Counted from the stretch's first letter, positions 1-64,000 are shown. The stretch is DNA of 64,000 nt from Rickettsiales bacterium (GCA_028281385.1 JANQJY010000049.1:73774-137773); one strand, 5' to 3'. The notes: generated by a model from the sequence alone, not told the origin. Made by a program: numbers and translations.

Positions 1-191
1 CTGTCGATGCAGATCTTCAAGGCGCTGCTGGAGAACGGCGCGAGTGAACAGGGCGCGCGCATGTCGGCGATGGATAATGCCACGCGTAATGCCGGCGAGA
101 TGATCAAGAAATTGACATTGCAATATAACCGCTCTAGACAGGCGGCGATTACCAAGGAATTGATTGAAATTATTTCAGGCGCAGAGGCAGT

Positions 192-195
<4 letters not shown>
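1..195 (+). CDS. atpG: F0F1 ATP synthase gamma subunit, C-terminal fragment (5' end lies outside the window)
   Basis: The translation ...[42 protein letters not shown] is the conserved gamma C-terminal helix. It lies directly upstream of atpD. Confidence 0.9.
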
Positions 196-2164
<1,969 letters not shown>

Positions 2165-2206
2165 TGCGGTTAGTAAGGAGCGTGGCGACGCGCTTAGCGC
2201 ATAGCT

Positions 2207-2285
2207 GTCCCGGCGGACACATAATGTCAGGCCGGGATATCATGCCGCTTGCTGAGAGTAAGATTCCCGCCTTCACGGGAATGAC
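2207..2285. repeat. REP/MITE-like palindromic element (family 1) in the atpD-atpC spacer
   Basis: Left hairpin is tcccggc-N16-gccggga. The right 24-mer gattcccgccttcacgggaatgac (2262..2285) is 22/24 identical to the repeat at 31747..31770. Confidence 0.6.
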
Positions 2286-2297
2286 GAGGAAAAAGTA

Positions 2298-2708
2298 ATG
2301 ACGGAGCAGTTACAATTCGAACTCGTTACGCCGGAGAAACTGGCGATCTCGTCACGGGTGCAGATGGTTGAAGTGCCGGGCGAACTCGGTGATTTCGGCG
2401 TATTGCCTGGACATGCGCCCTTTATGTCGATGATCCGTCCGGGGGTGGTGACGGTGCATGAATCGGAAGAAAAAAGGGATTATTACTTTATTCCTGCCGG
2501 TTATGCTGAAGTAAATCCCGGAGGTTGCACGATTCTCGCGGAATATGTTTATGCGCTGGCTGAAATGACCTCCGAACAGATTGAGAAAAAACTGGCCGAG
2601 GCGAAAGTAGCGGCGGAACATACGAAAGACCCTGCCGAAAAAGAACGTGCCGAACGTGAATTAAGGGTAGCGGAATTACTCGGGCAAGCTTTTGAACAAT
2701 ATCACTGA
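2298..2708 (+). CDS. atpC: F0F1 ATP synthase epsilon subunit
   Basis: 136 aa with an epsilon-type N-terminus (LQFELVTPEK...VPGELGDFGVLPGHAP). It occupies the position after atpD. Confidence 0.95.
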   Translation: MTEQLQFELVTPEKLAISSRVQMVEVPGELGDFGVLPGHAPFMSMIRPGVVTVHESEEKRDYYFIPAGYAEVNPGGCTILAEYVYALAEMTSEQIEKKLAEAKVAAEHTKDPAEKERAERELRVAELLGQAFEQYH

Positions 2709-2832
2709 TCAACAGGGAAAAAGCTGCCGTTTCGGTCAGGCTCCAATCAATAATAGACGCAAGCTTTTGTGAAATAATAATAATATAAACTGGCCCTGCC
2801 TTTGCATAAAGAGTTGCGAGGGAGATTCAGTC

Positions 2833-3543
2833 ATGGCTATAGATTTTTCAACACCACCGGCGTCGCGGATTACCATTCATCCCGAACCGCAGCAGGCGAA
2901 GGCGCCAAAAGAACAGGCCGTCGCGTCCAAAGACAGTTTCTGGGGAGAAGATGGATTTGGGTTTGATGATCTGATCGATATCATCAACCCGTTGCAGCAT
3001 ATCCCGGTGGTCTCGACAATTTACCGTGAAATCACTGGTGACGAGATAGCCCCGGGGCCGCGAATGTTGGGCGGGGGTATCGTTGGCGGTGTCGTAGGCT
3101 TTGTCGCCTCCGCCGCCAATGTGATCTTTGAGCAGGAAACCGGCAAAGATGTCGGTGGTGCGGTGGTCGCTGCGTTGGTGGGAGAAGAAAATTCGCAGCC
3201 TCAGCCGACGGCTATGGCAGCAGTTGTTCCGGCGGTGAGCCCAACGGTGAGAATGATGCCGACATCGGCGGAAACCGTGGAAATAGGCATGCCGATAGAG
3301 TTGATTAAGGAACAGGCGCTAATTGCACAGCCAGCAGCACAGCAACAGGAACAACTGGAGCCGCTTGATTTTTCAGATATAGAATTGCCCCCTCGCCTGC
3401 CCGATGTGACGGAAGAAGAGAAAGAGGAAGCCAATGCGATCCTGCAGCTGTTTGGCCAGACCATGCAGGATGTGACGAATAAATATCAGGCCAGTTCCAT
3501 CCTCGATCATGTCTATGAAGTGGCCGAGGAGATGAAGGCCTAA
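2833..3543 (+). CDS. Hypothetical protein with one Gly-rich hydrophobic segment and an acidic C-terminal region
   Basis: 236-aa ORF with a GAGGGAG-type RBS upstream. The segment GGGIVGGVVGFVASAANVIF is hydrophobic. No motif recognised. Confidence 0.55.
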   Translation: MAIDFSTPPASRITIHPEPQQAKAPKEQAVASKDSFWGEDGFGFDDLIDIINPLQHIPVVSTIYREITGDEIAPGPRMLGGGIVGGVVGFVASAANVIFEQETGKDVGGAVVAALVGEENSQPQPTAMAAVVPAVSPTVRMMPTSAETVEIGMPIELIKEQALIAQPAAQQQEQLEPLDFSDIELPPRLPDVTEEEKEEANAILQLFGQTMQDVTNKYQASSILDHVYEVAEEMKA

Positions 3544-3899
3544 TCCTTTTTTCATTTATATTTCCTGTCTTTCTGTTATAGTGAATAAAGGTTAGTCGAA
3601 GGCTGACCTGGAGTGTAGCAACTCCCTACAAGTTGCGGTTCGTATGGCCGTTATTCATACTCCTCGATCGTCCCATGGTCGGGGAGCCGTTGGTGCATGT
3701 CCAAGGCTTGCCCTAAAGACCAGCGGAGCCTTTCAACTTGTAGGTTTGCTAACTCCCCGATCACCAGAGCGGGTGTTTTGGTGATCTCCGTGCATGTACA
3801 ACCAAAGGGAGATATACTATGAAAGACTCTACTCAAATCCGCGCCTTTTCACACTTTCGTCATGCTGAAGAAGCGCTGGCGACGTCAGGGTTTTCACTT

Positions 3900-3975
3900 A
3901 ATCACAGGGATGAGAGGCGAGGGTCGAGAGACGAGTATAAGATAGCTCGTCCCTCATCCCGCGCCCCTTGTCCCT
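3900..3975. repeat. Imperfect palindromic repeat element inside the 5' extension of the prepilin ORF
   Basis: gggatgagaggcgag...ctcgtccctcatccc forms an inverted repeat. The right end ccctcgcaagg resembles the ctcgcaatgac terminus of the ampG element. Confidence 0.4.
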
Positions 3976-4042
3976 CGCAAGGCTTCAGCCTTGTGGAATT
4001 GACTAGCCTTTCATTAGCGAATCTAATGAGCTTAGGAAAGCT

Positions 4043-4108
4043 GTCACCCCGGCGACGGCCGGGGTCCAGCCGAAAGTTGCTTTGGATACCGGCCTGCACC
4101 GGTATGAC
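4043..4108. repeat. REP/MITE-like palindromic element (family 1, two-hairpin form)
   Basis: Sequence is gtcaccccggcgacggccggggtccag-N12-ttggataccggcctgcaccggtatgac. The two arms are mutually inverted and each contains its own hairpin. The right 24-mer is 19/24 identical to 31747..31770, with compensatory stem changes. Confidence 0.6.
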
Positions 4109-4877
4109 GAATGGGTTCTCATTAGTGGAACTCTCCATCGTCCTCGTCATACTCGGCCTGCTCACCGGCGGCATCCTTACAGGGCAGAACCTCATCCGCA
4201 ATGCCGAGTTGCGTTCGGTGGTGACTGAATTTCAGGCCTATCAGACCGCCGTTAATACGTTCCGAGATAAATACTTTTCCTATCCTGGTGATATGTCCAA
4301 TGCGGAGGATTTTTGGGGAAGTATGAGTACGGGCACATGTCCCAATGCCACGGCGGGTGTGGGAACGGAAACCTGTAATGGGAACGGAAACGGTATATTA
4401 GAGATGGCATGGGCGAACGGACAGGTGTCGGAAGAATTTGCAGCCTGGCAACATTTGGCCAATGCCGGCTTAATTGGAGGAAGCTATACGGGGGTTTCGG
4501 GCCCCTCCAGTCAGATTCATTCTATTATTGGTGAAAATATACCGCAGGGAAAAACAGGTAATACCGGCTGGTCGTTTATATATGTTGGGACCATCACGGA
4601 CCCATTGGAACCTGATTGGTTTTTAGGTGAGTATGGCCAGCTATTACAAATTGGCGCACAGAACGGGTTTCACCGCACCGGGGGCAGCGCATTTACGCCG
4701 GAAGAAGTATGGAATATTGACATGAAAATAGACGATGGCAAACCGGGTTACGGCAAGATAAAAACGCTTAAATTCTCCAGTCGTCCCTGTGCGACAACCG
4801 ATGATCACACCACAGCGGAATATAACCTCACCAATTCGGACATTACCTGTAATATCAGGTTTACCGTATGGAAATAA
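4104..4877 (+). CDS. Prepilin-type N-terminal cleavage/methylation domain protein (type IV pilin or T2SS pseudopilin-like)
   Basis: MTNG|FSLVELSIVLVILGLLTGGIL is a class III signal peptide with Glu at +5. The open frame continues upstream to an ATG at 3819, so the start is uncertain. Confidence 0.75.
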   Translation: MTNGFSLVELSIVLVILGLLTGGILTGQNLIRNAELRSVVTEFQAYQTAVNTFRDKYFSYPGDMSNAEDFWGSMSTGTCPNATAGVGTETCNGNGNGILEMAWANGQVSEEFAAWQHLANAGLIGGSYTGVSGPSSQIHSIIGENIPQGKTGNTGWSFIYVGTITDPLEPDWFLGEYGQLLQIGAQNGFHRTGGSAFTPEEVWNIDMKIDDGKPGYGKIKTLKFSSRPCATTDDHTTAEYNLTNSDITCNIRFTVWK

Positions 4878-4886
4878 AATCCGGAT

Positions 4887-5576
4887 TTATTTTGCTCTTT
4901 CGCCAAAAACGCCGGTGCCTATCCTCACATAGGTCGCGCCTAATTGTGTGGCAACTTCATAATCTGCGCTCATGCCCATGCTCAACTCCGGCAGCCCATA
5001 TTCCTGCGCTAGTTTATATAATAATGCAAAATGTGGTGCCGGAAGATCATCTGCGGGAGGGATGCACATGAGCCCGCTGATCGCCAATCCGATTGATTCA
5101 CAATGGCACATAAGTCCTTCCAGTTCTTTTGGAAAGATACCATGCTTTTGTGTTTCCTCGCCGGTATTGATCTGAATGAGACAGTGAGGCTCCCTGCCCT
5201 GTTTCACCGATTCATTCTTAACGGCATCAGCAATTTTGAGACGATCGATGGTATGAATCACATCAAACAGGGCGACAGCGTCTTTGACCTTGTTGGACTG
5301 CAGCGGGCCGATCAGATGCAGTGCCAGGTCATCATAGCGGGATTTCAGATCAGCCCAATGAGTCTTGCCCTCCTGCACCATATTTTCACCGAATATCCGG
5401 TGACCGATATCAAGAGCGGCCTGAATTTTTTCCTGCGGCTGGCGCTTGCTCACCGCGATCAATGACGGTGTTTTGTTTGATAAGTCAGATGTTTGCGATG
5501 TCTTTGCAAGGCGACTTTGTATGGTCTCGAAAGATGATTGAAGAGAAGATATCATGATTAATCTATAGCTTATCAC
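4887..5576 (-). CDS. yggS: YggS-family pyridoxal-phosphate homeostasis protein
   Basis: 229 aa with VSKRQP...GHRIFGENMVQE...HLIGPLQSNK...SMGMSADY, the typical YggS/PROSC blocks. Confidence 0.9.
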   Translation of the reverse strand: MISYRLIMISSLQSSFETIQSRLAKTSQTSDLSNKTPSLIAVSKRQPQEKIQAALDIGHRIFGENMVQEGKTHWADLKSRYDDLALHLIGPLQSNKVKDAVALFDVIHTIDRLKIADAVKNESVKQGREPHCLIQINTGEETQKHGIFPKELEGLMCHCESIGLAISGLMCIPPADDLPAPHFALLYKLAQEYGLPELSMGMSADYEVATQLGATYVRIGTGVFGERAK

Positions 5577-5788
5577 TCAGATTCTCTCAAGAATAGCTGA
5601 TAGGTGTGTCTTTGGTTTGTGACATTCGTGCAACATGGGGGTATCAAAAGCCAGTATGAGGTCATGGAATCATCTGTTCGGCTTGCTAGAGGCGGTCTCA
5701 TCGTCGATAAAAGCGTCAGGAGCACAAGGCATAAGCTGCGTGCGCCTTGTTAACTTAGTTAATTGTATAGTGCAAAAGGACGAGTATT

Positions 5789-6913
5789 ATGAAAAAGATT
5801 CTTCTTGGTACAACTGGTCTTATCAGCGCTGCAATGCTTGCATCTGCTGCGTCTGCTGAGACTCCGAAAGTAACCGTTGGAGGTTTCATCGACTTCCAAG
5901 CTGGTTTCATGAGTGATGACCTTGATGCGGCTCAGCGTTCACAAGGCTTCCGTAACGACACCGAAGTGTCTATCCGCGTAGACGGCAAGTCTGACAGCGG
6001 TCTGGGCTATGGTGCCGTGATCGATCTGGAAGCAGATGTGACGGCTGATGCTGATGGTGAAGGTTTGAATGCTTCTCGCACCTATGTTTATTTGAACGGT
6101 GACTGGGGTGAGTTCCAGTTGGGTTCTAATCAGGGTGCTGCTGCTACGTTGGCTATTGATGCTGATAACATTGCCGTAGCAACTGGCGGTATCAACGGTT
6201 CTTGGACCTATTTCGCCAACGGAACGGGTACGGGATACATCTCTACTCCGGAACTGCCGGCTGAGCATGGTTCTGTCGTTGCTATCGGTGGTGAAACCAC
6301 GGACAACAACAACAAGATCACCTATTATTCTCCGCGTTTCTCAGGTTTCCAACTGGGTATTTCTTACGCACCTGACCTGACCGATAAAGGTCAAACCGTG
6401 ACGCGTATCGATACTGCTCTGGGTTCTGCCGGTGACATTTTTGATCTGGCTTTGAACTTCGAGCATACCTTCGATAACATGCTGGATCTGGGTGCTGCTA
6501 TCACCGGTACATTCGGTGATGCTGATGCCGGTACGGAAGATCTGGAAGCATACAATCTTGGTGCGATGCTGGGTTACAAAGGCTTCTCTGTTGCCGCTTC
6601 TTACGGTGACTGGGGTGATAGCCTGCGTGCTAACGGCCTGAGCAACGATGATGCGGATTACTGGACGCTGGGTGCGGCTTATGAAGGCGGACCTTTCGGT
6701 ATCTCTGCAACCTACATGGATTCAGACTATGAAGCTGGTGGTGCAGGAACCGGTTCTAACGACTTCGATAACCTGGTTATCGGTGCCGATTACAAGCTGG
6801 CTCCGGGCCTGACCCCTTACGCAGAAGTGAGCTTCTATGACTATGATGCTCTGGGTACTGCTGCCGACAATGACGGTACGGTATTCATTCTGGGTACCCA
6901 GCTTGCGTTCTAA
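5789..6913 (+). CDS. Outer-membrane porin
   Basis: Signal peptide MKKILLGTTGLISAAMLASAASA, a Gly/Asp/Tyr-rich alternating beta-strand pattern and a C-terminal ...GTQLAF. A long 5' leader precedes it and a strong terminator follows. Confidence 0.85.
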   Translation: MKKILLGTTGLISAAMLASAASAETPKVTVGGFIDFQAGFMSDDLDAAQRSQGFRNDTEVSIRVDGKSDSGLGYGAVIDLEADVTADADGEGLNASRTYVYLNGDWGEFQLGSNQGAAATLAIDADNIAVATGGINGSWTYFANGTGTGYISTPELPAEHGSVVAIGGETTDNNNKITYYSPRFSGFQLGISYAPDLTDKGQTVTRIDTALGSAGDIFDLALNFEHTFDNMLDLGAAITGTFGDADAGTEDLEAYNLGAMLGYKGFSVAASYGDWGDSLRANGLSNDDADYWTLGAAYEGGPFGISATYMDSDYEAGGAGTGSNDFDNLVIGADYKLAPGLTPYAEVSFYDYDALGTAADNDGTVFILGTQLAF

Positions 6914-6941
6914 TTCAGTTTAGAACTTGCTAGATAAGAAG

Positions 6942-6975
6942 GGCGGCGCTAAGTTAGCGTCGCCTTTTTTATTTT
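6942..6975 (+). terminator. Rho-independent terminator of the porin gene
   Basis: ggcggcgct-aagtt-agcgtcgcc forms a 9-bp stem with one G-U pair, followed by tttttt. Confidence 0.75.
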
Positions 6976-6988
6976 ATGAGTAGAGGAT

Positions 6989-7498
6989 ATGATTCAGGCC
7001 ACTGCAACATTCATAGCTTTTTTAATTATTACCCTGCTGTCTGCTTGTGACGGAGTGGAAAGCGAGGCTTCCTATCCGGAGCGTCAGGAGTTGGAGCGCA
7101 ATATCAAACGCGGAAAACTAACCGGAGACGGCTTGACACTTGGCGGGGGGGGTGATGATGAGTCGTCGGGCGGTAAAAACCCGCTTGGTGTCAATAGTTT
7201 CCTCTGGCGCGCGACGCTCGATACACTGGCCTTCATGCCGTTGTCGTCGGCTGATCCTTTCGGCGGTGTAATTATTACCGACTGGTATGAAGACCCTAAA
7301 TCGCGGGGAGAACGATTCAAGGTTAACGCGTTGATTCTGGATCGTCAGTTACGGGCCGATGGCGTCAACGTTTCGGTGTTTAAACAAAGCAGAACCGAGG
7401 AAGGCTGGATTGATGAAGCGGTGGCGGATTCTATCGAGCGTAAACTGGAGGATACGATTCTCACTCGCGCGCGGCAGCTGCGCATTAAACAGTTTTGA
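6989..7498 (+). CDS. DUF3576-family lipoprotein
   Basis: Lipobox LLSAC. The block NSFLWRATLDTLAFMPLSSADPFGGVIITDWYEDP matches the DUF3576 family, which is common in alphaproteobacteria. Confidence 0.8.
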   Translation: MIQATATFIAFLIITLLSACDGVESEASYPERQELERNIKRGKLTGDGLTLGGGGDDESSGGKNPLGVNSFLWRATLDTLAFMPLSSADPFGGVIITDWYEDPKSRGERFKVNALILDRQLRADGVNVSVFKQSRTEEGWIDEAVADSIERKLEDTILTRARQLRIKQF

Positions 7499-7513
7499 TC
7501 AGTAGCAGACAGA

Positions 7514-10078
7514 ATGAGTGATCATCAGCGCTATAATTTTCGTGAAACAGAGGTGAAATGGCAGGCCTGCTGGGAGGAGGCTGGTGTATTTGCCACAGCC
7601 ACTGAGACCGATAAGCCACATTATTACGTACTCGAAATGTTCCCCTACCCGTCCGGCAATATCCATATGGGGCATGTGCGGAATTATACGCTGGGGGATG
7701 TCATGGCGCGCTATAAACGCGCACAGGGCTTTCATGTGCTGCACCCGATGGGCTGGGACGCTTTTGGCCTGCCGGCGGAGAATGCGGCGATAGAACGCGG
7801 CGTACATCCCAAGGGATGGACCTATGACAATATCGCCACCATGCGCGAGCAGTTGAAGTCGATCGGCCTGTCCTATGACTGGAGCCGTGAATTTGCCACT
7901 TGTGATCCCGATTATTACCGACATGAACAGCGTTTCTTTCTGGAGATGCTCAAACATGGGCTGGCGTACCGCAAGGAATCTTATGTCAACTGGGACCCGG
8001 TCGATCAGACTGTGCTTGCTAATGAGCAGGTGGTCGATGGGTGCGGCTGGCGTTCGGGCGCGCCGGTTGAGCGCAAGAAGCTGTCGCAGTGGTTTTTGAA
8101 AATCAGTGACTATGCCGAGGAATTACTGCAGGCGATTGAGACGCTTGAACAGTGGCCGGACAAGGTTCGGATTATGCAGGAAAAATGGATCGGTAAATCC
8201 TACGGAGCGTCGATTCATTTCGAAATCAAAGGCCGTGACGAAAGACTGGAAGTCTATACCACGCGGCCGGATACCTTATTTGGCATGTCCTTCGCCGCCA
8301 TTGCAGCAAACCATTCTCTGGCGCTGGAGCTGGCAGAAAATAATGAAGAACTCGCGGCGTTTATCAGGGAGTGTGATCAACTTGGCACCAGCGAGGAAGC
8401 GATCGAGAAAGCGGAAAAAAAAGGCATCGATACCGGTCTGAAGGTCGTCCATCCATTTACAGGTGAAGAAAAACCACTCTATGTCGCCAATTTTGTGCTG
8501 ATGGATTACGGTACCGGCGCGATTTTCGCCTGTCCGGCGCATGATGAGCGTGATCACGCCTTCGCGCGTAAATATGATCTGCCGATAACGCAGGTCATCG
8601 CAAATGAAAAAGAAACTATCGATATTCACGAGGAAGCCTATACCGGCGATGGTGTGCTGATCAATTCCGATTTTCTCAATGGCCTGCCGGTGGAAGAGGC
8701 CAAGCAGAAAGCCATTGCGGTCCTGGAGGAAAAGGAAACTGGCACAAAAACCATCAATTACCGCCTGCGCGACTGGGGAGTCTCGCGTCAGCGTTACTGG
8801 GGTTGTCCCATTCCGATTATTTATTGTGAAGATTGTGGTGCTGTGCCGGTGCCGGAGGATCAGCTTCCGGTGGAACTTCCGGAGGATGTGAACTTCGACA
8901 AGCCCGGCAATCCCCTCGCCCATCACCCGACATGGAAGCAGGTTGCGTGTCCGCAATGTGGCAAGCCAGCCGAGCGTGAGACCGATACCTTTGACACATT
9001 CTTTGAATCTTCCTGGTATTTCGCGCGGTTTATTTCGCCACAATCCGAGGATGGCATCGATAAACAGGCTGCAAATCGCTGGCTGCCGGTTGATCAATAT
9101 ATCGGTGGTGTCGAGCATGCGGTGATGCATCTGCTCTATTCACGTTTTTTCATGCGTGCGCTGAAAACCTGCGGCATTGTCGATGTCGAAGAACCCTTCA
9201 AAGGGCTGATGACACAGGGCATGGTCTGTCACCAGACCTTTAAGGGTGAGGACGGCAACTGGCTCTATCCGGATGATGTGGTGAAAAAAGACGATGCCTG
9301 GATGCATAGGCAAACAGGTGCGCCTGTTAAGGCAGGCCGCTCGGAGAAGATGAGTAAATCGAAACGCAATACCATTGATCCACATCATATTATTACCACC
9401 TATGGGGCGGATACGGCGCGATTGTTCATGCTGTCCGACAGCCCGCCCGAGCGTGATCTGGAATGGACCGAAGCCGGAGTGGACGGTGCTTGGCGGTATG
9501 TCAGCCGTGTCTGGCGCTTGGTGGCAGACCATAAAGAGGCGCTTTTAAAAGCAGACACGGGTGGTGCGGCACAGATCACCGATGGACCATTACTGGAACT
9601 GCGCAAAAAAACGCATAAGACCATCGATGCGGTCACAAAAGATATTGAGGCATTTCATTTCAACAAGGCTGTTGCGCATATTCGTGAATTGACCAATGCT
9701 TTGGGTACAATGGAGTTATCCGCTGCGGAAGATATGTCGGTCTATAAAGAAGGGCTGGAAGCAGCGATTAAACTCATGGCGCCGTTAATGCCGCATCTGG
9801 CCGAGGAATGCTGGGCACAGCTGGGCCATGAGCGTATAGTCTGCGATGAGCCGTGGCCGGTAGCGGAGAAAGCGCTGCTGGAGGATGATACGGTGACGAT
9901 TGCCATTCAGGTCAATGGTAAAATACGTGGTAAGCTGGAGCTGGTAAAAGATAGCAGCAAGAAAGACACGGAAAAGGCCGCATTGTCGCATGAAAATGTC
10001 CAGCGGGCGATTGCCGAAAAAGAAGTGAAAAAAATTATTGTGGTGCCGAACAAGATTGTCAATGTAGTGGTTGCCTGA
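7514..10078 (+). CDS. leuS: Leucyl-tRNA synthetase
   Basis: 854 aa with the HIGH-type motif [16 protein letters not shown] and CP1/zinc-type blocks. Confidence 0.98.
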
Positions 10079-10578
10079 TGCGTAGCAGAAAAATACCCGT
10101 TATATTCATTTTAATGGCGGTATGGTTGCAGGGATGCGGCTTTACGCCTATTTATGCCACGGATCAGCCTTACGGCTTTTTACTGGCATCTATTCGCATC
10201 GAAACCCAGGACGACCGTATCGGCCAGCTGCTGCGGATTCATCTGGAAGATTTGTTTAACCCTGAATCCACATCGGTTGAAAAACGCTATAAACTGATTG
10301 CCCAGGCTGGATATAATGTCAAAATAAAGGCGATTGACCCGGATGGTACGGCGGCGCGTTATGCGCTGGAGGTGGTGTCGAACTATGCGTTTCATCCACT
10401 GGATAACGCCGAGCAGATGACCCGCGGGACGATTCGCCGCGATGTGAGTTATAATGTCTCGGAAGATCAGGATTATGCCACCTTCATTGCTGAGCAGGAT
10501 GCGCTGAAACGTGCGATCAAGGAAGTGGCGGAGGCCTATAAGGCGGAAATGGCGGCATTGCTGGCAAGAGGATATTAA
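10078..10578 (+). CDS. lptE: LPS-assembly lipoprotein LptE
   Basis: Lipobox LQGCGFTPIY. It has the size and the conserved position between leuS and holA. Its start overlaps the leuS stop. Confidence 0.75.
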   Translation: MRSRKIPVIFILMAVWLQGCGFTPIYATDQPYGFLLASIRIETQDDRIGQLLRIHLEDLFNPESTSVEKRYKLIAQAGYNVKIKAIDPDGTAARYALEVVSNYAFHPLDNAEQMTRGTIRRDVSYNVSEDQDYATFIAEQDALKRAIKEVAEAYKAEMAALLARGY

Positions 10579-10581
10579 GAC

Positions 10582-11610
10582 ATGAAACTGGCGACTCGTG
10601 ATATCAGTGCTTTTATCGCTAACCCGACCCGTAGTAATGGAGTACTGGTCTACGGACCGGATCGCGGTCTAGTACGCCAGCGGGTGGACCATATCGCAGC
10701 GCAGATTGTTGGTGATCTGTCCGATCCGTTTAACAAGGCAGAGTTGACGAATGAACAATTGCTCGAAGACAGTGCTGTGCTGTTTGATGAGCTGGCGGCG
10801 ATGAGTTTTACTGGTGACCGCCGGTTGATCCTGATACGCGATGCCAGCGATAAACTGACCACGCTGGTAAAAGAAGCATTACCGCAATTAAATGAGCAGA
10901 ATTATCTTCTGCTTTATACCGATGAGCTTTCTCCGCGCTCCTCTCTGCGCGGGCTGTTCGAGAAAGAGACCTCGCTGGCCGCCCTGCCTTGTTACCGCGA
11001 TGAAGGTGTTGGGCTGGAACAGTTGATTCGTGATACCTTCAGGGGCTACGGCTTGCAGGTCGAGAGTGGCGTGTTGCCTTATCTTGTTGAACATCTGGGC
11101 GGTGACCGTCTGGTTATTCTGAGCGAGCTTGAGAAGATCTCGCTTTATTGTGGCGAGGAGGAAACAATCTCACTTGAAGAAGTGCAACATATTGTTGGCG
11201 ATAGTAAGGAGCATGGCCTGGATGATATGGCGTTTGCGCTAGCATCGGGGAATGTCGAACAGCTGATGCAATTGCTCGATAAGCTTTTTCTCGAAGGCAC
11301 AAATGCGGTCGTGATGCTCAGGACGATCACGCGTCACATGCAGCGGTTACTCGATATTTATGATGCGATGGAGGAGGGAATAAGTGAAGATCAGGCGATT
11401 AAATCACTGCGGCCACCGATCTTTTTCAAACATATTCCGACGATTAAGTCTCAATTAAGGTGCTGGAATAAAAAAAGAATTATTCAGATTTTGCATCTGT
11501 TATCCAAAGCGGAAATAGAAATCAAAACCCATCACGAGCAATCGGAATTATTGTGCCACCATTATCTGATGCATATGGCACGCACAGCCACTAAACGTAT
11601 GGCAGCCTAA
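10582..11610 (+). CDS. holA: DNA polymerase III delta subunit
   Basis: 342 aa with an N-terminal ...VLVYGPDRGLVRQR pattern and the conserved leuS-lptE-holA order. Confidence 0.85.
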   Translation: MKLATRDISAFIANPTRSNGVLVYGPDRGLVRQRVDHIAAQIVGDLSDPFNKAELTNEQLLEDSAVLFDELAAMSFTGDRRLILIRDASDKLTTLVKEALPQLNEQNYLLLYTDELSPRSSLRGLFEKETSLAALPCYRDEGVGLEQLIRDTFRGYGLQVESGVLPYLVEHLGGDRLVILSELEKISLYCGEEETISLEEVQHIVGDSKEHGLDDMAFALASGNVEQLMQLLDKLFLEGTNAVVMLRTITRHMQRLLDIYDAMEEGISEDQAIKSLRPPIFFKHIPTIKSQLRCWNKKRIIQILHLLSKAEIEIKTHHEQSELLCHHYLMHMARTATKRMAA

Positions 11611-12551
11611 ATACTATGATCACTCAGGCGGCGCAGAATATCATCGAGCTGCGTCAGCGACTGATAGCTGATAATCACATCGCCCTGCTGTCCGCCATAA
11701 TCATTGATTCTGACTTTCAGCCCCAGATTCTGTGACAAATTTTCTTCCAGCGCCAGGATATCATTATCTTTCGTTACAGCTTTGCGTTTTGGGTGATGAG
11801 GGTTTTTGGAAGGTTTGGCAGAGGGAGGCGTTTCTTCTTCTCCCTTGGCAAGCAGTTCTGCCTGACGGACATTTAGCTCTTCTTTTATAATCTTTTTTGC
11901 CAGTTCCACCGGCTTGTCCGCTGTCAGCAAGGCGCGCGCATGACCCATGGTCAACTCTTCTTTTTCCAGCATGGCTTTGATGACATCCGGCAACCCCAGC
12001 AAACGGAGCAGGTTAGTAATATGGCTGCGGCTTTTACCGACGGTTTGCGCCAATTCTTCCTGCGTATAGGTAAACTCATCGATCAAACGTTGATAACCTG
12101 CGGCTTCTTCCAAGGGAGATAAATCCTGGCGTTGTACATTTTCCACCAGCGCCAGTTCCAGCGCCTGTTGATCGTGGATATCGCGTACCAGGGCAGGAAT
12201 TCTGTCGATTCCAGCCAGTTTTGCTGCGCGCCAGCGGCGTTCTCCGGCAACGATTTCATAGTGGTTCGCTTTATCGGCTAGTGGCCGAACAATGATAGGC
12301 TGCATGACACCATTTTTTTCAATCGAATCGGCCAATTCATGCAGATATTCTTCATTAAAATGCTGACGTGGCTGATATTTTCCTGACTGGATCTGATCTA
12401 TGAGCAATTCACTCATTCCCCCCTGCCCTTCATGGGTTTTTTGTCGTGGAGGTTCTACAGACATCGATTGGCTGTATTCTTCTCCCATCAGGGCCGATAA
12501 CCCTTTGCCCAGTCCTTTTTTATGCGTCTTGCTTGCCGTTACGGTTGCCAT
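11607..12551 (-). CDS. parB: Chromosome partitioning protein ParB
   Basis: GERRWRAA box, an HTH (TQEELAQTVGKSRSHITNLLRLL) and a position downstream of parA. Confidence 0.95.
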   Translation of the reverse strand: MATVTASKTHKKGLGKGLSALMGEEYSQSMSVEPPRQKTHEGQGGMSELLIDQIQSGKYQPRQHFNEEYLHELADSIEKNGVMQPIIVRPLADKANHYEIVAGERRWRAAKLAGIDRIPALVRDIHDQQALELALVENVQRQDLSPLEEAAGYQRLIDEFTYTQEELAQTVGKSRSHITNLLRLLGLPDVIKAMLEKEELTMGHARALLTADKPVELAKKIIKEELNVRQAELLAKGEEETPPSAKPSKNPHHPKRKAVTKDNDILALEENLSQNLGLKVRINDYGGQQGDVIISYQSLTQLDDILRRLSDHSI

Positions 12552-12563
12552 GATCGCCTCCTT

Positions 12564-13358
12564 TTATGCTGCTTCTTTGCTAACGGAGAGAAGGCTCTTC
12601 TCTCGTTTTATCAATTCCTTGGCCAGTTTCAGATAGGCCTGTGAGCCAGCGCATTTCAAATCATAGACCAGCGCTGGTTTACCATGTGACGGGGCTTCAG
12701 ACATCCGCACATTACGTGGGATGACAGTCTTGTATACTGCATCACCCAGATAGGACCGAACATCCTGTTCGATCTGTTCAGTCAGTTTATTTCGACGATC
12801 ATACATCGTCAGAATAACCCCCTGGACTGTCAGATCTGGATTTAGATGTTGTTGCATTAGTTTTATTGTTTTTAATAAATGACTTAATCCTTCCAAGGCA
12901 TAAAATTCACATTGTAATGGAATCAGGACGCTATTGGAGGCAACCAGTGCATTCATTGTTAACAATCCCAGTGACGGCGGGCAATCAAAAATAACGTAAT
13001 CATATTCCCCAATGGCAAAATTCACGATGCGTTTTTTAAGAGTAAATTCCCGTTCACGCAAAGAGACCAACTCTATTTCCGCGCCCGATAAATCAATCGT
13101 TGAAGGAATGATATGCAATTGAGGAATCTCGGTTTTTAAGGGAGTAAAATGATCGCCATCCTCCAATAGCAGATGATAAGAGGTATAATCGCGACGGGCG
13201 GTATCAATCCCCAGACCTGTGCTGGCGTTGCCTTGCGGATCGAGATCAATGATCAATACTTTCTTTCCGATAGCAGCCAATGCGGTTGCCATATTAACGG
13301 TAGTGGTTGTCTTCCCTACCCCCCCCTTTTGATTTACAACGGATAAAATTCGTGTCAT
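12564..13358 (-). CDS. parA: Chromosome partitioning ATPase ParA
   Basis: Deviant Walker A NQKGGVGKTTT, with DLDPQGNAS and DCPPSL blocks. Confidence 0.95.
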   Translation of the reverse strand: MTRILSVVNQKGGVGKTTTTVNMATALAAIGKKVLIIDLDPQGNASTGLGIDTARRDYTSYHLLLEDGDHFTPLKTEIPQLHIIPSTIDLSGAEIELVSLREREFTLKKRIVNFAIGEYDYVIFDCPPSLGLLTMNALVASNSVLIPLQCEFYALEGLSHLLKTIKLMQQHLNPDLTVQGVILTMYDRRNKLTEQIEQDVRSYLGDAVYKTVIPRNVRMSEAPSHGKPALVYDLKCAGSQAYLKLAKELIKREKSLLSVSKEAA

Positions 13359-13966
13359 TTCTCCCTCTCCACTAAATGACTGATATGAAGAATCACACCA
13401 TCAGAATGAGTTTTGCTGGGATGAGTTTGCATAATCCCCTGCCAAGTCGATGCACATTCTTCCCACTCCTTAGCGTAATTCTTTCCTTTTGGGAAGAGAC
13501 AAATGCTGTCTTCATGACAAAAAGGATAAGCCCATGAGAATAATTGGCTTAACGGTGCGCAGGCTCTGGCCGTTATAATGTCATAAGACTGCGGAGCTAA
13601 CATTTCGATCCGCCTGTTATGAATCGTTACATCCAGCGATAATGTTCTGGCCACTTCCTGTAAAAAAATTGATTTTCGTTGATCACTTTCGACTAATGAT
13701 ACCTGTTCCGCACCCAGAATAGACAACACTATTCCTGGAAACCCGGCACCACTGCCGATATCCAATAGTGAAAATGCCGGATCGTCAATAAAGGGAAAAA
13801 GCTGGGCACTATCAAGAAAATGACGTTGCCAGATATCACCGATGGTTTCACGTGAAACCAAATTGATGGACGATTGCCATTTGAGCAGCAGGTCATGATA
13901 AAGAGTGAATTTGTTATAGGTTTCACGTGAAACAGAGCAATGCCGGGAAAAACTGTCAAAATCCAT
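13355..13966 (-). CDS. rsmG: 16S rRNA (guanine527-N7)-methyltransferase RsmG (GidB)
   Basis: VSRET...LLKWQ..INLVS...RHFLDS...DIGSGAGFPG SAM motif. Position between parA and mnmG. Confidence 0.93.
   Translation of the reverse strand: MDFDSFSRHCSVSRETYNKFTLYHDLLLKWQSSINLVSRETIGDIWQRHFLDSAQLFPFIDDPAFSLLDIGSGAGFPGIVLSILGAEQVSLVESDQRKSIFLQEVARTLSLDVTIHNRRIEMLAPQSYDIITARACAPLSQLFSWAYPFCHEDSICLFPKGKNYAKEWEECASTWQGIMQTHPSKTHSDGVILHISHLVEREK
13844..13859. promoter_or_regulatory. parS site (ParB binding), 14/16 match to TGTTTCACGTGAAACA
   Basis: gGTTTCACGTGAAACc is a perfect 16-bp palindrome inside rsmG (encodes VSRET). Confidence 0.8.
13919..13934. promoter_or_regulatory. parS site, 15/16 match to the consensus
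   Basis: gGTTTCACGTGAAACA inside rsmG (second VSRET). Confidence 0.85.
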
Positions 13967-13971
13967 GAGAA

Positions 13972-15843
13972 TCAGCTGGCTTTGGCATGTCGTAAACGCA
14001 TATGCGCCAGCAAGGCTGAAATGGCAGCAGGCGTCATCCCGGGAATTCGCCCGGCTGCGCCAATCGTTACGGGCCGGGAAAGCTTCAGTTTTTCCCTGAC
14101 TTCATTTGACAGAGAATCAATTTTATCATAATCAAATCCATCGGGAATTTTCACATGTTCATCTTTGCGGAAGCTCTGGATATCCATTTCCTGCCGTTCA
14201 AGATAACCATGATAGGTCGCTTCGATTTCGATTTGTTCGCGAATTTCATTGGAGATCATGTTCAGCTCGGGCCAAATACGACAGAGATCGCCATAGGCAA
14301 TATGCGGATAGCTGAGCAAATCAAAAGCGCTCCGTCTTACGCCGTCCATATTTAATGTAATATCATGTTGTGCGGCTTTGTTTGGGGTGATGGTTAAGGT
14401 GCTACATTGCTGCCGGGCTTTAGATAATAATGCTAATTTTCTGTGAAAGTGGTTGGTACGATCAGACTCAACACATCCGATATCAATGCCTTTTTGTGTC
14501 AGGCGTAAATCGGCATTATCCGGACGAAGCGTGAGACGATATTCGGAGCGTGAAGTGAACATACGATAAGGCTCCTTGGTGCCGAGTGTAACCAGATCGT
14601 CAATCATTACACCGATATAGGCATCTGCCCGGTCAAGAATAAATGCGTTCTTTGATCCGGAAGCGAGAAGTGCACCATTAATGCCAGCGATAATGCCTTG
14701 GGCACTGGCTTCTTCATAGCCGGTCGTGCCGTTAATTTGTCCGGCTAGGAATAATCCTTTAATTTTCTTAGTTTCCAAGGTCGGTTTCAATTCACGCGGA
14801 TCGACATAGTCATATTCAATCGCATAGCCGGGGCGCAGAATGTTGGCCTGCTCCAGTCCGGCAATTTGGGCAATCATCGCCTTTTGGACATCTTCGGGAA
14901 GTGAAGTGGAAATGCCATTAGGATAAACCGTATAGTCATCCAGTCCTTCCGGTTCGAGAAAAATCTGATGACGTTCGCGATCGGCAAATCGTACCACCTT
15001 GTCTTCAATCGAAGGGCAATAACGTGGGCCGGTCGATTCAATCTGGCCGGAATACATGGGAGCGCGATGCAGATTATCACGAATGATCTCATGCATTGCT
15101 CCATTGGTGTGGGTGATATGGCAAGTGATTTGCGGAACGGTTACTTTATCTGTCAGATAGGAAAAAGGCTTGGGTGGATTATCACCAGGTTGGGGAATGC
15201 ATTTTTCCCAGTCGATGGTTCGGCCGTCAAGGCGAGCAGGGGTGCCGGTCTTTAATCGGCTCATGGCAAAGCCCAAGCCATAGAGAGTATCGGACATACC
15301 GATGCTGGGTCTTTCACCGACGCGTCCGGCAGGTTCAGTGTGCTCGCCGATATGAATCATGCCCTTGAGAAAGGTGCCGGTGGTGAGAATAACAGTGCCT
15401 GCTTTGTAGATAGTGCTGGAAGCACCAATCACGCCGGTGACATCATTGTCGGTTAATTTCAAATTTTCAGCGCTGTCTTCGATGATGGTCAGAGCAGGGT
15501 ATTCCGATAGAATCGCCTGAACGGCCTCACGGTATAATCTACGATCGGCCTGGGCACGGGGCCCGCGTACGGCAGGGCCCTTGCTTTGGTTCAGGACGCG
15601 ATAGTGAATGCCGGCACGGTCAATGGCGCGGCCCATCACGCCGTCAAGCGCATCGATTTCACGTACCAGCGTGCCTTTGGCAATGCCGCCAATGGCCGGA
15701 TTACAGGACATTTCGCCGATGGTCGACTTTTTATGAGTGAGTAATAACGTCTCGGCTCCCATACGTGCGGCAGCGGCAGCGGCTTCGGTACCGGCATGGC
15801 CGCCACCGATCACAATGACGTCATATGTTTTTTCGTCTGTCAT
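13972..15843 (-). CDS. mnmG: tRNA uridine-5-carboxymethylaminomethyl synthesis enzyme MnmG (GidA)
   Basis: [19 protein letters not shown] motif and full-length GidA blocks. The start is set at MTDEKTYDV. The ORF-track start at 15885 would overlap mnmE and read through the parS site. Confidence 0.96.
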
Positions 15844-15859
15844 AGTTTCACGTGAAACA
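15844..15859. promoter_or_regulatory. parS site, 15/16 match, filling the whole mnmE-mnmG spacer
   Basis: aGTTTCACGTGAAACA occupies exactly the 16 nt between the mnmE stop (15860-15862) and the proposed mnmG ATG (15843). Confidence 0.85.
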
Positions 15860-17203
15860 TTATTTTCCAATGCAAAATCGCCCAAACACGATATCTAATA
15901 ACGCATCGACCTCAATTCTTCCAGTGATTTTACCAATCTCGGTGGCGGCTCGGCGTAATTCTTCAGCGATCAGTTCCAGAGCGGTGACCTGTGAGGCAGC
16001 GCTTAGATGGGTGAGGCAATTTTCCAAAGCAATGCGATGGCGCTTTTGAGTGACGATCGATGGTTCTGATCCGGCAAAATTAGCAGCAATTTTCTTCTTC
16101 ACATGATCGATCATGGTGTCTATTCCGTCGCCTGTATGAATGGAAATGGTGAGCGCATTTTTTGGAATATCAGAGGGCAGATCAGAAGAAGAGAGCTGGT
16201 CTGTTTTATTAAGCAGAACAAGGGTATGATCATCAATTTTCGCTTTGAAATTACTATATGATTCCGGAAACGAGATAATATCAAAAATGGCAATTTTGAT
16301 ATCAGCCATCTCCAGTTTTTCCTTTGCCCGACGGATGCCCTCCTGTTCGATGCTTTCCTCGCTGTCACGAATACCGGCAGTGTCGATCAGAGTGACGGGA
16401 TAGCCGTCGATGTCTAAGTGTAGTTCGATCAGATCGCGGGTGGTGCCGGCAATGTCAGAGACAATGGCAACGTCTCGTTTAGCGAGTGCATTGAGCAAAC
16501 TCGACTTGCCGGCATTGGGTGGACCGAAAATCACGGCAGTGAGTCCGTCGCGAATTTTCTCTCCGATACCCTGATCACCCAGGTGATCATCGATCTCGGA
16601 GACAAGGTGGTCTGTTTTCTGTCGTGATTCTTCCAGCACCGATGTCGGAATCTCTTCATCGGGAAAATCGATATAGGCTTCGATCAATGCCATGATCTCC
16701 ATTATATGCATACGCCATCTATCGAGAATCTGACTATATTCTCCGGAAAATTGTCGAAGCGCCTGACGTTTTTGTGTGACGGTATCAGCATGAATAATAT
16801 CGGCTAGTCCCTCGACTTCATACAGATTCATTTTGCTGTTTGCGAAAGCGCGACGGGTAAATTCTCCTGCTTCGGCGAGACGGCAACGGTCATAATCGGA
16901 TAAAACATTGGTGAGTTCCTGGATGACGGCCCGACTACCGTGAGTGTGGATTTCAATGACGTCTTCTCCGGTAACGCTATGCGGCGCCGGAAAATAAAGA
17001 CAGAGTGCCTCATCAATCAGTTCATTATCATTCGGGTGATAAAGTTTGCAAAGGGTCGCATGGCGTGGAGCAGGGCGGGGGCGATGGGTCAAAGCCTCAA
17101 AAATGTCGGCAATGTTGGTGCCGGAAAGCCGCAATATGGCTATAGCCGAACGCCCTGGCGGCGTAGCCCATGCAAAAATTCTATCCTCATCCGCCGATGG
17201 CAT
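15860..17203 (-). CDS. mnmE: tRNA modification GTPase MnmE (TrmE)
   Basis: G-domain [28 protein letters not shown] and the C-terminal FCIGK. Confidence 0.96.
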
Positions 17204-17263
17204 GTTATTATCAATCCGCTAACTATCTCATGATATGTTAAGAGGGTCCTTTTAGCGAAGCCT

Positions 17264-18259
17264 ATGTCAAAAGCAATTGTAATCGATCAACCGGGTGGCC
17301 CTGAGGTCATGCAATGGCGTGAGGTGCCGATACCGGAGCCGGGCGAAGGAGAAGTGCTGCTACGTCAGGTAGCAGTCGGGCTGAATTATATTGATACCTA
17401 TCATCGCCGCGGCATGTATGGCATGAATGATTTTCCGGCGACAATCGGGGTGGAAGGTTCCGGTATTATCGAGAAACTCGGCCCGGGGTGTGAAATGTTT
17501 GAGGTCGGCCAGCGGGTCTGTTATGCAGGCGGTCCTCCCGGTGCCTATGCGCAATACCGCATCATTCCCGAGCGCCATATTCTACAGATTCCCGATACGA
17601 TTTCCAAGCAGTTGGTGGCGGGGATCATGGTCAAGGGCTTAACGGCGCATTATCTCGTCAAACGTACCTTTTTCGTCGATGACCGCACCACCATGCTGGT
17701 GCATGCAGCGGCTGGTGGAGTCGGGCTGCTGCTCTGTCAGTGGGGGCGATTGCTGGGTGCGCGGGTGATCGGCACTGTCGGCAGCGAGGAAAAAGCCGAA
17801 CTGGCGAAGGCCAATGGCTGCGAGCATGTGGTGAATTATAATACCGATAATTTTGTCGACTATGTCATGGATGTGACCGACGGGCGCGGCTGTAATGTCG
17901 TGTATGACTCAGTCGGAAAGGCGACCTTCGCACCGTCACTTGATTGTCTGATGCCCTTTGGTTTGATGGTGAGTTATGGTGAGGCCTCGGGTCCGGTCGA
18001 TCCGCTCGATATTTCCGAGTTACAAAAACGCGGCTCACTTTTTCTGACTAAAACCAGCCTTGAGGACTATATTCAGGATCATGCCGAATATATCGTAGCG
18101 GCAAGTACAGTGTTGCAACTGGTCAGCGAAGGCAATCTGAAAGTTAATGTGAAGCAGAGCTATTATTTATGCGATGTGGTGCGGGCGCATCGCGATCTGG
18201 AAGCGCGCAAGACCATCGGTGCGACGATTTTGCTCACCGATGAGCCGGACCACGCCTAA
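17264..18259 (+). CDS. qor: NADPH:quinone oxidoreductase (medium-chain dehydrogenase/reductase family)
   Basis: 331 aa with the Qor-like blocks GLNYIDTYHRRG and AAGGVGLLLCQW. Confidence 0.85.
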   Translation: MSKAIVIDQPGGPEVMQWREVPIPEPGEGEVLLRQVAVGLNYIDTYHRRGMYGMNDFPATIGVEGSGIIEKLGPGCEMFEVGQRVCYAGGPPGAYAQYRIIPERHILQIPDTISKQLVAGIMVKGLTAHYLVKRTFFVDDRTTMLVHAAAGGVGLLLCQWGRLLGARVIGTVGSEEKAELAKANGCEHVVNYNTDNFVDYVMDVTDGRGCNVVYDSVGKATFAPSLDCLMPFGLMVSYGEASGPVDPLDISELQKRGSLFLTKTSLEDYIQDHAEYIVAASTVLQLVSEGNLKVNVKQSYYLCDVVRAHRDLEARKTIGATILLTDEPDHA

Positions 18260-18274
18260 CATCAAAGGTGATTT

Positions 18275-19873
18275 TCACGTAATTTCATCGAAAGCGGCAG
18301 AAATAAGAGCTTTAGTATAATCCTGTTTGGGATTGGATAACAGGGTTTTAGTAGCTTCTTCTTCGACGATTTTACCCTGTCTCATCACAATGATGCGATG
18401 GCTGATCGCCCTTACGACGCGTAGGTCATGGCTGATGAACAGATAACCGATATCATGTTCTTTCTGAAAATGTTTAAGCAGATCGACAACCTGTGACTGA
18501 ATCGTCAGATCAAGCGCTGAGGTTGGCTCGTCGAGTACGACGAATCCGGGATGCAAAATCATCGCGCGGGCGATATTGATGCGTTGACGCTGTCCACCGC
18601 TGAATTCATGCGGATAGCGGTGGCGCATGGTCTCTTCCAGTCCGACTTCGGCCAAAATCCTGCTTACGGCGTCATCACGATCTTTTTTATTCAGGGAAGG
18701 GCGGTGGACTTCCAGCCCTTCGGCGATAATGTCGCCTACTGTCAGACGCGGATTCAGGCTGGCATAGGGGTCCTGAAACACGATCTGCATCTCGGATCTG
18801 AGCCGACGCAGAGCAGAGGTGGAAAGGTCGTTGACCGGTTTGCCCATAAACACAATCGGCCCGTCACTTTTAATCAACCGCAGCAGGGCCAGTCCCAGTG
18901 TGGTTTTGCCGGAGCCACTTTCGCCGACGATGCCGATGGTCTGGCGCTGTTTAAGTGAGAGTGAAATACCGTCTACGGCTTTGACATGGTCTTTGATACG
19001 GCCGAACATACCACGGCGGATGGGGAAATGCACCTTCAACTGCTCACAGCCGATAATCTCCTCTGCGCCACGTTTGGCGGGCAGGGCGCTGCCTGTCGGT
19101 TCGGCGGCAAGCAGGGTTTTGGTATAGGGGTGTTTGGGTGTACCAAAGAGGGTTTTGGTTTCGCCGGTTTCCACCAGCTCACCGGCCTGCATCACCGCCA
19201 CGCGATCAGCCAGTCGTCTGACGATGGTCAGATCATGGGTGATGAGTAACACTGCCATATTCTGTTCTTTTTGCAGTTTCTTGAGCAGCGAAAGAATTTG
19301 TGTCTGCAGGGTGACGTCAAGCGCGGTGGTCGGCTCGTCGGCAATCAGTAGATCGGGGGTGTTGGCCATGGCCATGGCGATCATCACCCGTTGGCGTTCA
19401 CCGCCGGAGAGTTGATGCGGGTAGGTTTTCAATCGGTTCAGGAATTTTTCCAGCCCGACCATCCTCAGTAGCTCTTTCACCCGCGCCAGTCGCTGTTTAC
19501 GAGGCAGTTGCGGTTGATGAAGCACCAGCATTTCATCGATCTGCTTATCGATGGTATGCAGCGGGTTCAGCGCGCTCATCGGTTCCTGAAAAATCATCGC
19601 CATGCGTTTACCGCGCAGGGTACGTTTCTGTTTGTCTGTTGCCTTTGACAGATCGAGGTCATCAAATAACATATTGTCTGCGGTTATCGCCGCATTATCG
19701 GGCAGTAATCCCATAATGGCCGAGGCGGTGACCGATTTCCCCGAACCCGACTCGCCGACTAGCGCCAGCATCTCGCCCTTGTTGATGGAAAGCGACGCGC
19801 CTTTAACAGCGTGGATGCGCTCTTCTCCCTGCCGGAAGGTGACGGACAGATGATCGATGGCAAGCAGCGTCAT
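18275..19873 (-). CDS. yejF: ABC transporter ATP-binding protein with two fused ATPase domains (YejF type)
   Basis: Two Walker A motifs ([16 protein letters not shown]) and two LSGG signatures. It is the last gene of the yejABEF-like operon. Confidence 0.85.
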
Positions 19874-20934
19874 ACCGTCCCTTTCATCAACGTCTTTTTC
19901 GGATTGAACGCGTCACGCACTGCTTCGCCGATAAAGATCAGCAGGCTGAGCATCAGCGCTAATATGATGAAGGCGCTAATCCCAAGCCAGGGCGATTGCG
20001 GGTTGTTCTTGCCCTGCGCCAGCAATTCACCGAGCGATGGTGAACCGGGTGGTAGCCCGAAGCCGAGAAAATCGAGTGAAGTCAGGGTGGTGACCGATCC
20101 GCTGAGAATAAAGGGCACAAAAGTCAATACTGAGACCAGCGCATTGGGCAGCACATGACGGCGCATGATGGTGATTTCACCGACGCCGAGCGCTTTAGCG
20201 GCGCGTACATAGTCGAAATTGCGGGCACGCAGAAACTCGGCGCGTACCAGATCGACTAGTGCCATCCAGGAAAATAGCAGCATCAGCCCGAGCAACCACC
20301 AGAAATTCGGCTCGACCACACTGGCAAGAATAATCAGTAGATACAATACCGGCATGCCCTGCCAGACCTCGATAAAGCGTTGCAGGATGAGATCGGTTGC
20401 GCCACCGAAATAACCCTGAATCGCGCCCATAGTAATGCCGATCAGGCTGGAGAAAAGGGTCAGTGTGAGGGCAAACAGAATCGAAATACGAAAACCGTAA
20501 ATTACCCGCGCCAGAACGTCGCGGCCCTGATCGTCGGTGCCAAGCCAGTTGGTGATATCGGGTGCCGACGGCGCGCGCGGTACATCATAGTTAATGCTGT
20601 TGTGGCTATAGGGAATCAGCGGCCAGAGCATCCAGCCATGCCGGTGGATTTCCTCCGCTACCCACGGGTCGGTATAATCCGCTTCCGATTCGAAACCGCC
20701 GCCGAAGGTATCGGTTTCGGTATAGGTATGAAGAATCGGGAATAAAAACTGCTCCTTATAGTAAACCACGATCGGCTTTTCATTGGCAATCAGTTCGGCA
20801 AACAGGCTGAGGCCGAAGAGCAGCAGAAATATCCATAACGACCAGTAGCCGCGGCGATTGGCCTTGAACAGCTGCAGGCGGCGTTTGTTGATGGGAGACA
20901 GGGTAAACATAGGCCTAGCCTTCCCGCCGTTCAA
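19870..20934 (-). CDS. yejE: ABC transporter permease (YejE type)
   Basis: Polytopic membrane protein of the oligopeptide-type permease family. It overlaps its neighbours, as expected within an operon. Confidence 0.85.
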
Positions 20935-22027
20935 AATCGATGCGCGGATCGATCACTACATACATCAGATCGCCGATCAGCTTGAAAATCAGCCCGATCA
21001 GCGTAAAAATGAACAAGGTGCCGAACATCACCGGATAGTCGCGGCTGATCGCTGCTTCAAAGCCGAGCAGTCCCAGTCCGTCGAGCGAAAAAATCACCTC
21101 GATCAGCAGGGCGCTGGTAAACAGAATACCGAGCAGGGCGCCGGGAATGCCGGCAATGATAATCAGCATGGCATTGCGGAACACATGGCGATAGAGAATA
21201 GCTTTTTCGCTGAGGCCCTTGGCACGTGCGGTCATGACATAGAGCTTGCCGATTTCCTCGATGAAGGAGTTTTTGGTCAGCAGGGTCAGCCCGGCGAAAC
21301 CGCTGATGACCATAGCGGCGATCGGCAGGGCCAGATGCCAGAAATAATCGAGGATTTTATCCGGCCAGCTTAATTCAGCCCAGTTGTCCGAGACCAGCCC
21401 GCGTAGCGGAAACCACTGAAAATAACTGCCGCCAGCAAATAGGATGATCAGCAGAATTGCAAACAGGAAGCCGGGAATGGCCTGACCGATGACCACGGCG
21501 CTACTGCTCCAGACATCGAAGGGCGTGCCGTCGCGCACTGCCTTGGCCACGCCGAGCGGGATTGAGATAAGATAGATCAGCAATGTCGTCCATAATCCGA
21601 GTGAAATCGATACGGGCAGCTTGTCGAGAATCAGATCGACCACGGGTTCATCGCGAAAGAAACTGGTGCCGAAATCCAGTGTCAAATAATCACCCAGCAT
21701 TTTGATAAAGCGTTCATGCGCGGGTTTGTCGAAGCCATACATCTGGTGAATATCGGCGATGAGGTCTGGATCCAGCCCGCGTGCGCCGCGATACTGGCTT
21801 TGCTGGAGCTGAAGCTGCCGGCCTTGGGTGGCGCCGCCTGAAAAGTCGGAAGACGGGCCGCTGATACGGCTGGTGGCGCCATGCTGCGCGTCCACGGTGG
21901 TGAGTTGTATGATCAACTGTTCTACCGGCCCGCCGGGCGCGGCCTGCACAATGATGAAATTGAGCAGCATAATGCCCAGCAAAGTCGGGATAATCAGCAG
22001 CAGACGGCGGATGAGATAGGCGGTCAT
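20915..22027 (-). CDS. yejB: ABC transporter permease (YejB type)
   Basis: The N-terminus [37 protein letters not shown] is typical of the YejB/DppB family. Confidence 0.85.
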
Positions 22028-23829
22028 TGATGTTGCTCCTCGGCTTCTTTACTCCACCAGCTTTCCAGCCCGAGCCCGTAGGATGGCTCGATCTCGGGAA
22101 TGCCGAATGTGTCCCAATAGAGCGTTCGCCATGCAGCCATATGCCAGTGCGGGATGACATAATGACTCCACAGCAACACACGATCGAGCGCTTTGGCCGC
22201 AGGAGTCAGTTCTTCCAGCGACTGTGCAGAGGTGAGCTTTTCCAGCAAAGAATCAATGACCGGACGCGTCACACCTGCATAATTATTACCGCCGACAACA
22301 TCGGCCTGAGACGAATGCCAGAAGCTGATCTGTTCATTGCCGGGAAAAAACACGCCGCGATTCCACCAGATCGAAATAATGTCGAAATCGCGGTCGTCGA
22401 TACGTTTCTGATATTGCGAATCATCGACATAACGGAAGCTGGCTCTGATGCCGAGGCGTTTCAGATTGTGGATCATGCTGCCGACGACGCGCTCGAAAGT
22501 GCGTTGGCGCATCATGAATTCGATTGTAAGCGGCTCGCCGGTTTCGGCATTCACCCGCACGCCGTCGCGCATCACCCAGCCAGCCATATTGAGCAGATTC
22601 TGCGCTGTCAGCAGATTTTCGCGCGCATGGCCCGACCCATCAGTAACCGGTAGTTTAAATGGTTGGGTAAACAGCTCGGCGGGCAGATCATCCTTATAGG
22701 GTTCGAGTAATGCCCGTTCTTCCTCTGAAGGCAGGCCGGTGGCCATGAAATCGGTGTTTTGGAAAAAACTGTAGCTGCGATCATAAGCGCCGTAGAACAG
22801 CGTTTTGTTCATCCATTCATAGTCCATGGTAAGTCCGATGGCGCGGCGGACGGCTGGATCGGCAAATGTGTCCTTGCGCGTATTGAACAAAAATGCCTGC
22901 ATGCCGCGCGGAATCCTGTGCGGGATTTTGCGCTTGATCAGTTTGCCGGAGTTGACGGCAGGTGTGTCATAAGCCGTGGCCCAGTTGCGGGCGATATATT
23001 CCTCACGGAAATCATACTGACCGGATTTGATGGCCTCGACCGCTACCGTTTCATCACGATACACATCATAGCGGATGTCATCGAAATTATACATGCCTTG
23101 CGCGAAAGGCATGTCTTTTCCCCAATAGTTTTTCACACGCTCAAAGGTGATGGAACGGCCCTGATCGACGGTCTTCACCTTATATGGTCCGCTGCCTAGC
23201 GGTGGAGTGAGAGTGGTTTTGTTGAACTCGACGGTATCGTAATAATGTTTGGGCAACACACTCATACCGGCGGCGATGATGGGAAGTTCGCGATTCTCAG
23301 GATCGGCGAAGTGAAAACGCACCTTGCGTTCGGACAGTATCTCGACGCTGGTGATAGGTTTGTAAATGATGCGATAGGAAGGATGGCCTTCTCCCTTAAG
23401 AATGTTGAGTGAAAAGACCACATCTTCGGCGGTGACAGGAGTACCGTCATGCCAGCGTGCCTGCTTGCGGATGGCAAAATCGGCATGGGAACGATCCTCC
23501 GCCAGTTCGATCGATTCGGCAAGCACGCCGTAAAGCGATTGCGGTTCATCGAGCGAGCCGCTCATCAGCGATTCGAACACCATGCTCATACCCGGTGCAG
23601 CCACGCCTTTTAAGATGAATGGATTGAGATTGTCAAAAGCGGCGATATAGGGGAGTTTTAATGTCCCGCCTTTGGGAGCGTTGGGATTGACATAGTTGAA
23701 GTGGGTGTAGTCGACCGGGTATTTTAATTCACCAAACAGTGCGATACCGTGCTGAGGTGCACCGGCTAGGACGGTAAATGCATTTAAGAAAATGCAGACG
23801 AAAAAAGTAAGCGCAGCCCCGCGAGCCAT
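22024..23829 (-). CDS. yejA: Periplasmic solute-binding protein, family 5 (YejA type)
   Basis: 601 aa with a signal peptide and SBP-5 length and blocks. First gene of the operon. Confidence 0.85.
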
Positions 23830-24798
23830 TTATGCCTTATCACTACCCCACGGGCTGACCGCCTGTGATCCGCCGCCCTGTTTGATGCTGTTAAATACCG
23901 CGAGTGCCTGTGCCACCATGGAACCAGCATCATTGGCATTGGCGGGCAGCAGAATGGTATTGGATTCCTTGGCAATATTGCCGAAGGCTTTGACGTAATC
24001 CTCCGCTATTTTAAGTGCGACCGCGTCGTCACCGCCTTGTTTCTGAATGGCGATGGCGACCAACTCAATTCCCTTAGCGGTAGCGTCGGCAACGGCGAGA
24101 ATCGCCTCGGCTTCCCCTTTTGCGCGGTTGATCTGATCGGTCATTGCACCTTCAGAAGCAAGGACAACTTCCTGCTTTTCCCCCTCGGCAATGTTGATGG
24201 CAGACTGACGTTTACCTTCAGAATCAAGAATTTCCGCACGTTTCTGACGTTCCGCCGCGACCTGAAGCTCCATCGCCTTGAGCACGCTGGTCGGCGGCGT
24301 AATATTTTTAATCTCATAACGCATGCACTGAATACCCCAGGTTTGTGATGCGTCATTAATCGCATTAACAATATTGGCATTGAGTTTTTCTCGTTCTTCG
24401 AAACATTCATCCAGATTCAGTTTACCGATTTCCGAACGCATGGTCGTCTGTGCCAGTTGGGTGACGGCATAAATTGGATCATTCACCCCGTAAGACGCTT
24501 CGACCGGATCGACAATACGCACATAAATCAGTCCATCGAGCACCAGTGTTACGTTATCGCGGGTAATGGCAGTCTGTTCTTGTACGTCAAAGGCAAATTC
24601 CTTGAGCGAATGCTTGTAAGAAACACGTTCGATAAAAGGAATGAGAATATTCAGGCCGGGCTCGAGTTTGCGGTCAAATCGGCCAAGTTTTTCGACAATC
24701 CACGCGCTTTGCTGCGGCACGATCTTAATGCCTTTCCAGATAACCAGAAATGCGACAAAACCGAGAACCAGGAAAAAGAGCGAATCAAACCCGAACAT
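23830..24798 (-). CDS. SPFH/band-7 (stomatin/paraslipin-like) membrane protein
   Basis: An N-terminal TM segment followed by an SPFH domain (IVPQQSAWIVEKLGRF...TRDNV...). Paired with NfeD upstream. Confidence 0.9.
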   Translation of the reverse strand: MFGFDSLFFLVLGFVAFLVIWKGIKIVPQQSAWIVEKLGRFDRKLEPGLNILIPFIERVSYKHSLKEFAFDVQEQTAITRDNVTLVLDGLIYVRIVDPVEASYGVNDPIYAVTQLAQTTMRSEIGKLNLDECFEEREKLNANIVNAINDASQTWGIQCMRYEIKNITPPTSVLKAMELQVAAERQKRAEILDSEGKRQSAINIAEGEKQEVVLASEGAMTDQINRAKGEAEAILAVADATAKGIELVAIAIQKQGGDDAVALKIAEDYVKAFGNIAKESNTILLPANANDAGSMVAQALAVFNSIKQGGGSQAVSPWGSDKA

Positions 24799-24846
24799 AA
24801 TACCTCCCTCACTATGGTATGGAATGACAGAAGGGAGAGTAGCAGA

Positions 24847-25314
24847 TTACGCTTTAGGCGCAACGATTAGTTTGTTGCCTTTCACAGCGACGATGGTGAC
24901 GACGGTTGCGTCCTCAAGCATTTCTGCCCCGGCATCGTCAGCGATTTCGGCAGTCATGGTGGTGCCGGACCAACTGACCTGACCCTGCTTGCCTTTTTGA
25001 AGCCCGCCGCCTGAGACAATGGCAGTATCGCCGACCATATTGCTGTAGCTGTCGCTGCTGGAAGGGTTGGTGCGCCACTCCTTGAGTTTTTTCCATAATA
25101 AGGCGGCGAAAGCGGCGGTAATGGCAAAAAAGGCAGCGAATTGCGCAACCTGGTTCGTCTCGTCAATGACACCCAGATGTATCAGCACGCCGACGACCAC
25201 CGCTGCCAGCCCGGCAAACAGAAAGCCGATGCCCGGCACGCCGAATGCCTCAATTGCCAGCAATAAGGCTCCAGCGATCAACCAGTAATAGGAAATGGCG
25301 AAATCAACTTCCAT
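24847..25314 (-). CDS. NfeD-family membrane protein
   Basis: Three to four N-terminal TM segments plus a C-terminal OB-like soluble domain. This is the classic NfeD-SPFH operon partner. Confidence 0.85.
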   Translation of the reverse strand: MEVDFAISYYWLIAGALLLAIEAFGVPGIGFLFAGLAAVVVGVLIHLGVIDETNQVAQFAAFFAITAAFAALLWKKLKEWRTNPSSSDSYSNMVGDTAIVSGGGLQKGKQGQVSWSGTTMTAEIADDAGAEMLEDATVVTIVAVKGNKLIVAPKA

Positions 25315-25336
25315 GACAGCAGTTTAACGCAGGGGC

Positions 25337-25948
25337 CTATTCAAGACCAGCGCTTTCTTCTTCTACTGCATCTTCTACAGCCGGGGCAGGTGCAGCAGGA
25401 ATGGCCGCAGGAGCATTGCTCAGGCTGCGCAGATAGGCAATCAGATCAGCACGGTCCTGATCTTTTCTAATGCCGGCATACGCCATGATCGTGCCGGGCA
25501 GCCATTTTTTCGGTTTGTGCAGAAAGCCATTCAGCGCGTCATAATTCCAGTCGCCTTCTTTCGCTGTCAGGGCTTTGGAATATTTAAAGTCACCCGCTGC
25601 GCCTTTATCACGATTGACGATGTCCCACAGATTCGGGCCGGTTTTGGTCTTGCCACCCTGTTCACTCGTATGACAGGTTGCGCATTTTTTACCGAAAAAC
25701 TTTTCACCGGCTGCCACATCGGCAGAGTGCAGTAGCGGAATAATGCTGGCCAGTTCTTTCTGTGCTGCTACGGCAGCACCTGCGGGTGCCTCGACCACTT
25801 CGATGCTGTAGCCGCGTGTTTCGTGATGTGCTTCGCCGTGATGTCCGGCGTCGGCCCCACCATGATACAAAATCGTCGATACTTTTCCGGTGATCATGGC
25901 AATCAATCCGGCAAGCAATATGGCTCCAGCAATTTTATTCAGTTCCAT
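25337..25948 (-). CDS. Membrane-anchored c-type cytochrome (CycM-like)
   Basis: An N-terminal TM anchor, the CATCH haem-binding motif and ...MAYAGIRKDQDRADLIAYL. Confidence 0.85.
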   Translation of the reverse strand: MELNKIAGAILLAGLIAMITGKVSTILYHGGADAGHHGEAHHETRGYSIEVVEAPAGAAVAAQKELASIIPLLHSADVAAGEKFFGKKCATCHTSEQGGKTKTGPNLWDIVNRDKGAAGDFKYSKALTAKEGDWNYDALNGFLHKPKKWLPGTIMAYAGIRKDQDRADLIAYLRSLSNAPAAIPAAPAPAVEDAVEEESAGLE

Positions 25949-26092
25949 CGGTTACGCCTCTTTACTGATAGTAGATGAACTCAATGTTTCGCTTCTATAG
26001 CATGGCAAGAATAGCTTTGTGAAGGGAAACTCACATGACAAATGTCAATTTGCTTGCATTTGAGATGCCATGAGGATTTTGTGTCAGGCATC

Positions 26093-26830
26093 ATGTCTCA
26101 GCTTAACCCTATTATCCTTATTCCCGCCCGCCGCGCTTCCACCCGCCTGCCGGATAAACCGCTGGCGATGATCGGCGATCGCCCGATGATTGTGCATGTC
26201 TGGCAGCGGGCGATGGAAGCGGATCTGGGGCCGGTAGTCGTGGCCTGTGATGATCCGGAAATCGCCTGGGTGGTGGAAAATGCCGGCGGCAAGGCAGTGT
26301 TAACCTCGGCCGATCATCCTACCGGCTCGGACCGGATCTTCGAGGCACTTGAGATGGTCGATGGCGAAGGAGATCACCATCTAGTTATCAATCTGCAGGG
26401 CGATTTGCCGACGATTGAACCGGCATTGCTGGAAACCCTGATCATGCCGTTCGATCAGCCGGAAGTAGCGATCAGCACGCTGGCGGTGGAAATTACCGAT
26501 GAAACGGAAAAAATAACCCCTTCCGTCGTCAAGCCTGTTATCAGTTTCGATACCGAACGACAGGGCAGGGCGCTTTATTTCACTCGCGCCACTGTACCAT
26601 ATGGCGACGGTCCACTCTATCACCATATCGGTATTTACGCCTATCGGCGTGCGGCGCTCAGGCGGTTTGTCGCGCTGCCGCCTAGTCCGCTGGAACAGCG
26701 TGAGCAGCTCGAACAGCTTCGCGCGCTTGAAAATGACATGCGCATTGAGGTATGTATTGTCGATACCGAACCGCTCGGGGTTGATACGCCCGAGGATTTG
26801 GATAAAGCAAGGGAGTTGTTGGCATGTTGA
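26093..26830 (+). CDS. kdsB: 3-deoxy-manno-octulosonate cytidylyltransferase
   Basis: [18 protein letters not shown]...NLQGDLP...GVDTPEDL. The start is set at MSQLNP; the ORF-track start at 26042 adds 17 non-conserved residues. Confidence 0.93.
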
Positions 26831-26831
26831 T

Positions 26832-26907
26832 GTCATCCCAAGTGAAGAGCGTTAGCGATGACGAGGGATCTGGATTCCTCCGCATCTAACGATGCGTTCG
26901 GAATGAC
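26832..26907. repeat. REP/MITE-like element (family 2), copy A
   Basis: gtcatcccaagtga...gacgagggatctggattcctcc...ttcggaatgac. The termini are inverted, and it is collinear with copy B at 29672..29761. Confidence 0.7.
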
Positions 26908-26927
26908 GGAAGTAAAAGGAGCCTGTT

Positions 26928-27920
26928 ATGTATGGATTAGATGAAAGCAAACCTTATGACGTGGTCGGGATAGGTAACGCGATTCTCAATATTATCGCAG
27001 AGGCAGAGGATAATTTTCTTATCGAGCAAAGCATGGTCAAGGGTACTATGCAGTTGATTGACGATAAACGCGCTGCCGAACTTTATGAAGAAATGGGCCA
27101 GACCAAGGAAGTCTCGGGCGGATCGGCGGCGAATACGCTGGCAGGTATGGCACAGCTTGGCTCGCGAACGGCCTTTATCGGCAAGGTGCGTGATGATCAG
27201 CTGGGCAGGATTTACCGCCACGACCTCTGTGCTGTCGGGGTGCATTTCGATACACCGCCAACTACGGAAGGTGCACCGACTGGCTGCAGTTATATTCTGG
27301 TAACGCCTGATGCCGAGCGCACCATGAATACCTATCTCGGTGCCGGCAGCGAGATTTACGAAGAGGATGTGACGGAGGAGCTGATCGGCAATGCCAAAAT
27401 TGTCTATGGTGAAGGTTATCAATGGAGCACGCCGAAGAATAAGGATGCGTTGCGCAAGGCCTTTGTCATGGCGCGTGAGAATGATGCGAAGGTAGCGTTT
27501 ACATTGTCCGACGTGTTTTGCGTTGAGCATCATCGCACTGATTTTCAGATTCTGTTGGCTGAGCATTTCGACGTTCTGTTTGCTAATGAACAAGAGGTCG
27601 AAGCGCTTTATCCCGATCTATCTTTTGAGGACATAATGGATAAGATTCAGGGAGTAGCAGATGTGGTTGCTGTCACACGCGGAGCAGAGGGCTCGATTAT
27701 TCTCACGCCGGAAGAGCGGATCGAGGTAAAAGCAGCACCGGTCGGAAATCTGGTTGATACTACCGGTGCCGGTGATTTGTATGCTGCAGGTTTTCTACAT
27801 GGTTATTGTGTGGGCAGACCGTTGGTGGAATGCGGACGGCTGGGCAGTGCCTGTGCGGCGGAAATCATCCAGCAACTCGGTGCGCGTTCCATGCATTCGT
27901 TGAAGGATAAAGTGGCATGA
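26928..27920 (+). CDS. PfkB-family carbohydrate/adenosine kinase
   Basis: 330 aa with GGSAANT and the C-terminal DTTGAGDLYAAGFL signature. Confidence 0.8.
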   Translation: MYGLDESKPYDVVGIGNAILNIIAEAEDNFLIEQSMVKGTMQLIDDKRAAELYEEMGQTKEVSGGSAANTLAGMAQLGSRTAFIGKVRDDQLGRIYRHDLCAVGVHFDTPPTTEGAPTGCSYILVTPDAERTMNTYLGAGSEIYEEDVTEELIGNAKIVYGEGYQWSTPKNKDALRKAFVMARENDAKVAFTLSDVFCVEHHRTDFQILLAEHFDVLFANEQEVEALYPDLSFEDIMDKIQGVADVVAVTRGAEGSIILTPEERIEVKAAPVGNLVDTTGAGDLYAAGFLHGYCVGRPLVECGRLGSACAAEIIQQLGARSMHSLKDKVA

Positions 27921-27924
27921 AAGT

Positions 27925-27998
27925 GAAGTGGTGAAACGGTAAAATGGTTTTATGAAGTAAATAATAAACCATTTCACTGTGTCACTATTTCACCACTT
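27925..27998. repeat. Nested inverted repeat (GGTGAAAC family) spanning the kinase-ampG spacer and the ampG start
   Basis: The outer arms are aagtggtgaaa and tttcaccactt (11 bp). The inner arms are aaatggttt and aaaccattt (9 bp). It resembles 63713..63798. Confidence 0.5.
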
Positions 27999-29301
27999 TA
28001 CTATCTACACCCATCCAAAGCTATTGGTGGTGTTGTGTCTGGGTTTTTCCAGCGGGCTGCCGTTGCTGCTGGTGGGATCGACGCTGGGCGCGTGGCTGTT
28101 TGAATCCGGCATTGATAAAAAAACCATCGGTCTGTTTGCCCTCGTCTCGCTGCCCTATTCCTTCAACTTCCTGTGGGCGCCGGTGGTGGATCATGTGCCT
28201 ATCCCGTTTTTCACCCGCAGGCTCGGACGCCGGCGCAGCTGGATGCTGCTGTTCCAGACCGGACTGCTCTGTTCGATCGCGGCTTTTGCCTTTGCCGATC
28301 CGCTCGAAAGCACGGCGATGATTGCGTGGATTGCGGTGATGATCGCCTTTTTCTCAGCGTCGCAGGATATTGTGATTGACGCCTACCGCACCGAATATCT
28401 CGACAAGACGCAATATGGTGAAGGTGCGTCGATTGCGGTGTTCGGCTATCGGCTCGGCATGCTCACGGCCGGAGCCGGGGCGCTGGCGCTGGCGGACCAG
28501 ACGGTGTGGCAGCTGGTCTATCTGATCATGGCGGCGGCGATGCTGGTCGGCATGCTGACGGTGCTGATTGCCGGTGAGCCGGAAATATCGTCATTGCGAG
28601 GAAGCGACGAAGGTGCTGACGAAGCAATCCAGTCTGGATTGCCGCGCTCGGACGATGTCCTCGCTCGCAATGACACATCAATGAAACACTGGCTCTATAC
28701 CGCTGTGATCATGCCGTTTGAGGATTTCATGAAACGCCATCCGCAGTGGCTGCTGATTCTGCTGCTGATCCTGTTCTACCGTATGCCGGACGGCTTTATC
28801 GGTTTTATCACCACGCCGTTTTTCCTCGATATCGGTTTCAGCAAAAGCCAAGTGGCCGCCATCGCCAAAATCTATGGTTTCGGTGCGACGCTGGCTGGTG
28901 CGTTCATCGGCGGTGCGCTGATCCATAAGCTCGGTAGCATTCGCTGTCTGTGGTATTTCCTGCTGTTCCAGATCCTCACCAACCTGACTTATGTCAGTTT
29001 GAGCCTTCTCGGCCCCGACCCGTATTATCTGATGTTCGCCATCAGCATGGATAATCTCTCGGGCGGAATGATTACCGCTGTCGCCGTCGCCTATATGATG
29101 AGCCTGTGCAACCTCACCTACACCGCGACGCAATATGCGTTGCTGTCATCGCTGGCGTCGCTGGCGAGCAAGACCATGGCCGGATGGGCTGGCGTGGTCG
29201 CCGACATCCATGGTTGGAGCGCGATGTTCGGCCTAAGCGCGATCCTTGGCATTCCGGCGCTTTTGGTGCTGTTTCTCCTGCGCCGCCGCCTTGCCGGATG
29301 A
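27979..29301 (+). CDS. ampG: AmpG-family muropeptide MFS permease
   Basis: The GTG-start ORF MSLFHHFTIYTHPKLLVVLCLGFSSGLPLLL... is collinear with AmpG. It has 12+ TM segments and carries a repeat-derived insert in the central loop. Confidence 0.9.
   Translation: MSLFHHFTIYTHPKLLVVLCLGFSSGLPLLLVGSTLGAWLFESGIDKKTIGLFALVSLPYSFNFLWAPVVDHVPIPFFTRRLGRRRSWMLLFQTGLLCSIAAFAFADPLESTAMIAWIAVMIAFFSASQDIVIDAYRTEYLDKTQYGEGASIAVFGYRLGMLTAGAGALALADQTVWQLVYLIMAAAMLVGMLTVLIAGEPEISSLRGSDEGADEAIQSGLPRSDDVLARNDTSMKHWLYTAVIMPFEDFMKRHPQWLLILLLILFYRMPDGFIGFITTPFFLDIGFSKSQVAAIAKIYGFGATLAGAFIGGALIHKLGSIRCLWYFLLFQILTNLTYVSLSLLGPDPYYLMFAISMDNLSGGMITAVAVAYMMSLCNLTYTATQYALLSSLASLASKTMAGWAGVVADIHGWSAMFGLSAILGIPALLVLFLLRRRLAG
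28590..28674. repeat. Palindromic REP/MITE-like element (family 3) inserted in frame inside ampG
   Basis: The termini gtcattgcgag and ctcgcaatgac are perfect 11-bp inverted repeats, with a central palindrome gcaatccaga/tctggattgc. It translates as SLRGSDEGADEAIQSGLPRSDDVLARND. Confidence 0.7.
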
Positions 29302-29535
29302 CGGCATCAGCAGGTGTTCGACGGGAGTCTCGAGCGCCATGGCGATGCGCACGATATCGCGCAGCTGCATGTTGCCGCGCCCGCATTCGAGCAGATCGAG
29401 GGTGTGGATGCTGACCCTGCTGCGGCGTGCAAGCTGTTTCAGGCTTAGATGTTTTTCCAGACGGATCAGACGAAGCCGCGCGCCGATGATGCGGTGCAGT
29501 TCTTTGGTGTTATGATTGATTTTTTGGTGATTCAT
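29233..29535 (-). CDS. XRE-family helix-turn-helix transcriptional regulator
   Basis: LRLIRLEKHLSLKQLARRSRVSIHTLDLLECGRGNMQLRDIVRIAMAL is a Cro/C1-type HTH. Its 3' end overlaps the ampG 3' end by 69 nt. Confidence 0.8.
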   Translation of the reverse strand: MNHQKINHNTKELHRIIGARLRLIRLEKHLSLKQLARRSRVSIHTLDLLECGRGNMQLRDIVRIAMALETPVEHLLMPSSGKAAAQEKQHQKRRNAKDRA

Positions 29536-29671
29536 GATTGGTCTCCCTCACTGGTAAGGTTGGTATCGGGAGCCAAAACCACGCTACTACACGTGTGGGT
29601 TTATTCCCTGCGAGCAGGTATTGTATTCACCGCACTCCCGACGTAAGGGAGTGTTTGCGTATTTTTCATTC

Positions 29672-29761
29672 GTCATCCCGAGTGAGTCGCGCCGTAGCGT
29701 TAGCGTAGGCGGGCGACGAGGGATCCAGATTCCTCCAAACCTTCGGTTTGTTCGGAATGAC
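29672..29761. repeat. REP/MITE-like element (family 2), copy B
   Basis: gtcatcccgagtgag...gacgagggatccagattcctcc...ttcggaatgac. It has the same ends and core as copy A, with a longer internal tagcg-rich segment. Confidence 0.7.
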
Positions 29762-29883
29762 GGTGTAACAAATACACAGACACAAAACCCCTCTGTCGGG
29801 AGGGGAAGTCCGGTAGTAGTGGGCGGTTTTGACGCCAGAGATGAGTATAAAAGATTCGCCGCCGGGCCGCAAGCCTCTTGCTT

Positions 29884-29915
29884 GCTTACGGCCATGTCGC
29901 CTCGGGCGGCGGGAG
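29884..29915. repeat. Direct repeat 1: pseudo-copy of the hemF 3' end
   Basis: gcttacgg + ccatgtcgcctcgggcggcggg. The reverse complement reads LPPPEATWP-TAA, mirroring the true hemF end SLPPEARWP-TAG. Confidence 0.7.
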
Positions 29916-29916
29916 G

Positions 29917-29944
29917 TTGCCTTTTGTCCGTTCTATGGTAAAAT
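29917..29944 (+). promoter_or_regulatory. Putative sigma-70-type promoter of the TA operon (the transcript would be leaderless)
   Basis: TTGCCT-16 nt-TAAAAT, with the -10 element ending 6 nt before the antitoxin ATG. Confidence 0.35.
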
Positions 29945-29950
29945 CGCCCG

Positions 29951-30169
29951 ATGGAATCCTTTTTTACAGAAACAGGAAGTGAACTGGACGCCGCCCTGCA
30001 GCGGCTGGTGGCCAGCAGCGGCAAACCGGCCGACTATCATATCCGCCGGGCGTTGGAGAATTATCTTGAGGATATGCGCGACGCGGCTATTGCCGAAGAG
30101 CGTATCGCGCAATCGGAAGGCCGGATGAGCAGCGAGGAATTAAGGGTATCGCTTGGGCTGGACGATTGA
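29951..30169 (+). CDS. Type II antitoxin, RelB/ParD-like ribbon-helix-helix
   Basis: 72 aa. It overlaps the toxin ORF by 17 nt. The motif ...YHIRRALENYLEDMRD is RHH-like. Confidence 0.75.
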   Translation: MESFFTETGSELDAALQRLVASSGKPADYHIRRALENYLEDMRDAAIAEERIAQSEGRMSSEELRVSLGLDD

Positions 30170-30419
30170 ATATGACAAGGCCGTTGGTAAAGACCTGAAA
30201 CGGCTCGATACAGCAACCGCAAAGCGCATTCTCGATTATATGGATATGACGGTCGCCGAACTGGAGCATCCCAGACTTCGGGGTAAGGCGTTGCGGCATG
30301 ATCTGAAAGGATTGTGGCGGTATCGCGTGGGAGATTACCGGGTGTTATGCCGGCTGGAAGATGCGCAGCAGGTTGTTTTCGTGCTGCAGATCGAACATCG
30401 CCGCAGCGCTTACGGCTAG
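30153..30419 (+). CDS. Type II toxin, RelE/ParE family
   Basis: 88 aa. ...LKGLWRYRVGDYRVLCRLEDAQQVVFVLQIEHRRSAY is the canonical RelE/StbE C-terminal pattern. Confidence 0.85.
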   Translation: MGWTIEYDKAVGKDLKRLDTATAKRILDYMDMTVAELEHPRLRGKALRHDLKGLWRYRVGDYRVLCRLEDAQQVVFVLQIEHRRSAYG

Positions 30420-30445
30420 GGCCATCTCGCCTCGGGCGGCAGGGA
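30408..30445. repeat. Direct repeat 2: authentic hemF 3' end plus the relE stop
   Basis: gcttacgg-ctaggg-ccatctcgcctcgggcggcagg. It matches repeat 1 at 8/8 and 20/22 positions around a 6-nt insertion. Confidence 0.7.
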
Positions 30446-31423
30446 CATCAGAATCGCCTCGGTATTGCCGCCGGTCATTAGCCCGAAGCGCGTACCGCGG
30501 TCATAGAGCAGATTATATTCGGCATACCAGCCGCGCTTTTGCAATTGCCATTCGCGCTGGTCGTCGGTCCACTCTTTGTTCATATGACGGCGGATGAGTT
30601 CGGGATAGATATCGCGAAAGGCGCACCCGACTGCCTGGGTGAAGGCGAAACATGGTTCCCAGCCCATGCCGGTATCGGCGGCCAGTGCCATGCCGCTTGC
30701 GGTATGTTTGCCGTCGGCGCCGCCTTTGCCGAAACGCCCGGAGGTGACAGGCGAGTGGTCCGTTCCCAGCCCGTTCAGCCCAAGATAATCATAGAAAATA
30801 CCGCCGACGCCACGCGCCATGTTGCGATGGGGAATATAGAAATATTCATCGCACCAGGCTTTGAACGTCGGATAGAATGCCGGATCATAAGGATCGCAGG
30901 CGTCTTTGAAGGCATTGTGAAAATCCTGCGTGTCCTGTTCGAGCGGATACATCGGGTTCAAATCACCGCCGCCACCGAACCACAGGCGCGTGCCACCACC
31001 TATGCAGATCATGCGGGTATTGAAATGGGCAGCGGGAACCAGGGGCGAGTGCTGGTGCGCGACCAGGGAAATGCCCGAGGCCCAGTAACGTGGATCCTCC
31101 GCGGCGCCGGGAATTTCGTTTCTGAATTTTTCGTCAAACTCGCCATAGACGGTGGAGATATTCACCCCGACTTTTTCGAAGACACGCCCGCGCATCAGCG
31201 AGATTTCTCCTCCTCCTTCGGTTTTTGCGTTAAGCTTCCCGCTACGGTCTGCTGGCAGCGGTTCTTTCTCCCAGGCAGTGCGTTCGAACTGTCCTACCTC
31301 GCGGTCTTTCATCGGACCGTCAAGTTCCTGTTCCAGCTGCTCATAGCTGGCGCAAATCCCATCGCGCAACTGGCGAAACCATGCGGCGGCCGTGGCCTGT
31401 TTGTCTTCCAAGGAGTCTGTCAT
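30416..31423 (-). CDS. hemF: Oxygen-dependent coproporphyrinogen III oxidase
   Basis: WFGGGGDL, YFYIPHRNMARGVGGIFYD and GTRFGL..GGNTEAILMSLPP blocks. The start is set at MTDSLEDKQ; the frame stays open to 31462, but that extension is repeat sequence. Confidence 0.93.
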   Translation of the reverse strand: MTDSLEDKQATAAAWFRQLRDGICASYEQLEQELDGPMKDREVGQFERTAWEKEPLPADRSGKLNAKTEGGGEISLMRGRVFEKVGVNISTVYGEFDEKFRNEIPGAAEDPRYWASGISLVAHQHSPLVPAAHFNTRMICIGGGTRLWFGGGGDLNPMYPLEQDTQDFHNAFKDACDPYDPAFYPTFKAWCDEYFYIPHRNMARGVGGIFYDYLGLNGLGTDHSPVTSGRFGKGGADGKHTASGMALAADTGMGWEPCFAFTQAVGCAFRDIYPELIRRHMNKEWTDDQREWQLQKRGWYAEYNLLYDRGTRFGLMTGGNTEAILMSLPPEARWP

Positions 31424-31442
31424 TCCCGCGCAGGCGGGGATC
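31419..31442. repeat. 24-bp hairpin repeat (family 1), left terminus of the GIY-YIG unit
   Basis: gtcattcccgcgcaggcggggatc is 23/24 identical to the reverse complement of 31747..31770. Confidence 0.75.
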
Positions 31443-31445
31443 TTT

Positions 31446-31721
31446 TCAGCTAAGTTGGTCATACAAATCTCTCCATTCGGGGTTCATTTGGTTGATTCGT
31501 TTCATTTTCCAGTCCCGGTTCCATTTTTTCATGTATTTTTCACGATGAATGGCGGTCTCCGCATCATCATATATTTCATAATATACCAGTTTCTTTACAT
31601 GATATTTAGAGGCAAATCCTTTCATTATTTCATTTTTATGTTCACTGACACGTTTTACCAAATCGCTTGTGATGCCTGTATTAAATAACCCCATCTTTTT
31701 TGTTTGCCAATATATAGACAT
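31446..31721 (-). CDS. GIY-YIG nuclease family protein (small COG2827/YhbQ-like type)
   Basis: 91 aa. ...GITSDLVKRVSEHKNEIMKGFASKYHVKKLVYYEIYDDAETAIHREKYMKKWNRDWKMKRINQMNPEWRDLY matches the GIY-YIG fold blocks (R..EH, YYE, REK.LK.W.R). Confidence 0.85.
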   Translation of the reverse strand: MSIYWQTKKMGLFNTGITSDLVKRVSEHKNEIMKGFASKYHVKKLVYYEIYDDAETAIHREKYMKKWNRDWKMKRINQMNPEWRDLYDQLS

Positions 31722-31743
31722 AATAGTGTTTTTTCATAGTCTT

Positions 31744-32220
31744 TCAGATTCCCGCCTGCGCGGGAATGACATTTGCCTGTCGGTTAATCTCTCCGGCCAG
31801 CATGGCAGCGCTTAACGCCAGATTAAGTGAACGGGCGGGGCCGTGCATAGGGATGGTTAGCCGCGTATCGGCTGTGGCATGTATTTCCTGCGGCAGGCCA
31901 GCAGACTCACGCCCGAACACGAAAAAGTCATTCTTTCCCATCGGGTGCGATGTGTAGGGAATGTCGCTTTGGGTGGTCATGATGATCAATTGTCCTTTCT
32001 TTTCCTTCCGGTATGCTTCAAACGCATCCCATGAACGGTGCCGCTGCCAGGTCACAAGCTCCATATAATCCATACCGGCGCGGCGAATTCGTTTGTCATC
32101 CAACGGAAAACCGCAAGGTTCGACGACATGCAGTGCGATATCCATACAGGCGCATAATCGCATCATCGCGCCCAGATTCTGCGGAATGTCAGGTTGATAC
32201 AAAACAAACTGTGCCTGCAT
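31744..32220 (-). CDS. trmL: tRNA (cytidine/uridine34-2'-O)-methyltransferase TrmL (SpoU family)
   Basis: 158 aa with LYQPDIPQNLGAMMRLCA...FVFGRESAGLP...IPM...RSLNL blocks, collinear with YibK/TrmL. Confidence 0.9.
   Translation of the reverse strand: MQAQFVLYQPDIPQNLGAMMRLCACMDIALHVVEPCGFPLDDKRIRRAGMDYMELVTWQRHRSWDAFEAYRKEKKGQLIIMTTQSDIPYTSHPMGKNDFFVFGRESAGLPQEIHATADTRLTIPMHGPARSLNLALSAAMLAGEINRQANVIPAQAGI
31747..31770. repeat. 24-bp hairpin repeat (family 1), right terminus of the GIY-YIG unit
   Basis: gattcccgcctgcgcgggaatgac. Its reverse complement encodes VIPAQAGI, the last 8 residues of TrmL. Confidence 0.75.
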
Positions 32221-32385
32221 ATGCCTTGATCTATATCAATTTATGCCACATGCAAATCATGATAACAGTTATCTGCCCTGTGAATTGACATTTTTTACTT
32301 CACTTGGTGGCAGAAGATGACGTAAAAAGACGCGTGAGGATACATCATTATTTCAAAAACAACATTCTGAAATGGGCGTGAGACT

Positions 32386-32919
32386 ATGACATCAGCAGCA
32401 GATTCAAAAGAAGGCGAAACCAGACGCGATTTTATTGTATTGACTGCATCGGCCATGGCCGGTGTGGGCGGTGCGGCAGCGATGTGGCCGTTTATCGACA
32501 GTATGAACCCATCAGCCGATGTATTGGCACTGGCCTCGACGGAGGTGAATTTATCTCCCGTTCTACCTGGTCAGGAAATCAAGGTCATGTGGCGGGGCAA
32601 ACCGGTATTCATCCGTCACCGCACGCCAGAAGATATTGCCAAAGCCAAGGCGGATGATGCTGGCAGTCTTCCGGATCCGCAGACGGATGCCGAACGCGTC
32701 AAGGAAGGCAAGGAACAATGGCTGGTGATGCTTGGCATCTGTACGCATCTGGGCTGTGTGCCACTGGGCAAGAGTGCCGGCGAATATGGCGGGTGGTTCT
32801 GCCCGTGCCACGGTTCGCATTATGATACCTCGGGACGTATTCGCAAAGGTCCGGCACCGACCAATCTGGCCATTCCTGAATATGAATTTCTAAACGATAC
32901 TACGATTAAAATCGGATAA
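32386..32919 (+). CDS. petA: Ubiquinol-cytochrome c reductase Rieske iron-sulfur subunit
   Basis: Tat-like N-terminus (TRRDF), plus the CTHLGC and CPCHGS Rieske boxes. Confidence 0.96.
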
Positions 32920-32937
32920 TGTAAGAGGATTTGACGC

Positions 32938-34380
32938 ATGGCATTGCACCATAAATCACCCTATAAAGGCTGGGTCGGCTGGCTGGACAGCCGTCTGCCG
33001 ATTATCTACACCATCGACAAGGTGGTGGGTACTCAACATCCCACACCGCGTAATCTGAATTACTGGTGGAATTTCGGCTCGATCGCCGGCGTGTGCCTGA
33101 TGGTGCAGATTCTGACCGGTCTGTTTCTGGCGATGCATTATGCGGCGGATACGTCGCTCGCCTTCGACAGTGTCGAGCATATCATGCGCGATGTGAATTA
33201 CGGCTGGCTGATTCGCTATATGCATGCGGTCGGTGCCTCGATGTTTTTCATTGCCGTGTTCATTCATATTTTCCGCGGACTCTATTACGGCTCTTATAAA
33301 GCACCGCGTGAAGTACTGTGGTGGATGGGCGTGATCATCCTGCTGCTGATGATGGCCACCGCTTTCATGGGCTATGTGCTTCCCTGGGGGCAGATGAGTT
33401 TCTGGGGGGCGACGGTGATTACCAACCTGTTTTCCGCCTTCCCGGTGGTAGGTGAGGGGATTGTGACGCTGCTGTGGGGCGGATTCTCGGTCGACAACCC
33501 GACATTGAACCGTTTCTTTGCGCTGCATTTCCTGTTGCCTTTCGTGATTGTCGGGGTGGTGATGTTGCATATTCTGGCGCTGAATGCCTATGGCTCCAAT
33601 AACCCGACCGGTATCGATACCAAAGGCCCGCAGGATACGATCCCATTTCATCCTTATTATACGGTGAAGGATTTCTTTGGCTTCGGCGTATTTTTCCTGA
33701 TCTTTGCCGGATTCGTGTTTTTTGCGCCAAATTACCTTGGCCATCCCGATAATTATATTCCTGCCGATCCGCTGGTGACACCGGCGCATATCGTGCCGGA
33801 ATGGTATTTCCTGCCTTTCTATGCCATCCTACGTGCAATTACCTTCGACATCCCTTTTTATCTGATCGGGGTGCCGATGGTGTTGGTGGGCGGATGGTTT
33901 GTTATGAATGTCTGCAAAAAAATGGGAAGCGGTCTGATAGCTTTTGGCCTGCTGCTGAGTGTGCTCGGTTTGGGCGGAGCGCAGATTGATTCCAAGCTGG
34001 GCGGCGTGCTGGCCATGTTCGGCTCGATCCTGGTGTTGTTTGTATTGCCGTGGCTTGATACCTCGCCGGTGCGCAGTGCGAATTACCGTCCGATGTATAA
34101 ATGGTTTTTCTGGTTGTTTGGTATTGTCTGCGTGGTGCTGGGCTATGCCGGCTCGCAAGCGGCAGACTGGGGGACATTGATTGATTTCAGCGATGAAATT
34201 AACAGTTACAATATTCCCGATATCAATGTCAGCCTAGTGGGCACGGTGCTGTATTTTGCCCATTTCCTGGTGATCATGCCGGTTGTCGGCAAAATAGAAA
34301 AGCCGTTGCCATTGCCGGAATCAATCGGTACGCCGGTACTGAAAGATGCCAAACCGGCGACAGAGAAGAAGGGAGAGTAA
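32938..34380 (+). CDS. petB: Cytochrome b
   Basis: NYWWNFGS, the haem-ligand His pairs, [14 protein letters not shown] and other blocks. At 480 aa it has lineage-specific insertions. Confidence 0.96.
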
Positions 34381-34382
34381 CC

Positions 34383-35147
34383 ATGAAATATCCAGCCTCT
34401 TTTTCTTTTGCTCTTTTGCTGCTGCTGACATTTTCGGCGGAAGGTCTGGCTGCGGGGGATGCCAAACATCCGCGTCAGCTCCACTGGTCGTTTGATGGCG
34501 TTTTCGGAACATTTGATAAACCCTCCATTCAGCGCGGTCTTCAGGTGTATAAAGAGGTGTGCTCTAGTTGTCACGGGCTCAAGCGCATTGCCTTTCGCAA
34601 CTTATCGGAGATTGGGTTTTCCGAAGGTGAAATCAAAACATTGGCGGCAGAATATAGCTATATGGATGGGCCGAATGATGATGGCGAAATGTTTGAGCGG
34701 CCTGGAAAGCCGTCAGACAAATTTCCTGATCCCTATGACAATGAAAAAGCGGCGCGTGCAGTGAATAATGGTGCCTATCCCCTCGATCTGAGTCTGATTG
34801 TCAAGGCGCGTCATGATGGAGCAAACTATATCTATTCGCTGTTAACGGGGTATAAAGAGGCACCGGTCGATGCGCATATCGGCGAAGGGCAGTATTATAA
34901 CCCCTATTTCCCCGGTGGAGCGATTTCAATGGCACCGCCGATAATGGAAGAGGCTGTAACCTATCAGGACGGTACAACCGCAACGGTAGATCAGATGGCG
35001 CGCGATGTGGTGAACTTCCTGCAATGGGCTGCCGAGCCTGAGATGGAAGAACGCAAGCGCATGGGCGTGAAAGTCATGATCTTTCTACTGATCATGACGA
35101 TCTTCTTCTACATTGCCAAAAAACGTATCTGGAAAGACGTGCATTAA
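34383..35147 (+). CDS. petC: Cytochrome c1
   Basis: A signal peptide, the CSSCHG haem motif and a C-terminal TM anchor. Third gene of petABC. Confidence 0.93.
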   Translation: MKYPASFSFALLLLLTFSAEGLAAGDAKHPRQLHWSFDGVFGTFDKPSIQRGLQVYKEVCSSCHGLKRIAFRNLSEIGFSEGEIKTLAAEYSYMDGPNDDGEMFERPGKPSDKFPDPYDNEKAARAVNNGAYPLDLSLIVKARHDGANYIYSLLTGYKEAPVDAHIGEGQYYNPYFPGGAISMAPPIMEEAVTYQDGTTATVDQMARDVVNFLQWAAEPEMEERKRMGVKVMIFLLIMTIFFYIAKKRIWKDVH

Positions 35148-35172
35148 AATCTGATCGCGCTATAAGCGATCT

Positions 35173-35967
35173 ATGGATAATGCATGGCTCATGGCGGTTC
35201 TGCTTGGCCTGATTGAAGGGCTGACGGAATTTATTCCGGTCTCTTCCACCGGTCATCTGATTCTGCTGATCGATATTCTGGGCTTTCAGGGCCCGCCCGG
35301 CAAAGTATTCGAGATTGTCATCCAGCTCGGCGCGATACTGGCGATCTGCTGGCTGTACCGCCTGAGGTTGATGGAAGCGGTAACTGCTGCCCCCGGCGAG
35401 GAGGAAGCCCGGCGGTTTCTGATCAATATCGTCATTGCCTTTCTGCCAGCAGCAGTGATTGGCGCCTTATTTCACACGCAGATCAAGGAGATATTGTTCG
35501 ATCCGCTGGTGGTGGCGAGTATGCTGGTGATCGGCGGCGTGCTGATCATCCTGATCGAACGGTTCAAACCGGAGCCGGTGTTACATGATCTGAACAGGCT
35601 CTCCTACAAGCGTGCGCTGGCGATCGGCTGCTGTCAGACGCTGGCGATGATCCCCGGCACCTCGCGTTCCGGCGCGACGATCATGGGGGCACTGCTGCTC
35701 GGGCTGGATCGAAAAACCGCCACCGAATTTTCTTTTTTCCTGGCGATTCCGACCATGTTCGGCGCGACGGTGTATGATCTGTATAAGAATTACCATCATC
35801 TGACATGGGAAGGGGTGGAATTGATTGCCATCGGTTTCATCACCGCCTTTATCGCGGCATTGTTGCTGGTGAAATGGGTAGTGGGTTTCATCAGTCGTCA
35901 CGGCTTTATTCCCTTCGCCCTCTATCGCATTGCGCTGGGCGGCCTTATGCTGATGTATCTGCTTTAG
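35173..35967 (+). CDS. uppP: Undecaprenyl-diphosphate phosphatase
   Basis: GLTEFIPVSSTGHL and PGTSRSGATI motifs. Confidence 0.95.
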   Translation: MDNAWLMAVLLGLIEGLTEFIPVSSTGHLILLIDILGFQGPPGKVFEIVIQLGAILAICWLYRLRLMEAVTAAPGEEEARRFLINIVIAFLPAAVIGALFHTQIKEILFDPLVVASMLVIGGVLIILIERFKPEPVLHDLNRLSYKRALAIGCCQTLAMIPGTSRSGATIMGALLLGLDRKTATEFSFFLAIPTMFGATVYDLYKNYHHLTWEGVELIAIGFITAFIAALLLVKWVVGFISRHGFIPFALYRIALGGLMLMYLL

Positions 35968-37480
35968 AAAAGCTGTGACGCAGCTCATCTATCGACAGGG
36001 TTCCAAGGCCGATAATCGCGACCCAATAAAGCAGTTTGCCCATTGCGACTAGAGCAACTAAGGCAAGGATGGGAGGTAAGGTACCGAGATAGGCTGGAGT
36101 GATGTAAAGTCCGATACCCATCACCGCGCTGCTAAACAGAATCTTTAGCAGACGCAGGCCGACGATGCGGTCTGGCAGGAAAAAGCGGCGGCGATAAAGG
36201 ACGATGGCCATCAGTAATGCATTGACCCAGCCGGCGATTGAGGTGGCCATGGCGAGGCCGACATGCGCGTAGTATTGCATCAGTATGAGATTAAAGGCGA
36301 GATTGATGCCGACACAGATCGTAGCGATGATAAAAGGCGTTTTGGTATCTTCATTGGCGAAAAAGCCGGGCGCGAACACCTTGATAAGAACAAAGGCGGG
36401 CAGTCCTGCAGCATAGGCGATAAGCGCGGTATAGGTCGCGGCGGTATCCTCGGGCGTAAAGGCACCATGCTCATAGAGCACGGAAATAATCATCTCCGGC
36501 AGAATGACCAGCGCTGTCGCGGCGGGAATACCGAAGAGCAATACCAGTTCTGCGGCACGGTTGATACTGCGTCGCGCCTGATCCACATCGCCGGATCTGA
36601 TCTGTTTGGATAGCAGGGGCAGCAGGGCCGTGCCGACGGCGACACCGATCACGCCGATCGGTAGTTCATTCAGCCGGTCGGCATAATAAAGATAAGAGAC
36701 ACCCTCATCGAAATGCGAGGCGAGGATCAGATCGATCAGCAGGTTGATCTGCGCGACACCGGCACCCAACGCGGCGGGAGCCATCAGAATCATCAGCTTT
36801 TTCACGCGTGGAGTGAATCTGGGAAGCCTGAGATGGGGCAGGGCATGGTGTCTGCGGCAATGCCAGATCAGCCAGACCAGCTGCACAATACCGGCGATAA
36901 ACGCACTGACTGCCAGCGCATGTGCCGGAGTGTCGAGGTAGGGACTCAGGCCATACAGCCCGCCGATCAGGCAGAAATTGAGCAATACCGGTGTGGCGGC
37001 CACGGCGGCAAAACGTTCGACGCTGTTTAAGATACCGCTGAGCAGCGATACCAGCGAAATAAACAGAATATAGGGAAAACAAATACGTGCCAGATCGATG
37101 GTAAGCGATAATTTGTCCGGTGCATCGAGAAATCCGGGAGCGAAGAGCGGCAGAATCCACGGCATGCCGATGAGAAACAAAGCATTCAGCGCTAAAAGCG
37201 CCAGCAACAGCACCGATAAGACCTCGGATGCAAGCTCGAGCGCGTCCTTTCTGCCGCGTTCCTTCAATGTTCCGGCAAATTGCGGCACAAAAGCGGCATT
37301 GAAGGCACCCTCGGCAAACAGGCGCCGGAAGAAATTGGGTAGTTTGAAAGCGACGAAAAACGCATCCGACAGCCAGCTCGCGCCCAGCACATTGGCCACC
37401 GCCACATCACGCAGAAAGCCGAAGACGCGCGACAGCATGGTCATGCTACTGATAATGGCAGAAGATTTGATCAGCGACAT
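35945..37480 (-). CDS. murJ: Lipid II flippase MurJ (MviN)
   Basis: 511 aa. SRVFGFLRDVAVANVLGAS...DAFFVAFKLPNFFRRLFAEGAFNAAFVP is the canonical N-terminus. Confidence 0.93.
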   Translation of the reverse strand: MSLIKSSAIISSMTMLSRVFGFLRDVAVANVLGASWLSDAFFVAFKLPNFFRRLFAEGAFNAAFVPQFAGTLKERGRKDALELASEVLSVLLLALLALNALFLIGMPWILPLFAPGFLDAPDKLSLTIDLARICFPYILFISLVSLLSGILNSVERFAAVAATPVLLNFCLIGGLYGLSPYLDTPAHALAVSAFIAGIVQLVWLIWHCRRHHALPHLRLPRFTPRVKKLMILMAPAALGAGVAQINLLIDLILASHFDEGVSYLYYADRLNELPIGVIGVAVGTALLPLLSKQIRSGDVDQARRSINRAAELVLLFGIPAATALVILPEMIISVLYEHGAFTPEDTAATYTALIAYAAGLPAFVLIKVFAPGFFANEDTKTPFIIATICVGINLAFNLILMQYYAHVGLAMATSIAGWVNALLMAIVLYRRRFFLPDRIVGLRLLKILFSSAVMGIGLYITPAYLGTLPPILALVALVAMGKLLYWVAIIGLGTLSIDELRHSFSKADTSA

Positions 37481-37586
37481 AATGAGTGGACGATTGGGTC
37501 TAGGTTAGCAATTCAGCCTGTTTCATTGACATACCACCGGTGAAAGTTTATCTCTTGGCCGTTCTGTAAAGGGGTACACAATTCTG

Positions 37587-38540
37587 ATGATAATGGCTAT
37601 ACAAATTATCGGCGGCCTGCTGCTGCTGGTGCTGGGAGGCGAGGCGCTGGTGCGCGGCTCGGTTTCCGTGGCCAAAACCATCGGTGTGCCCGTCATCATT
37701 ATCGGATTGACCATTGTATCGCTGGGCACCTCGGCACCGGAAATGGTCATCAGTATTCTCGCCACTTCGGAAGGCCATCCCGATATCGCCATCGGCAATA
37801 TCATCGGTAGTAATATTGCCAACATCCTGCTGGTACTCGGTGTGACCGCCTCGATTGCTAGTATCCGTACCAATCCGGATGTGACCAAGCGCGACGGCAT
37901 TCTGATGATGCTGGTCAGTGTGATTTTCATCATTTTTGCCATAGACGGCATGGTACAGCGTTATGAAGGGGCAATCATGCTTGCTATTATGGTGGGCTAT
38001 CTGTTCAATCTGTTTCGCCGCGCCAGGCAAGAGCAAGATCCTGACATTGCCCAGGAATTCGAGGAAGAGACGCAGTTTCATTATCCGTTGTGGCAGGCGG
38101 CTCTTTATATGGCGGGCGGATTTGCCTTTCTTATCGTCGGTGCCGATATCATGGTGGAAGGGGCGTCCGATATGGCGCGCCTGCTCGGTGTGACCGAGGG
38201 CGTGATCGGCGCGACTATTGTGGCGATAGGTACCTCGGCACCGGAACTGGTGACCTGTGTTGTTGCGGCCTACCGCAAACACCCTGACATTGCGATTGGT
38301 AATGTGGTGGGAAGCAACCTGTTCAACCTCGCCGCCGTGCTCGGTGTGGCGGCATCGATCATGCCGATCGAAGTGGCCGAACAGTTTCTGAAAGTTGATA
38401 TCTGGGTGATGTTCATCGCCTCGACCGTGCTGATTCCGATGATGATCAGCGGCAAACAGATTTCGCGGACGGAAGGCGTATTGAGTTTCCTCGCCTATCT
38501 CGTCTATATCGGTTATCAATATCATCAGGTGAGTATTTAG
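37587..38540 (+). CDS. Ca2+/Na+ antiporter (CaCA/YrbG family)
   Basis: Two alpha-repeats, GTSAPEMVIS..GNIIGSNIANILLVLG and GTSAPELVTC..GNVVGSNLFNLAAVLG. Confidence 0.88.
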   Translation: MIMAIQIIGGLLLLVLGGEALVRGSVSVAKTIGVPVIIIGLTIVSLGTSAPEMVISILATSEGHPDIAIGNIIGSNIANILLVLGVTASIASIRTNPDVTKRDGILMMLVSVIFIIFAIDGMVQRYEGAIMLAIMVGYLFNLFRRARQEQDPDIAQEFEEETQFHYPLWQAALYMAGGFAFLIVGADIMVEGASDMARLLGVTEGVIGATIVAIGTSAPELVTCVVAAYRKHPDIAIGNVVGSNLFNLAAVLGVAASIMPIEVAEQFLKVDIWVMFIASTVLIPMMISGKQISRTEGVLSFLAYLVYIGYQYHQVSI

Positions 38541-38542
38541 CT

Positions 38543-39475
38543 ATGGCGCTTTTTCCATTAAAGCTCGTTCCTGCCGGGACCAATATCGATTTCATCGGCA
38601 AACGCTGGATCGGATTTGCGCTGTCGATGCTGTTGATGGCAGGAACAATCGGCATATTGGTGACGGAAGGGCTGAATCTGGGTATCGATTTTGCCGGTGG
38701 TATTCTGATGGAAATCCGCACACAGCAACCGGCGGATCTGGCCGAACTGCGCCGTCTGCTCGACAAGCCGGAGTTGGGCGAGGTCTCGCTGCAGAATTTC
38801 GGCGATGCGCGCGATGTGCTGATCCGGGTCGAAGTTTCGGGTGAAGACCAGCAGGCACCGCTGATCGCGCAAATAAAGGAACTTCTGGATGCGCAGATCG
38901 GGCAGATCGATTATCGCAAGATCGATTATGTCGGGCCGACCGTCGGTGAGGAACTGATTGAATCAGGCTATATTTCCCTGACCGTCGCCTTTGTCATGGT
39001 GCTGTTGTATATCTGGTTTCGCTTTGAGTGGCAGTTCGGGCTGGGCGCGATTCTCGCGCTGTTGCATGATGCGATTCTGATGGTCGGCTTTTATTCCTTT
39101 ACCCGTTTCGATGTCGGGCTGACCTCGGTGGCGGCGATTCTGACGGTGATCGGTTATTCGATCAACGATTCGGTGGTGATCTATGACCGTATCCGCGAAA
39201 ATATGCGCAAATATAAAAAGATGCCGATGGAGGAATTGCTCAACCGCAGCATTAACGATACGCTGTCACGCACCATCATTACTGCGGTGACGACCATCCT
39301 GGCAGCGGGTGCGTTGAGTGTGTTCGGTGGCGAGGTGATCAGGGGGTTCAGCCTGGCGCTGCTGTTCGGTGTGATCGTAGGGACCTATTCCTCGGTGTAT
39401 GTGGCAGCGCCGGTATTGCTGTATTTTCAGTTGCGTGCAAAGCCGCAGGAAGACTCGGCGCCTGCTGAAGCATGA
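38543..39475 (+). CDS. secF: Protein translocase subunit SecF
   Basis: NLGIDFAGG, IGYSINDSVVIYDRIREN and the TM pattern. No secD is adjacent. Confidence 0.93.
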   Translation: MALFPLKLVPAGTNIDFIGKRWIGFALSMLLMAGTIGILVTEGLNLGIDFAGGILMEIRTQQPADLAELRRLLDKPELGEVSLQNFGDARDVLIRVEVSGEDQQAPLIAQIKELLDAQIGQIDYRKIDYVGPTVGEELIESGYISLTVAFVMVLLYIWFRFEWQFGLGAILALLHDAILMVGFYSFTRFDVGLTSVAAILTVIGYSINDSVVIYDRIRENMRKYKKMPMEELLNRSINDTLSRTIITAVTTILAAGALSVFGGEVIRGFSLALLFGVIVGTYSSVYVAAPVLLYFQLRAKPQEDSAPAEA

Positions 39476-40425
39476 AACTCCTCAGGGATTATAATCATAC
39501 GCCTGAGCCCTGCCGTGGTGCGGTGATGGCGCTGGGCAATTTTGACGGCTGTCATCTCGGTCATCAGGCGGTGCTGAAACAGGCAAAGCGAATGGCAGAA
39601 TCTGAAAAAGCCCCCTTTGCCGTGCTGACCTTTGAACCGCATCCGCGGCAGTTTTTCACTCCATCCGCCGGGCCGATCCGCCTGTCGCCATTGCATATCA
39701 AAGCGCAACTGCTGAAGGAACTGGGGGTGGATATTCTGTTTGCGCTGCGTTTTAATGAAGCTTTCTCGCAGCTCAGCGCTGAAGTATTCATGCAGCAGGT
39801 GCTCGATCAGCAATGCGGCGCGCGCCACGTCATTACCGGCGGAGATTTTGTCTTCGGCCATCAGCGCAGCGGCACCAGCGACGATCTGGAGCGCTATGCC
39901 GGAGAATCCGGCGCATTTGATTACAGCTGGGTGTCGCCTGTGGGTGATGGTCATCATATTTACTCCTCCACCCAGATTCGCCATTTCCTGCAGGCGGGAG
40001 AAATGCACAAGGCGGCGGAATTGCTGGGACGGCCATATGAAATTATCGGGCGGGTGATTCATGGCGACAAACGCGGCCGCGGCATCGGCTTCCCGACGGC
40101 CAATCTGCGTCCGGGGCCGATCTGTCTTCCAAGACGCGGAGTGTATGCGGTTACTGCCCAGTTATGGCAGGATAATCCGCGCCTGTTTTCACCGCCGGAT
40201 GCGTGGCAGGGGGTTGCCAATCTCGGCTATCGCCCTACTTTTGGAGGAAGCTATCTGTCGCTCGAAGTGCATATCAAAGGGCTGGATCGGAATTTATATG
40301 GAAAGCGGTTGCGGGTGGCGCTAAAACATTTTATCCGTGAGGAGATGACATTTGCCGATGGTAAGGCGTTGAAAAAACAGATAGAGAAGGATTGCGAGGC
40401 GGCATGGGAATGGCTCTCAAGATGA
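39472..40425 (+). CDS. ribF: Bifunctional riboflavin kinase / FMN adenylyltransferase
   Basis: GNFDGCHLGHQAV...; GDKRGRGIGFPTANL...; LEVHI..F..NLYGKRL. Confidence 0.95.
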   Translation: MKLLRDYNHTPEPCRGAVMALGNFDGCHLGHQAVLKQAKRMAESEKAPFAVLTFEPHPRQFFTPSAGPIRLSPLHIKAQLLKELGVDILFALRFNEAFSQLSAEVFMQQVLDQQCGARHVITGGDFVFGHQRSGTSDDLERYAGESGAFDYSWVSPVGDGHHIYSSTQIRHFLQAGEMHKAAELLGRPYEIIGRVIHGDKRGRGIGFPTANLRPGPICLPRRGVYAVTAQLWQDNPRLFSPPDAWQGVANLGYRPTFGGSYLSLEVHIKGLDRNLYGKRLRVALKHFIREEMTFADGKALKKQIEKDCEAAWEWLSR

Positions 40426-40916
40426 AAAAACTGACCATCACATCACTGCACAGGCGGGCGCTGGCCTTGTCGCTGCTGGTGATTGCGCTCGATCAGCTGT
40501 GCAAATGGATCATGCTGTATGAGGTGGGCATCGCCAATCGCCCGCCGATTGAAGTGCTGCCGTTTTTCAATCTGGTGATGGTGTGGAATTACGGCATCAG
40601 CTTTGGTATGCTGGCCGAACCGGGCACGAATATACCGATTTTTCTGATTGTCACGGCGCTGGTCATTGTCGGTGTGCTGCTCTACTGGCTGTATCATCTG
40701 AAAGACCGGTTTCTTGCCTTTTCGGTGGCGCTGGTGATCGGCGGGGCGCTGGGTAACGTGATTGACCGCATTCTCTACGGTGCGGTGGCTGATTTTTTTG
40801 ACGTGCATGTGGCGGGCTATCACTGGCCGGCATTTAATATCGCCGACAGCGCAGTGTTTATCGGGGTGATGCTGCTGCTGTATGACAGTTTTTTTCGCCG
40901 CAGAGAAGGTGGGTGA
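40422..40916 (+). CDS. lspA: Lipoprotein signal peptidase (signal peptidase II)
   Basis: LDQLCKW...NYGISFG...GGALGNVIDR...DFFD...WPAFNIADS. The start is set at the ATG that overlaps the ribF TGA; upstream in-frame starts at 40392-40410 are possible. Confidence 0.9.
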   Translation: MKKLTITSLHRRALALSLLVIALDQLCKWIMLYEVGIANRPPIEVLPFFNLVMVWNYGISFGMLAEPGTNIPIFLIVTALVIVGVLLYWLYHLKDRFLAFSVALVIGGALGNVIDRILYGAVADFFDVHVAGYHWPAFNIADSAVFIGVMLLLYDSFFRRREGG

Positions 40917-40943
40917 GCGCTTGAATTTCTATGTAAACTGCGT

Positions 40944-41495
40944 ATGGTGCTGAGGATGAAACGACTGTTATCCATGATGGCGATTGGCGTACTGACAGCC
41001 TGCACCAGCGGGGAAGTGCGCGATAATCTCGGTCTGCACCGCTCCAAGCCCGATGAGTTCAAAGTCGTCTCGCGTCCGCCGCTCAGCGTGCCGCCGGAAT
41101 TCTCGCTGACGCCGCCGGAAGAAGGTGCCGGTGAATTCCAGTTGCAATCGATGGAAGAAAAAGCAGCCTCGCTGCTGCTGCAGGAGACGAGTGCCGTTGA
41201 TGAAGCGGTGGCGAAAGGGTCGTCGGAATCGATTTTTCTGAATAATATTGGTGCTGACAAGGCGGACCCGGATGTACGGCGCAAAATTTCAAAAGAGTTC
41301 GGTCAGCCAGTGGGCAAGAAGGAAAGCACGTTTGCCATTGACGCTATTTTGAATAGCGAAGATCCGACGGTCGATGCACCGAAGGAAGCAGAGCGTATTC
41401 GCGATAATTTGGAGAATGATCGCCCGATTAATGAAGGGGAGGTGCCGGTGATCGAGTCTACCCCCGTTGATGCGCTGGAAAAATGGCTGGAGTGA
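40944..41495 (+). CDS. DUF3035-family lipoprotein
   Basis: Lipobox LTACTSG. PDEFKVVSRPPLSVPPEF is the DUF3035 signature. An alternative start exists at 40956. Confidence 0.75.
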   Translation: MVLRMKRLLSMMAIGVLTACTSGEVRDNLGLHRSKPDEFKVVSRPPLSVPPEFSLTPPEEGAGEFQLQSMEEKAASLLLQETSAVDEAVAKGSSESIFLNNIGADKADPDVRRKISKEFGQPVGKKESTFAIDAILNSEDPTVDAPKEAERIRDNLENDRPINEGEVPVIESTPVDALEKWLE

Positions 41496-41497
41496 CC

Positions 41498-43006
41498 ATG
41501 CGGAAACAGGTTCTTATTGCTGTGATTGCCGCTATTTTGGTCGGTGGGGTGGTTTTCGGCTACCGACTGTATGACAAAGCGCAGCGCGATATGGCGCAGA
41601 CGCTGCTGGCCGAGATCAGGATCGACCAGTTTCAGCTAAATAACGGGATGCAGGTGATCCTGTTGACCAATGATCGTATTCCCGCTGTCAGCCATACTTT
41701 ATGGCTGCCCATCGGCTCGGCGGATGATCCTGCCGGCAAATCCGGTCTGGCACATTATCTCGAGCATCTGATGTTTAAAGGCACGCCCACGACACCGTCC
41801 GGCGAGTATTCCAGACAGATCGAGCGTATGGGCGGCAATTTGAACGCTTTTACCGGCCGCGACTTTACCGGCTATTATGTCGATATCGCCAAAGAATATC
41901 TGGAGCAGGTCATGGCGCTGGAAGCCGATCGCTTTGCCAACCTGTCGCCCGATCCCGGGGAAGCGGAAAAAGAGCTGAATGTCGTGTTGGAAGAACGCAA
42001 AAGCCGGATCGATAATCGTCCGACCTCGCTGCTGGCGGAAGAAATGCAATCCACCCTGTTTCAGCATCATCCGTATCGTATCCCGACCATCGGCTGGGAA
42101 CATGAAATCGAGCAGCTGACGCTGGAGGATGCGATGAATTTTTATCGCACCCATTATCACCCTGCGAATATGACGCTGGTGATTGCCGGTGATGTAACGC
42201 TGGAGGAGCTGCGACCACTGGCGGAAAAGTATTATGGTGTATTAAAGGCAAAAACGCCTTATCAGCGGCACTGGGTAGACGAGCCGGAGGCGCTGACGAA
42301 AAAAACCGTGACCTTGCAGCATGAGGATGCGATGCAGCCGCGACTGCGCTATGCCTACCGCATGCCGAGCCTGGCGGGGGATGATGCGGAACTCGCGCTG
42401 CCGCTGATGCTGCTGTCGCAATTGCTGGGAGAGGGTAAGACCAGCCTGTTACATCAGGCGCTGGTAGTGGATCAGCAAGTTGCCAGCCATGTTAATACTT
42501 CTTATTACGGTCTGAGTATCGGGCCGAGTCAGTTTTCCATTAATATGACGCCGGCGGACGGAGTGAGTCTCGAAGCGGCGGAAGCGGCATTACAGCAAGC
42601 GCTTGAAAAGCTTGCCGATGTATCTTTTACCGATGATGACATCGCCCGTGCGAAAACCCTGCTCAAGGCGAGCGCCATTTATGCACGTGACGGGCTGAAG
42701 CCGATTGCACAATTTATCGGCTATTTGCATATGACGGGACTGTCGCCGGATTATTTCGTCCGATGGCCGCAGATGATTGATGCTGTCAGCCGGGAGGATA
42801 TCGAACGGGCAAAGCAGTCTTTGTTGTCCGGCAAGGCGATGGTGGCAGGCTATTTACTGCCGGAAGTTATGGAAGATAAAACCCTGCCGGACATGGTGGA
42901 GGCAGAAGAAGCATCCGAAAAAGTGCCGGAAGAAGCGCTTGAAGAAACCCCTGAAGAAGTACCGCAGGTGAATGATGTGACGGAGGCGGAAGAAGATGAA
43001 GAGTAA
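41498..43006 (+). CDS. M16-family zinc metallopeptidase (active subunit)
   Basis: Inverted zinc motif HYLEHLMFKG. GGAG lies 5 nt upstream of this ATG; the ORF-track start at 41483 overlaps the previous gene. Confidence 0.88.
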   Translation: MRKQVLIAVIAAILVGGVVFGYRLYDKAQRDMAQTLLAEIRIDQFQLNNGMQVILLTNDRIPAVSHTLWLPIGSADDPAGKSGLAHYLEHLMFKGTPTTPSGEYSRQIERMGGNLNAFTGRDFTGYYVDIAKEYLEQVMALEADRFANLSPDPGEAEKELNVVLEERKSRIDNRPTSLLAEEMQSTLFQHHPYRIPTIGWEHEIEQLTLEDAMNFYRTHYHPANMTLVIAGDVTLEELRPLAEKYYGVLKAKTPYQRHWVDEPEALTKKTVTLQHEDAMQPRLRYAYRMPSLAGDDAELALPLMLLSQLLGEGKTSLLHQALVVDQQVASHVNTSYYGLSIGPSQFSINMTPADGVSLEAAEAALQQALEKLADVSFTDDDIARAKTLLKASAIYARDGLKPIAQFIGYLHMTGLSPDYFVRWPQMIDAVSREDIERAKQSLLSGKAMVAGYLLPEVMEDKTLPDMVEAEEASEKVPEEALEETPEEVPQVNDVTEAEEDEE

Positions 43007-44345
43007 GTTACTTTGTCTTGTCATGCTGCTTTTGCCGTTCACGGCGCAGGCGGTGGAGGTGAAAGAAGTCGCGCTGTCCGATGCCCGCGGTGCCTGGCTG
43101 GTGGAAGATCATACCGTACCGGTAATCAGCGTGAGTTTGATTTTCAAACATGCCGGCTCGACAACCGATCCGCAGGACAAAGCCGGGCGCGCGGCGATGG
43201 TTGCACGGCTGTTGCCCGAGGGGACCGAAAAGAAGGACGATCTGGCTTTTGCCCAGGCGCTGGAGGAGAAAGCGATTTATATCGATACCGGCGTTGCCAG
43301 GGATTATTTTCACATCAGTCTGCAAACACTGAGTGAACATAAAGAACTGGCGTTTGATCTGTTAGGCGAAATGCTATCCCAGCCCGCTTTTGACGAGGCG
43401 GCGATAGAGCGGGTGCGCAAACAGATGAAAACACGGCTGCGCAAGATGGAGGAAGTGCCGGAATATCTGGCGGCGAGAGCCTTTGCCGAGACCGTATTTG
43501 AAGGCCATCCTTACGGCAACCCTCAAAACGGCACGCTGGAAACGCTCGATCGTATCACGCGGGAAGACATCACCTCATTCCATGCGGAGTATCTCGCGCA
43601 GGATAATCTTATCATCGGTGTGGCAGGCGATATATCTGTGACACAACTCAGTGATCTGCTGGATGAGGCATTGGAAGAGCTGCCGGATTCTTCCACTCTT
43701 ACAGAGATTCCCCATTATGAGATAGCGGATTCCGGCAGCTGGAAAGAAGTGGTCAAGACATTGCCGCAATCGGTGGTGATGTTCGGCAAACAGGGGGTGC
43801 ATCGCAACGATCCTGATTTTTATGCTGCCTATGTGCTGAATCATATTATTGGCGGGAACGGGCTGACCTCGCGTCTCAGCCAGGTGATCCGCAAGGAAAA
43901 GGGGCTGACCTATTATATCGGTACCGATCTGAATCCGCAGCTGCATGCCGCGACCTTTACCGGCATGTTCGCCACGCGCAGCGAAGATGTTGATCAGGCG
44001 ATTTCGGTGATGGAGGCGACCATTGAAGACATCGCCGCACAAGGCGTGATGCAGCAGGAGGTGGAAGACGCGGTCTCTTATATTATCGGTTCTTTTCCGT
44101 TGCGGCTGGACCGCACCAGTGCAATCGCCGGTTATCTGGTATCCATGCAGCTTTACGATCTGGGGATTGACTATCTGAACCGCCGTAATGATTTTTTCCG
44201 GCAGGTCACGCTGGAGCAGGTCAATGCCGTTGCGAACAGATTGCTGGATGCGCAGGCGCTGACTATCGTCAAAGTCGGGCCGGCAAGTGAAGCGCCGGTT
44301 AAACCCGTTGAAACCGAAACCGGAACTGAAATGGATGAGCAATGA
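42996..44345 (+). CDS. M16-family peptidase, non-catalytic partner subunit
   Basis: A signal peptide and an M16 fold pattern with no HxxEH motif. Its start overlaps the active subunit's gene. Confidence 0.82.
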   Translation: MKSKLLCLVMLLLPFTAQAVEVKEVALSDARGAWLVEDHTVPVISVSLIFKHAGSTTDPQDKAGRAAMVARLLPEGTEKKDDLAFAQALEEKAIYIDTGVARDYFHISLQTLSEHKELAFDLLGEMLSQPAFDEAAIERVRKQMKTRLRKMEEVPEYLAARAFAETVFEGHPYGNPQNGTLETLDRITREDITSFHAEYLAQDNLIIGVAGDISVTQLSDLLDEALEELPDSSTLTEIPHYEIADSGSWKEVVKTLPQSVVMFGKQGVHRNDPDFYAAYVLNHIIGGNGLTSRLSQVIRKEKGLTYYIGTDLNPQLHAATFTGMFATRSEDVDQAISVMEATIEDIAAQGVMQQEVEDAVSYIIGSFPLRLDRTSAIAGYLVSMQLYDLGIDYLNRRNDFFRQVTLEQVNAVANRLLDAQALTIVKVGPASEAPVKPVETETGTEMDEQ

Positions 44346-45598
44346 CGTTTTCTATCACCTATGGCGAAGAGGCACTGACAACGGACGAAGCAGCGTCTTG
44401 CAAAAACTGTAAGGCACAACTGCCGACACTGCATGAGCGTTTGAAAAAGGATTATGATACGAGGGCCTATCCGTTGCTGCAATTGCCGGAAACACAGGAG
44501 GATCTGGTGGAGATTAATGCGATTGCCGCATCGATCCGCCAGCAGGCGAAAGGACTTTTGGTGCTGGGGACCGGAGGGTCGAGCCTTGGTGCAAAGGCGC
44601 TGGATGCGTTATCAGCGGGTGAATTTCCGATATATTATCTCGAGAATGTCGATCCGCATACGATGGATGAGTGGCTGTCGCATAAGGATCTGGATGGCTA
44701 TCATCTGCTGATTGTCAGTAAATCCGGCGGGACGGTGGAAACTCTGTCACAGGCGCTGGTGCTGTTCAGCGAACTGGAAAAACGCTGCGGTAAAGACCAT
44801 ATCGCCAGCCATGCCCATGCGATTACCATGCCGGGAGAGCGGCCGCTCAGGCAACTGGCGGAACAGTATAACATTCCCGTATTGGATCATGATCCCGATA
44901 TCGGCGGGCGGTTTTCGGTGCTGTCGGTCGTCGGGCTGTTACCGGCAGCGGTGGCGGGACTGGATATCGCCGCGATTCGCAACGGTGCCGATCTGGTATT
45001 GCAGGAGATGCTGAAAAGTGAGGCATCCCCCGTGTTGCAGGGAGCCGTATGGCAGACGGCATTGATGCCATCGCGCGCACAATCTATTTATATGCCCTAT
45101 TGTGACCGGCTGGCCTATTTCGCGCAGTGGATTCAGCAACTCTGGGCGGAAAGTCTTGGCAAGGAAGGCCATGGCTCGACACCGGTGCGTGCTATCGGTG
45201 CGATTGATCAGCACAGCCAGTTGCAACTGTATCTGGATGGTCCGAAGGATAAAAGCTTCACCTTCTTTACACTGACGCAGGAAGGCAAAGGTGCGCCGAT
45301 AATCAGCACGGCAGTCGAAGCGTTGAGCTATCTTCACGGTCACACCATTGGTACAATCATGCAATCGCTGCAATATGGTACGATAGAGACGATCAGGGCA
45401 CATGACCTGCCGCTCAGGCAGTTTGAACTGGAGGTACTGGATGAACGCAGCATGGGCGCTCTGCTGATGCATTTCATGCTGGAGACGATTGCCGCAGGTT
45501 ACCTGCTTGAGATCAACCCGTTCGATCAGCCCGCCGTGGAAGAGAGCAAGCAGCGCGCCCGCGATTACCTCAAGGGAGCGTCGAAAGCCGCGGCATGA
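44342..45598 (+). CDS. pgi: Glucose-6-phosphate isomerase (short form)
   Basis: [18 protein letters not shown] and [10 protein letters not shown] blocks of the PGI family. Confidence 0.85.
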
Positions 45599-47409
45599 CG
45601 ATTCGTTTACTCCCACCGACATTGGTTAACCAGATTGCTGCCGGGGAGGTGGTCGAACGTCCGGCTTCGGTAGTGAAAGAGCTGGTGGAGAATGCCATTG
45701 ATGCTGGTGCGACGCAGATCGAGGTGCATCTGAAAAGGGCGGGGAAACATCTGATTCAGGTGCGTGATAACGGCTCCGGCATGAAAAAGGAAGAGTTGTT
45801 GCTGGCGATACAGCGTCATGCCACCTCCAAACTTCCCACCGACGATCTGCTGCATATTCACAGCTTCGGCTTTCGCGGCGAGGCATTGCCGTCGATCGGC
45901 TCGGTCAGCCGCCTGACAATTTCGACCAGACATGCCGATGAGGAGCATGGCTGGCAGCTGTCGGTCGAAGGCGGCGAAGTATCTGAGGTTGAACCTGCCG
46001 CCGCACAACAGGGCACCAGCATCGAGGTGCGGGACCTGTTTTTTACCACGCCGGCCCGGCTGAAATTTCTGAAAACGGAGCGTACCGAGACCAGCCATTG
46101 CAGCGATGTGATCGAACGTCTCGCCATGGCGCATCCGCAGGTCGGCTTTACGCTCTATGCTGACGGCCGCAAACTTAGACATTTTACAGCCACGCAGGGC
46201 GATCTAATCGATGCGGCAGGCAAACGCCTTGGCCAGGTCATCGGCAAGGAGTTTTATGACAATGCCCTGACGATCGATGCCGAAAGAGAAGAGGTTCATC
46301 TGCGTGGATTTGCAGCGGTGCCAACCTATAGCCGCGGCACTTCGCAGGCGCAGTATCTGTTCGTCAACGGTCGTCCGGTGCGCGACCGGTTGCTGCTGGG
46401 TGTGGTGCGTGCGGCCTATCAGGATTTTCTGGCGCGCGATCGCCATCCGGTTGTCGCGTTGTTTGTAGAGCTGCCGCCGGAGCAGGTCGATGTCAATGTG
46501 CATCCGGCCAAGGCGGAAGTACGGTTTCGTGATGTCGGTATGATGCGCGGGTTGATTCTCGGTGCGTTGAAACATGCGCTGGCGGAAGCCGGTCATCGTG
46601 CCTCGACGACGGTCTCAGCGCAGGCACTGGGCGCCATGCAGACCCACCAGCCCGCAAGGATGCATTATGGCCACCGCCCCGCCTCGCCGGTGTCACCGCA
46701 ACTGGCGGAAGCGGTGGCCTATGCCTATCAGCCCGATACACAGACAGCGCCATTGCTGGAGGAGATGCAGGCCAGTCCGCAGGGGAAGGTCGAGTATATC
46801 GCCGATTACAACCGGGAAGCGGAGGCCTATCCGTTGGGCGCGGCGCGGGCGCAGCTGCATGAAACCTATATCGTTGCGCAAACCGGGGACGGGATCGTGA
46901 TTGTCGATCAGCATGCGGCGCATGAGCGGCTGGTCTATGAGCAGATGAAAGCGCAGATGGCCGAGGATGGCATTAAACGTCAGACATTGCTGATTCCGGA
47001 AGTGGTGGAGTTGGGCGAAGACAGCGCATCCGCTTTGCTCAAACGTGCTGAGGAACTGGCGGAGATGGGGCTGATACTCGAGCCGTTCGGCGAAGGCGCG
47101 GTGGTGGTGCGCGAAACCCCGGCGATTCTCGGTGAGATGGATATGCAGCAGATGATCGCCAATCTGGCTGATGAGCTGGAGGAGTTTGGCGAAACCCTGG
47201 CGCTACGCGAAAAGATGGAGCATGTCTGCGGCACCATGGCGTGTCATGGCAGTGTGCGTGCGGGCCGGCGGCTGAATGCCGAGGAGATGAACGCCCTGTT
47301 GCGCCAGATGGAAGCGACACCCTATTCCGGCCAGTGCAATCATGGCCGTCCCACTTATGTTGAACTGAAGCTTGCCGATATTGAAAAACTGTTTGGTCGG
47401 CGCGAGTAA
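45595..47409 (+). CDS. mutL: DNA mismatch repair protein MutL
   Basis: [36 protein letters not shown]..., DNGSGM, and the C-terminal HGRPT. Confidence 0.96.
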
Positions 47410-47427
47410 AGCTGCTAATAAGCGCGC

Positions 47428-48409
47428 ATGCATACAGTTTACTATATCATATTGATTGTCTCTTCGGCGCTGTTCTCGGCGATGACGATTGCCGGTGCCT
47501 ATCTGTTGCTGGTACGCGCGGCAAATTTCGATATGCCGGATGAACGCAGTAATCACACCACACCGGTCCCGACCGGGTTGGGCATTGCCTTTATGACGAT
47601 CTGTATCGGTTTTTTACTGGTGGCCAATGCCAAAATCGCATTGATCCTTGCGGCGGTTTTGTTGACGGTTACCTCCTTTATGGATGATATGAAATCGCAA
47701 CCGATATTGCATCGGCTGGGCTTTCAGGCGATTGCCGTCATTATGTGTCTGACGACGATTGACGGGCAGGTATTCCAGGGGCTGCTTCCGATCTGGGCGG
47801 AATATCTGGTCATTACCGTGCTGTGGCTGTGGTTTATCAATCTGTATAATTTCATGGACGGGATTGATGAAATCACCATTACCGAGACAGGATGCATTAC
47901 CATCGGGCTGGTGATATTGGGGCTGTTTGTCGAGGAAGTACCGCGCTATATTTCGATCGATGCGGTGATTATCGCCGCCTGCGTGCTGGTATTTTACCCG
48001 TGGAATGCGCATCCGGCCAAAGCCTTCATGGGCGATGCGGGAAGCATTCCGCTGGGATTGCTGATCGGCTATCTGCTGCTCAATACCGCAGCGAGCGGCC
48101 ATTGGCAGGCGGCGCTGATTCTGCCGGCCTATTATCTGTGTGATGCCGGTATTACTCTGCTGCGGCGTGCCATGCGCGGCGAGAAAATCTGGCAGGCGCA
48201 TTCCGAACATTTCTATCAGAAGGCTGTGCGTCTCGGCCGCTCGCATCATCACGTCGCGCAGCGGATTCTGGCGCTCAATCTGTTTCTGATCACACTGGCC
48301 TGTCTCAGTATTTTTGATCATGCCATGGGCTATGGTGCCCTTGTGCTTGCCTATATCTCAACGCTGATATTGCTTTATCGTTTTACCCAACCTTCCAGGA
48401 CGGTGCCTC

Positions 48410-48438
<29 letters not shown>
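47428..48438 (+). CDS. Glycosyltransferase family 4 polyprenyl-phosphate sugar-1-phosphate transferase (WecA/WbpL-like)
   Basis: NLYNFMDGIDE and FMGDAGSIPLG motifs, with about 10 TM segments. Confidence 0.85.
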
Positions 48439-50310
<1,872 letters not shown>

Positions 50311-50311
<1 letters not shown>

Positions 50312-51867
50312 TGAACATGATCACCCCTGTACGCGCGTTGCTGTCAGTTTCCGATAAACAGGGTATTGTCGAGTTGGCGAAAACACTGGCGAAATACCAG
50401 GTTGAACTGCTTTCTACCGGTGGTACGGCAGCCTTGCTACGCGAACATGGCCTGCAGGTGAAAGATGTGTCGGGACATACCGGCTTCCCGGAAATCATGG
50501 ATGGGCGCGTGAAGACACTGCACCCGAATATCCATGGCGGTATTCTCGCGTTGCGTGACAGTTCGTCACATCAGGCTGCCATGCAGGAACATGATATTGC
50601 ACCGATCGATATCGTCGTCATCAATCTTTATCCATTTGAGGAAACGGTGGCGAAAGAAGCAGACTATGCCGATACCATCGAACAGATCGACATTGGCGGT
50701 CCGGCGATGATTCGTGCGGCAGCGAAGAATCATCAGTATGTGCTGGTTGTGACGCATGTGCAGGATTATGCGAAAGTGACAGAGGATATGGCGCAACATG
50801 ACGGAGCAATTTCCTATGCATTGCGTCAGGAAATGGCTTGTAAGGCTTTTGCGCGTACCTCTGCTTATGATGCGGCGATTGCCCGATGGTTTTCAGGGCA
50901 GGAATCACTAAATGATTTTCCATGTTATTTTGCCGATGCACAATTAAAACAGGCACTGCGTTACGGCGAAAATCCGCATCAGCAGGCGGCATTTTATACC
51001 ATGTTTAATGCACCTGCGGGATTGGCGACGGCACGGCAGTTGCAAGGCAAGGAACTCAGCTATAACAACATTAATGACACCGATGCCGCATGGAAACTGG
51101 TGAGTGAATTTGACGAACCGGCGGTGGCGATTATCAAACATGCCAACCCATGTGGCGTGGCTGTGGGAAGTGATCTGTGCGATGCATTCACCAAAGCGCT
51201 GGCTTGTGATCCGACAAGTGCTTTCGGCGGGATTCTGGCGGTCAATCGTGACGTGGATGATGCGCTGGTGGATGCCATCGGAAAGTTGTTTTTGGAAGTC
51301 ATTATAGCGCCTGCTATGACTGATGAAGCAAAAGACAGGTTGAGCGCAAAAAAGAATCTGCGAATGTTAATCACAGACGAAATGCCGGATCCGCAGGCAT
51401 CGTCATGGCAGGTGAAATCGGTTGGCGGCGGATACCTTGTGCAGCAAAGTGATGCGCAGCTTGCAAAAAAAGAAGCGTTTAAAACTGTGACGAAACGCAG
51501 CCCTTCGAAGCAGGAATTATGTGATCTGCAATTTGCCAATGCGGTGTGTAAACATGTGAAGTCCAATGCGATTGTTCTGGCAAGAGATGGTGCCACCATC
51601 GGCATTGGTGCCGGACAGATGAGCCGGGTGGATTCGGTGCGTTTGGCAGGGTGGAAAGCAGAGTCCGCTGATCTTTCGACAGAGGGTATGGTGATGGCGT
51701 CCGATGCATTTTTTCCGTTTGACGATAATATTCATCATGCGGCGGAACTGGGAATCAGAGCGGTCATTCAGCCTGGCGGATCGGTGCGTGATGAAGAGGT
51801 AATCACCGCTGCTGATCAGTATGATATGGCGATGGTATTAACGGGCGAACGCCACTTTAATCATTAA
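50311..51867 (+). CDS. purH: Bifunctional AICAR transformylase / IMP cyclohydrolase
   Basis: RALLSVSDKQGIVELA, VKTLHPNIHGGIL and a C-terminal ...GERHFNH. Confidence 0.97.
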
Positions 51868-51875
51868 TAATAGAT

Positions 51876-54800
51876 TTACACCGAGCAAATGGTTTCGGCA
51901 TTGCGCATGGCAACGATCAGCATGGAGAAGTCGAGCGCTTCCTGAGACTTCATATCATTGATGAAGCCGTGATAGCGCTCAAGTTCTCTCTCATTCTGCG
52001 CATACCATTCATCAACTGACGTAGAACAGACATTATTCCTGCATAAGCTTTCGATGACATTGGAAGTTAGGCGACGTTGCTGCAGATAGAGATCACTGAT
52101 GACCGACTTAACTGCCATGCGATTCCAATAGGTATCAGACAGAATGTTTGCAGCACAGCGTCGCAGCCAGCCAAGCCGCAAACGTGCGCCCAGTTCAAAA
52201 TAAAGATTGCCGACAACGCGGACATCCAGATCATGTTCATCCGCAACCATGACAATGTCGCAAGCGGAAGACATGGCTTCAAGTCCGGCAACGGAACGTG
52301 CAAGTGATTCCGGCACATGACGCTCTTTTAGACATTCAACATGCTTTGTATAGGCACGGTTAAGCGTTTCCGAAATCAATGATTCAAAATGTTCGGCAAA
52401 GACAGAAATACCCTCGGCATAGATGTTCATGATTTTAGGAATATCAAGCGGTAAAGCGCAATTCTGCAAAAACCATAAACAGGAACGCTCGATAAAACTG
52501 CTTATTTCAAAAAACATTTCCGCCTGAATGTCGGCGGGAATTTTGCCGTCGAGTATTTCGATCTGGCACCACAGATCGCGCAGTTTGAATGCATCACGCG
52601 TAATGACATAGGCGCGGGCAATATCGCAGGGGTGAATACCGGTTTCTTCCTTGATGTTATGGGCAAAGGTGATGCCAGCGCGGTTGATCATGCTGTTGGT
52701 GATGATGGTACCGATAATGTCTCGGCGCAGGGGGTGTGCCAGAATTTCTTCTTTGAAATCTCCTTGCATCGCGTCGGGGAAATAACGGACAAGATCATGA
52801 ATGAAATAATCGGAATTAAGCAGTTCCGCATCCTTGATGTCTTCATACAGTGCCAGTTTAGCATAAGATAACAGAACACATAATTCTGCACGCGTAAATG
52901 TCTGTTTAACGGCACGCATTTCATTGAGCTTTTTCTCATCCGGTAGAAATTCTACTTCGCGATCCAGCATGCCGTTATTTTCAAGCGCGCGCATCATGCG
53001 TGCATTGGATTCGAAAATATCCATCCCCTGATATTCGGCGATAGTCAGTGCCTGTGTTTGCAGACGGTTGTCGATCAATACCAATTCGGCAACGTTGTTG
53101 GTCATGGCTTCCAGCAGTTTGTTGCGCTTTGCCACGGTCAGCCTTTTATTCTGTACCGCCTTGTCCAGAGCAATCTTGATATTCACCTCATGATCGGAGC
53201 AGTCGACACCGGCGGAATTGTCGATAGCATCGGTGTTGATACGTCCACCGGTTCTGGCATATTCAATGCGTCCTTTTTGCGTGAAACCGAGATTGCCGCC
53301 TTCACCGACGATTTTGCAACGCAGGTCGCTGCCATTGATACGCACCGAATTATTGGCACGATCACCCACATCGTCATGGCTTTCGTCGCCAGCTTTAACA
53401 TAGGTGCCGATCCCGCCATTCCATAACAATTCAACCTCGGCTTTCAGCAATAATTTAATCACTTCATCGGGAGGCAACTCCTTTGTCTTGGTATCGAGTA
53501 ATGCCTGTATTTCTTTACTGAGAGGAATGGATTTATCCTGCCGTGAAAATACCCCGCCGCCTTTTGAGATAAGTTTTTTATCATAGTCTATCCAACTGGA
53601 ACGCGGCAATTCAAACAATCGCTTTCGTTCTTTGAAACTTTTTGCGGCATCAGGATTGGGGTCGATGAAGATATGAAGGTGGTTAAAGGCGCCGACCAGC
53701 CGGATATGTTCCGATAACAGCATGCCGTTGCCGAATACGTCGCCGGACATGTCGCCAATACCCACGGCAGTGAAGTCTTCTTCATCGATATTTTTTCCCA
53801 TCTCGGCAAAATGCCGCATGACGGACACCCACGCGCCGCGTGCGGTAATGCCCATGGCTTTATGGTCATAGCCGACCGAGCCACCCGAGGCAAAAGCATC
53901 GCCCAGCCAGAAACCGTATTCCTCAGCGATGCTGTTGGCGATATCGGAGAATGTCGCGGTTCCCTTATCGGCAGCGACAACCAGATAGGGATCGTCATCA
54001 TCATAACGTACAACATCATCAGGCGGGATGACTTTGTCGTCTACCAAATTGTCGGTGACATCCAAAAGGCCGCATAAAAATTCCTTATAGCTTTCAATAC
54101 CGGCTTTGATAAAGGCATCACGGTCGCTGCGATCGGGCAGGTCTTTGGCAATAAAACATCCCTTGGCGCCTTGTGGTACAATCACCGCATTTTTCACCAT
54201 CTGTGCCTTTACCAGCCCTAACACTTCGGTACGGAAATCTTCCGGACGGTCGGACCAGCGCAACCCGCCACGTGCGATGTTGCCGCCGCGCAGATGAATC
54301 CCCTCGGTTTTGATAGAATAAACAAAAATTTCGGCATAAGGAACTGGTGCTGGCAGTTCGGGGATGCGTGAAGAATTGAATTTGAATGACAGATAAGGTT
54401 TGTGGTTGCCGTCCTTGTCGGTCTGAAAATAATTGGTGCGCAGACAGGCTTCGATCAGGTCGCCAAGACGACGGATGATTTTATCTTCCGCCATATTGCC
54501 GACCTGTTCGAGATAGGCTCTGAGATCAGCCATATGCTGTTTGGTGATGCTCGGATCTTTTGGAGCGTCATCTGCCGGATCGAACTTGTCGAAAAACATC
54601 TGCATGAGAATTTTCGTTGCCTCCGGATGTTTGGCAAGTGCACCGGCCATATAGGAACGGCTGTAGGGAAAGCCGATCTGACGCAAATACTGGCAGAAGC
54701 TCCGAATTACCCGCACTTCGCGCCAGGTCAGGCCGGCAAACAGAGTCAGTGAGTTAAAGTCATCATTAGCGATATGCCCCATCCATGCCCGGGTGAGCGC

Positions 54801-56756
54801 CGTTTCAAATTTCTCCTCGATCTCTTCGATGTCGACATTGTCCACCCCGTCGATACGCACCAGAAAATCGCGGATGAGGACGGTGGAGTCATGTTGTTTC
54901 GCTTCAACTTCAAATGGATTTACTTCCAGCACTACACATCCCATATGCTCAAGCAGCGGCAGCATGTCCGACAGGGCGCGCTCACTATCGTGATAGGTGT
55001 AAATTTTCACGTGAAAGACGGTATCCGGGTCGCTATTCAACTGATATAAATCAATGGCCAAGCCTGTCTCTTTCAAGGCCCCTTCGATTTTCAGAATATC
55101 TGCTACAGTGCTTTTGGCATCATGCACTTGCAGATAGGCATCAGAGAAAGCATCGCAATAACGTGAGAATAATGCATCGCTTTTCTCAGCGTCAACCTGG
55201 GTTTGCAGTGCGCTTCTAAGACCATCCTGCCAGCGGTTGGTAACCCGTGCGATCTGCGCTTCGATTTTTTCCAGATCGACCTCTTTGGCCTGTCCCGGTT
55301 CCGTTGAAACGATCAGATGAGCACGGGCCAGCGGGGAATCGGTAATCTGTGTGTAAAATGCCGTGACCGAACCGCCAAAAGCACTTTCCAGAATTTGGGT
55401 GATCTGTTCACGCAAATACGTATTGAAACGTTCGCGCGGCACGTAAACCATACAACTCATGAAGCGTTCGTAACGGTCTTTGCGGACAAGCAGTTTCACA
55501 TTAGGTTTGGCTTCCAGCGCCATAATGGCAATGCTGAAATTGAGCAGATCATTTTCCGATATCTGGAACAATTCGTCGCGTGGATAAAATTCGAGAATGG
55601 CTTTCAGGCTCTTGCCGTTATGGCTGTTCGGATCAAAGTTGGCGCGCACCAGCGTACGTGCAATTTTCAGGCGGATATAGGGAATCTGATCGGCGCTCTG
55701 ATAATAAACGGTCGAGGTGAACATGCCTAAAAAGCGATGTTCGCCGATGACCTTACCGCGGGTATCGAAACGTTTGATGCTAATATAATCCATCAGCACA
55801 GGCCGGTGGACCGAGGATTTGCGGTTGGATTTGGTGATTTCAATCAATTCCGGTTGCTGAGAGAAATGCAGCAGTTCCGGCGGCAGCGACATCAGCCCTT
55901 TGGGTTTGAGTTCATAATCCTCCAGCCGGAACAGGCCGAGCTCTGAATTCGGTACAACGGACAAGGAAGGCTGTTTTTTTCCATTGGTAAAATCATATTC
56001 GATATAACCGAGAAACACGAAATTATCTTCCAGCAGCCAACTGATAAAATCGTAAAGTTCTTTAACTTCATCACGCTCGAAATATTTCTCAATTTTCCAG
56101 ATTTGTTTCACGATTTCTTTGGTCTTTGTGGTGAGTTTGTGCCAGTCATCCACGGACAGTTTGACCATATGCAGCACTTTTTTCAGTGTCTCTAGAAAGG
56201 CGTCTTCGCTCAGATCATCGGGCAGGAACGATAATTCGAAATGAATGAAGGATTCTGCTTTTGCGCTTTTGGGAAGACTGCCATCTTCAGCCGGAATGCA
56301 TATTTTTTTCAGTGCTCCATCTGCAGAACGCTGTACATACATCACCGGATGAATTGTTTCATGGATGGTGATGCCAAGGCGCCCCAGTTCCGCTCGCAGG
56401 GAATCTACCAGAAAGGGCATGTCGTTATTGAGAATTTCCAGAATAAGATGCGTGCCGGACTCTTTCCCTTCCGGCGTCTTCCCTTCCGGCGTCAGAAGAC
56501 GCATGACCGGCCGGTCTTTTACGGGGGTTTTTTCTGCAAAAAACGCAAAACTATTCGTTGCCACTTCAGCCGCATGTGCCGGATCCATCTCCCGCAATTC
56601 CATCAATGGCGTGCGTGAATAATAAATACGCGTGAAGGCGATCAGTTCATCCGAGGCGGCTTTTGGCAGGCGCTCAATGATGGCGCTGATCAACTCAGAA
56701 AAACTTTGTTTATATTTATCTGTCATTTCGGCAGTGGCTGTATTATTGTTCCCCAC
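51876..56756 (-). CDS. NAD-specific glutamate dehydrogenase, large (about 180 kDa) class
   Basis: The 1626-aa single ORF has the length and blocks typical of the bacterial GdhB/GdhZ-type enzymes, such as GGLRWSDR, PQGAKG and GPDKGT-like ADKGTATFSD. Confidence 0.92.
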   Translation of the reverse strand: MGNNNTATAEMTDKYKQSFSELISAIIERLPKAASDELIAFTRIYYSRTPLMELREMDPAHAAEVATNSFAFFAEKTPVKDRPVMRLLTPEGKTPEGKESGTHLILEILNNDMPFLVDSLRAELGRLGITIHETIHPVMYVQRSADGALKKICIPAEDGSLPKSAKAESFIHFELSFLPDDLSEDAFLETLKKVLHMVKLSVDDWHKLTTKTKEIVKQIWKIEKYFERDEVKELYDFISWLLEDNFVFLGYIEYDFTNGKKQPSLSVVPNSELGLFRLEDYELKPKGLMSLPPELLHFSQQPELIEITKSNRKSSVHRPVLMDYISIKRFDTRGKVIGEHRFLGMFTSTVYYQSADQIPYIRLKIARTLVRANFDPNSHNGKSLKAILEFYPRDELFQISENDLLNFSIAIMALEAKPNVKLLVRKDRYERFMSCMVYVPRERFNTYLREQITQILESAFGGSVTAFYTQITDSPLARAHLIVSTEPGQAKEVDLEKIEAQIARVTNRWQDGLRSALQTQVDAEKSDALFSRYCDAFSDAYLQVHDAKSTVADILKIEGALKETGLAIDLYQLNSDPDTVFHVKIYTYHDSERALSDMLPLLEHMGCVVLEVNPFEVEAKQHDSTVLIRDFLVRIDGVDNVDIEEIEEKFETALTRAWMGHIANDDFNSLTLFAGLTWREVRVIRSFCQYLRQIGFPYSRSYMAGALAKHPEATKILMQMFFDKFDPADDAPKDPSITKQHMADLRAYLEQVGNMAEDKIIRRLGDLIEACLRTNYFQTDKDGNHKPYLSFKFNSSRIPELPAPVPYAEIFVYSIKTEGIHLRGGNIARGGLRWSDRPEDFRTEVLGLVKAQMVKNAVIVPQGAKGCFIAKDLPDRSDRDAFIKAGIESYKEFLCGLLDVTDNLVDDKVIPPDDVVRYDDDDPYLVVAADKGTATFSDIANSIAEEYGFWLGDAFASGGSVGYDHKAMGITARGAWVSVMRHFAEMGKNIDEEDFTAVGIGDMSGDVFGNGMLLSEHIRLVGAFNHLHIFIDPNPDAAKSFKERKRLFELPRSSWIDYDKKLISKGGGVFSRQDKSIPLSKEIQALLDTKTKELPPDEVIKLLLKAEVELLWNGGIGTYVKAGDESHDDVGDRANNSVRINGSDLRCKIVGEGGNLGFTQKGRIEYARTGGRINTDAIDNSAGVDCSDHEVNIKIALDKAVQNKRLTVAKRNKLLEAMTNNVAELVLIDNRLQTQALTIAEYQGMDIFESNARMMRALENNGMLDREVEFLPDEKKLNEMRAVKQTFTRAELCVLLSYAKLALYEDIKDAELLNSDYFIHDLVRYFPDAMQGDFKEEILAHPLRRDIIGTIITNSMINRAGITFAHNIKEETGIHPCDIARAYVITRDAFKLRDLWCQIEILDGKIPADIQAEMFFEISSFIERSCLWFLQNCALPLDIPKIMNIYAEGISVFAEHFESLISETLNRAYTKHVECLKERHVPESLARSVAGLEAMSSACDIVMVADEHDLDVRVVGNLYFELGARLRLGWLRRCAANILSDTYWNRMAVKSVISDLYLQQRRLTSNVIESLCRNNVCSTSVDEWYAQNERELERYHGFINDMKSQEALDFSMLIVAMRNAETICSV

Positions 56757-56800
56757 ACAGTTTATACCATAGTTTCAACCCACAGCTATAGAAAAAACCC

Positions 56801-57568
56801 ATGGACTACACAGAATTGACCGAGGACTTATGCTGCATTGCGGTAACTGCCGGGAGGGAAACGCTTAACTATTACGACGGTTCGGTCAAGGTCGAGCGCA
56901 AAGAGGATAATAGCCCGGTCACGCAGGCGGATTATGCGGCGCATCATATCATTGTTGACGCGTTGGAGGAAATGGCTCCGGCGATTCCGATTATCTCGGA
57001 GGAATCCGAACGGCATGAACTGCCGGAAGGAGCGGAGTATTTTTGGCTGGTTGATCCGCTGGACGGCACCAAGAGTTTTATCAGAGGGACGGGCGAGTTT
57101 ACCATTAATATCGGGCTGATTCATCGTGATACGCCAGTGATGGGGGTAATTTATGTGCCGGTGAAAAGGGAGCTTTACTGGGGCATTGTCGGCCAGGGTG
57201 CTTGGCGCAAGGTGGACGATGAAGAGGTGCAGATGATCCAAACCAGAACGCCGGATTATGACGCGCTGTCGGTGGTGGTAAGCAAATCGCATCTCGATCC
57301 GCAGACCGAGGCATTTTTGCAGGATAAACAGGTTGCCGATAAGGTTTCCGCTTCCAGTTCGCTTAAATTCTGCCGGGTGGCGGAGGGGGTGGCCGATCTT
57401 TATCCGCGTTTTGGCCCGACGATGGAATGGGACACCGCCGCTGGTCATGCGATTGTGGTAGCGGCAGGCGGACGCGTGGAAACACCGGAGGGAGCGCCCT
57501 TTACCTATGGCCATGCCGATTTTCGCAACAGCCCGTTTATCGTGTGGGGGAATAAGGCTGCAAATTAA
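56801..57568 (+). CDS. cysQ: 3'(2'),5'-bisphosphate nucleotidase (inositol monophosphatase family)
   Basis: EDNSPVT, WLVDPLDGTKSF and WDTAAGHAIV motifs. Confidence 0.85.
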   Translation: MDYTELTEDLCCIAVTAGRETLNYYDGSVKVERKEDNSPVTQADYAAHHIIVDALEEMAPAIPIISEESERHELPEGAEYFWLVDPLDGTKSFIRGTGEFTINIGLIHRDTPVMGVIYVPVKRELYWGIVGQGAWRKVDDEEVQMIQTRTPDYDALSVVVSKSHLDPQTEAFLQDKQVADKVSASSSLKFCRVAEGVADLYPRFGPTMEWDTAAGHAIVVAAGGRVETPEGAPFTYGHADFRNSPFIVWGNKAAN

Positions 57569-57574
57569 TTAAGA

Positions 57575-58513
57575 TTACAGGCGCTTCTCGATTGCATCCC
57601 ATATATCAGACGCCACATTCAGCCCGTAAAGTGATTCTGCCGCGCGCAGCCCGGTCGGGCAGGTGATGTTGATTTCGGTGAGGTAATCGCCAATCAAATC
57701 CAACCCACAGAAAATAATATCCTGTTCTTTTAGCCATGTGCCTACCCGATCACAGATTTCCTGTTGTCGGGAGCTTAATTCCATCTGTGCAGCAGTGCCG
57801 CCGACACGGAAGTTGGCGCGGATTTCACCTTCAGAAGGAAGCCGGCCAATAGCGGCTTTTGCTTCACCGTCGACCAGCAGAATGCGTGCGTCTTTGTCTT
57901 TTACCTCTGGTAAAAACTGTTGTACGACGATAGGGTCATCGCCAGCGCTCAGTAATTGTTCGATAATGGCATGAAAATTCACCTCATCCTTTCCGGTTTT
58001 GAACACGGCTCTACCGCCGAAACCGTAAAGTGGTTTGAGGATAATAGCAGCGTGCTGTCCGGCAAATTCCTGAATGACTTCGGCCGAACGGGTAATAACA
58101 GTATCTGGCATATAATCATGAAATAAGAATGGACTGATTTTTTCGGGAAAATTACGAATGGCGGCTGGGTTATTCGTGACATAGCAGCCCACCTTTTCGA
58201 GCAAATAAGTTGGGTTGAGATAACCTATATTGTAAGGCGGATCATGGCGAAGCAGAGTGACATCCACGCGGGAAAGTGGTAAATCTACTGCCGGCTCCCT
58301 GTCGAAGAAGTGCGATGTGTCATTAAAAAAGGTAATGGGTCTGGCACCTTGTGCGGTCACATGCTTATCGTGATGCAGACTGAGTTGATGAGGCTGGAAA
58401 TAATGCAGCGCATAGCCTCGTTGCTGCGCTTCCAGCCCGAGCATGATCGTCGAATCGGTGTGGGGATTGAACGACGCAGGATCATTCATCAGCAACGCGG
58501 CATGAAGCGTCAT
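57575..58513 (-). CDS. gshB: Glutathione synthetase
   Basis: Prokaryotic GshB blocks: ...DVTLLRHDPP..., KPLYGFGG, GDKDARILLVDGE and EINITCPTG. Confidence 0.95.
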   Translation of the reverse strand: MTLHAALLMNDPASFNPHTDSTIMLGLEAQQRGYALHYFQPHQLSLHHDKHVTAQGARPITFFNDTSHFFDREPAVDLPLSRVDVTLLRHDPPYNIGYLNPTYLLEKVGCYVTNNPAAIRNFPEKISPFLFHDYMPDTVITRSAEVIQEFAGQHAAIILKPLYGFGGRAVFKTGKDEVNFHAIIEQLLSAGDDPIVVQQFLPEVKDKDARILLVDGEAKAAIGRLPSEGEIRANFRVGGTAAQMELSSRQQEICDRVGTWLKEQDIIFCGLDLIGDYLTEINITCPTGLRAAESLYGLNVASDIWDAIEKRL

Positions 58514-59133
58514 GACGGTGTGTCGACCTTTCTCATCCAGTCGTAAAATTCCTCAGGCGTGCGCAGGTGGTTGACAACCTTTCTCACCCCCTGGGTGGTG
58601 CGTGCCACCTGAATGGCAATTTTTCGTTCTTTATCGGTTTCGGCTAGCCCGAGCAGATAGGCTACCCCGTTCACCACTTCGATGGAATAATTCAGCACGT
58701 TGGTGCCGTTGGTGAAAGTCAGGCGTGTTTCCACCTGTTTTTCGGTCCACTCATCCTCCGCCTTGTCGAAGAAATCAGCATCGGGGTTCACTTCGATTTC
58801 ATTGATGACTTCGCGGACCTGGCGTACCTTCCACGCCAGTGCTACGGCATTTTCTGCCGTCTCCTGTTTTTTGACCTGACCGGTCAGCAATACACGGCCC
58901 TGGCGCACGGTGACATTCACATGGCTGAGCAGGTCATTCACGTCCTTCTGCAGGAAATAGTGATTGATTTCAGTGTAAATGCCGACATCATCAATGGCTT
59001 CACCCAGTGTGCGTTCTTCCGCCGCGACCATACCGATTTCTGCTGCGCCGGAAATGATACTGCTTTTACATCCCACCAGCAGTACCATGCAGCCTGCCAG
59101 CGTTATCCATTGGTATGATTTGACCATCACCAC
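58510..59133 (-). CDS. BON-domain lipoprotein (YraP/OsmY-like)
   Basis: Lipobox LVGCKSS and two BON-like repeats. It sits in the conserved yraN/rsmI/lpoA neighbourhood. Confidence 0.8.
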   Translation of the reverse strand: MVMVKSYQWITLAGCMVLLVGCKSSIISGAAEIGMVAAEERTLGEAIDDVGIYTEINHYFLQKDVNDLLSHVNVTVRQGRVLLTGQVKKQETAENAVALAWKVRQVREVINEIEVNPDADFFDKAEDEWTEKQVETRLTFTNGTNVLNYSIEVVNGVAYLLGLAETDKERKIAIQVARTTQGVRKVVNHLRTPEEFYDWMRKVDTPS

Positions 59134-59139
59134 ATCCTT

Positions 59140-59511
59140 TCACGATGCATCGAATGCCTGCTTTATATGTGCGGGCCATCCATGCCTGCTCATTACCATA
59201 ACATCGAAGCGTAGCGCAAGTGTTGCATAAGGTGCATGTGAAGCCATGAAATGCTGTGAGGCGCGGATGATGCGTTGCTGCTGTTGATGGGAAACGGCAT
59301 AGCGCCCGTCTTCTTGACGTGCGCGGGCCTTGACCTCGATGCAGATGATATTGTCACGACTACGGGCGATGATATCGATCTCGCCAAGGGGGCTTTTGTA
59401 ACGATGCGCAAGGATGCGGTAGCCTTTGGCCATCAGCCACAGGATACACAGCCATTCAGCCCAGCGGCCAAATTGATAGGCACGGCGTTTTTTATCAATC
59501 CGTGCCGTCAT
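59140..59511 (-). CDS. yraN: YraN-family (UPF0102) endonuclease-like protein
   Basis: 123 aa with G..AE..A...L...GY.IL..R.....GEIDIIA... and IEVKAR. Confidence 0.88.
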   Translation of the reverse strand: MTARIDKKRRAYQFGRWAEWLCILWLMAKGYRILAHRYKSPLGEIDIIARSRDNIICIEVKARARQEDGRYAVSHQQQQRIIRASQHFMASHAPYATLALRFDVMVMSRHGWPAHIKQAFDAS

Positions 59512-60340
59512 GTTTCAGGCTCAAGGCGCGTTCGTATAGCTCTGATTTACTGACGCTCAATTGTTTGGATACCAACGCTGCCGCATCTTTGACCGAATGC
59601 AGGACCAGTGCCTCCTGTAATGCCTTGTCAATGATTTCCTGTGACGGAACAGACAAAACTTCCGGGCCGACAACGATCACCACTTCGCCTTTGGGTGCAC
59701 CCTGCTCATTATAGTGGGCGGCCAGTTCCCGCAGTGGTCCGCGCCGGAATTCTTCATGCAGCTTGGTCATCTCACGGGCGATGACGGCGTCTCTGTCGCC
59801 CAGAAGGTCATGCAGTATTTGCAGGCTGGCAGTCAGACGTTTGGGAGAGTCGAGAAAAATGAGTGAACTGGGCACGGCTTTCAGGGAAGCGATCATATCC
59901 TTCCGGGCTTTTTCCTTATGTGGCAGAAACCCGGCGAAAAAGAACTGATCGCTCGGCAGGCCGGAGGCACACAACGCGGTCAGAACAGAAGAGGCGCCGG
60001 GCAGGGGGATTACCGGGATGGATTGTTCGATCGCCTCCAGCACCAGCTTATAACCGGGATCGGAGACCAGCGGCGTACCGGCGTCACTGATCAGTGCAAT
60101 GGAATCGCCGGATAACAGTTTTTCAATCAATGCCGGGCGCTGTCTGCCGGCGTTGTGATCATTATAGGAAAGCGTTGGGGTATCGATGTCGTAGTGGGAT
60201 AATAATTTGCCACTGACTCGCGTATCTTCGCAGGCAATCAGCGCCACTTGCTTTAACACCTCCACCGCGCGAAAGGTCATATCACTGAGATGACCGATCG
60301 GTGTCGGTACGATATACAAACTGCCGGTGCTGCTATTCAT
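59495..60340 (-). CDS. rsmI: 16S rRNA (cytidine1402-2'-O)-methyltransferase
   Basis: LYIVPTPIGHLSDMTFRA...IACEDTR...SDAGTPLVSDPG blocks. Confidence 0.95.
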   Translation of the reverse strand: MNSSTGSLYIVPTPIGHLSDMTFRAVEVLKQVALIACEDTRVSGKLLSHYDIDTPTLSYNDHNAGRQRPALIEKLLSGDSIALISDAGTPLVSDPGYKLVLEAIEQSIPVIPLPGASSVLTALCASGLPSDQFFFAGFLPHKEKARKDMIASLKAVPSSLIFLDSPKRLTASLQILHDLLGDRDAVIAREMTKLHEEFRRGPLRELAAHYNEQGAPKGEVVIVVGPEVLSVPSQEIIDKALQEALVLHSVKDAAALVSKQLSVSKSELYERALSLKHDGTD

Positions 60341-60410
60341 CGTCGCTTCACGATTTACATTTCATATAAATTGGCCTAAGGTCGCTGAAAACACGTTCGG
60401 GGAGTGTATC

Positions 60411-61673
60411 ATGACGTTTTGCTTGCGCAAATATTATCCGATGCTGTTGCTGCTGTTGCTGCTGGGAGGAGCATCCTGTGCACCGCCTCCGTCACCCTCG
60501 GGTGATGGTGACGCCTCGCACGGTGCCAAACCGCCTTCTTATCCGTTCGGCTTTGAACCTTTCTGGAAACAGGAAGGCAAAACGACTGAGGCGATAGATC
60601 ATCCGACTCAAACGGTAAAAGTCGGATTATTATTACCGTTGAGCGGTCCGTCGGCGGAACTGGGCAAGGCGTTGCGTGATGCGGCGGTGCTGGCCCTGTT
60701 TGATAAATATGCCAGTATCTCCGACTCTTCTGAGGGTGCGACGCGGGTGGAATTGATTACGCGCGATACCATGGGTTCTCCCGACGGGGCGGAAAAAGCT
60801 GCCAAAGAAGTGATTGCCAAAGGCGCGAAACTGATCATCGGCCCATTGTTTAGTTCGTCTGCTGATGCGGTGCGCTCGGTGATAAAACCGCTGAAGATTA
60901 ATATGATTACCTTCTCCAATAATGCTTCGATTGCTGCGCCGGGCGTGTTTCTGTTCGGATTCACGCCGGAAGATCAGGCCAAACGTATTGCCGATTACAG
61001 CTATTTGAGCAGGATTGACCGCGTGGCCTCTCTGGCGCCGAATACGCCTTACGGCCGCCGTGTGGTGGCTGCGGTGAAAAAACGCTCGGCGGTGATGGGT
61101 CAGGTACTGGAACCGTCCATTTTCTATTCGCAGGCCGGAGGGACAATGCATATGCATGTCCGTGAACTGGTCACCAAAGGCAGTGTTGGCGCGCGTATCA
61201 ACTTTCAGGCACTGTTTCTGCCCGAGAGCGGCGACCAGTTGAATGCGATTTTACGGCATCTGAAAAACGCGAATGTCACACCGGCCAATGTCCGGTTTCT
61301 CGGCACCGGCGTGTGGGATGATGAAAAAGTCATCAACAACCCCGGTCTGAACGGTGCGTGGTTTGCCAGCTCGCCGCCGCAGATGTACCGCGCCTTTAAG
61401 GAGCGCTTCGTCCATACCTACAGCTATACGCCGCCGCGCATTGCCAGTTTGGCTTATGATGCGGTGGCGCTGGCGGCAACGCTGGCGACCAGCCAGGCGG
61501 GCTTTTCCGTACAGGCATTGACCGACCCGAGTGGCTATCGCGGGCCAGCCAACGGTATTTTCCGCTTTACCAAAAGTGGGCACGTGGAACGCGGGCTGGC
61601 GGTTATCGAGGTCATGAACGGCAAACGCCGGGTGATTGATCCGGCGCCGGTCAGCTTCAAAAAGGCGCAGTAA
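60411..61673 (+). CDS. Periplasmic-binding-protein-fold lipoprotein, LpoA-like penicillin-binding protein activator
   Basis: Lipobox LGGASCAP and a Leu/Ile/Val-binding-protein-like fold (VGLLLPLSGP...). It is divergent from rsmI, as lpoA is in other proteobacteria. The start is set at MTFCLRK rather than the ORF-track 60327. Confidence 0.72.
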   Translation: MTFCLRKYYPMLLLLLLLGGASCAPPPSPSGDGDASHGAKPPSYPFGFEPFWKQEGKTTEAIDHPTQTVKVGLLLPLSGPSAELGKALRDAAVLALFDKYASISDSSEGATRVELITRDTMGSPDGAEKAAKEVIAKGAKLIIGPLFSSSADAVRSVIKPLKINMITFSNNASIAAPGVFLFGFTPEDQAKRIADYSYLSRIDRVASLAPNTPYGRRVVAAVKKRSAVMGQVLEPSIFYSQAGGTMHMHVRELVTKGSVGARINFQALFLPESGDQLNAILRHLKNANVTPANVRFLGTGVWDDEKVINNPGLNGAWFASSPPQMYRAFKERFVHTYSYTPPRIASLAYDAVALAATLATSQAGFSVQALTDPSGYRGPANGIFRFTKSGHVERGLAVIEVMNGKRRVIDPAPVSFKKAQ

Positions 61674-61674
61674 T

Positions 61675-62835
61675 TTATTTCAATAATTTGCTGATCAGAT
61701 GGTTCAGCACCAGCCAGCCGTCATGGGTGGCAGTGAGCCTGTCATTTTCATATCTCAACAGACCGGCATTGACGGCATGTGAAAGAAACTCATGATCGAT
61801 GACGGCCTTAAGCGATTCACTGAGCACAATGCCGTCACGCAGACGCAGCCCGACTATCAGCATTTCTTCGAGCCGGTTCTGCCCGTCGATCGCCTCATAT
61901 TCTACCAGTCCGTGGTTATTTTGCTCCACTGCTTCCAGCCAGCGCTCCGGGCTTTTCTGCGTGATGGTGCGCTGCCAGCCCGTGCCGTTACAGGTGCGGC
62001 CATGCGCGCCGGGGCCGATGCCAAGATAGGCGCTGTCCGTCCAATAGGCCATATTATGTCGGCATTCCTGCCCTAAAGCCGCATGATTCGAGACTTCATA
62101 GGCGGGCAGTCCGGCTTCTTCCATGAGTTCCTGCGTCAGCAGAAACACGTCAGCGGCGAGTGTATCTTCCGGCAGTTGGAAGGCGTGTTTGTTGTGATAC
62201 AAATAATGAAAGGCGGTGTTCGGCTCGATGGTCAGCTGGTAAAGCGACAGATGTTCCCCAGCATGCTGCAGCGCCTGACGTAACTCCTGCTCCCACGCAG
62301 CACATGTCTGGCCTGGCAACGCATAGATCAGATCGAAGCTGAAACGCTCGAACAGTGTGGCGGCAAGTGTCACCGCTTGCAGCGCATCTTCCGCCGAATG
62401 TTCGCGCCCAAGGAATGCCAGTGACTCGGGCCTGAGAGACTGTACCCCCAGAGAAATACGCGTCACCCCTGCGGTTTTGAACTCCGCCAGCCGATCGGTT
62501 TCCACCGAGGTGGGGTTGGCCTCCAGCGTGATTTCGATGGCGGGATCGACCGGCCAGTGCTGTGCGACGGCGTCGATCAGCGCCGCGACCGTTGCCGGTT
62601 GCATCAGTGACGGTGTGCCGCCGCCGAAAAAGACGCTGGTGACGGTGTGGTTCGGGTAATGCTGCGCAAAATAGTCCAACTCACGCAGCAGGGCCTGCCG
62701 CCAGCGTGCCTGATCGATCTGTTCGCGCACATGTGAGTTGAAATCGCAGTAGGGGCATTTCGACAGGCAGAAGGGCCAGTGAATGTAAATTGCTAATGGT
62801 GTGGAAAGCGGAGCGTTGTTGGCATATACTGTCAT
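61675..62835 (-). CDS. hemW: Radical-SAM haem chaperone HemW (HemN-like)
   Basis: IYIHWPFCLSKCPYCDF is a CxxxCxxC radical-SAM motif, followed by FFGGGTPS. The start is set at MTVYANN; the ORF stays open to 62871. Confidence 0.9.
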   Translation of the reverse strand: MTVYANNAPLSTPLAIYIHWPFCLSKCPYCDFNSHVREQIDQARWRQALLRELDYFAQHYPNHTVTSVFFGGGTPSLMQPATVAALIDAVAQHWPVDPAIEITLEANPTSVETDRLAEFKTAGVTRISLGVQSLRPESLAFLGREHSAEDALQAVTLAATLFERFSFDLIYALPGQTCAAWEQELRQALQHAGEHLSLYQLTIEPNTAFHYLYHNKHAFQLPEDTLAADVFLLTQELMEEAGLPAYEVSNHAALGQECRHNMAYWTDSAYLGIGPGAHGRTCNGTGWQRTITQKSPERWLEAVEQNNHGLVEYEAIDGQNRLEEMLIVGLRLRDGIVLSESLKAVIDHEFLSHAVNAGLLRYENDRLTATHDGWLVLNHLISKLLK

Positions 62836-62856
62836 GAAGGAGGCATAGCATAGCGT

Positions 62857-63711
62857 ATGTGTGCGACGCAATCAGAACAGACGGCGCTGATCGGCATTCT
62901 CAACAGTCATTATGATGAGATTTACGCCATCGAAAAGCAGTGGGGCATTCGCTTTAAGGAGGGCGATATGCGCCCGCGCATCGATTATTTCCACGATGCG
63001 GTGCGTGCCCTGACTTCGGGTGAGGCGGATATGTATGCCAAAAACAGCCGCTTGTCGGTGGAGTATCTGGCTTATGATATCACTCAATTGAGGATGATTC
63101 AGGGCAATCCCATCGGCAAAATCTACAAGGCCAAGGAACCATCCTCCTCCACCGACATCATCACCGCAGAGGACATGCTCGCCAGCCGCAATCGCGGTCC
63201 GGACAAGGCGGTGCGGCGCGAACTGGCGCAGCTATATAAGGATTATACCGTAATATTCGCCGCACTGTTCTCCGACATCGCCGACGGGAATTTCAAGGCG
63301 CGCTGCGAAGAGGTCGATGCGGCGGTCGAAGATATTGCGCTGGTCGAGAATATATTGGCCAAACTGGCCGAAGGCCGGATCAATGCGGCACAGGCGAGCC
63401 AGCTCTGCGAACGGATCGAGAATGATGCGCTGCGCAGGCGGATTCTGAACGAGATTATTCACAGCGAAGTCCGTCAGGCCGAGGCCGAGCGGATCATCAG
63501 CGAATTGCGTAGCGCCGAAGCCAGGCTGGAAGAGGAAAAACGCACGGCGGACAAGGCGCATATGACGTTTCTGACCTCACAGCTGGCGGTGTATGAAGAT
63601 GCGAAGGAAACGGTCAAACGCCTGGCATTGCAGGGACTGAATATCGCCGGAAAGTTCGTCGAGAACGCCATGGCCAAAGCCCAGGGCCACGGACGCGGAC
63701 AAGGGTTTTGA
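62857..63711 (+). CDS. Hypothetical protein, predicted largely alpha-helical/coiled-coil
   Basis: 284-aa ORF with AGGAGG 13 nt upstream. It has heptad-like charged repeats in the C-terminal half. No family recognised. Confidence 0.5.
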   Translation: MCATQSEQTALIGILNSHYDEIYAIEKQWGIRFKEGDMRPRIDYFHDAVRALTSGEADMYAKNSRLSVEYLAYDITQLRMIQGNPIGKIYKAKEPSSSTDIITAEDMLASRNRGPDKAVRRELAQLYKDYTVIFAALFSDIADGNFKARCEEVDAAVEDIALVENILAKLAEGRINAAQASQLCERIENDALRRRILNEIIHSEVRQAEAERIISELRSAEARLEEEKRTADKAHMTFLTSQLAVYEDAKETVKRLALQGLNIAGKFVENAMAKAQGHGRGQGF

Positions 63712-63712
63712 T

Positions 63713-63798
63713 GGTTAAGCGGTGAAACAGTAAAGCCGTTAACACAACATAATTGTATACCGCTTAACTGCTTAACTGTTTAACCACTTTCACCACAT
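63713..63798. repeat. GGTGAAAC-family imperfect palindrome overlapping the rsmD 3' end
   Basis: ggttaagcggtgaaacagtaaagc...gcttaactgtttaaccactttcaccac. The arms are inverted, and the motifs are shared with 27925..27998. Confidence 0.45.
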
Positions 63799-64000
63799 TA
63801 ATCTTGGTTTTGCCATATTCGCGCTCGCGGATAAGTTCGGTGTCGGGTAGATCGGGAAATGCCTCCTTATGGTCATATTCAAAGGCGAGGATGGTGCCGG
63901 GCGCCAGCCAGCCCTGTGCGCGCAACGCCTTGAAGGCCGGGGCGATCAGGCCGGAATGATAGGGTGCATCCATCATCACCAGCGTCACGGGCGTTTTTGC
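63764..64000 (-). CDS. rsmD: 16S rRNA (guanine966-N2)-methyltransferase RsmD, C-terminal part (the start lies outside the window)
   Basis: ...VTLVMMDAPYHSGL... is a D-P-P-Y-type motif (here DAPY), followed by the ...REREYGKT pattern typical of RsmD. Confidence 0.78.
   Translation of the reverse strand, partial: AKTPVTLVMMDAPYHSGLIAPAFKALRAQGWLAPGTILAFEYDHKEAFPDLPDTELIREREYGKTKINVVKVVKQLSS

Follow-up and report, generated by a model that had tools for sequence, protein, structure and literature searches.

The trmL-hemF junction of the 64,000-nucleotide stretch of DNA analysed here (the window, 64 kb) raises a simple question: what is a small, AT-rich GIY-YIG nuclease gene doing there, enclosed on both sides by near-identical inverted hairpins? 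An initial annotation described this arrangement from the sequence alone, proposed it as a possible autonomous parent of MITE-like repeats found elsewhere in the window, and knew of no described system that combines a GIY-YIG protein with hairpins. We confirmed the hairpin-bracketed, AT-rich gene and reproduced all of the numbers given for it. A system of this kind had, however, been described, since the layout NTS-ssnA-NTS was published in 2025 together with its likeness to IS elements and RAYT/REP (Chenal et al., 2025, Nat Commun; PMC11893778). We are highly confident that the 354 bp at 31418-31771 represent one NTS-ssnA-NTS copy, inserted and frameshifted, and that the gene-less double hairpins of the window belong to the same repeat superfamily. 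Thus, the earlier interpretation stands in so far as gene and hairpins belong together and were inserted, and falls with regard to the active parent and the derivation of MITEs from it.

Results

The nuclease gene, ssnA, lies at 31446..31737 on the minus strand. Its true start codon is ATG 31737, so that the 91-aa ORF at 31446..31721, formerly taken for the gene, is not the gene, and this ORF lacks the GIY motif. Three-frame translation showed that the first 18 codons (MKKHYYVYILANKKDGVI) end at a premature TAA (31683-31681), while the remainder is read in another frame up to the stop at 31448-31446, and tblastn likewise gave two matches in different frames, one to residues 1-18 and one to residues 13-96. 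The GIY motif is separated from the rest of the protein by one additional A near 31681/31682: the catalytic residues Y8, Y19 and E66 are all encoded, with Y8 upstream of the frameshift, but a single intact frame is absent. As sequenced, no full-length protein can be made from this gene, and the copy is broken, either as a pseudogene or through an assembly error. It consequently cannot be an active parent of anything in its present form. A scan of metagenomes for an exact 29-mer from the ssnA start yielded neither a second strain nor an intact copy, and no second ssnA copy was found in the window.

Deletion of one A (TTTAATACA to TTTATACA) restores a protein of 96 aa, alignable over its whole length with 32 homologs, that contains all the residues invariant in that alignment (Y8, I9, Y19, G21, R29, H33, E66 and N85). 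Homologs of the reconstructed product measure 94-99 aa, and the closest protein among 5.8 billion sequences is 66% identical. The sole Pfam domain is PF01541 (E 4.9e-11), overlapped by a sub-threshold T5orf172 match, and NCBIfam holds no model specific to the product. The composition of the gene is also foreign to its surroundings, with 34% G+C (42/120 in 31501..31620, as first counted by hand) against 58% in hemF, 53% in trmL and 52% in the window.

Ssn proteins (cd10448, GIY-YIG_unchar_3) are a family of single-domain GIY-YIG nucleases that bind the hairpin repeat NTS/SRM (CGTCATTCCCGCGMAVGCGGGAATCYRG) as ssDNA and cut just upstream of it (Chenal et al., 2025). This was documented for Ssn from three Neisseria species and Wolbachia, each of which bound the hairpin beside its gene in single-stranded form and cleaved a few nt upstream of it; binding took place with ssDNA only, and only in the GTCAT-to-CCAG orientation (PMC11893778). 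The C just 3' of the palindrome matters most for binding, the three bases (GTC) 5' of the palindrome are needed for cutting, and a changed palindrome of unchanged structure abolished the activity of N. meningitidis SsnA, in which Y6, Y17 and E64 were the residues mutated (PMC11893778). Therefore, the earlier proposal that the nuclease recognizes GTCAT-led hairpins has proved experimentally correct for Ssn homologs and, by analogy with them, would apply to the window protein.

Against the SsnA ortholog of N. gonorrhoeae (L086:1489-1773), the reconstructed product shows 49% identity across 86 residues (E 2e-34), well within the homology criterion of E < 1e-10 used by Chenal et al. (2025), and its Y8/Y19/E66 align with Y6/Y17/E64. 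The gonococcal protein served as reference, its orthology being judged from its 94-codon length and the positions of Y6/Y17/E64. With 96 aa and one GIY-YIG domain the product falls within the ~90-100 aa of the family, and an SRM/NTS hairpin lies within 500 bp on both its 5' and 3' sides. Judged by sequence, the ssnA product belongs to the Ssn family, in which ssDNA cleavage is known from homologs, and the module is an ordinary further example of the known system and no novel kind of transposon.

The upstream hairpin (31746..31771, the right arm) is forward on the coding, minus strand and the downstream hairpin (31418..31443, the left arm) on the plus strand. The 24-mer 31419..31442 and the reverse complement of 31747..31770 are identical at 23/24 positions, as reported earlier, and the inverted repeat extends to 26 nt with 25/26 identical. 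The arms stand 9 nt upstream and 2 nt downstream of the gene (3 nt downstream if the 24-mer is taken). The right arm, TGTC-ATTCCCGC-GCAG-GCGGGAAT-CTGA, matches the NTS consensus at 26/28 positions and forms a stem of 8 bp without mismatch (-8.9 kcal/mol, z -3.1); the left arm matches at 24/28 and folds more weakly (-6.3 kcal/mol), with a single stem mismatch (GGGGATC). Both arms keep the determinants GTC 5' and C 3' of the palindrome (TGTC-ATTCCCGC...GGGrAT-C), and both GTCAT ends point outward, which would put the predicted cuts immediately beyond the two module ends, on opposite strands. Counting against the assignment, both arms read AATCT, whereas AATCC is the reading in more than 90% of family hairpins.

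Such hairpins are sparse in the window. The strict published SRM pattern matched the left arm alone in 64 kb (0.2 matches in shuffled sequence), the right arm missing it at the last base only; as this pattern is too strict for a census, hairpins were counted by structural scan, which gave six. The 24-mer at no more than three mismatches occurred three times in the real window and not at all in dinucleotide-preserving shuffles, and Rfam had no match to the window. A T-rich run follows the plus-strand (left) arm.

Could generic REP-like or terminator hairpins simply have come to lie around an unrelated small gene? Their position at gene boundaries, the usual place for REP-type repeats, and the T-rich run would suit such a chance juxtaposition. 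Yet terminator prediction picked out neither arm on the coding strand, and at 79 homologous loci from many phyla the gene was accompanied by a hairpin on at least one side in 68 and by outward hairpins on both sides (forward upstream, reverse downstream) in 41. In independent IMG/VR contigs hairpins stood on both sides at 19 of 41. The background of ~1.2 hairpins per kb would produce a correctly oriented pair by chance at ~1% of loci. Where a strong flanking inverted repeat was present (51 loci, across many phyla), the distance from the ORF to a hairpin of this type and orientation had a median of 12 nt on the upstream side and 5 nt on the downstream side. Moreover, the pairing of Ssn proteins with their hairpins is published biochemistry (PMC11893778). 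The family-wide loci and the IMG/VR counts thus refute chance, which we regard as extremely improbable; gene and hairpins form a pair.

Among 45 aligned hairpins the GTC and the 3' C were invariant, and six of eight stem pairs showed double compensatory changes. The outward-facing geometry is common, not universal, the nearest hairpins of the N. gonorrhoeae locus facing inward (reverse upstream, forward downstream). Between unrelated genomes, DNA similarity reaches no further than the hairpins, ~40-50 nt beyond the ORF, and the GTC-to-GAC span of the units is mostly ~350-430 bp (349-560 overall).

The module stands between two host genes on the minus strand, trmL upstream (31772..32220; SpoU-type methyltransferase, PF00588, E 7.7e-33) and hemF downstream (30416..31423; oxygen-dependent coproporphyrinogen III oxidase, PF01218, E 1.7e-82). 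The order petCBA / trmL / hemF is kept in relatives, the closest HemF homologs being 72-73% identical. The empty site that the initial annotation had suggested looking for was found in the three nearest relatives (L081, L082 and L083), where trmL and hemF overlap by 4-10 nt with neither hairpin nor gene at these loci. As nothing lies between the overlapping genes there, the ssnA module is, by sequence comparison, an insertion relative to the closest relatives. A comparison of Rhizobium plasmids revealed no empty site: the gene was present in all eight close plasmids, and synteny was lost at the neighbouring gene in more distant ones.

Compared with its relatives, TrmL runs through the upstream hairpin and acquires the tail ...NVIPAQAGI followed by a stop codon, while the terminal ATGAC of the downstream hairpin includes the hemF start codon (31423-31421, minus strand), from which the HemF N-terminus MTDSLEDKQA aligns with MSLDEKQ and MKLSDKQA of relatives. 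In the most plausible sequence of events the module, having reached this genome probably by horizontal transfer given its 34% G+C in a 52% background, entered a junction that was tight and overlapping, would now provide the stop codon of trmL and the start codon of hemF, and, barring an assembly error, was later inactivated by the +1 frameshift. With the nearest protein only 66% identical and host HemF at ~72%, the insertion can be dated loosely and the junction not reconstructed base by base; at ~72% HemF identity to the empty-site relatives, the event is not recent. No target-site duplication was seen at the window module (flanks ...GGCAAA | GACTCC...).

The two short elements of the window are gene-less double hairpins with the same outward GTCAT polarity as the ssnA module, each folding into a pair of separate hairpins whichever strand is taken (z -3.2 to -3.9). 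The element at 2207..2285 (z -3.3 and -3.6), between a 481-aa ORF (719-2164) and a 136-aa ORF (2298-2708), combines a long, atypical left hairpin (TGTC-CCGGC...GCCGG) with a right hairpin of NTS type on the minus strand (CGTCATTCCCGTGAAGGCGGGAATCT, 25/28 to NTS). The element at 4043..4108 consists of two SRM variants with different stems, one on the plus strand, TGTC-ACCCCGGC-GACG-GCCGGGGT-CCAG, and one on the minus strand, CGTC-ATACCGG-TGCAGG-CCGGTAT-CCAA. Its terminal ATGAC gives the ATG (4104) of a prepilin-type gene with an N-terminal methylation motif (Pfam N_methyl, E 4e-4, slightly below the curated cut-off). We considered the hairpin ATGAC as a general supplier of start codons and rejected the idea: outward ORFs were not enriched across 261 hairpins, ORFs of at least 100 codons starting from 15% of hairpin ATGs as against 20% of all ATGs.

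These elements had been read as internal deletions of the ssnA unit. Their right 24-mers do match 31747..31770 as first reported (22/24 at 2262-2285, 19/24 at 4085-4108), but only 2262-2285 is of the parent type; three of the four hairpins have stems unlike those of the module, and by eye the spacers show no similarity to the ends of the ORF. With non-matching stems and no gene remnant we reject internal-deletion MITEs of this copy, and the elements would instead be further members of the repeat superfamily, analogous to REPIN or NIME.

Discussion

Our analysis identifies the locus as a broken copy of a known module and leads to the question already posed by the 2025 paper, namely whether Ssn modules are mobile or domesticated. 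If the unit were an autonomous minimal transposon, with the GIY-YIG protein acting as transposase on the hairpins and the doublets as MITE-like derivatives, one would expect much of what is seen here. There are terminal inverted repeats at both ends (25/26), an empty site in relatives, foreign G+C, homology across phyla that is confined to the unit, and gene-less doublets of the same outward polarity. In one MAG the unit is present on two contigs, as copies that agree at 98.6% across 517 bp and have a further terminal inverted repeat of 20 bp. The predicted cut sites would coincide with the unit ends, and the authors of the system themselves drew the parallel to IS elements and RAYT/REP (PMC11893778).

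The chemistry argues otherwise. The only enzyme encoded is a hydrolytic GIY-YIG protein with no second domain, and no strand-transfer recombinase (DDE, HUH/Y1, serine or tyrosine) is present. To our knowledge, GIY-YIG enzymes hydrolyse DNA, and neither a covalent intermediate nor strand transfer is known for them. No direct repeat of at least 3 nt was found at the window module or at any of the 41 canonical units, an absence that alone would also fit an IS200-like element, and no target motif emerged at the units beyond a Y at position -1, itself part of the motif. IS200/IS605 and some other families also lack target-site duplications. On each strand, however, only the 5' hairpin would be cleavable, so that single-strand excision of the IS200/IS605 type would be left without its second cut. 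Two further homologs, which occur on 24 contigs each and might have signalled many insertion sites, proved to have a single genomic context per protein, as expected of stable single-copy genes. Together with the non-matching stems and missing ORF remnants of the window doublets and the frameshift of the window copy, this makes an autonomous transposon unlikely, and the idea of a transposon driven by a GIY-YIG protein stays conjectural. As duplications are absent and the nuclease only hydrolyses, a role of Ssn in moving the module is hypothetical. We found no literature on Ssn module mobility after the 2025 paper, and nothing relevant that ties GIY-YIG to REP, MITE, RAYT or COG2827.

It may be that the ssnA ORF instead behaves like a homing cassette, invading existing doublets after an Ssn cut next to a hairpin in ssDNA, either replicating or incoming, which would be repaired by recombination with a copy that bears the gene, the hairpins serving as homology. 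Doublets without a gene share the polarity of the module, duplications are absent, and the GTC-to-GAC span is cassette-like. At one chromosomal site in Bradyrhizobium the unit occurs in two orientations with breakpoints within the hairpins, and the two forms are only 71-73% identical between flanks of 78-96%, which resembles allele replacement more than a simple flip. Yet an old inversion with fast divergence could leave the same pattern, the hairpins offer only ~25-50 nt of homology, and no site turned up at which strains differ in having either the doublet or the gene. In relatives of the window genome both hairpins and gene are missing from the junction, and so here the whole module arrived at a site free of hairpins. 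We consider this route improbable.

A domesticated host function, in which Ssn and its repeats modulate recombination or transformation and the flanking hairpins are relics or regulators and not the ends of a mobile element, is a possibility of some weight, though still an improbable one. Many homologs are stable, single-copy and fixed in context. One homolog adjoins comEC, and one of the window doublets lies beside the prepilin-type protein, itself a Pfam match just under the cut-off. Prepilin-type proteins also serve DNA-uptake pili. In N. meningitidis there is moreover a transformation phenotype, Ssn restricting repeat-bearing transforming DNA that enters in single-stranded form (PMC11893778). 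In the window, on the other hand, the gene is broken and the repeats are few, and the foreign composition and absence from relatives are better explained by a recent, decaying acquisition.

For the spread of the module we consider nuclease-triggered breaks combined with host recombination more likely than true transposition. More speculatively, and with considerable doubt, NTS-ssnA-NTS could be a mobile cassette that moves by a new mechanism, in which hairpin-guided GIY-YIG nicks in ssDNA at both outward ends allow host replication or recombination to move or copy the ~350-bp unit, and the doublets, without target-site duplication. If this were true, the window would show a single such event, at a junction of overlapping housekeeping genes, the Bradyrhizobium site with its two orientations and alleles would represent cassette exchange, and entry into existing doublets would be possible.

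The case leaves knowledge of the Ssn enzyme itself unchanged. It adds a well-bounded example of a module inserted at a conserved, overlapping gene junction, and family numbers (0/41 duplications, the outward polarity shared with doublets and the two-orientation Bradyrhizobium site) that bear on the question of mobility or domestication raised in the 2025 paper (PMC11893778). For annotation, the module should be labelled as a frameshifted ssnA with NTS/SRM repeats, and the TrmL tail (VIPAQAGI) and HemF start codon as repeat-derived.

How, then, does the module compare with known systems? The initial label COG2827 fits loosely. Like the UPF0213/YhbQ group (COG2827; PDB 1zg2, BH0048), the product is a small stand-alone GIY-YIG protein of ~100 aa; the similarity is marginal, however, BH0048 being the sole match by sequence in the PDB at E 0.005 over the N-terminal 60 residues. 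We are not aware that hairpin flanks have been described for these proteins. Homing endonucleases of the I-TevI type share the catalytic domain and might offer a parallel for selfish spread through DNA breaks and their repair, but those enzymes have a separate DNA-binding domain, cut dsDNA and reside in introns or as free-standing phage genes, whereas the window protein has one domain, ssDNA specificity according to family data and, by tblastn, no match in phage records; its score with the group I intron endonuclease model of NCBIfam was 17 bits, where 56 are required.

The dRS3 repeat of Neisseria is chiefly known as a site at which filamentous prophages integrate by means of an IS110/Piv-like enzyme. 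Its palindrome core, ATTCCC-N8-GGGAAT, is identical to that of the family (PMC11893778), although dRS3 is defined without oriented flanks, and the paired hairpins with short spacers resemble the mosaic repeat arrays of NIME. RAYT/REP-REPIN systems share the architecture of a single-copy gene between inverted copies of its hairpin substrate, gene-less inverted doublets in intergenic DNA, an ssDNA substrate and the lack of target-site duplications. The window protein is nevertheless GIY-YIG and not an HUH/Y1 transposase, without covalent 5'-phosphotyrosine strand-transfer chemistry, and the conserved flank is GTCAT here and a GTAG-type tetranucleotide in REP, so that the architecture is analogous and the family different.

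The closest system remains Ssn/SsnA of N. meningitidis. The window gene differs in being frameshifted and flanked by AATCT, not AATCC, hairpins that face outward and not inward as at the gonococcal locus, and it comes from an uncultured, alphaproteobacterium-like host in which the repeats are few over 64 kb, whereas pathogenic Neisseria carry hundreds per genome. Both nevertheless have the same single-domain GIY-YIG protein of ~95 aa, the same catalytic Tyr/Tyr/Glu and the same NTS-gene-NTS layout.

Results

A GIY-YIG gene bracketed by inverted hairpins lies between trmL and hemF, as the initial annotation had observed. The two arms (31418-31443 and 31746-31771) are 26 nt each and 96% complementary, and all the earlier counts were reproduced: 23 of 24 identical positions between the inverted 24-mers, 42 G+C in 120 nt of the AT-rich gene, and 22/24 and 19/24 for the right 24-mers of two gene-less double hairpins elsewhere in the window. 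Shuffled windows gave zero matches to the 24-mer. The G+C content of the minus-strand gene is 34%, against 58% in hemF, 53% in trmL and 52% in the window.

Searching full texts for the repeat itself led to the work of Chenal et al. (2025; PMC11893778), so the view that no system pairing GIY-YIG proteins with hairpins had been described does not hold, while the pairing itself stands. That study defines the NTS repeat, CGTCATTCCCGCGMAVGCGGGAATCYRG, with the dRS3 palindrome as its core and oriented flanks; a broader class, the Ssn-related motifs (SRM); and the Ssn family of single-domain GIY-YIG proteins (CDD cd10448). Ssn proteins bind the hairpin only as ssDNA and in only one orientation, and Mg-dependent cleavage falls a few nucleotides upstream of it; in Neisseria meningitidis, NTS-bearing transforming DNA is restricted (PMC11893778). 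Of the 28 NTS consensus positions, the window arms share 26 and 24, and they keep both the GTC and the post-palindrome C, which are important according to the published mutagenesis. Family hairpins read AATCC(AG) after the palindrome in more than 90% of cases; all three ATTCCCG-type hairpins of the window (31419, 31770 and 2285) read AATCT, a lineage-specific variant of a nearly invariant position.

The ORF originally proposed as the gene (31446-31721, 91 aa) had to be replaced. From the true ATG at 31737, three-frame translation yields MKKHYYVYILANKKDGVI and then TAA at 31683-31681, after which the protein resumes in another frame. Deletion of one A (TTTAATACA to TTTATACA) restores a 96-residue product whose whole length aligns with 32 homologues, and ssnA is therefore frameshifted as sequenced, being either a pseudogene or the product of an assembly error. 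The GIY and YIG tyrosines, R29, H33, E66 and N85 of the repaired product are invariant in this alignment. It shares 49% identity (E 2e-34) with the N. gonorrhoeae orthologue (94 codons), whose Y6, Y17 and E64, mutated in PMC11893778, align with Y8, Y19 and E66. Every testable sequence feature of the family is thus present, except an intact reading frame. The window copy is a new, damaged member of the family described in 2025; we are highly confident of its identity as an Ssn module, in a reading under which the module was acquired and is now decaying.

The gonococcal sequence came from L086 (NZ_CP119142.1, 2.17 Mb), one of the complete N. gonorrhoeae chromosomes present in PLSDB under a plasmid label. 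Its ssnA frame apparently starts with ATT, not ATG, and the nearest hairpins are reverse upstream and forward downstream, opposite to most of the family.

Gene order (petCBA, trmL, hemF, MFS, pfkB) is conserved in relatives, the closest of which have HemF proteins only 72-73% identical. The empty site that had been sought at the hemF-trmL junction was found in three of them (L081, L082 and L083), where a 4-10 nt overlap joins trmL to hemF; no gene intervenes, and the loci contain no hairpin at all. In a fourth (L084:2060-2866), an unrelated 268-aa gene without a Pfam match occupies the junction on the opposite strand, so this site accepts insertions that differ between lineages. Together, the empty junction and the base composition mark the module as an acquired insertion. 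Both neighbouring genes make use of the repeat: the trmL reading frame runs across the right arm, which contributes its ...NVIPAQAGI tail and stop codon, and the left arm, at its ATGAC end, contains the hemF start codon. Directly beside the module, between hemF and the MFS transporter gene, a second small insertion (29233-30419) comprises an HTH_31 regulator (29233-29535), an RHH antitoxin (29951-30169) and a ParE toxin (30153-30419), with neither a clean ORF nor an Rfam hit at 29540-29950. These genes are absent from the closest relatives: at that position L081 has an unrelated gene of 170 aa, and L083 nothing.

Across 185,579 species genomes, at least 596 relatives were found, in many phyla. 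Among the best 80 of these loci, 79 were usable for aligning the region upstream with the reverse-complemented region downstream, and 51 carried strong inverted repeats, at median distances of 12 nt before and 5 nt after the ORF. A structural scan (YGTC, hairpin, then C; background about 1.2 per kb) found hairpins on both sides in 41 and on at least one side in 68 of the 79 loci, and in 19 and 27, respectively, of an independent set of 41 IMG/VR contigs; SRMs on both sides were reported for 42% of Ssn homologues (PMC11893778). Stems vary with compensation (ATTCCCGC, ATTCCTGC, ATCCCCGC, ATGCCCGC, ATACCGGC and long Bradyrhizobium stems). In the aligned hairpins, both-sided changes occur at 6/8 stem pairs, with GTC and the 3' C invariant throughout; because this set was chosen by a hairpin scan, its paired percentage is inflated.

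At some loci in Azospirillum, Bradyrhizobium and a betaproteobacterial MAG (L027, L043, L045), the arrangement is forward-reverse, gene, forward-reverse, so that ssnA is flanked on each side by a complete doublet rather than lying inside one; the doublet halves often differ in stem, like those of the window's short elements. Elsewhere (L097:91-2807 and other contexts of the homologue P0071), ssnA directly adjoins a gene for a ComEC-type DNA-uptake channel (domains DUF4131, Competence and Lactamase_B), a suggestive adjacency that fits the family's transformation role in Neisseria and could be coincidence.

Discussion

Does the module move? DNA similarity between unrelated genomes is confined to the ORF and about 40-50 nt on each side. 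Two contigs of a Candidatus Desulfacyla euxinica MAG (L011:2868-3384 and L017:2868-3384) have in common a 517-bp copy at 98.6% identity. Besides ssnA and its NTS pair, this copy contains another pair of hairpins, and it is enclosed by an outer 20-bp inverted repeat (arms GCATTACCAGTTTGTTAAAG / CTTTAACAAACTGGTAATGC); the structure resembles a nested or composite element, recently duplicated. An autonomous transposon nonetheless seems unlikely, since a hydrolytic nuclease without strand-transfer chemistry presumably could not transpose alone, and any spread would have to proceed via host replication or recombination. With both GTCAT ends facing outward, cuts are predicted just outside each module end, on opposite strands; that the module is a homing-like cassette is an equally doubtful proposition. 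In Bradyrhizobium spp., the unit occupies one chromosomal site but is oriented oppositely in different species (L016/L024/L061 versus L026/L052), and the breakpoints fall inside the hairpins. The two forms share 71-73% identity and their flanks 78-96%, a pattern that suggests either replacement of the cassette or inversion long ago; beside this site are additional hairpin copies and an indel of about 900 bp. Three observations point away from frequent movement: 41 units lack a target-site duplication, two proteins that each occur on 24 contigs keep the same neighbours throughout, and phage records gave no match. A host function maintained in this organism is somewhat more plausible, if still improbable, as the frameshift and the scarcity of repeats count against it; these three accounts are not mutually exclusive. 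To the question of Ssn module mobility, the window adds one clean example of insertion.

The short elements (2207-2285 and 4043-4108) belong to the same repeat superfamily as the module: each folds, on either strand, as an inverted hairpin doublet with GTCAT ends outward and the module's polarity. Of their four hairpins, a single one is of the module type (25/28 to NTS, with the local AATCT signature in common); the other three have different stems, and the spacers hold no ORF remnant. With these differences, the elements do not qualify as deletion derivatives of the window copy, and the proposal that the unit is the parent of MITE-like repeats does not hold. The variant hairpins are probably not substrates of the window's Ssn protein, because changing the palindrome abolishes N. 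meningitidis SsnA activity even when structure is kept (PMC11893778). A prepilin-type gene (4104-4877, MTNGFSLVELSIVLV...), whose N-terminal methylation motif (E 4e-4) falls just below the Pfam cut-off, takes its ATG from the ATGAC end of 4043-4108. Outward ORFs from the hairpin ATG were not enriched among 261 hairpins in other genomes, so the start codons of this gene and hemF look like local co-option. The short elements are comparable to REPINs and NIMEs, and the NTS-ssnA-NTS arrangement has been likened explicitly to an insertion sequence and to the RAYT/REP situation (PMC11893778).
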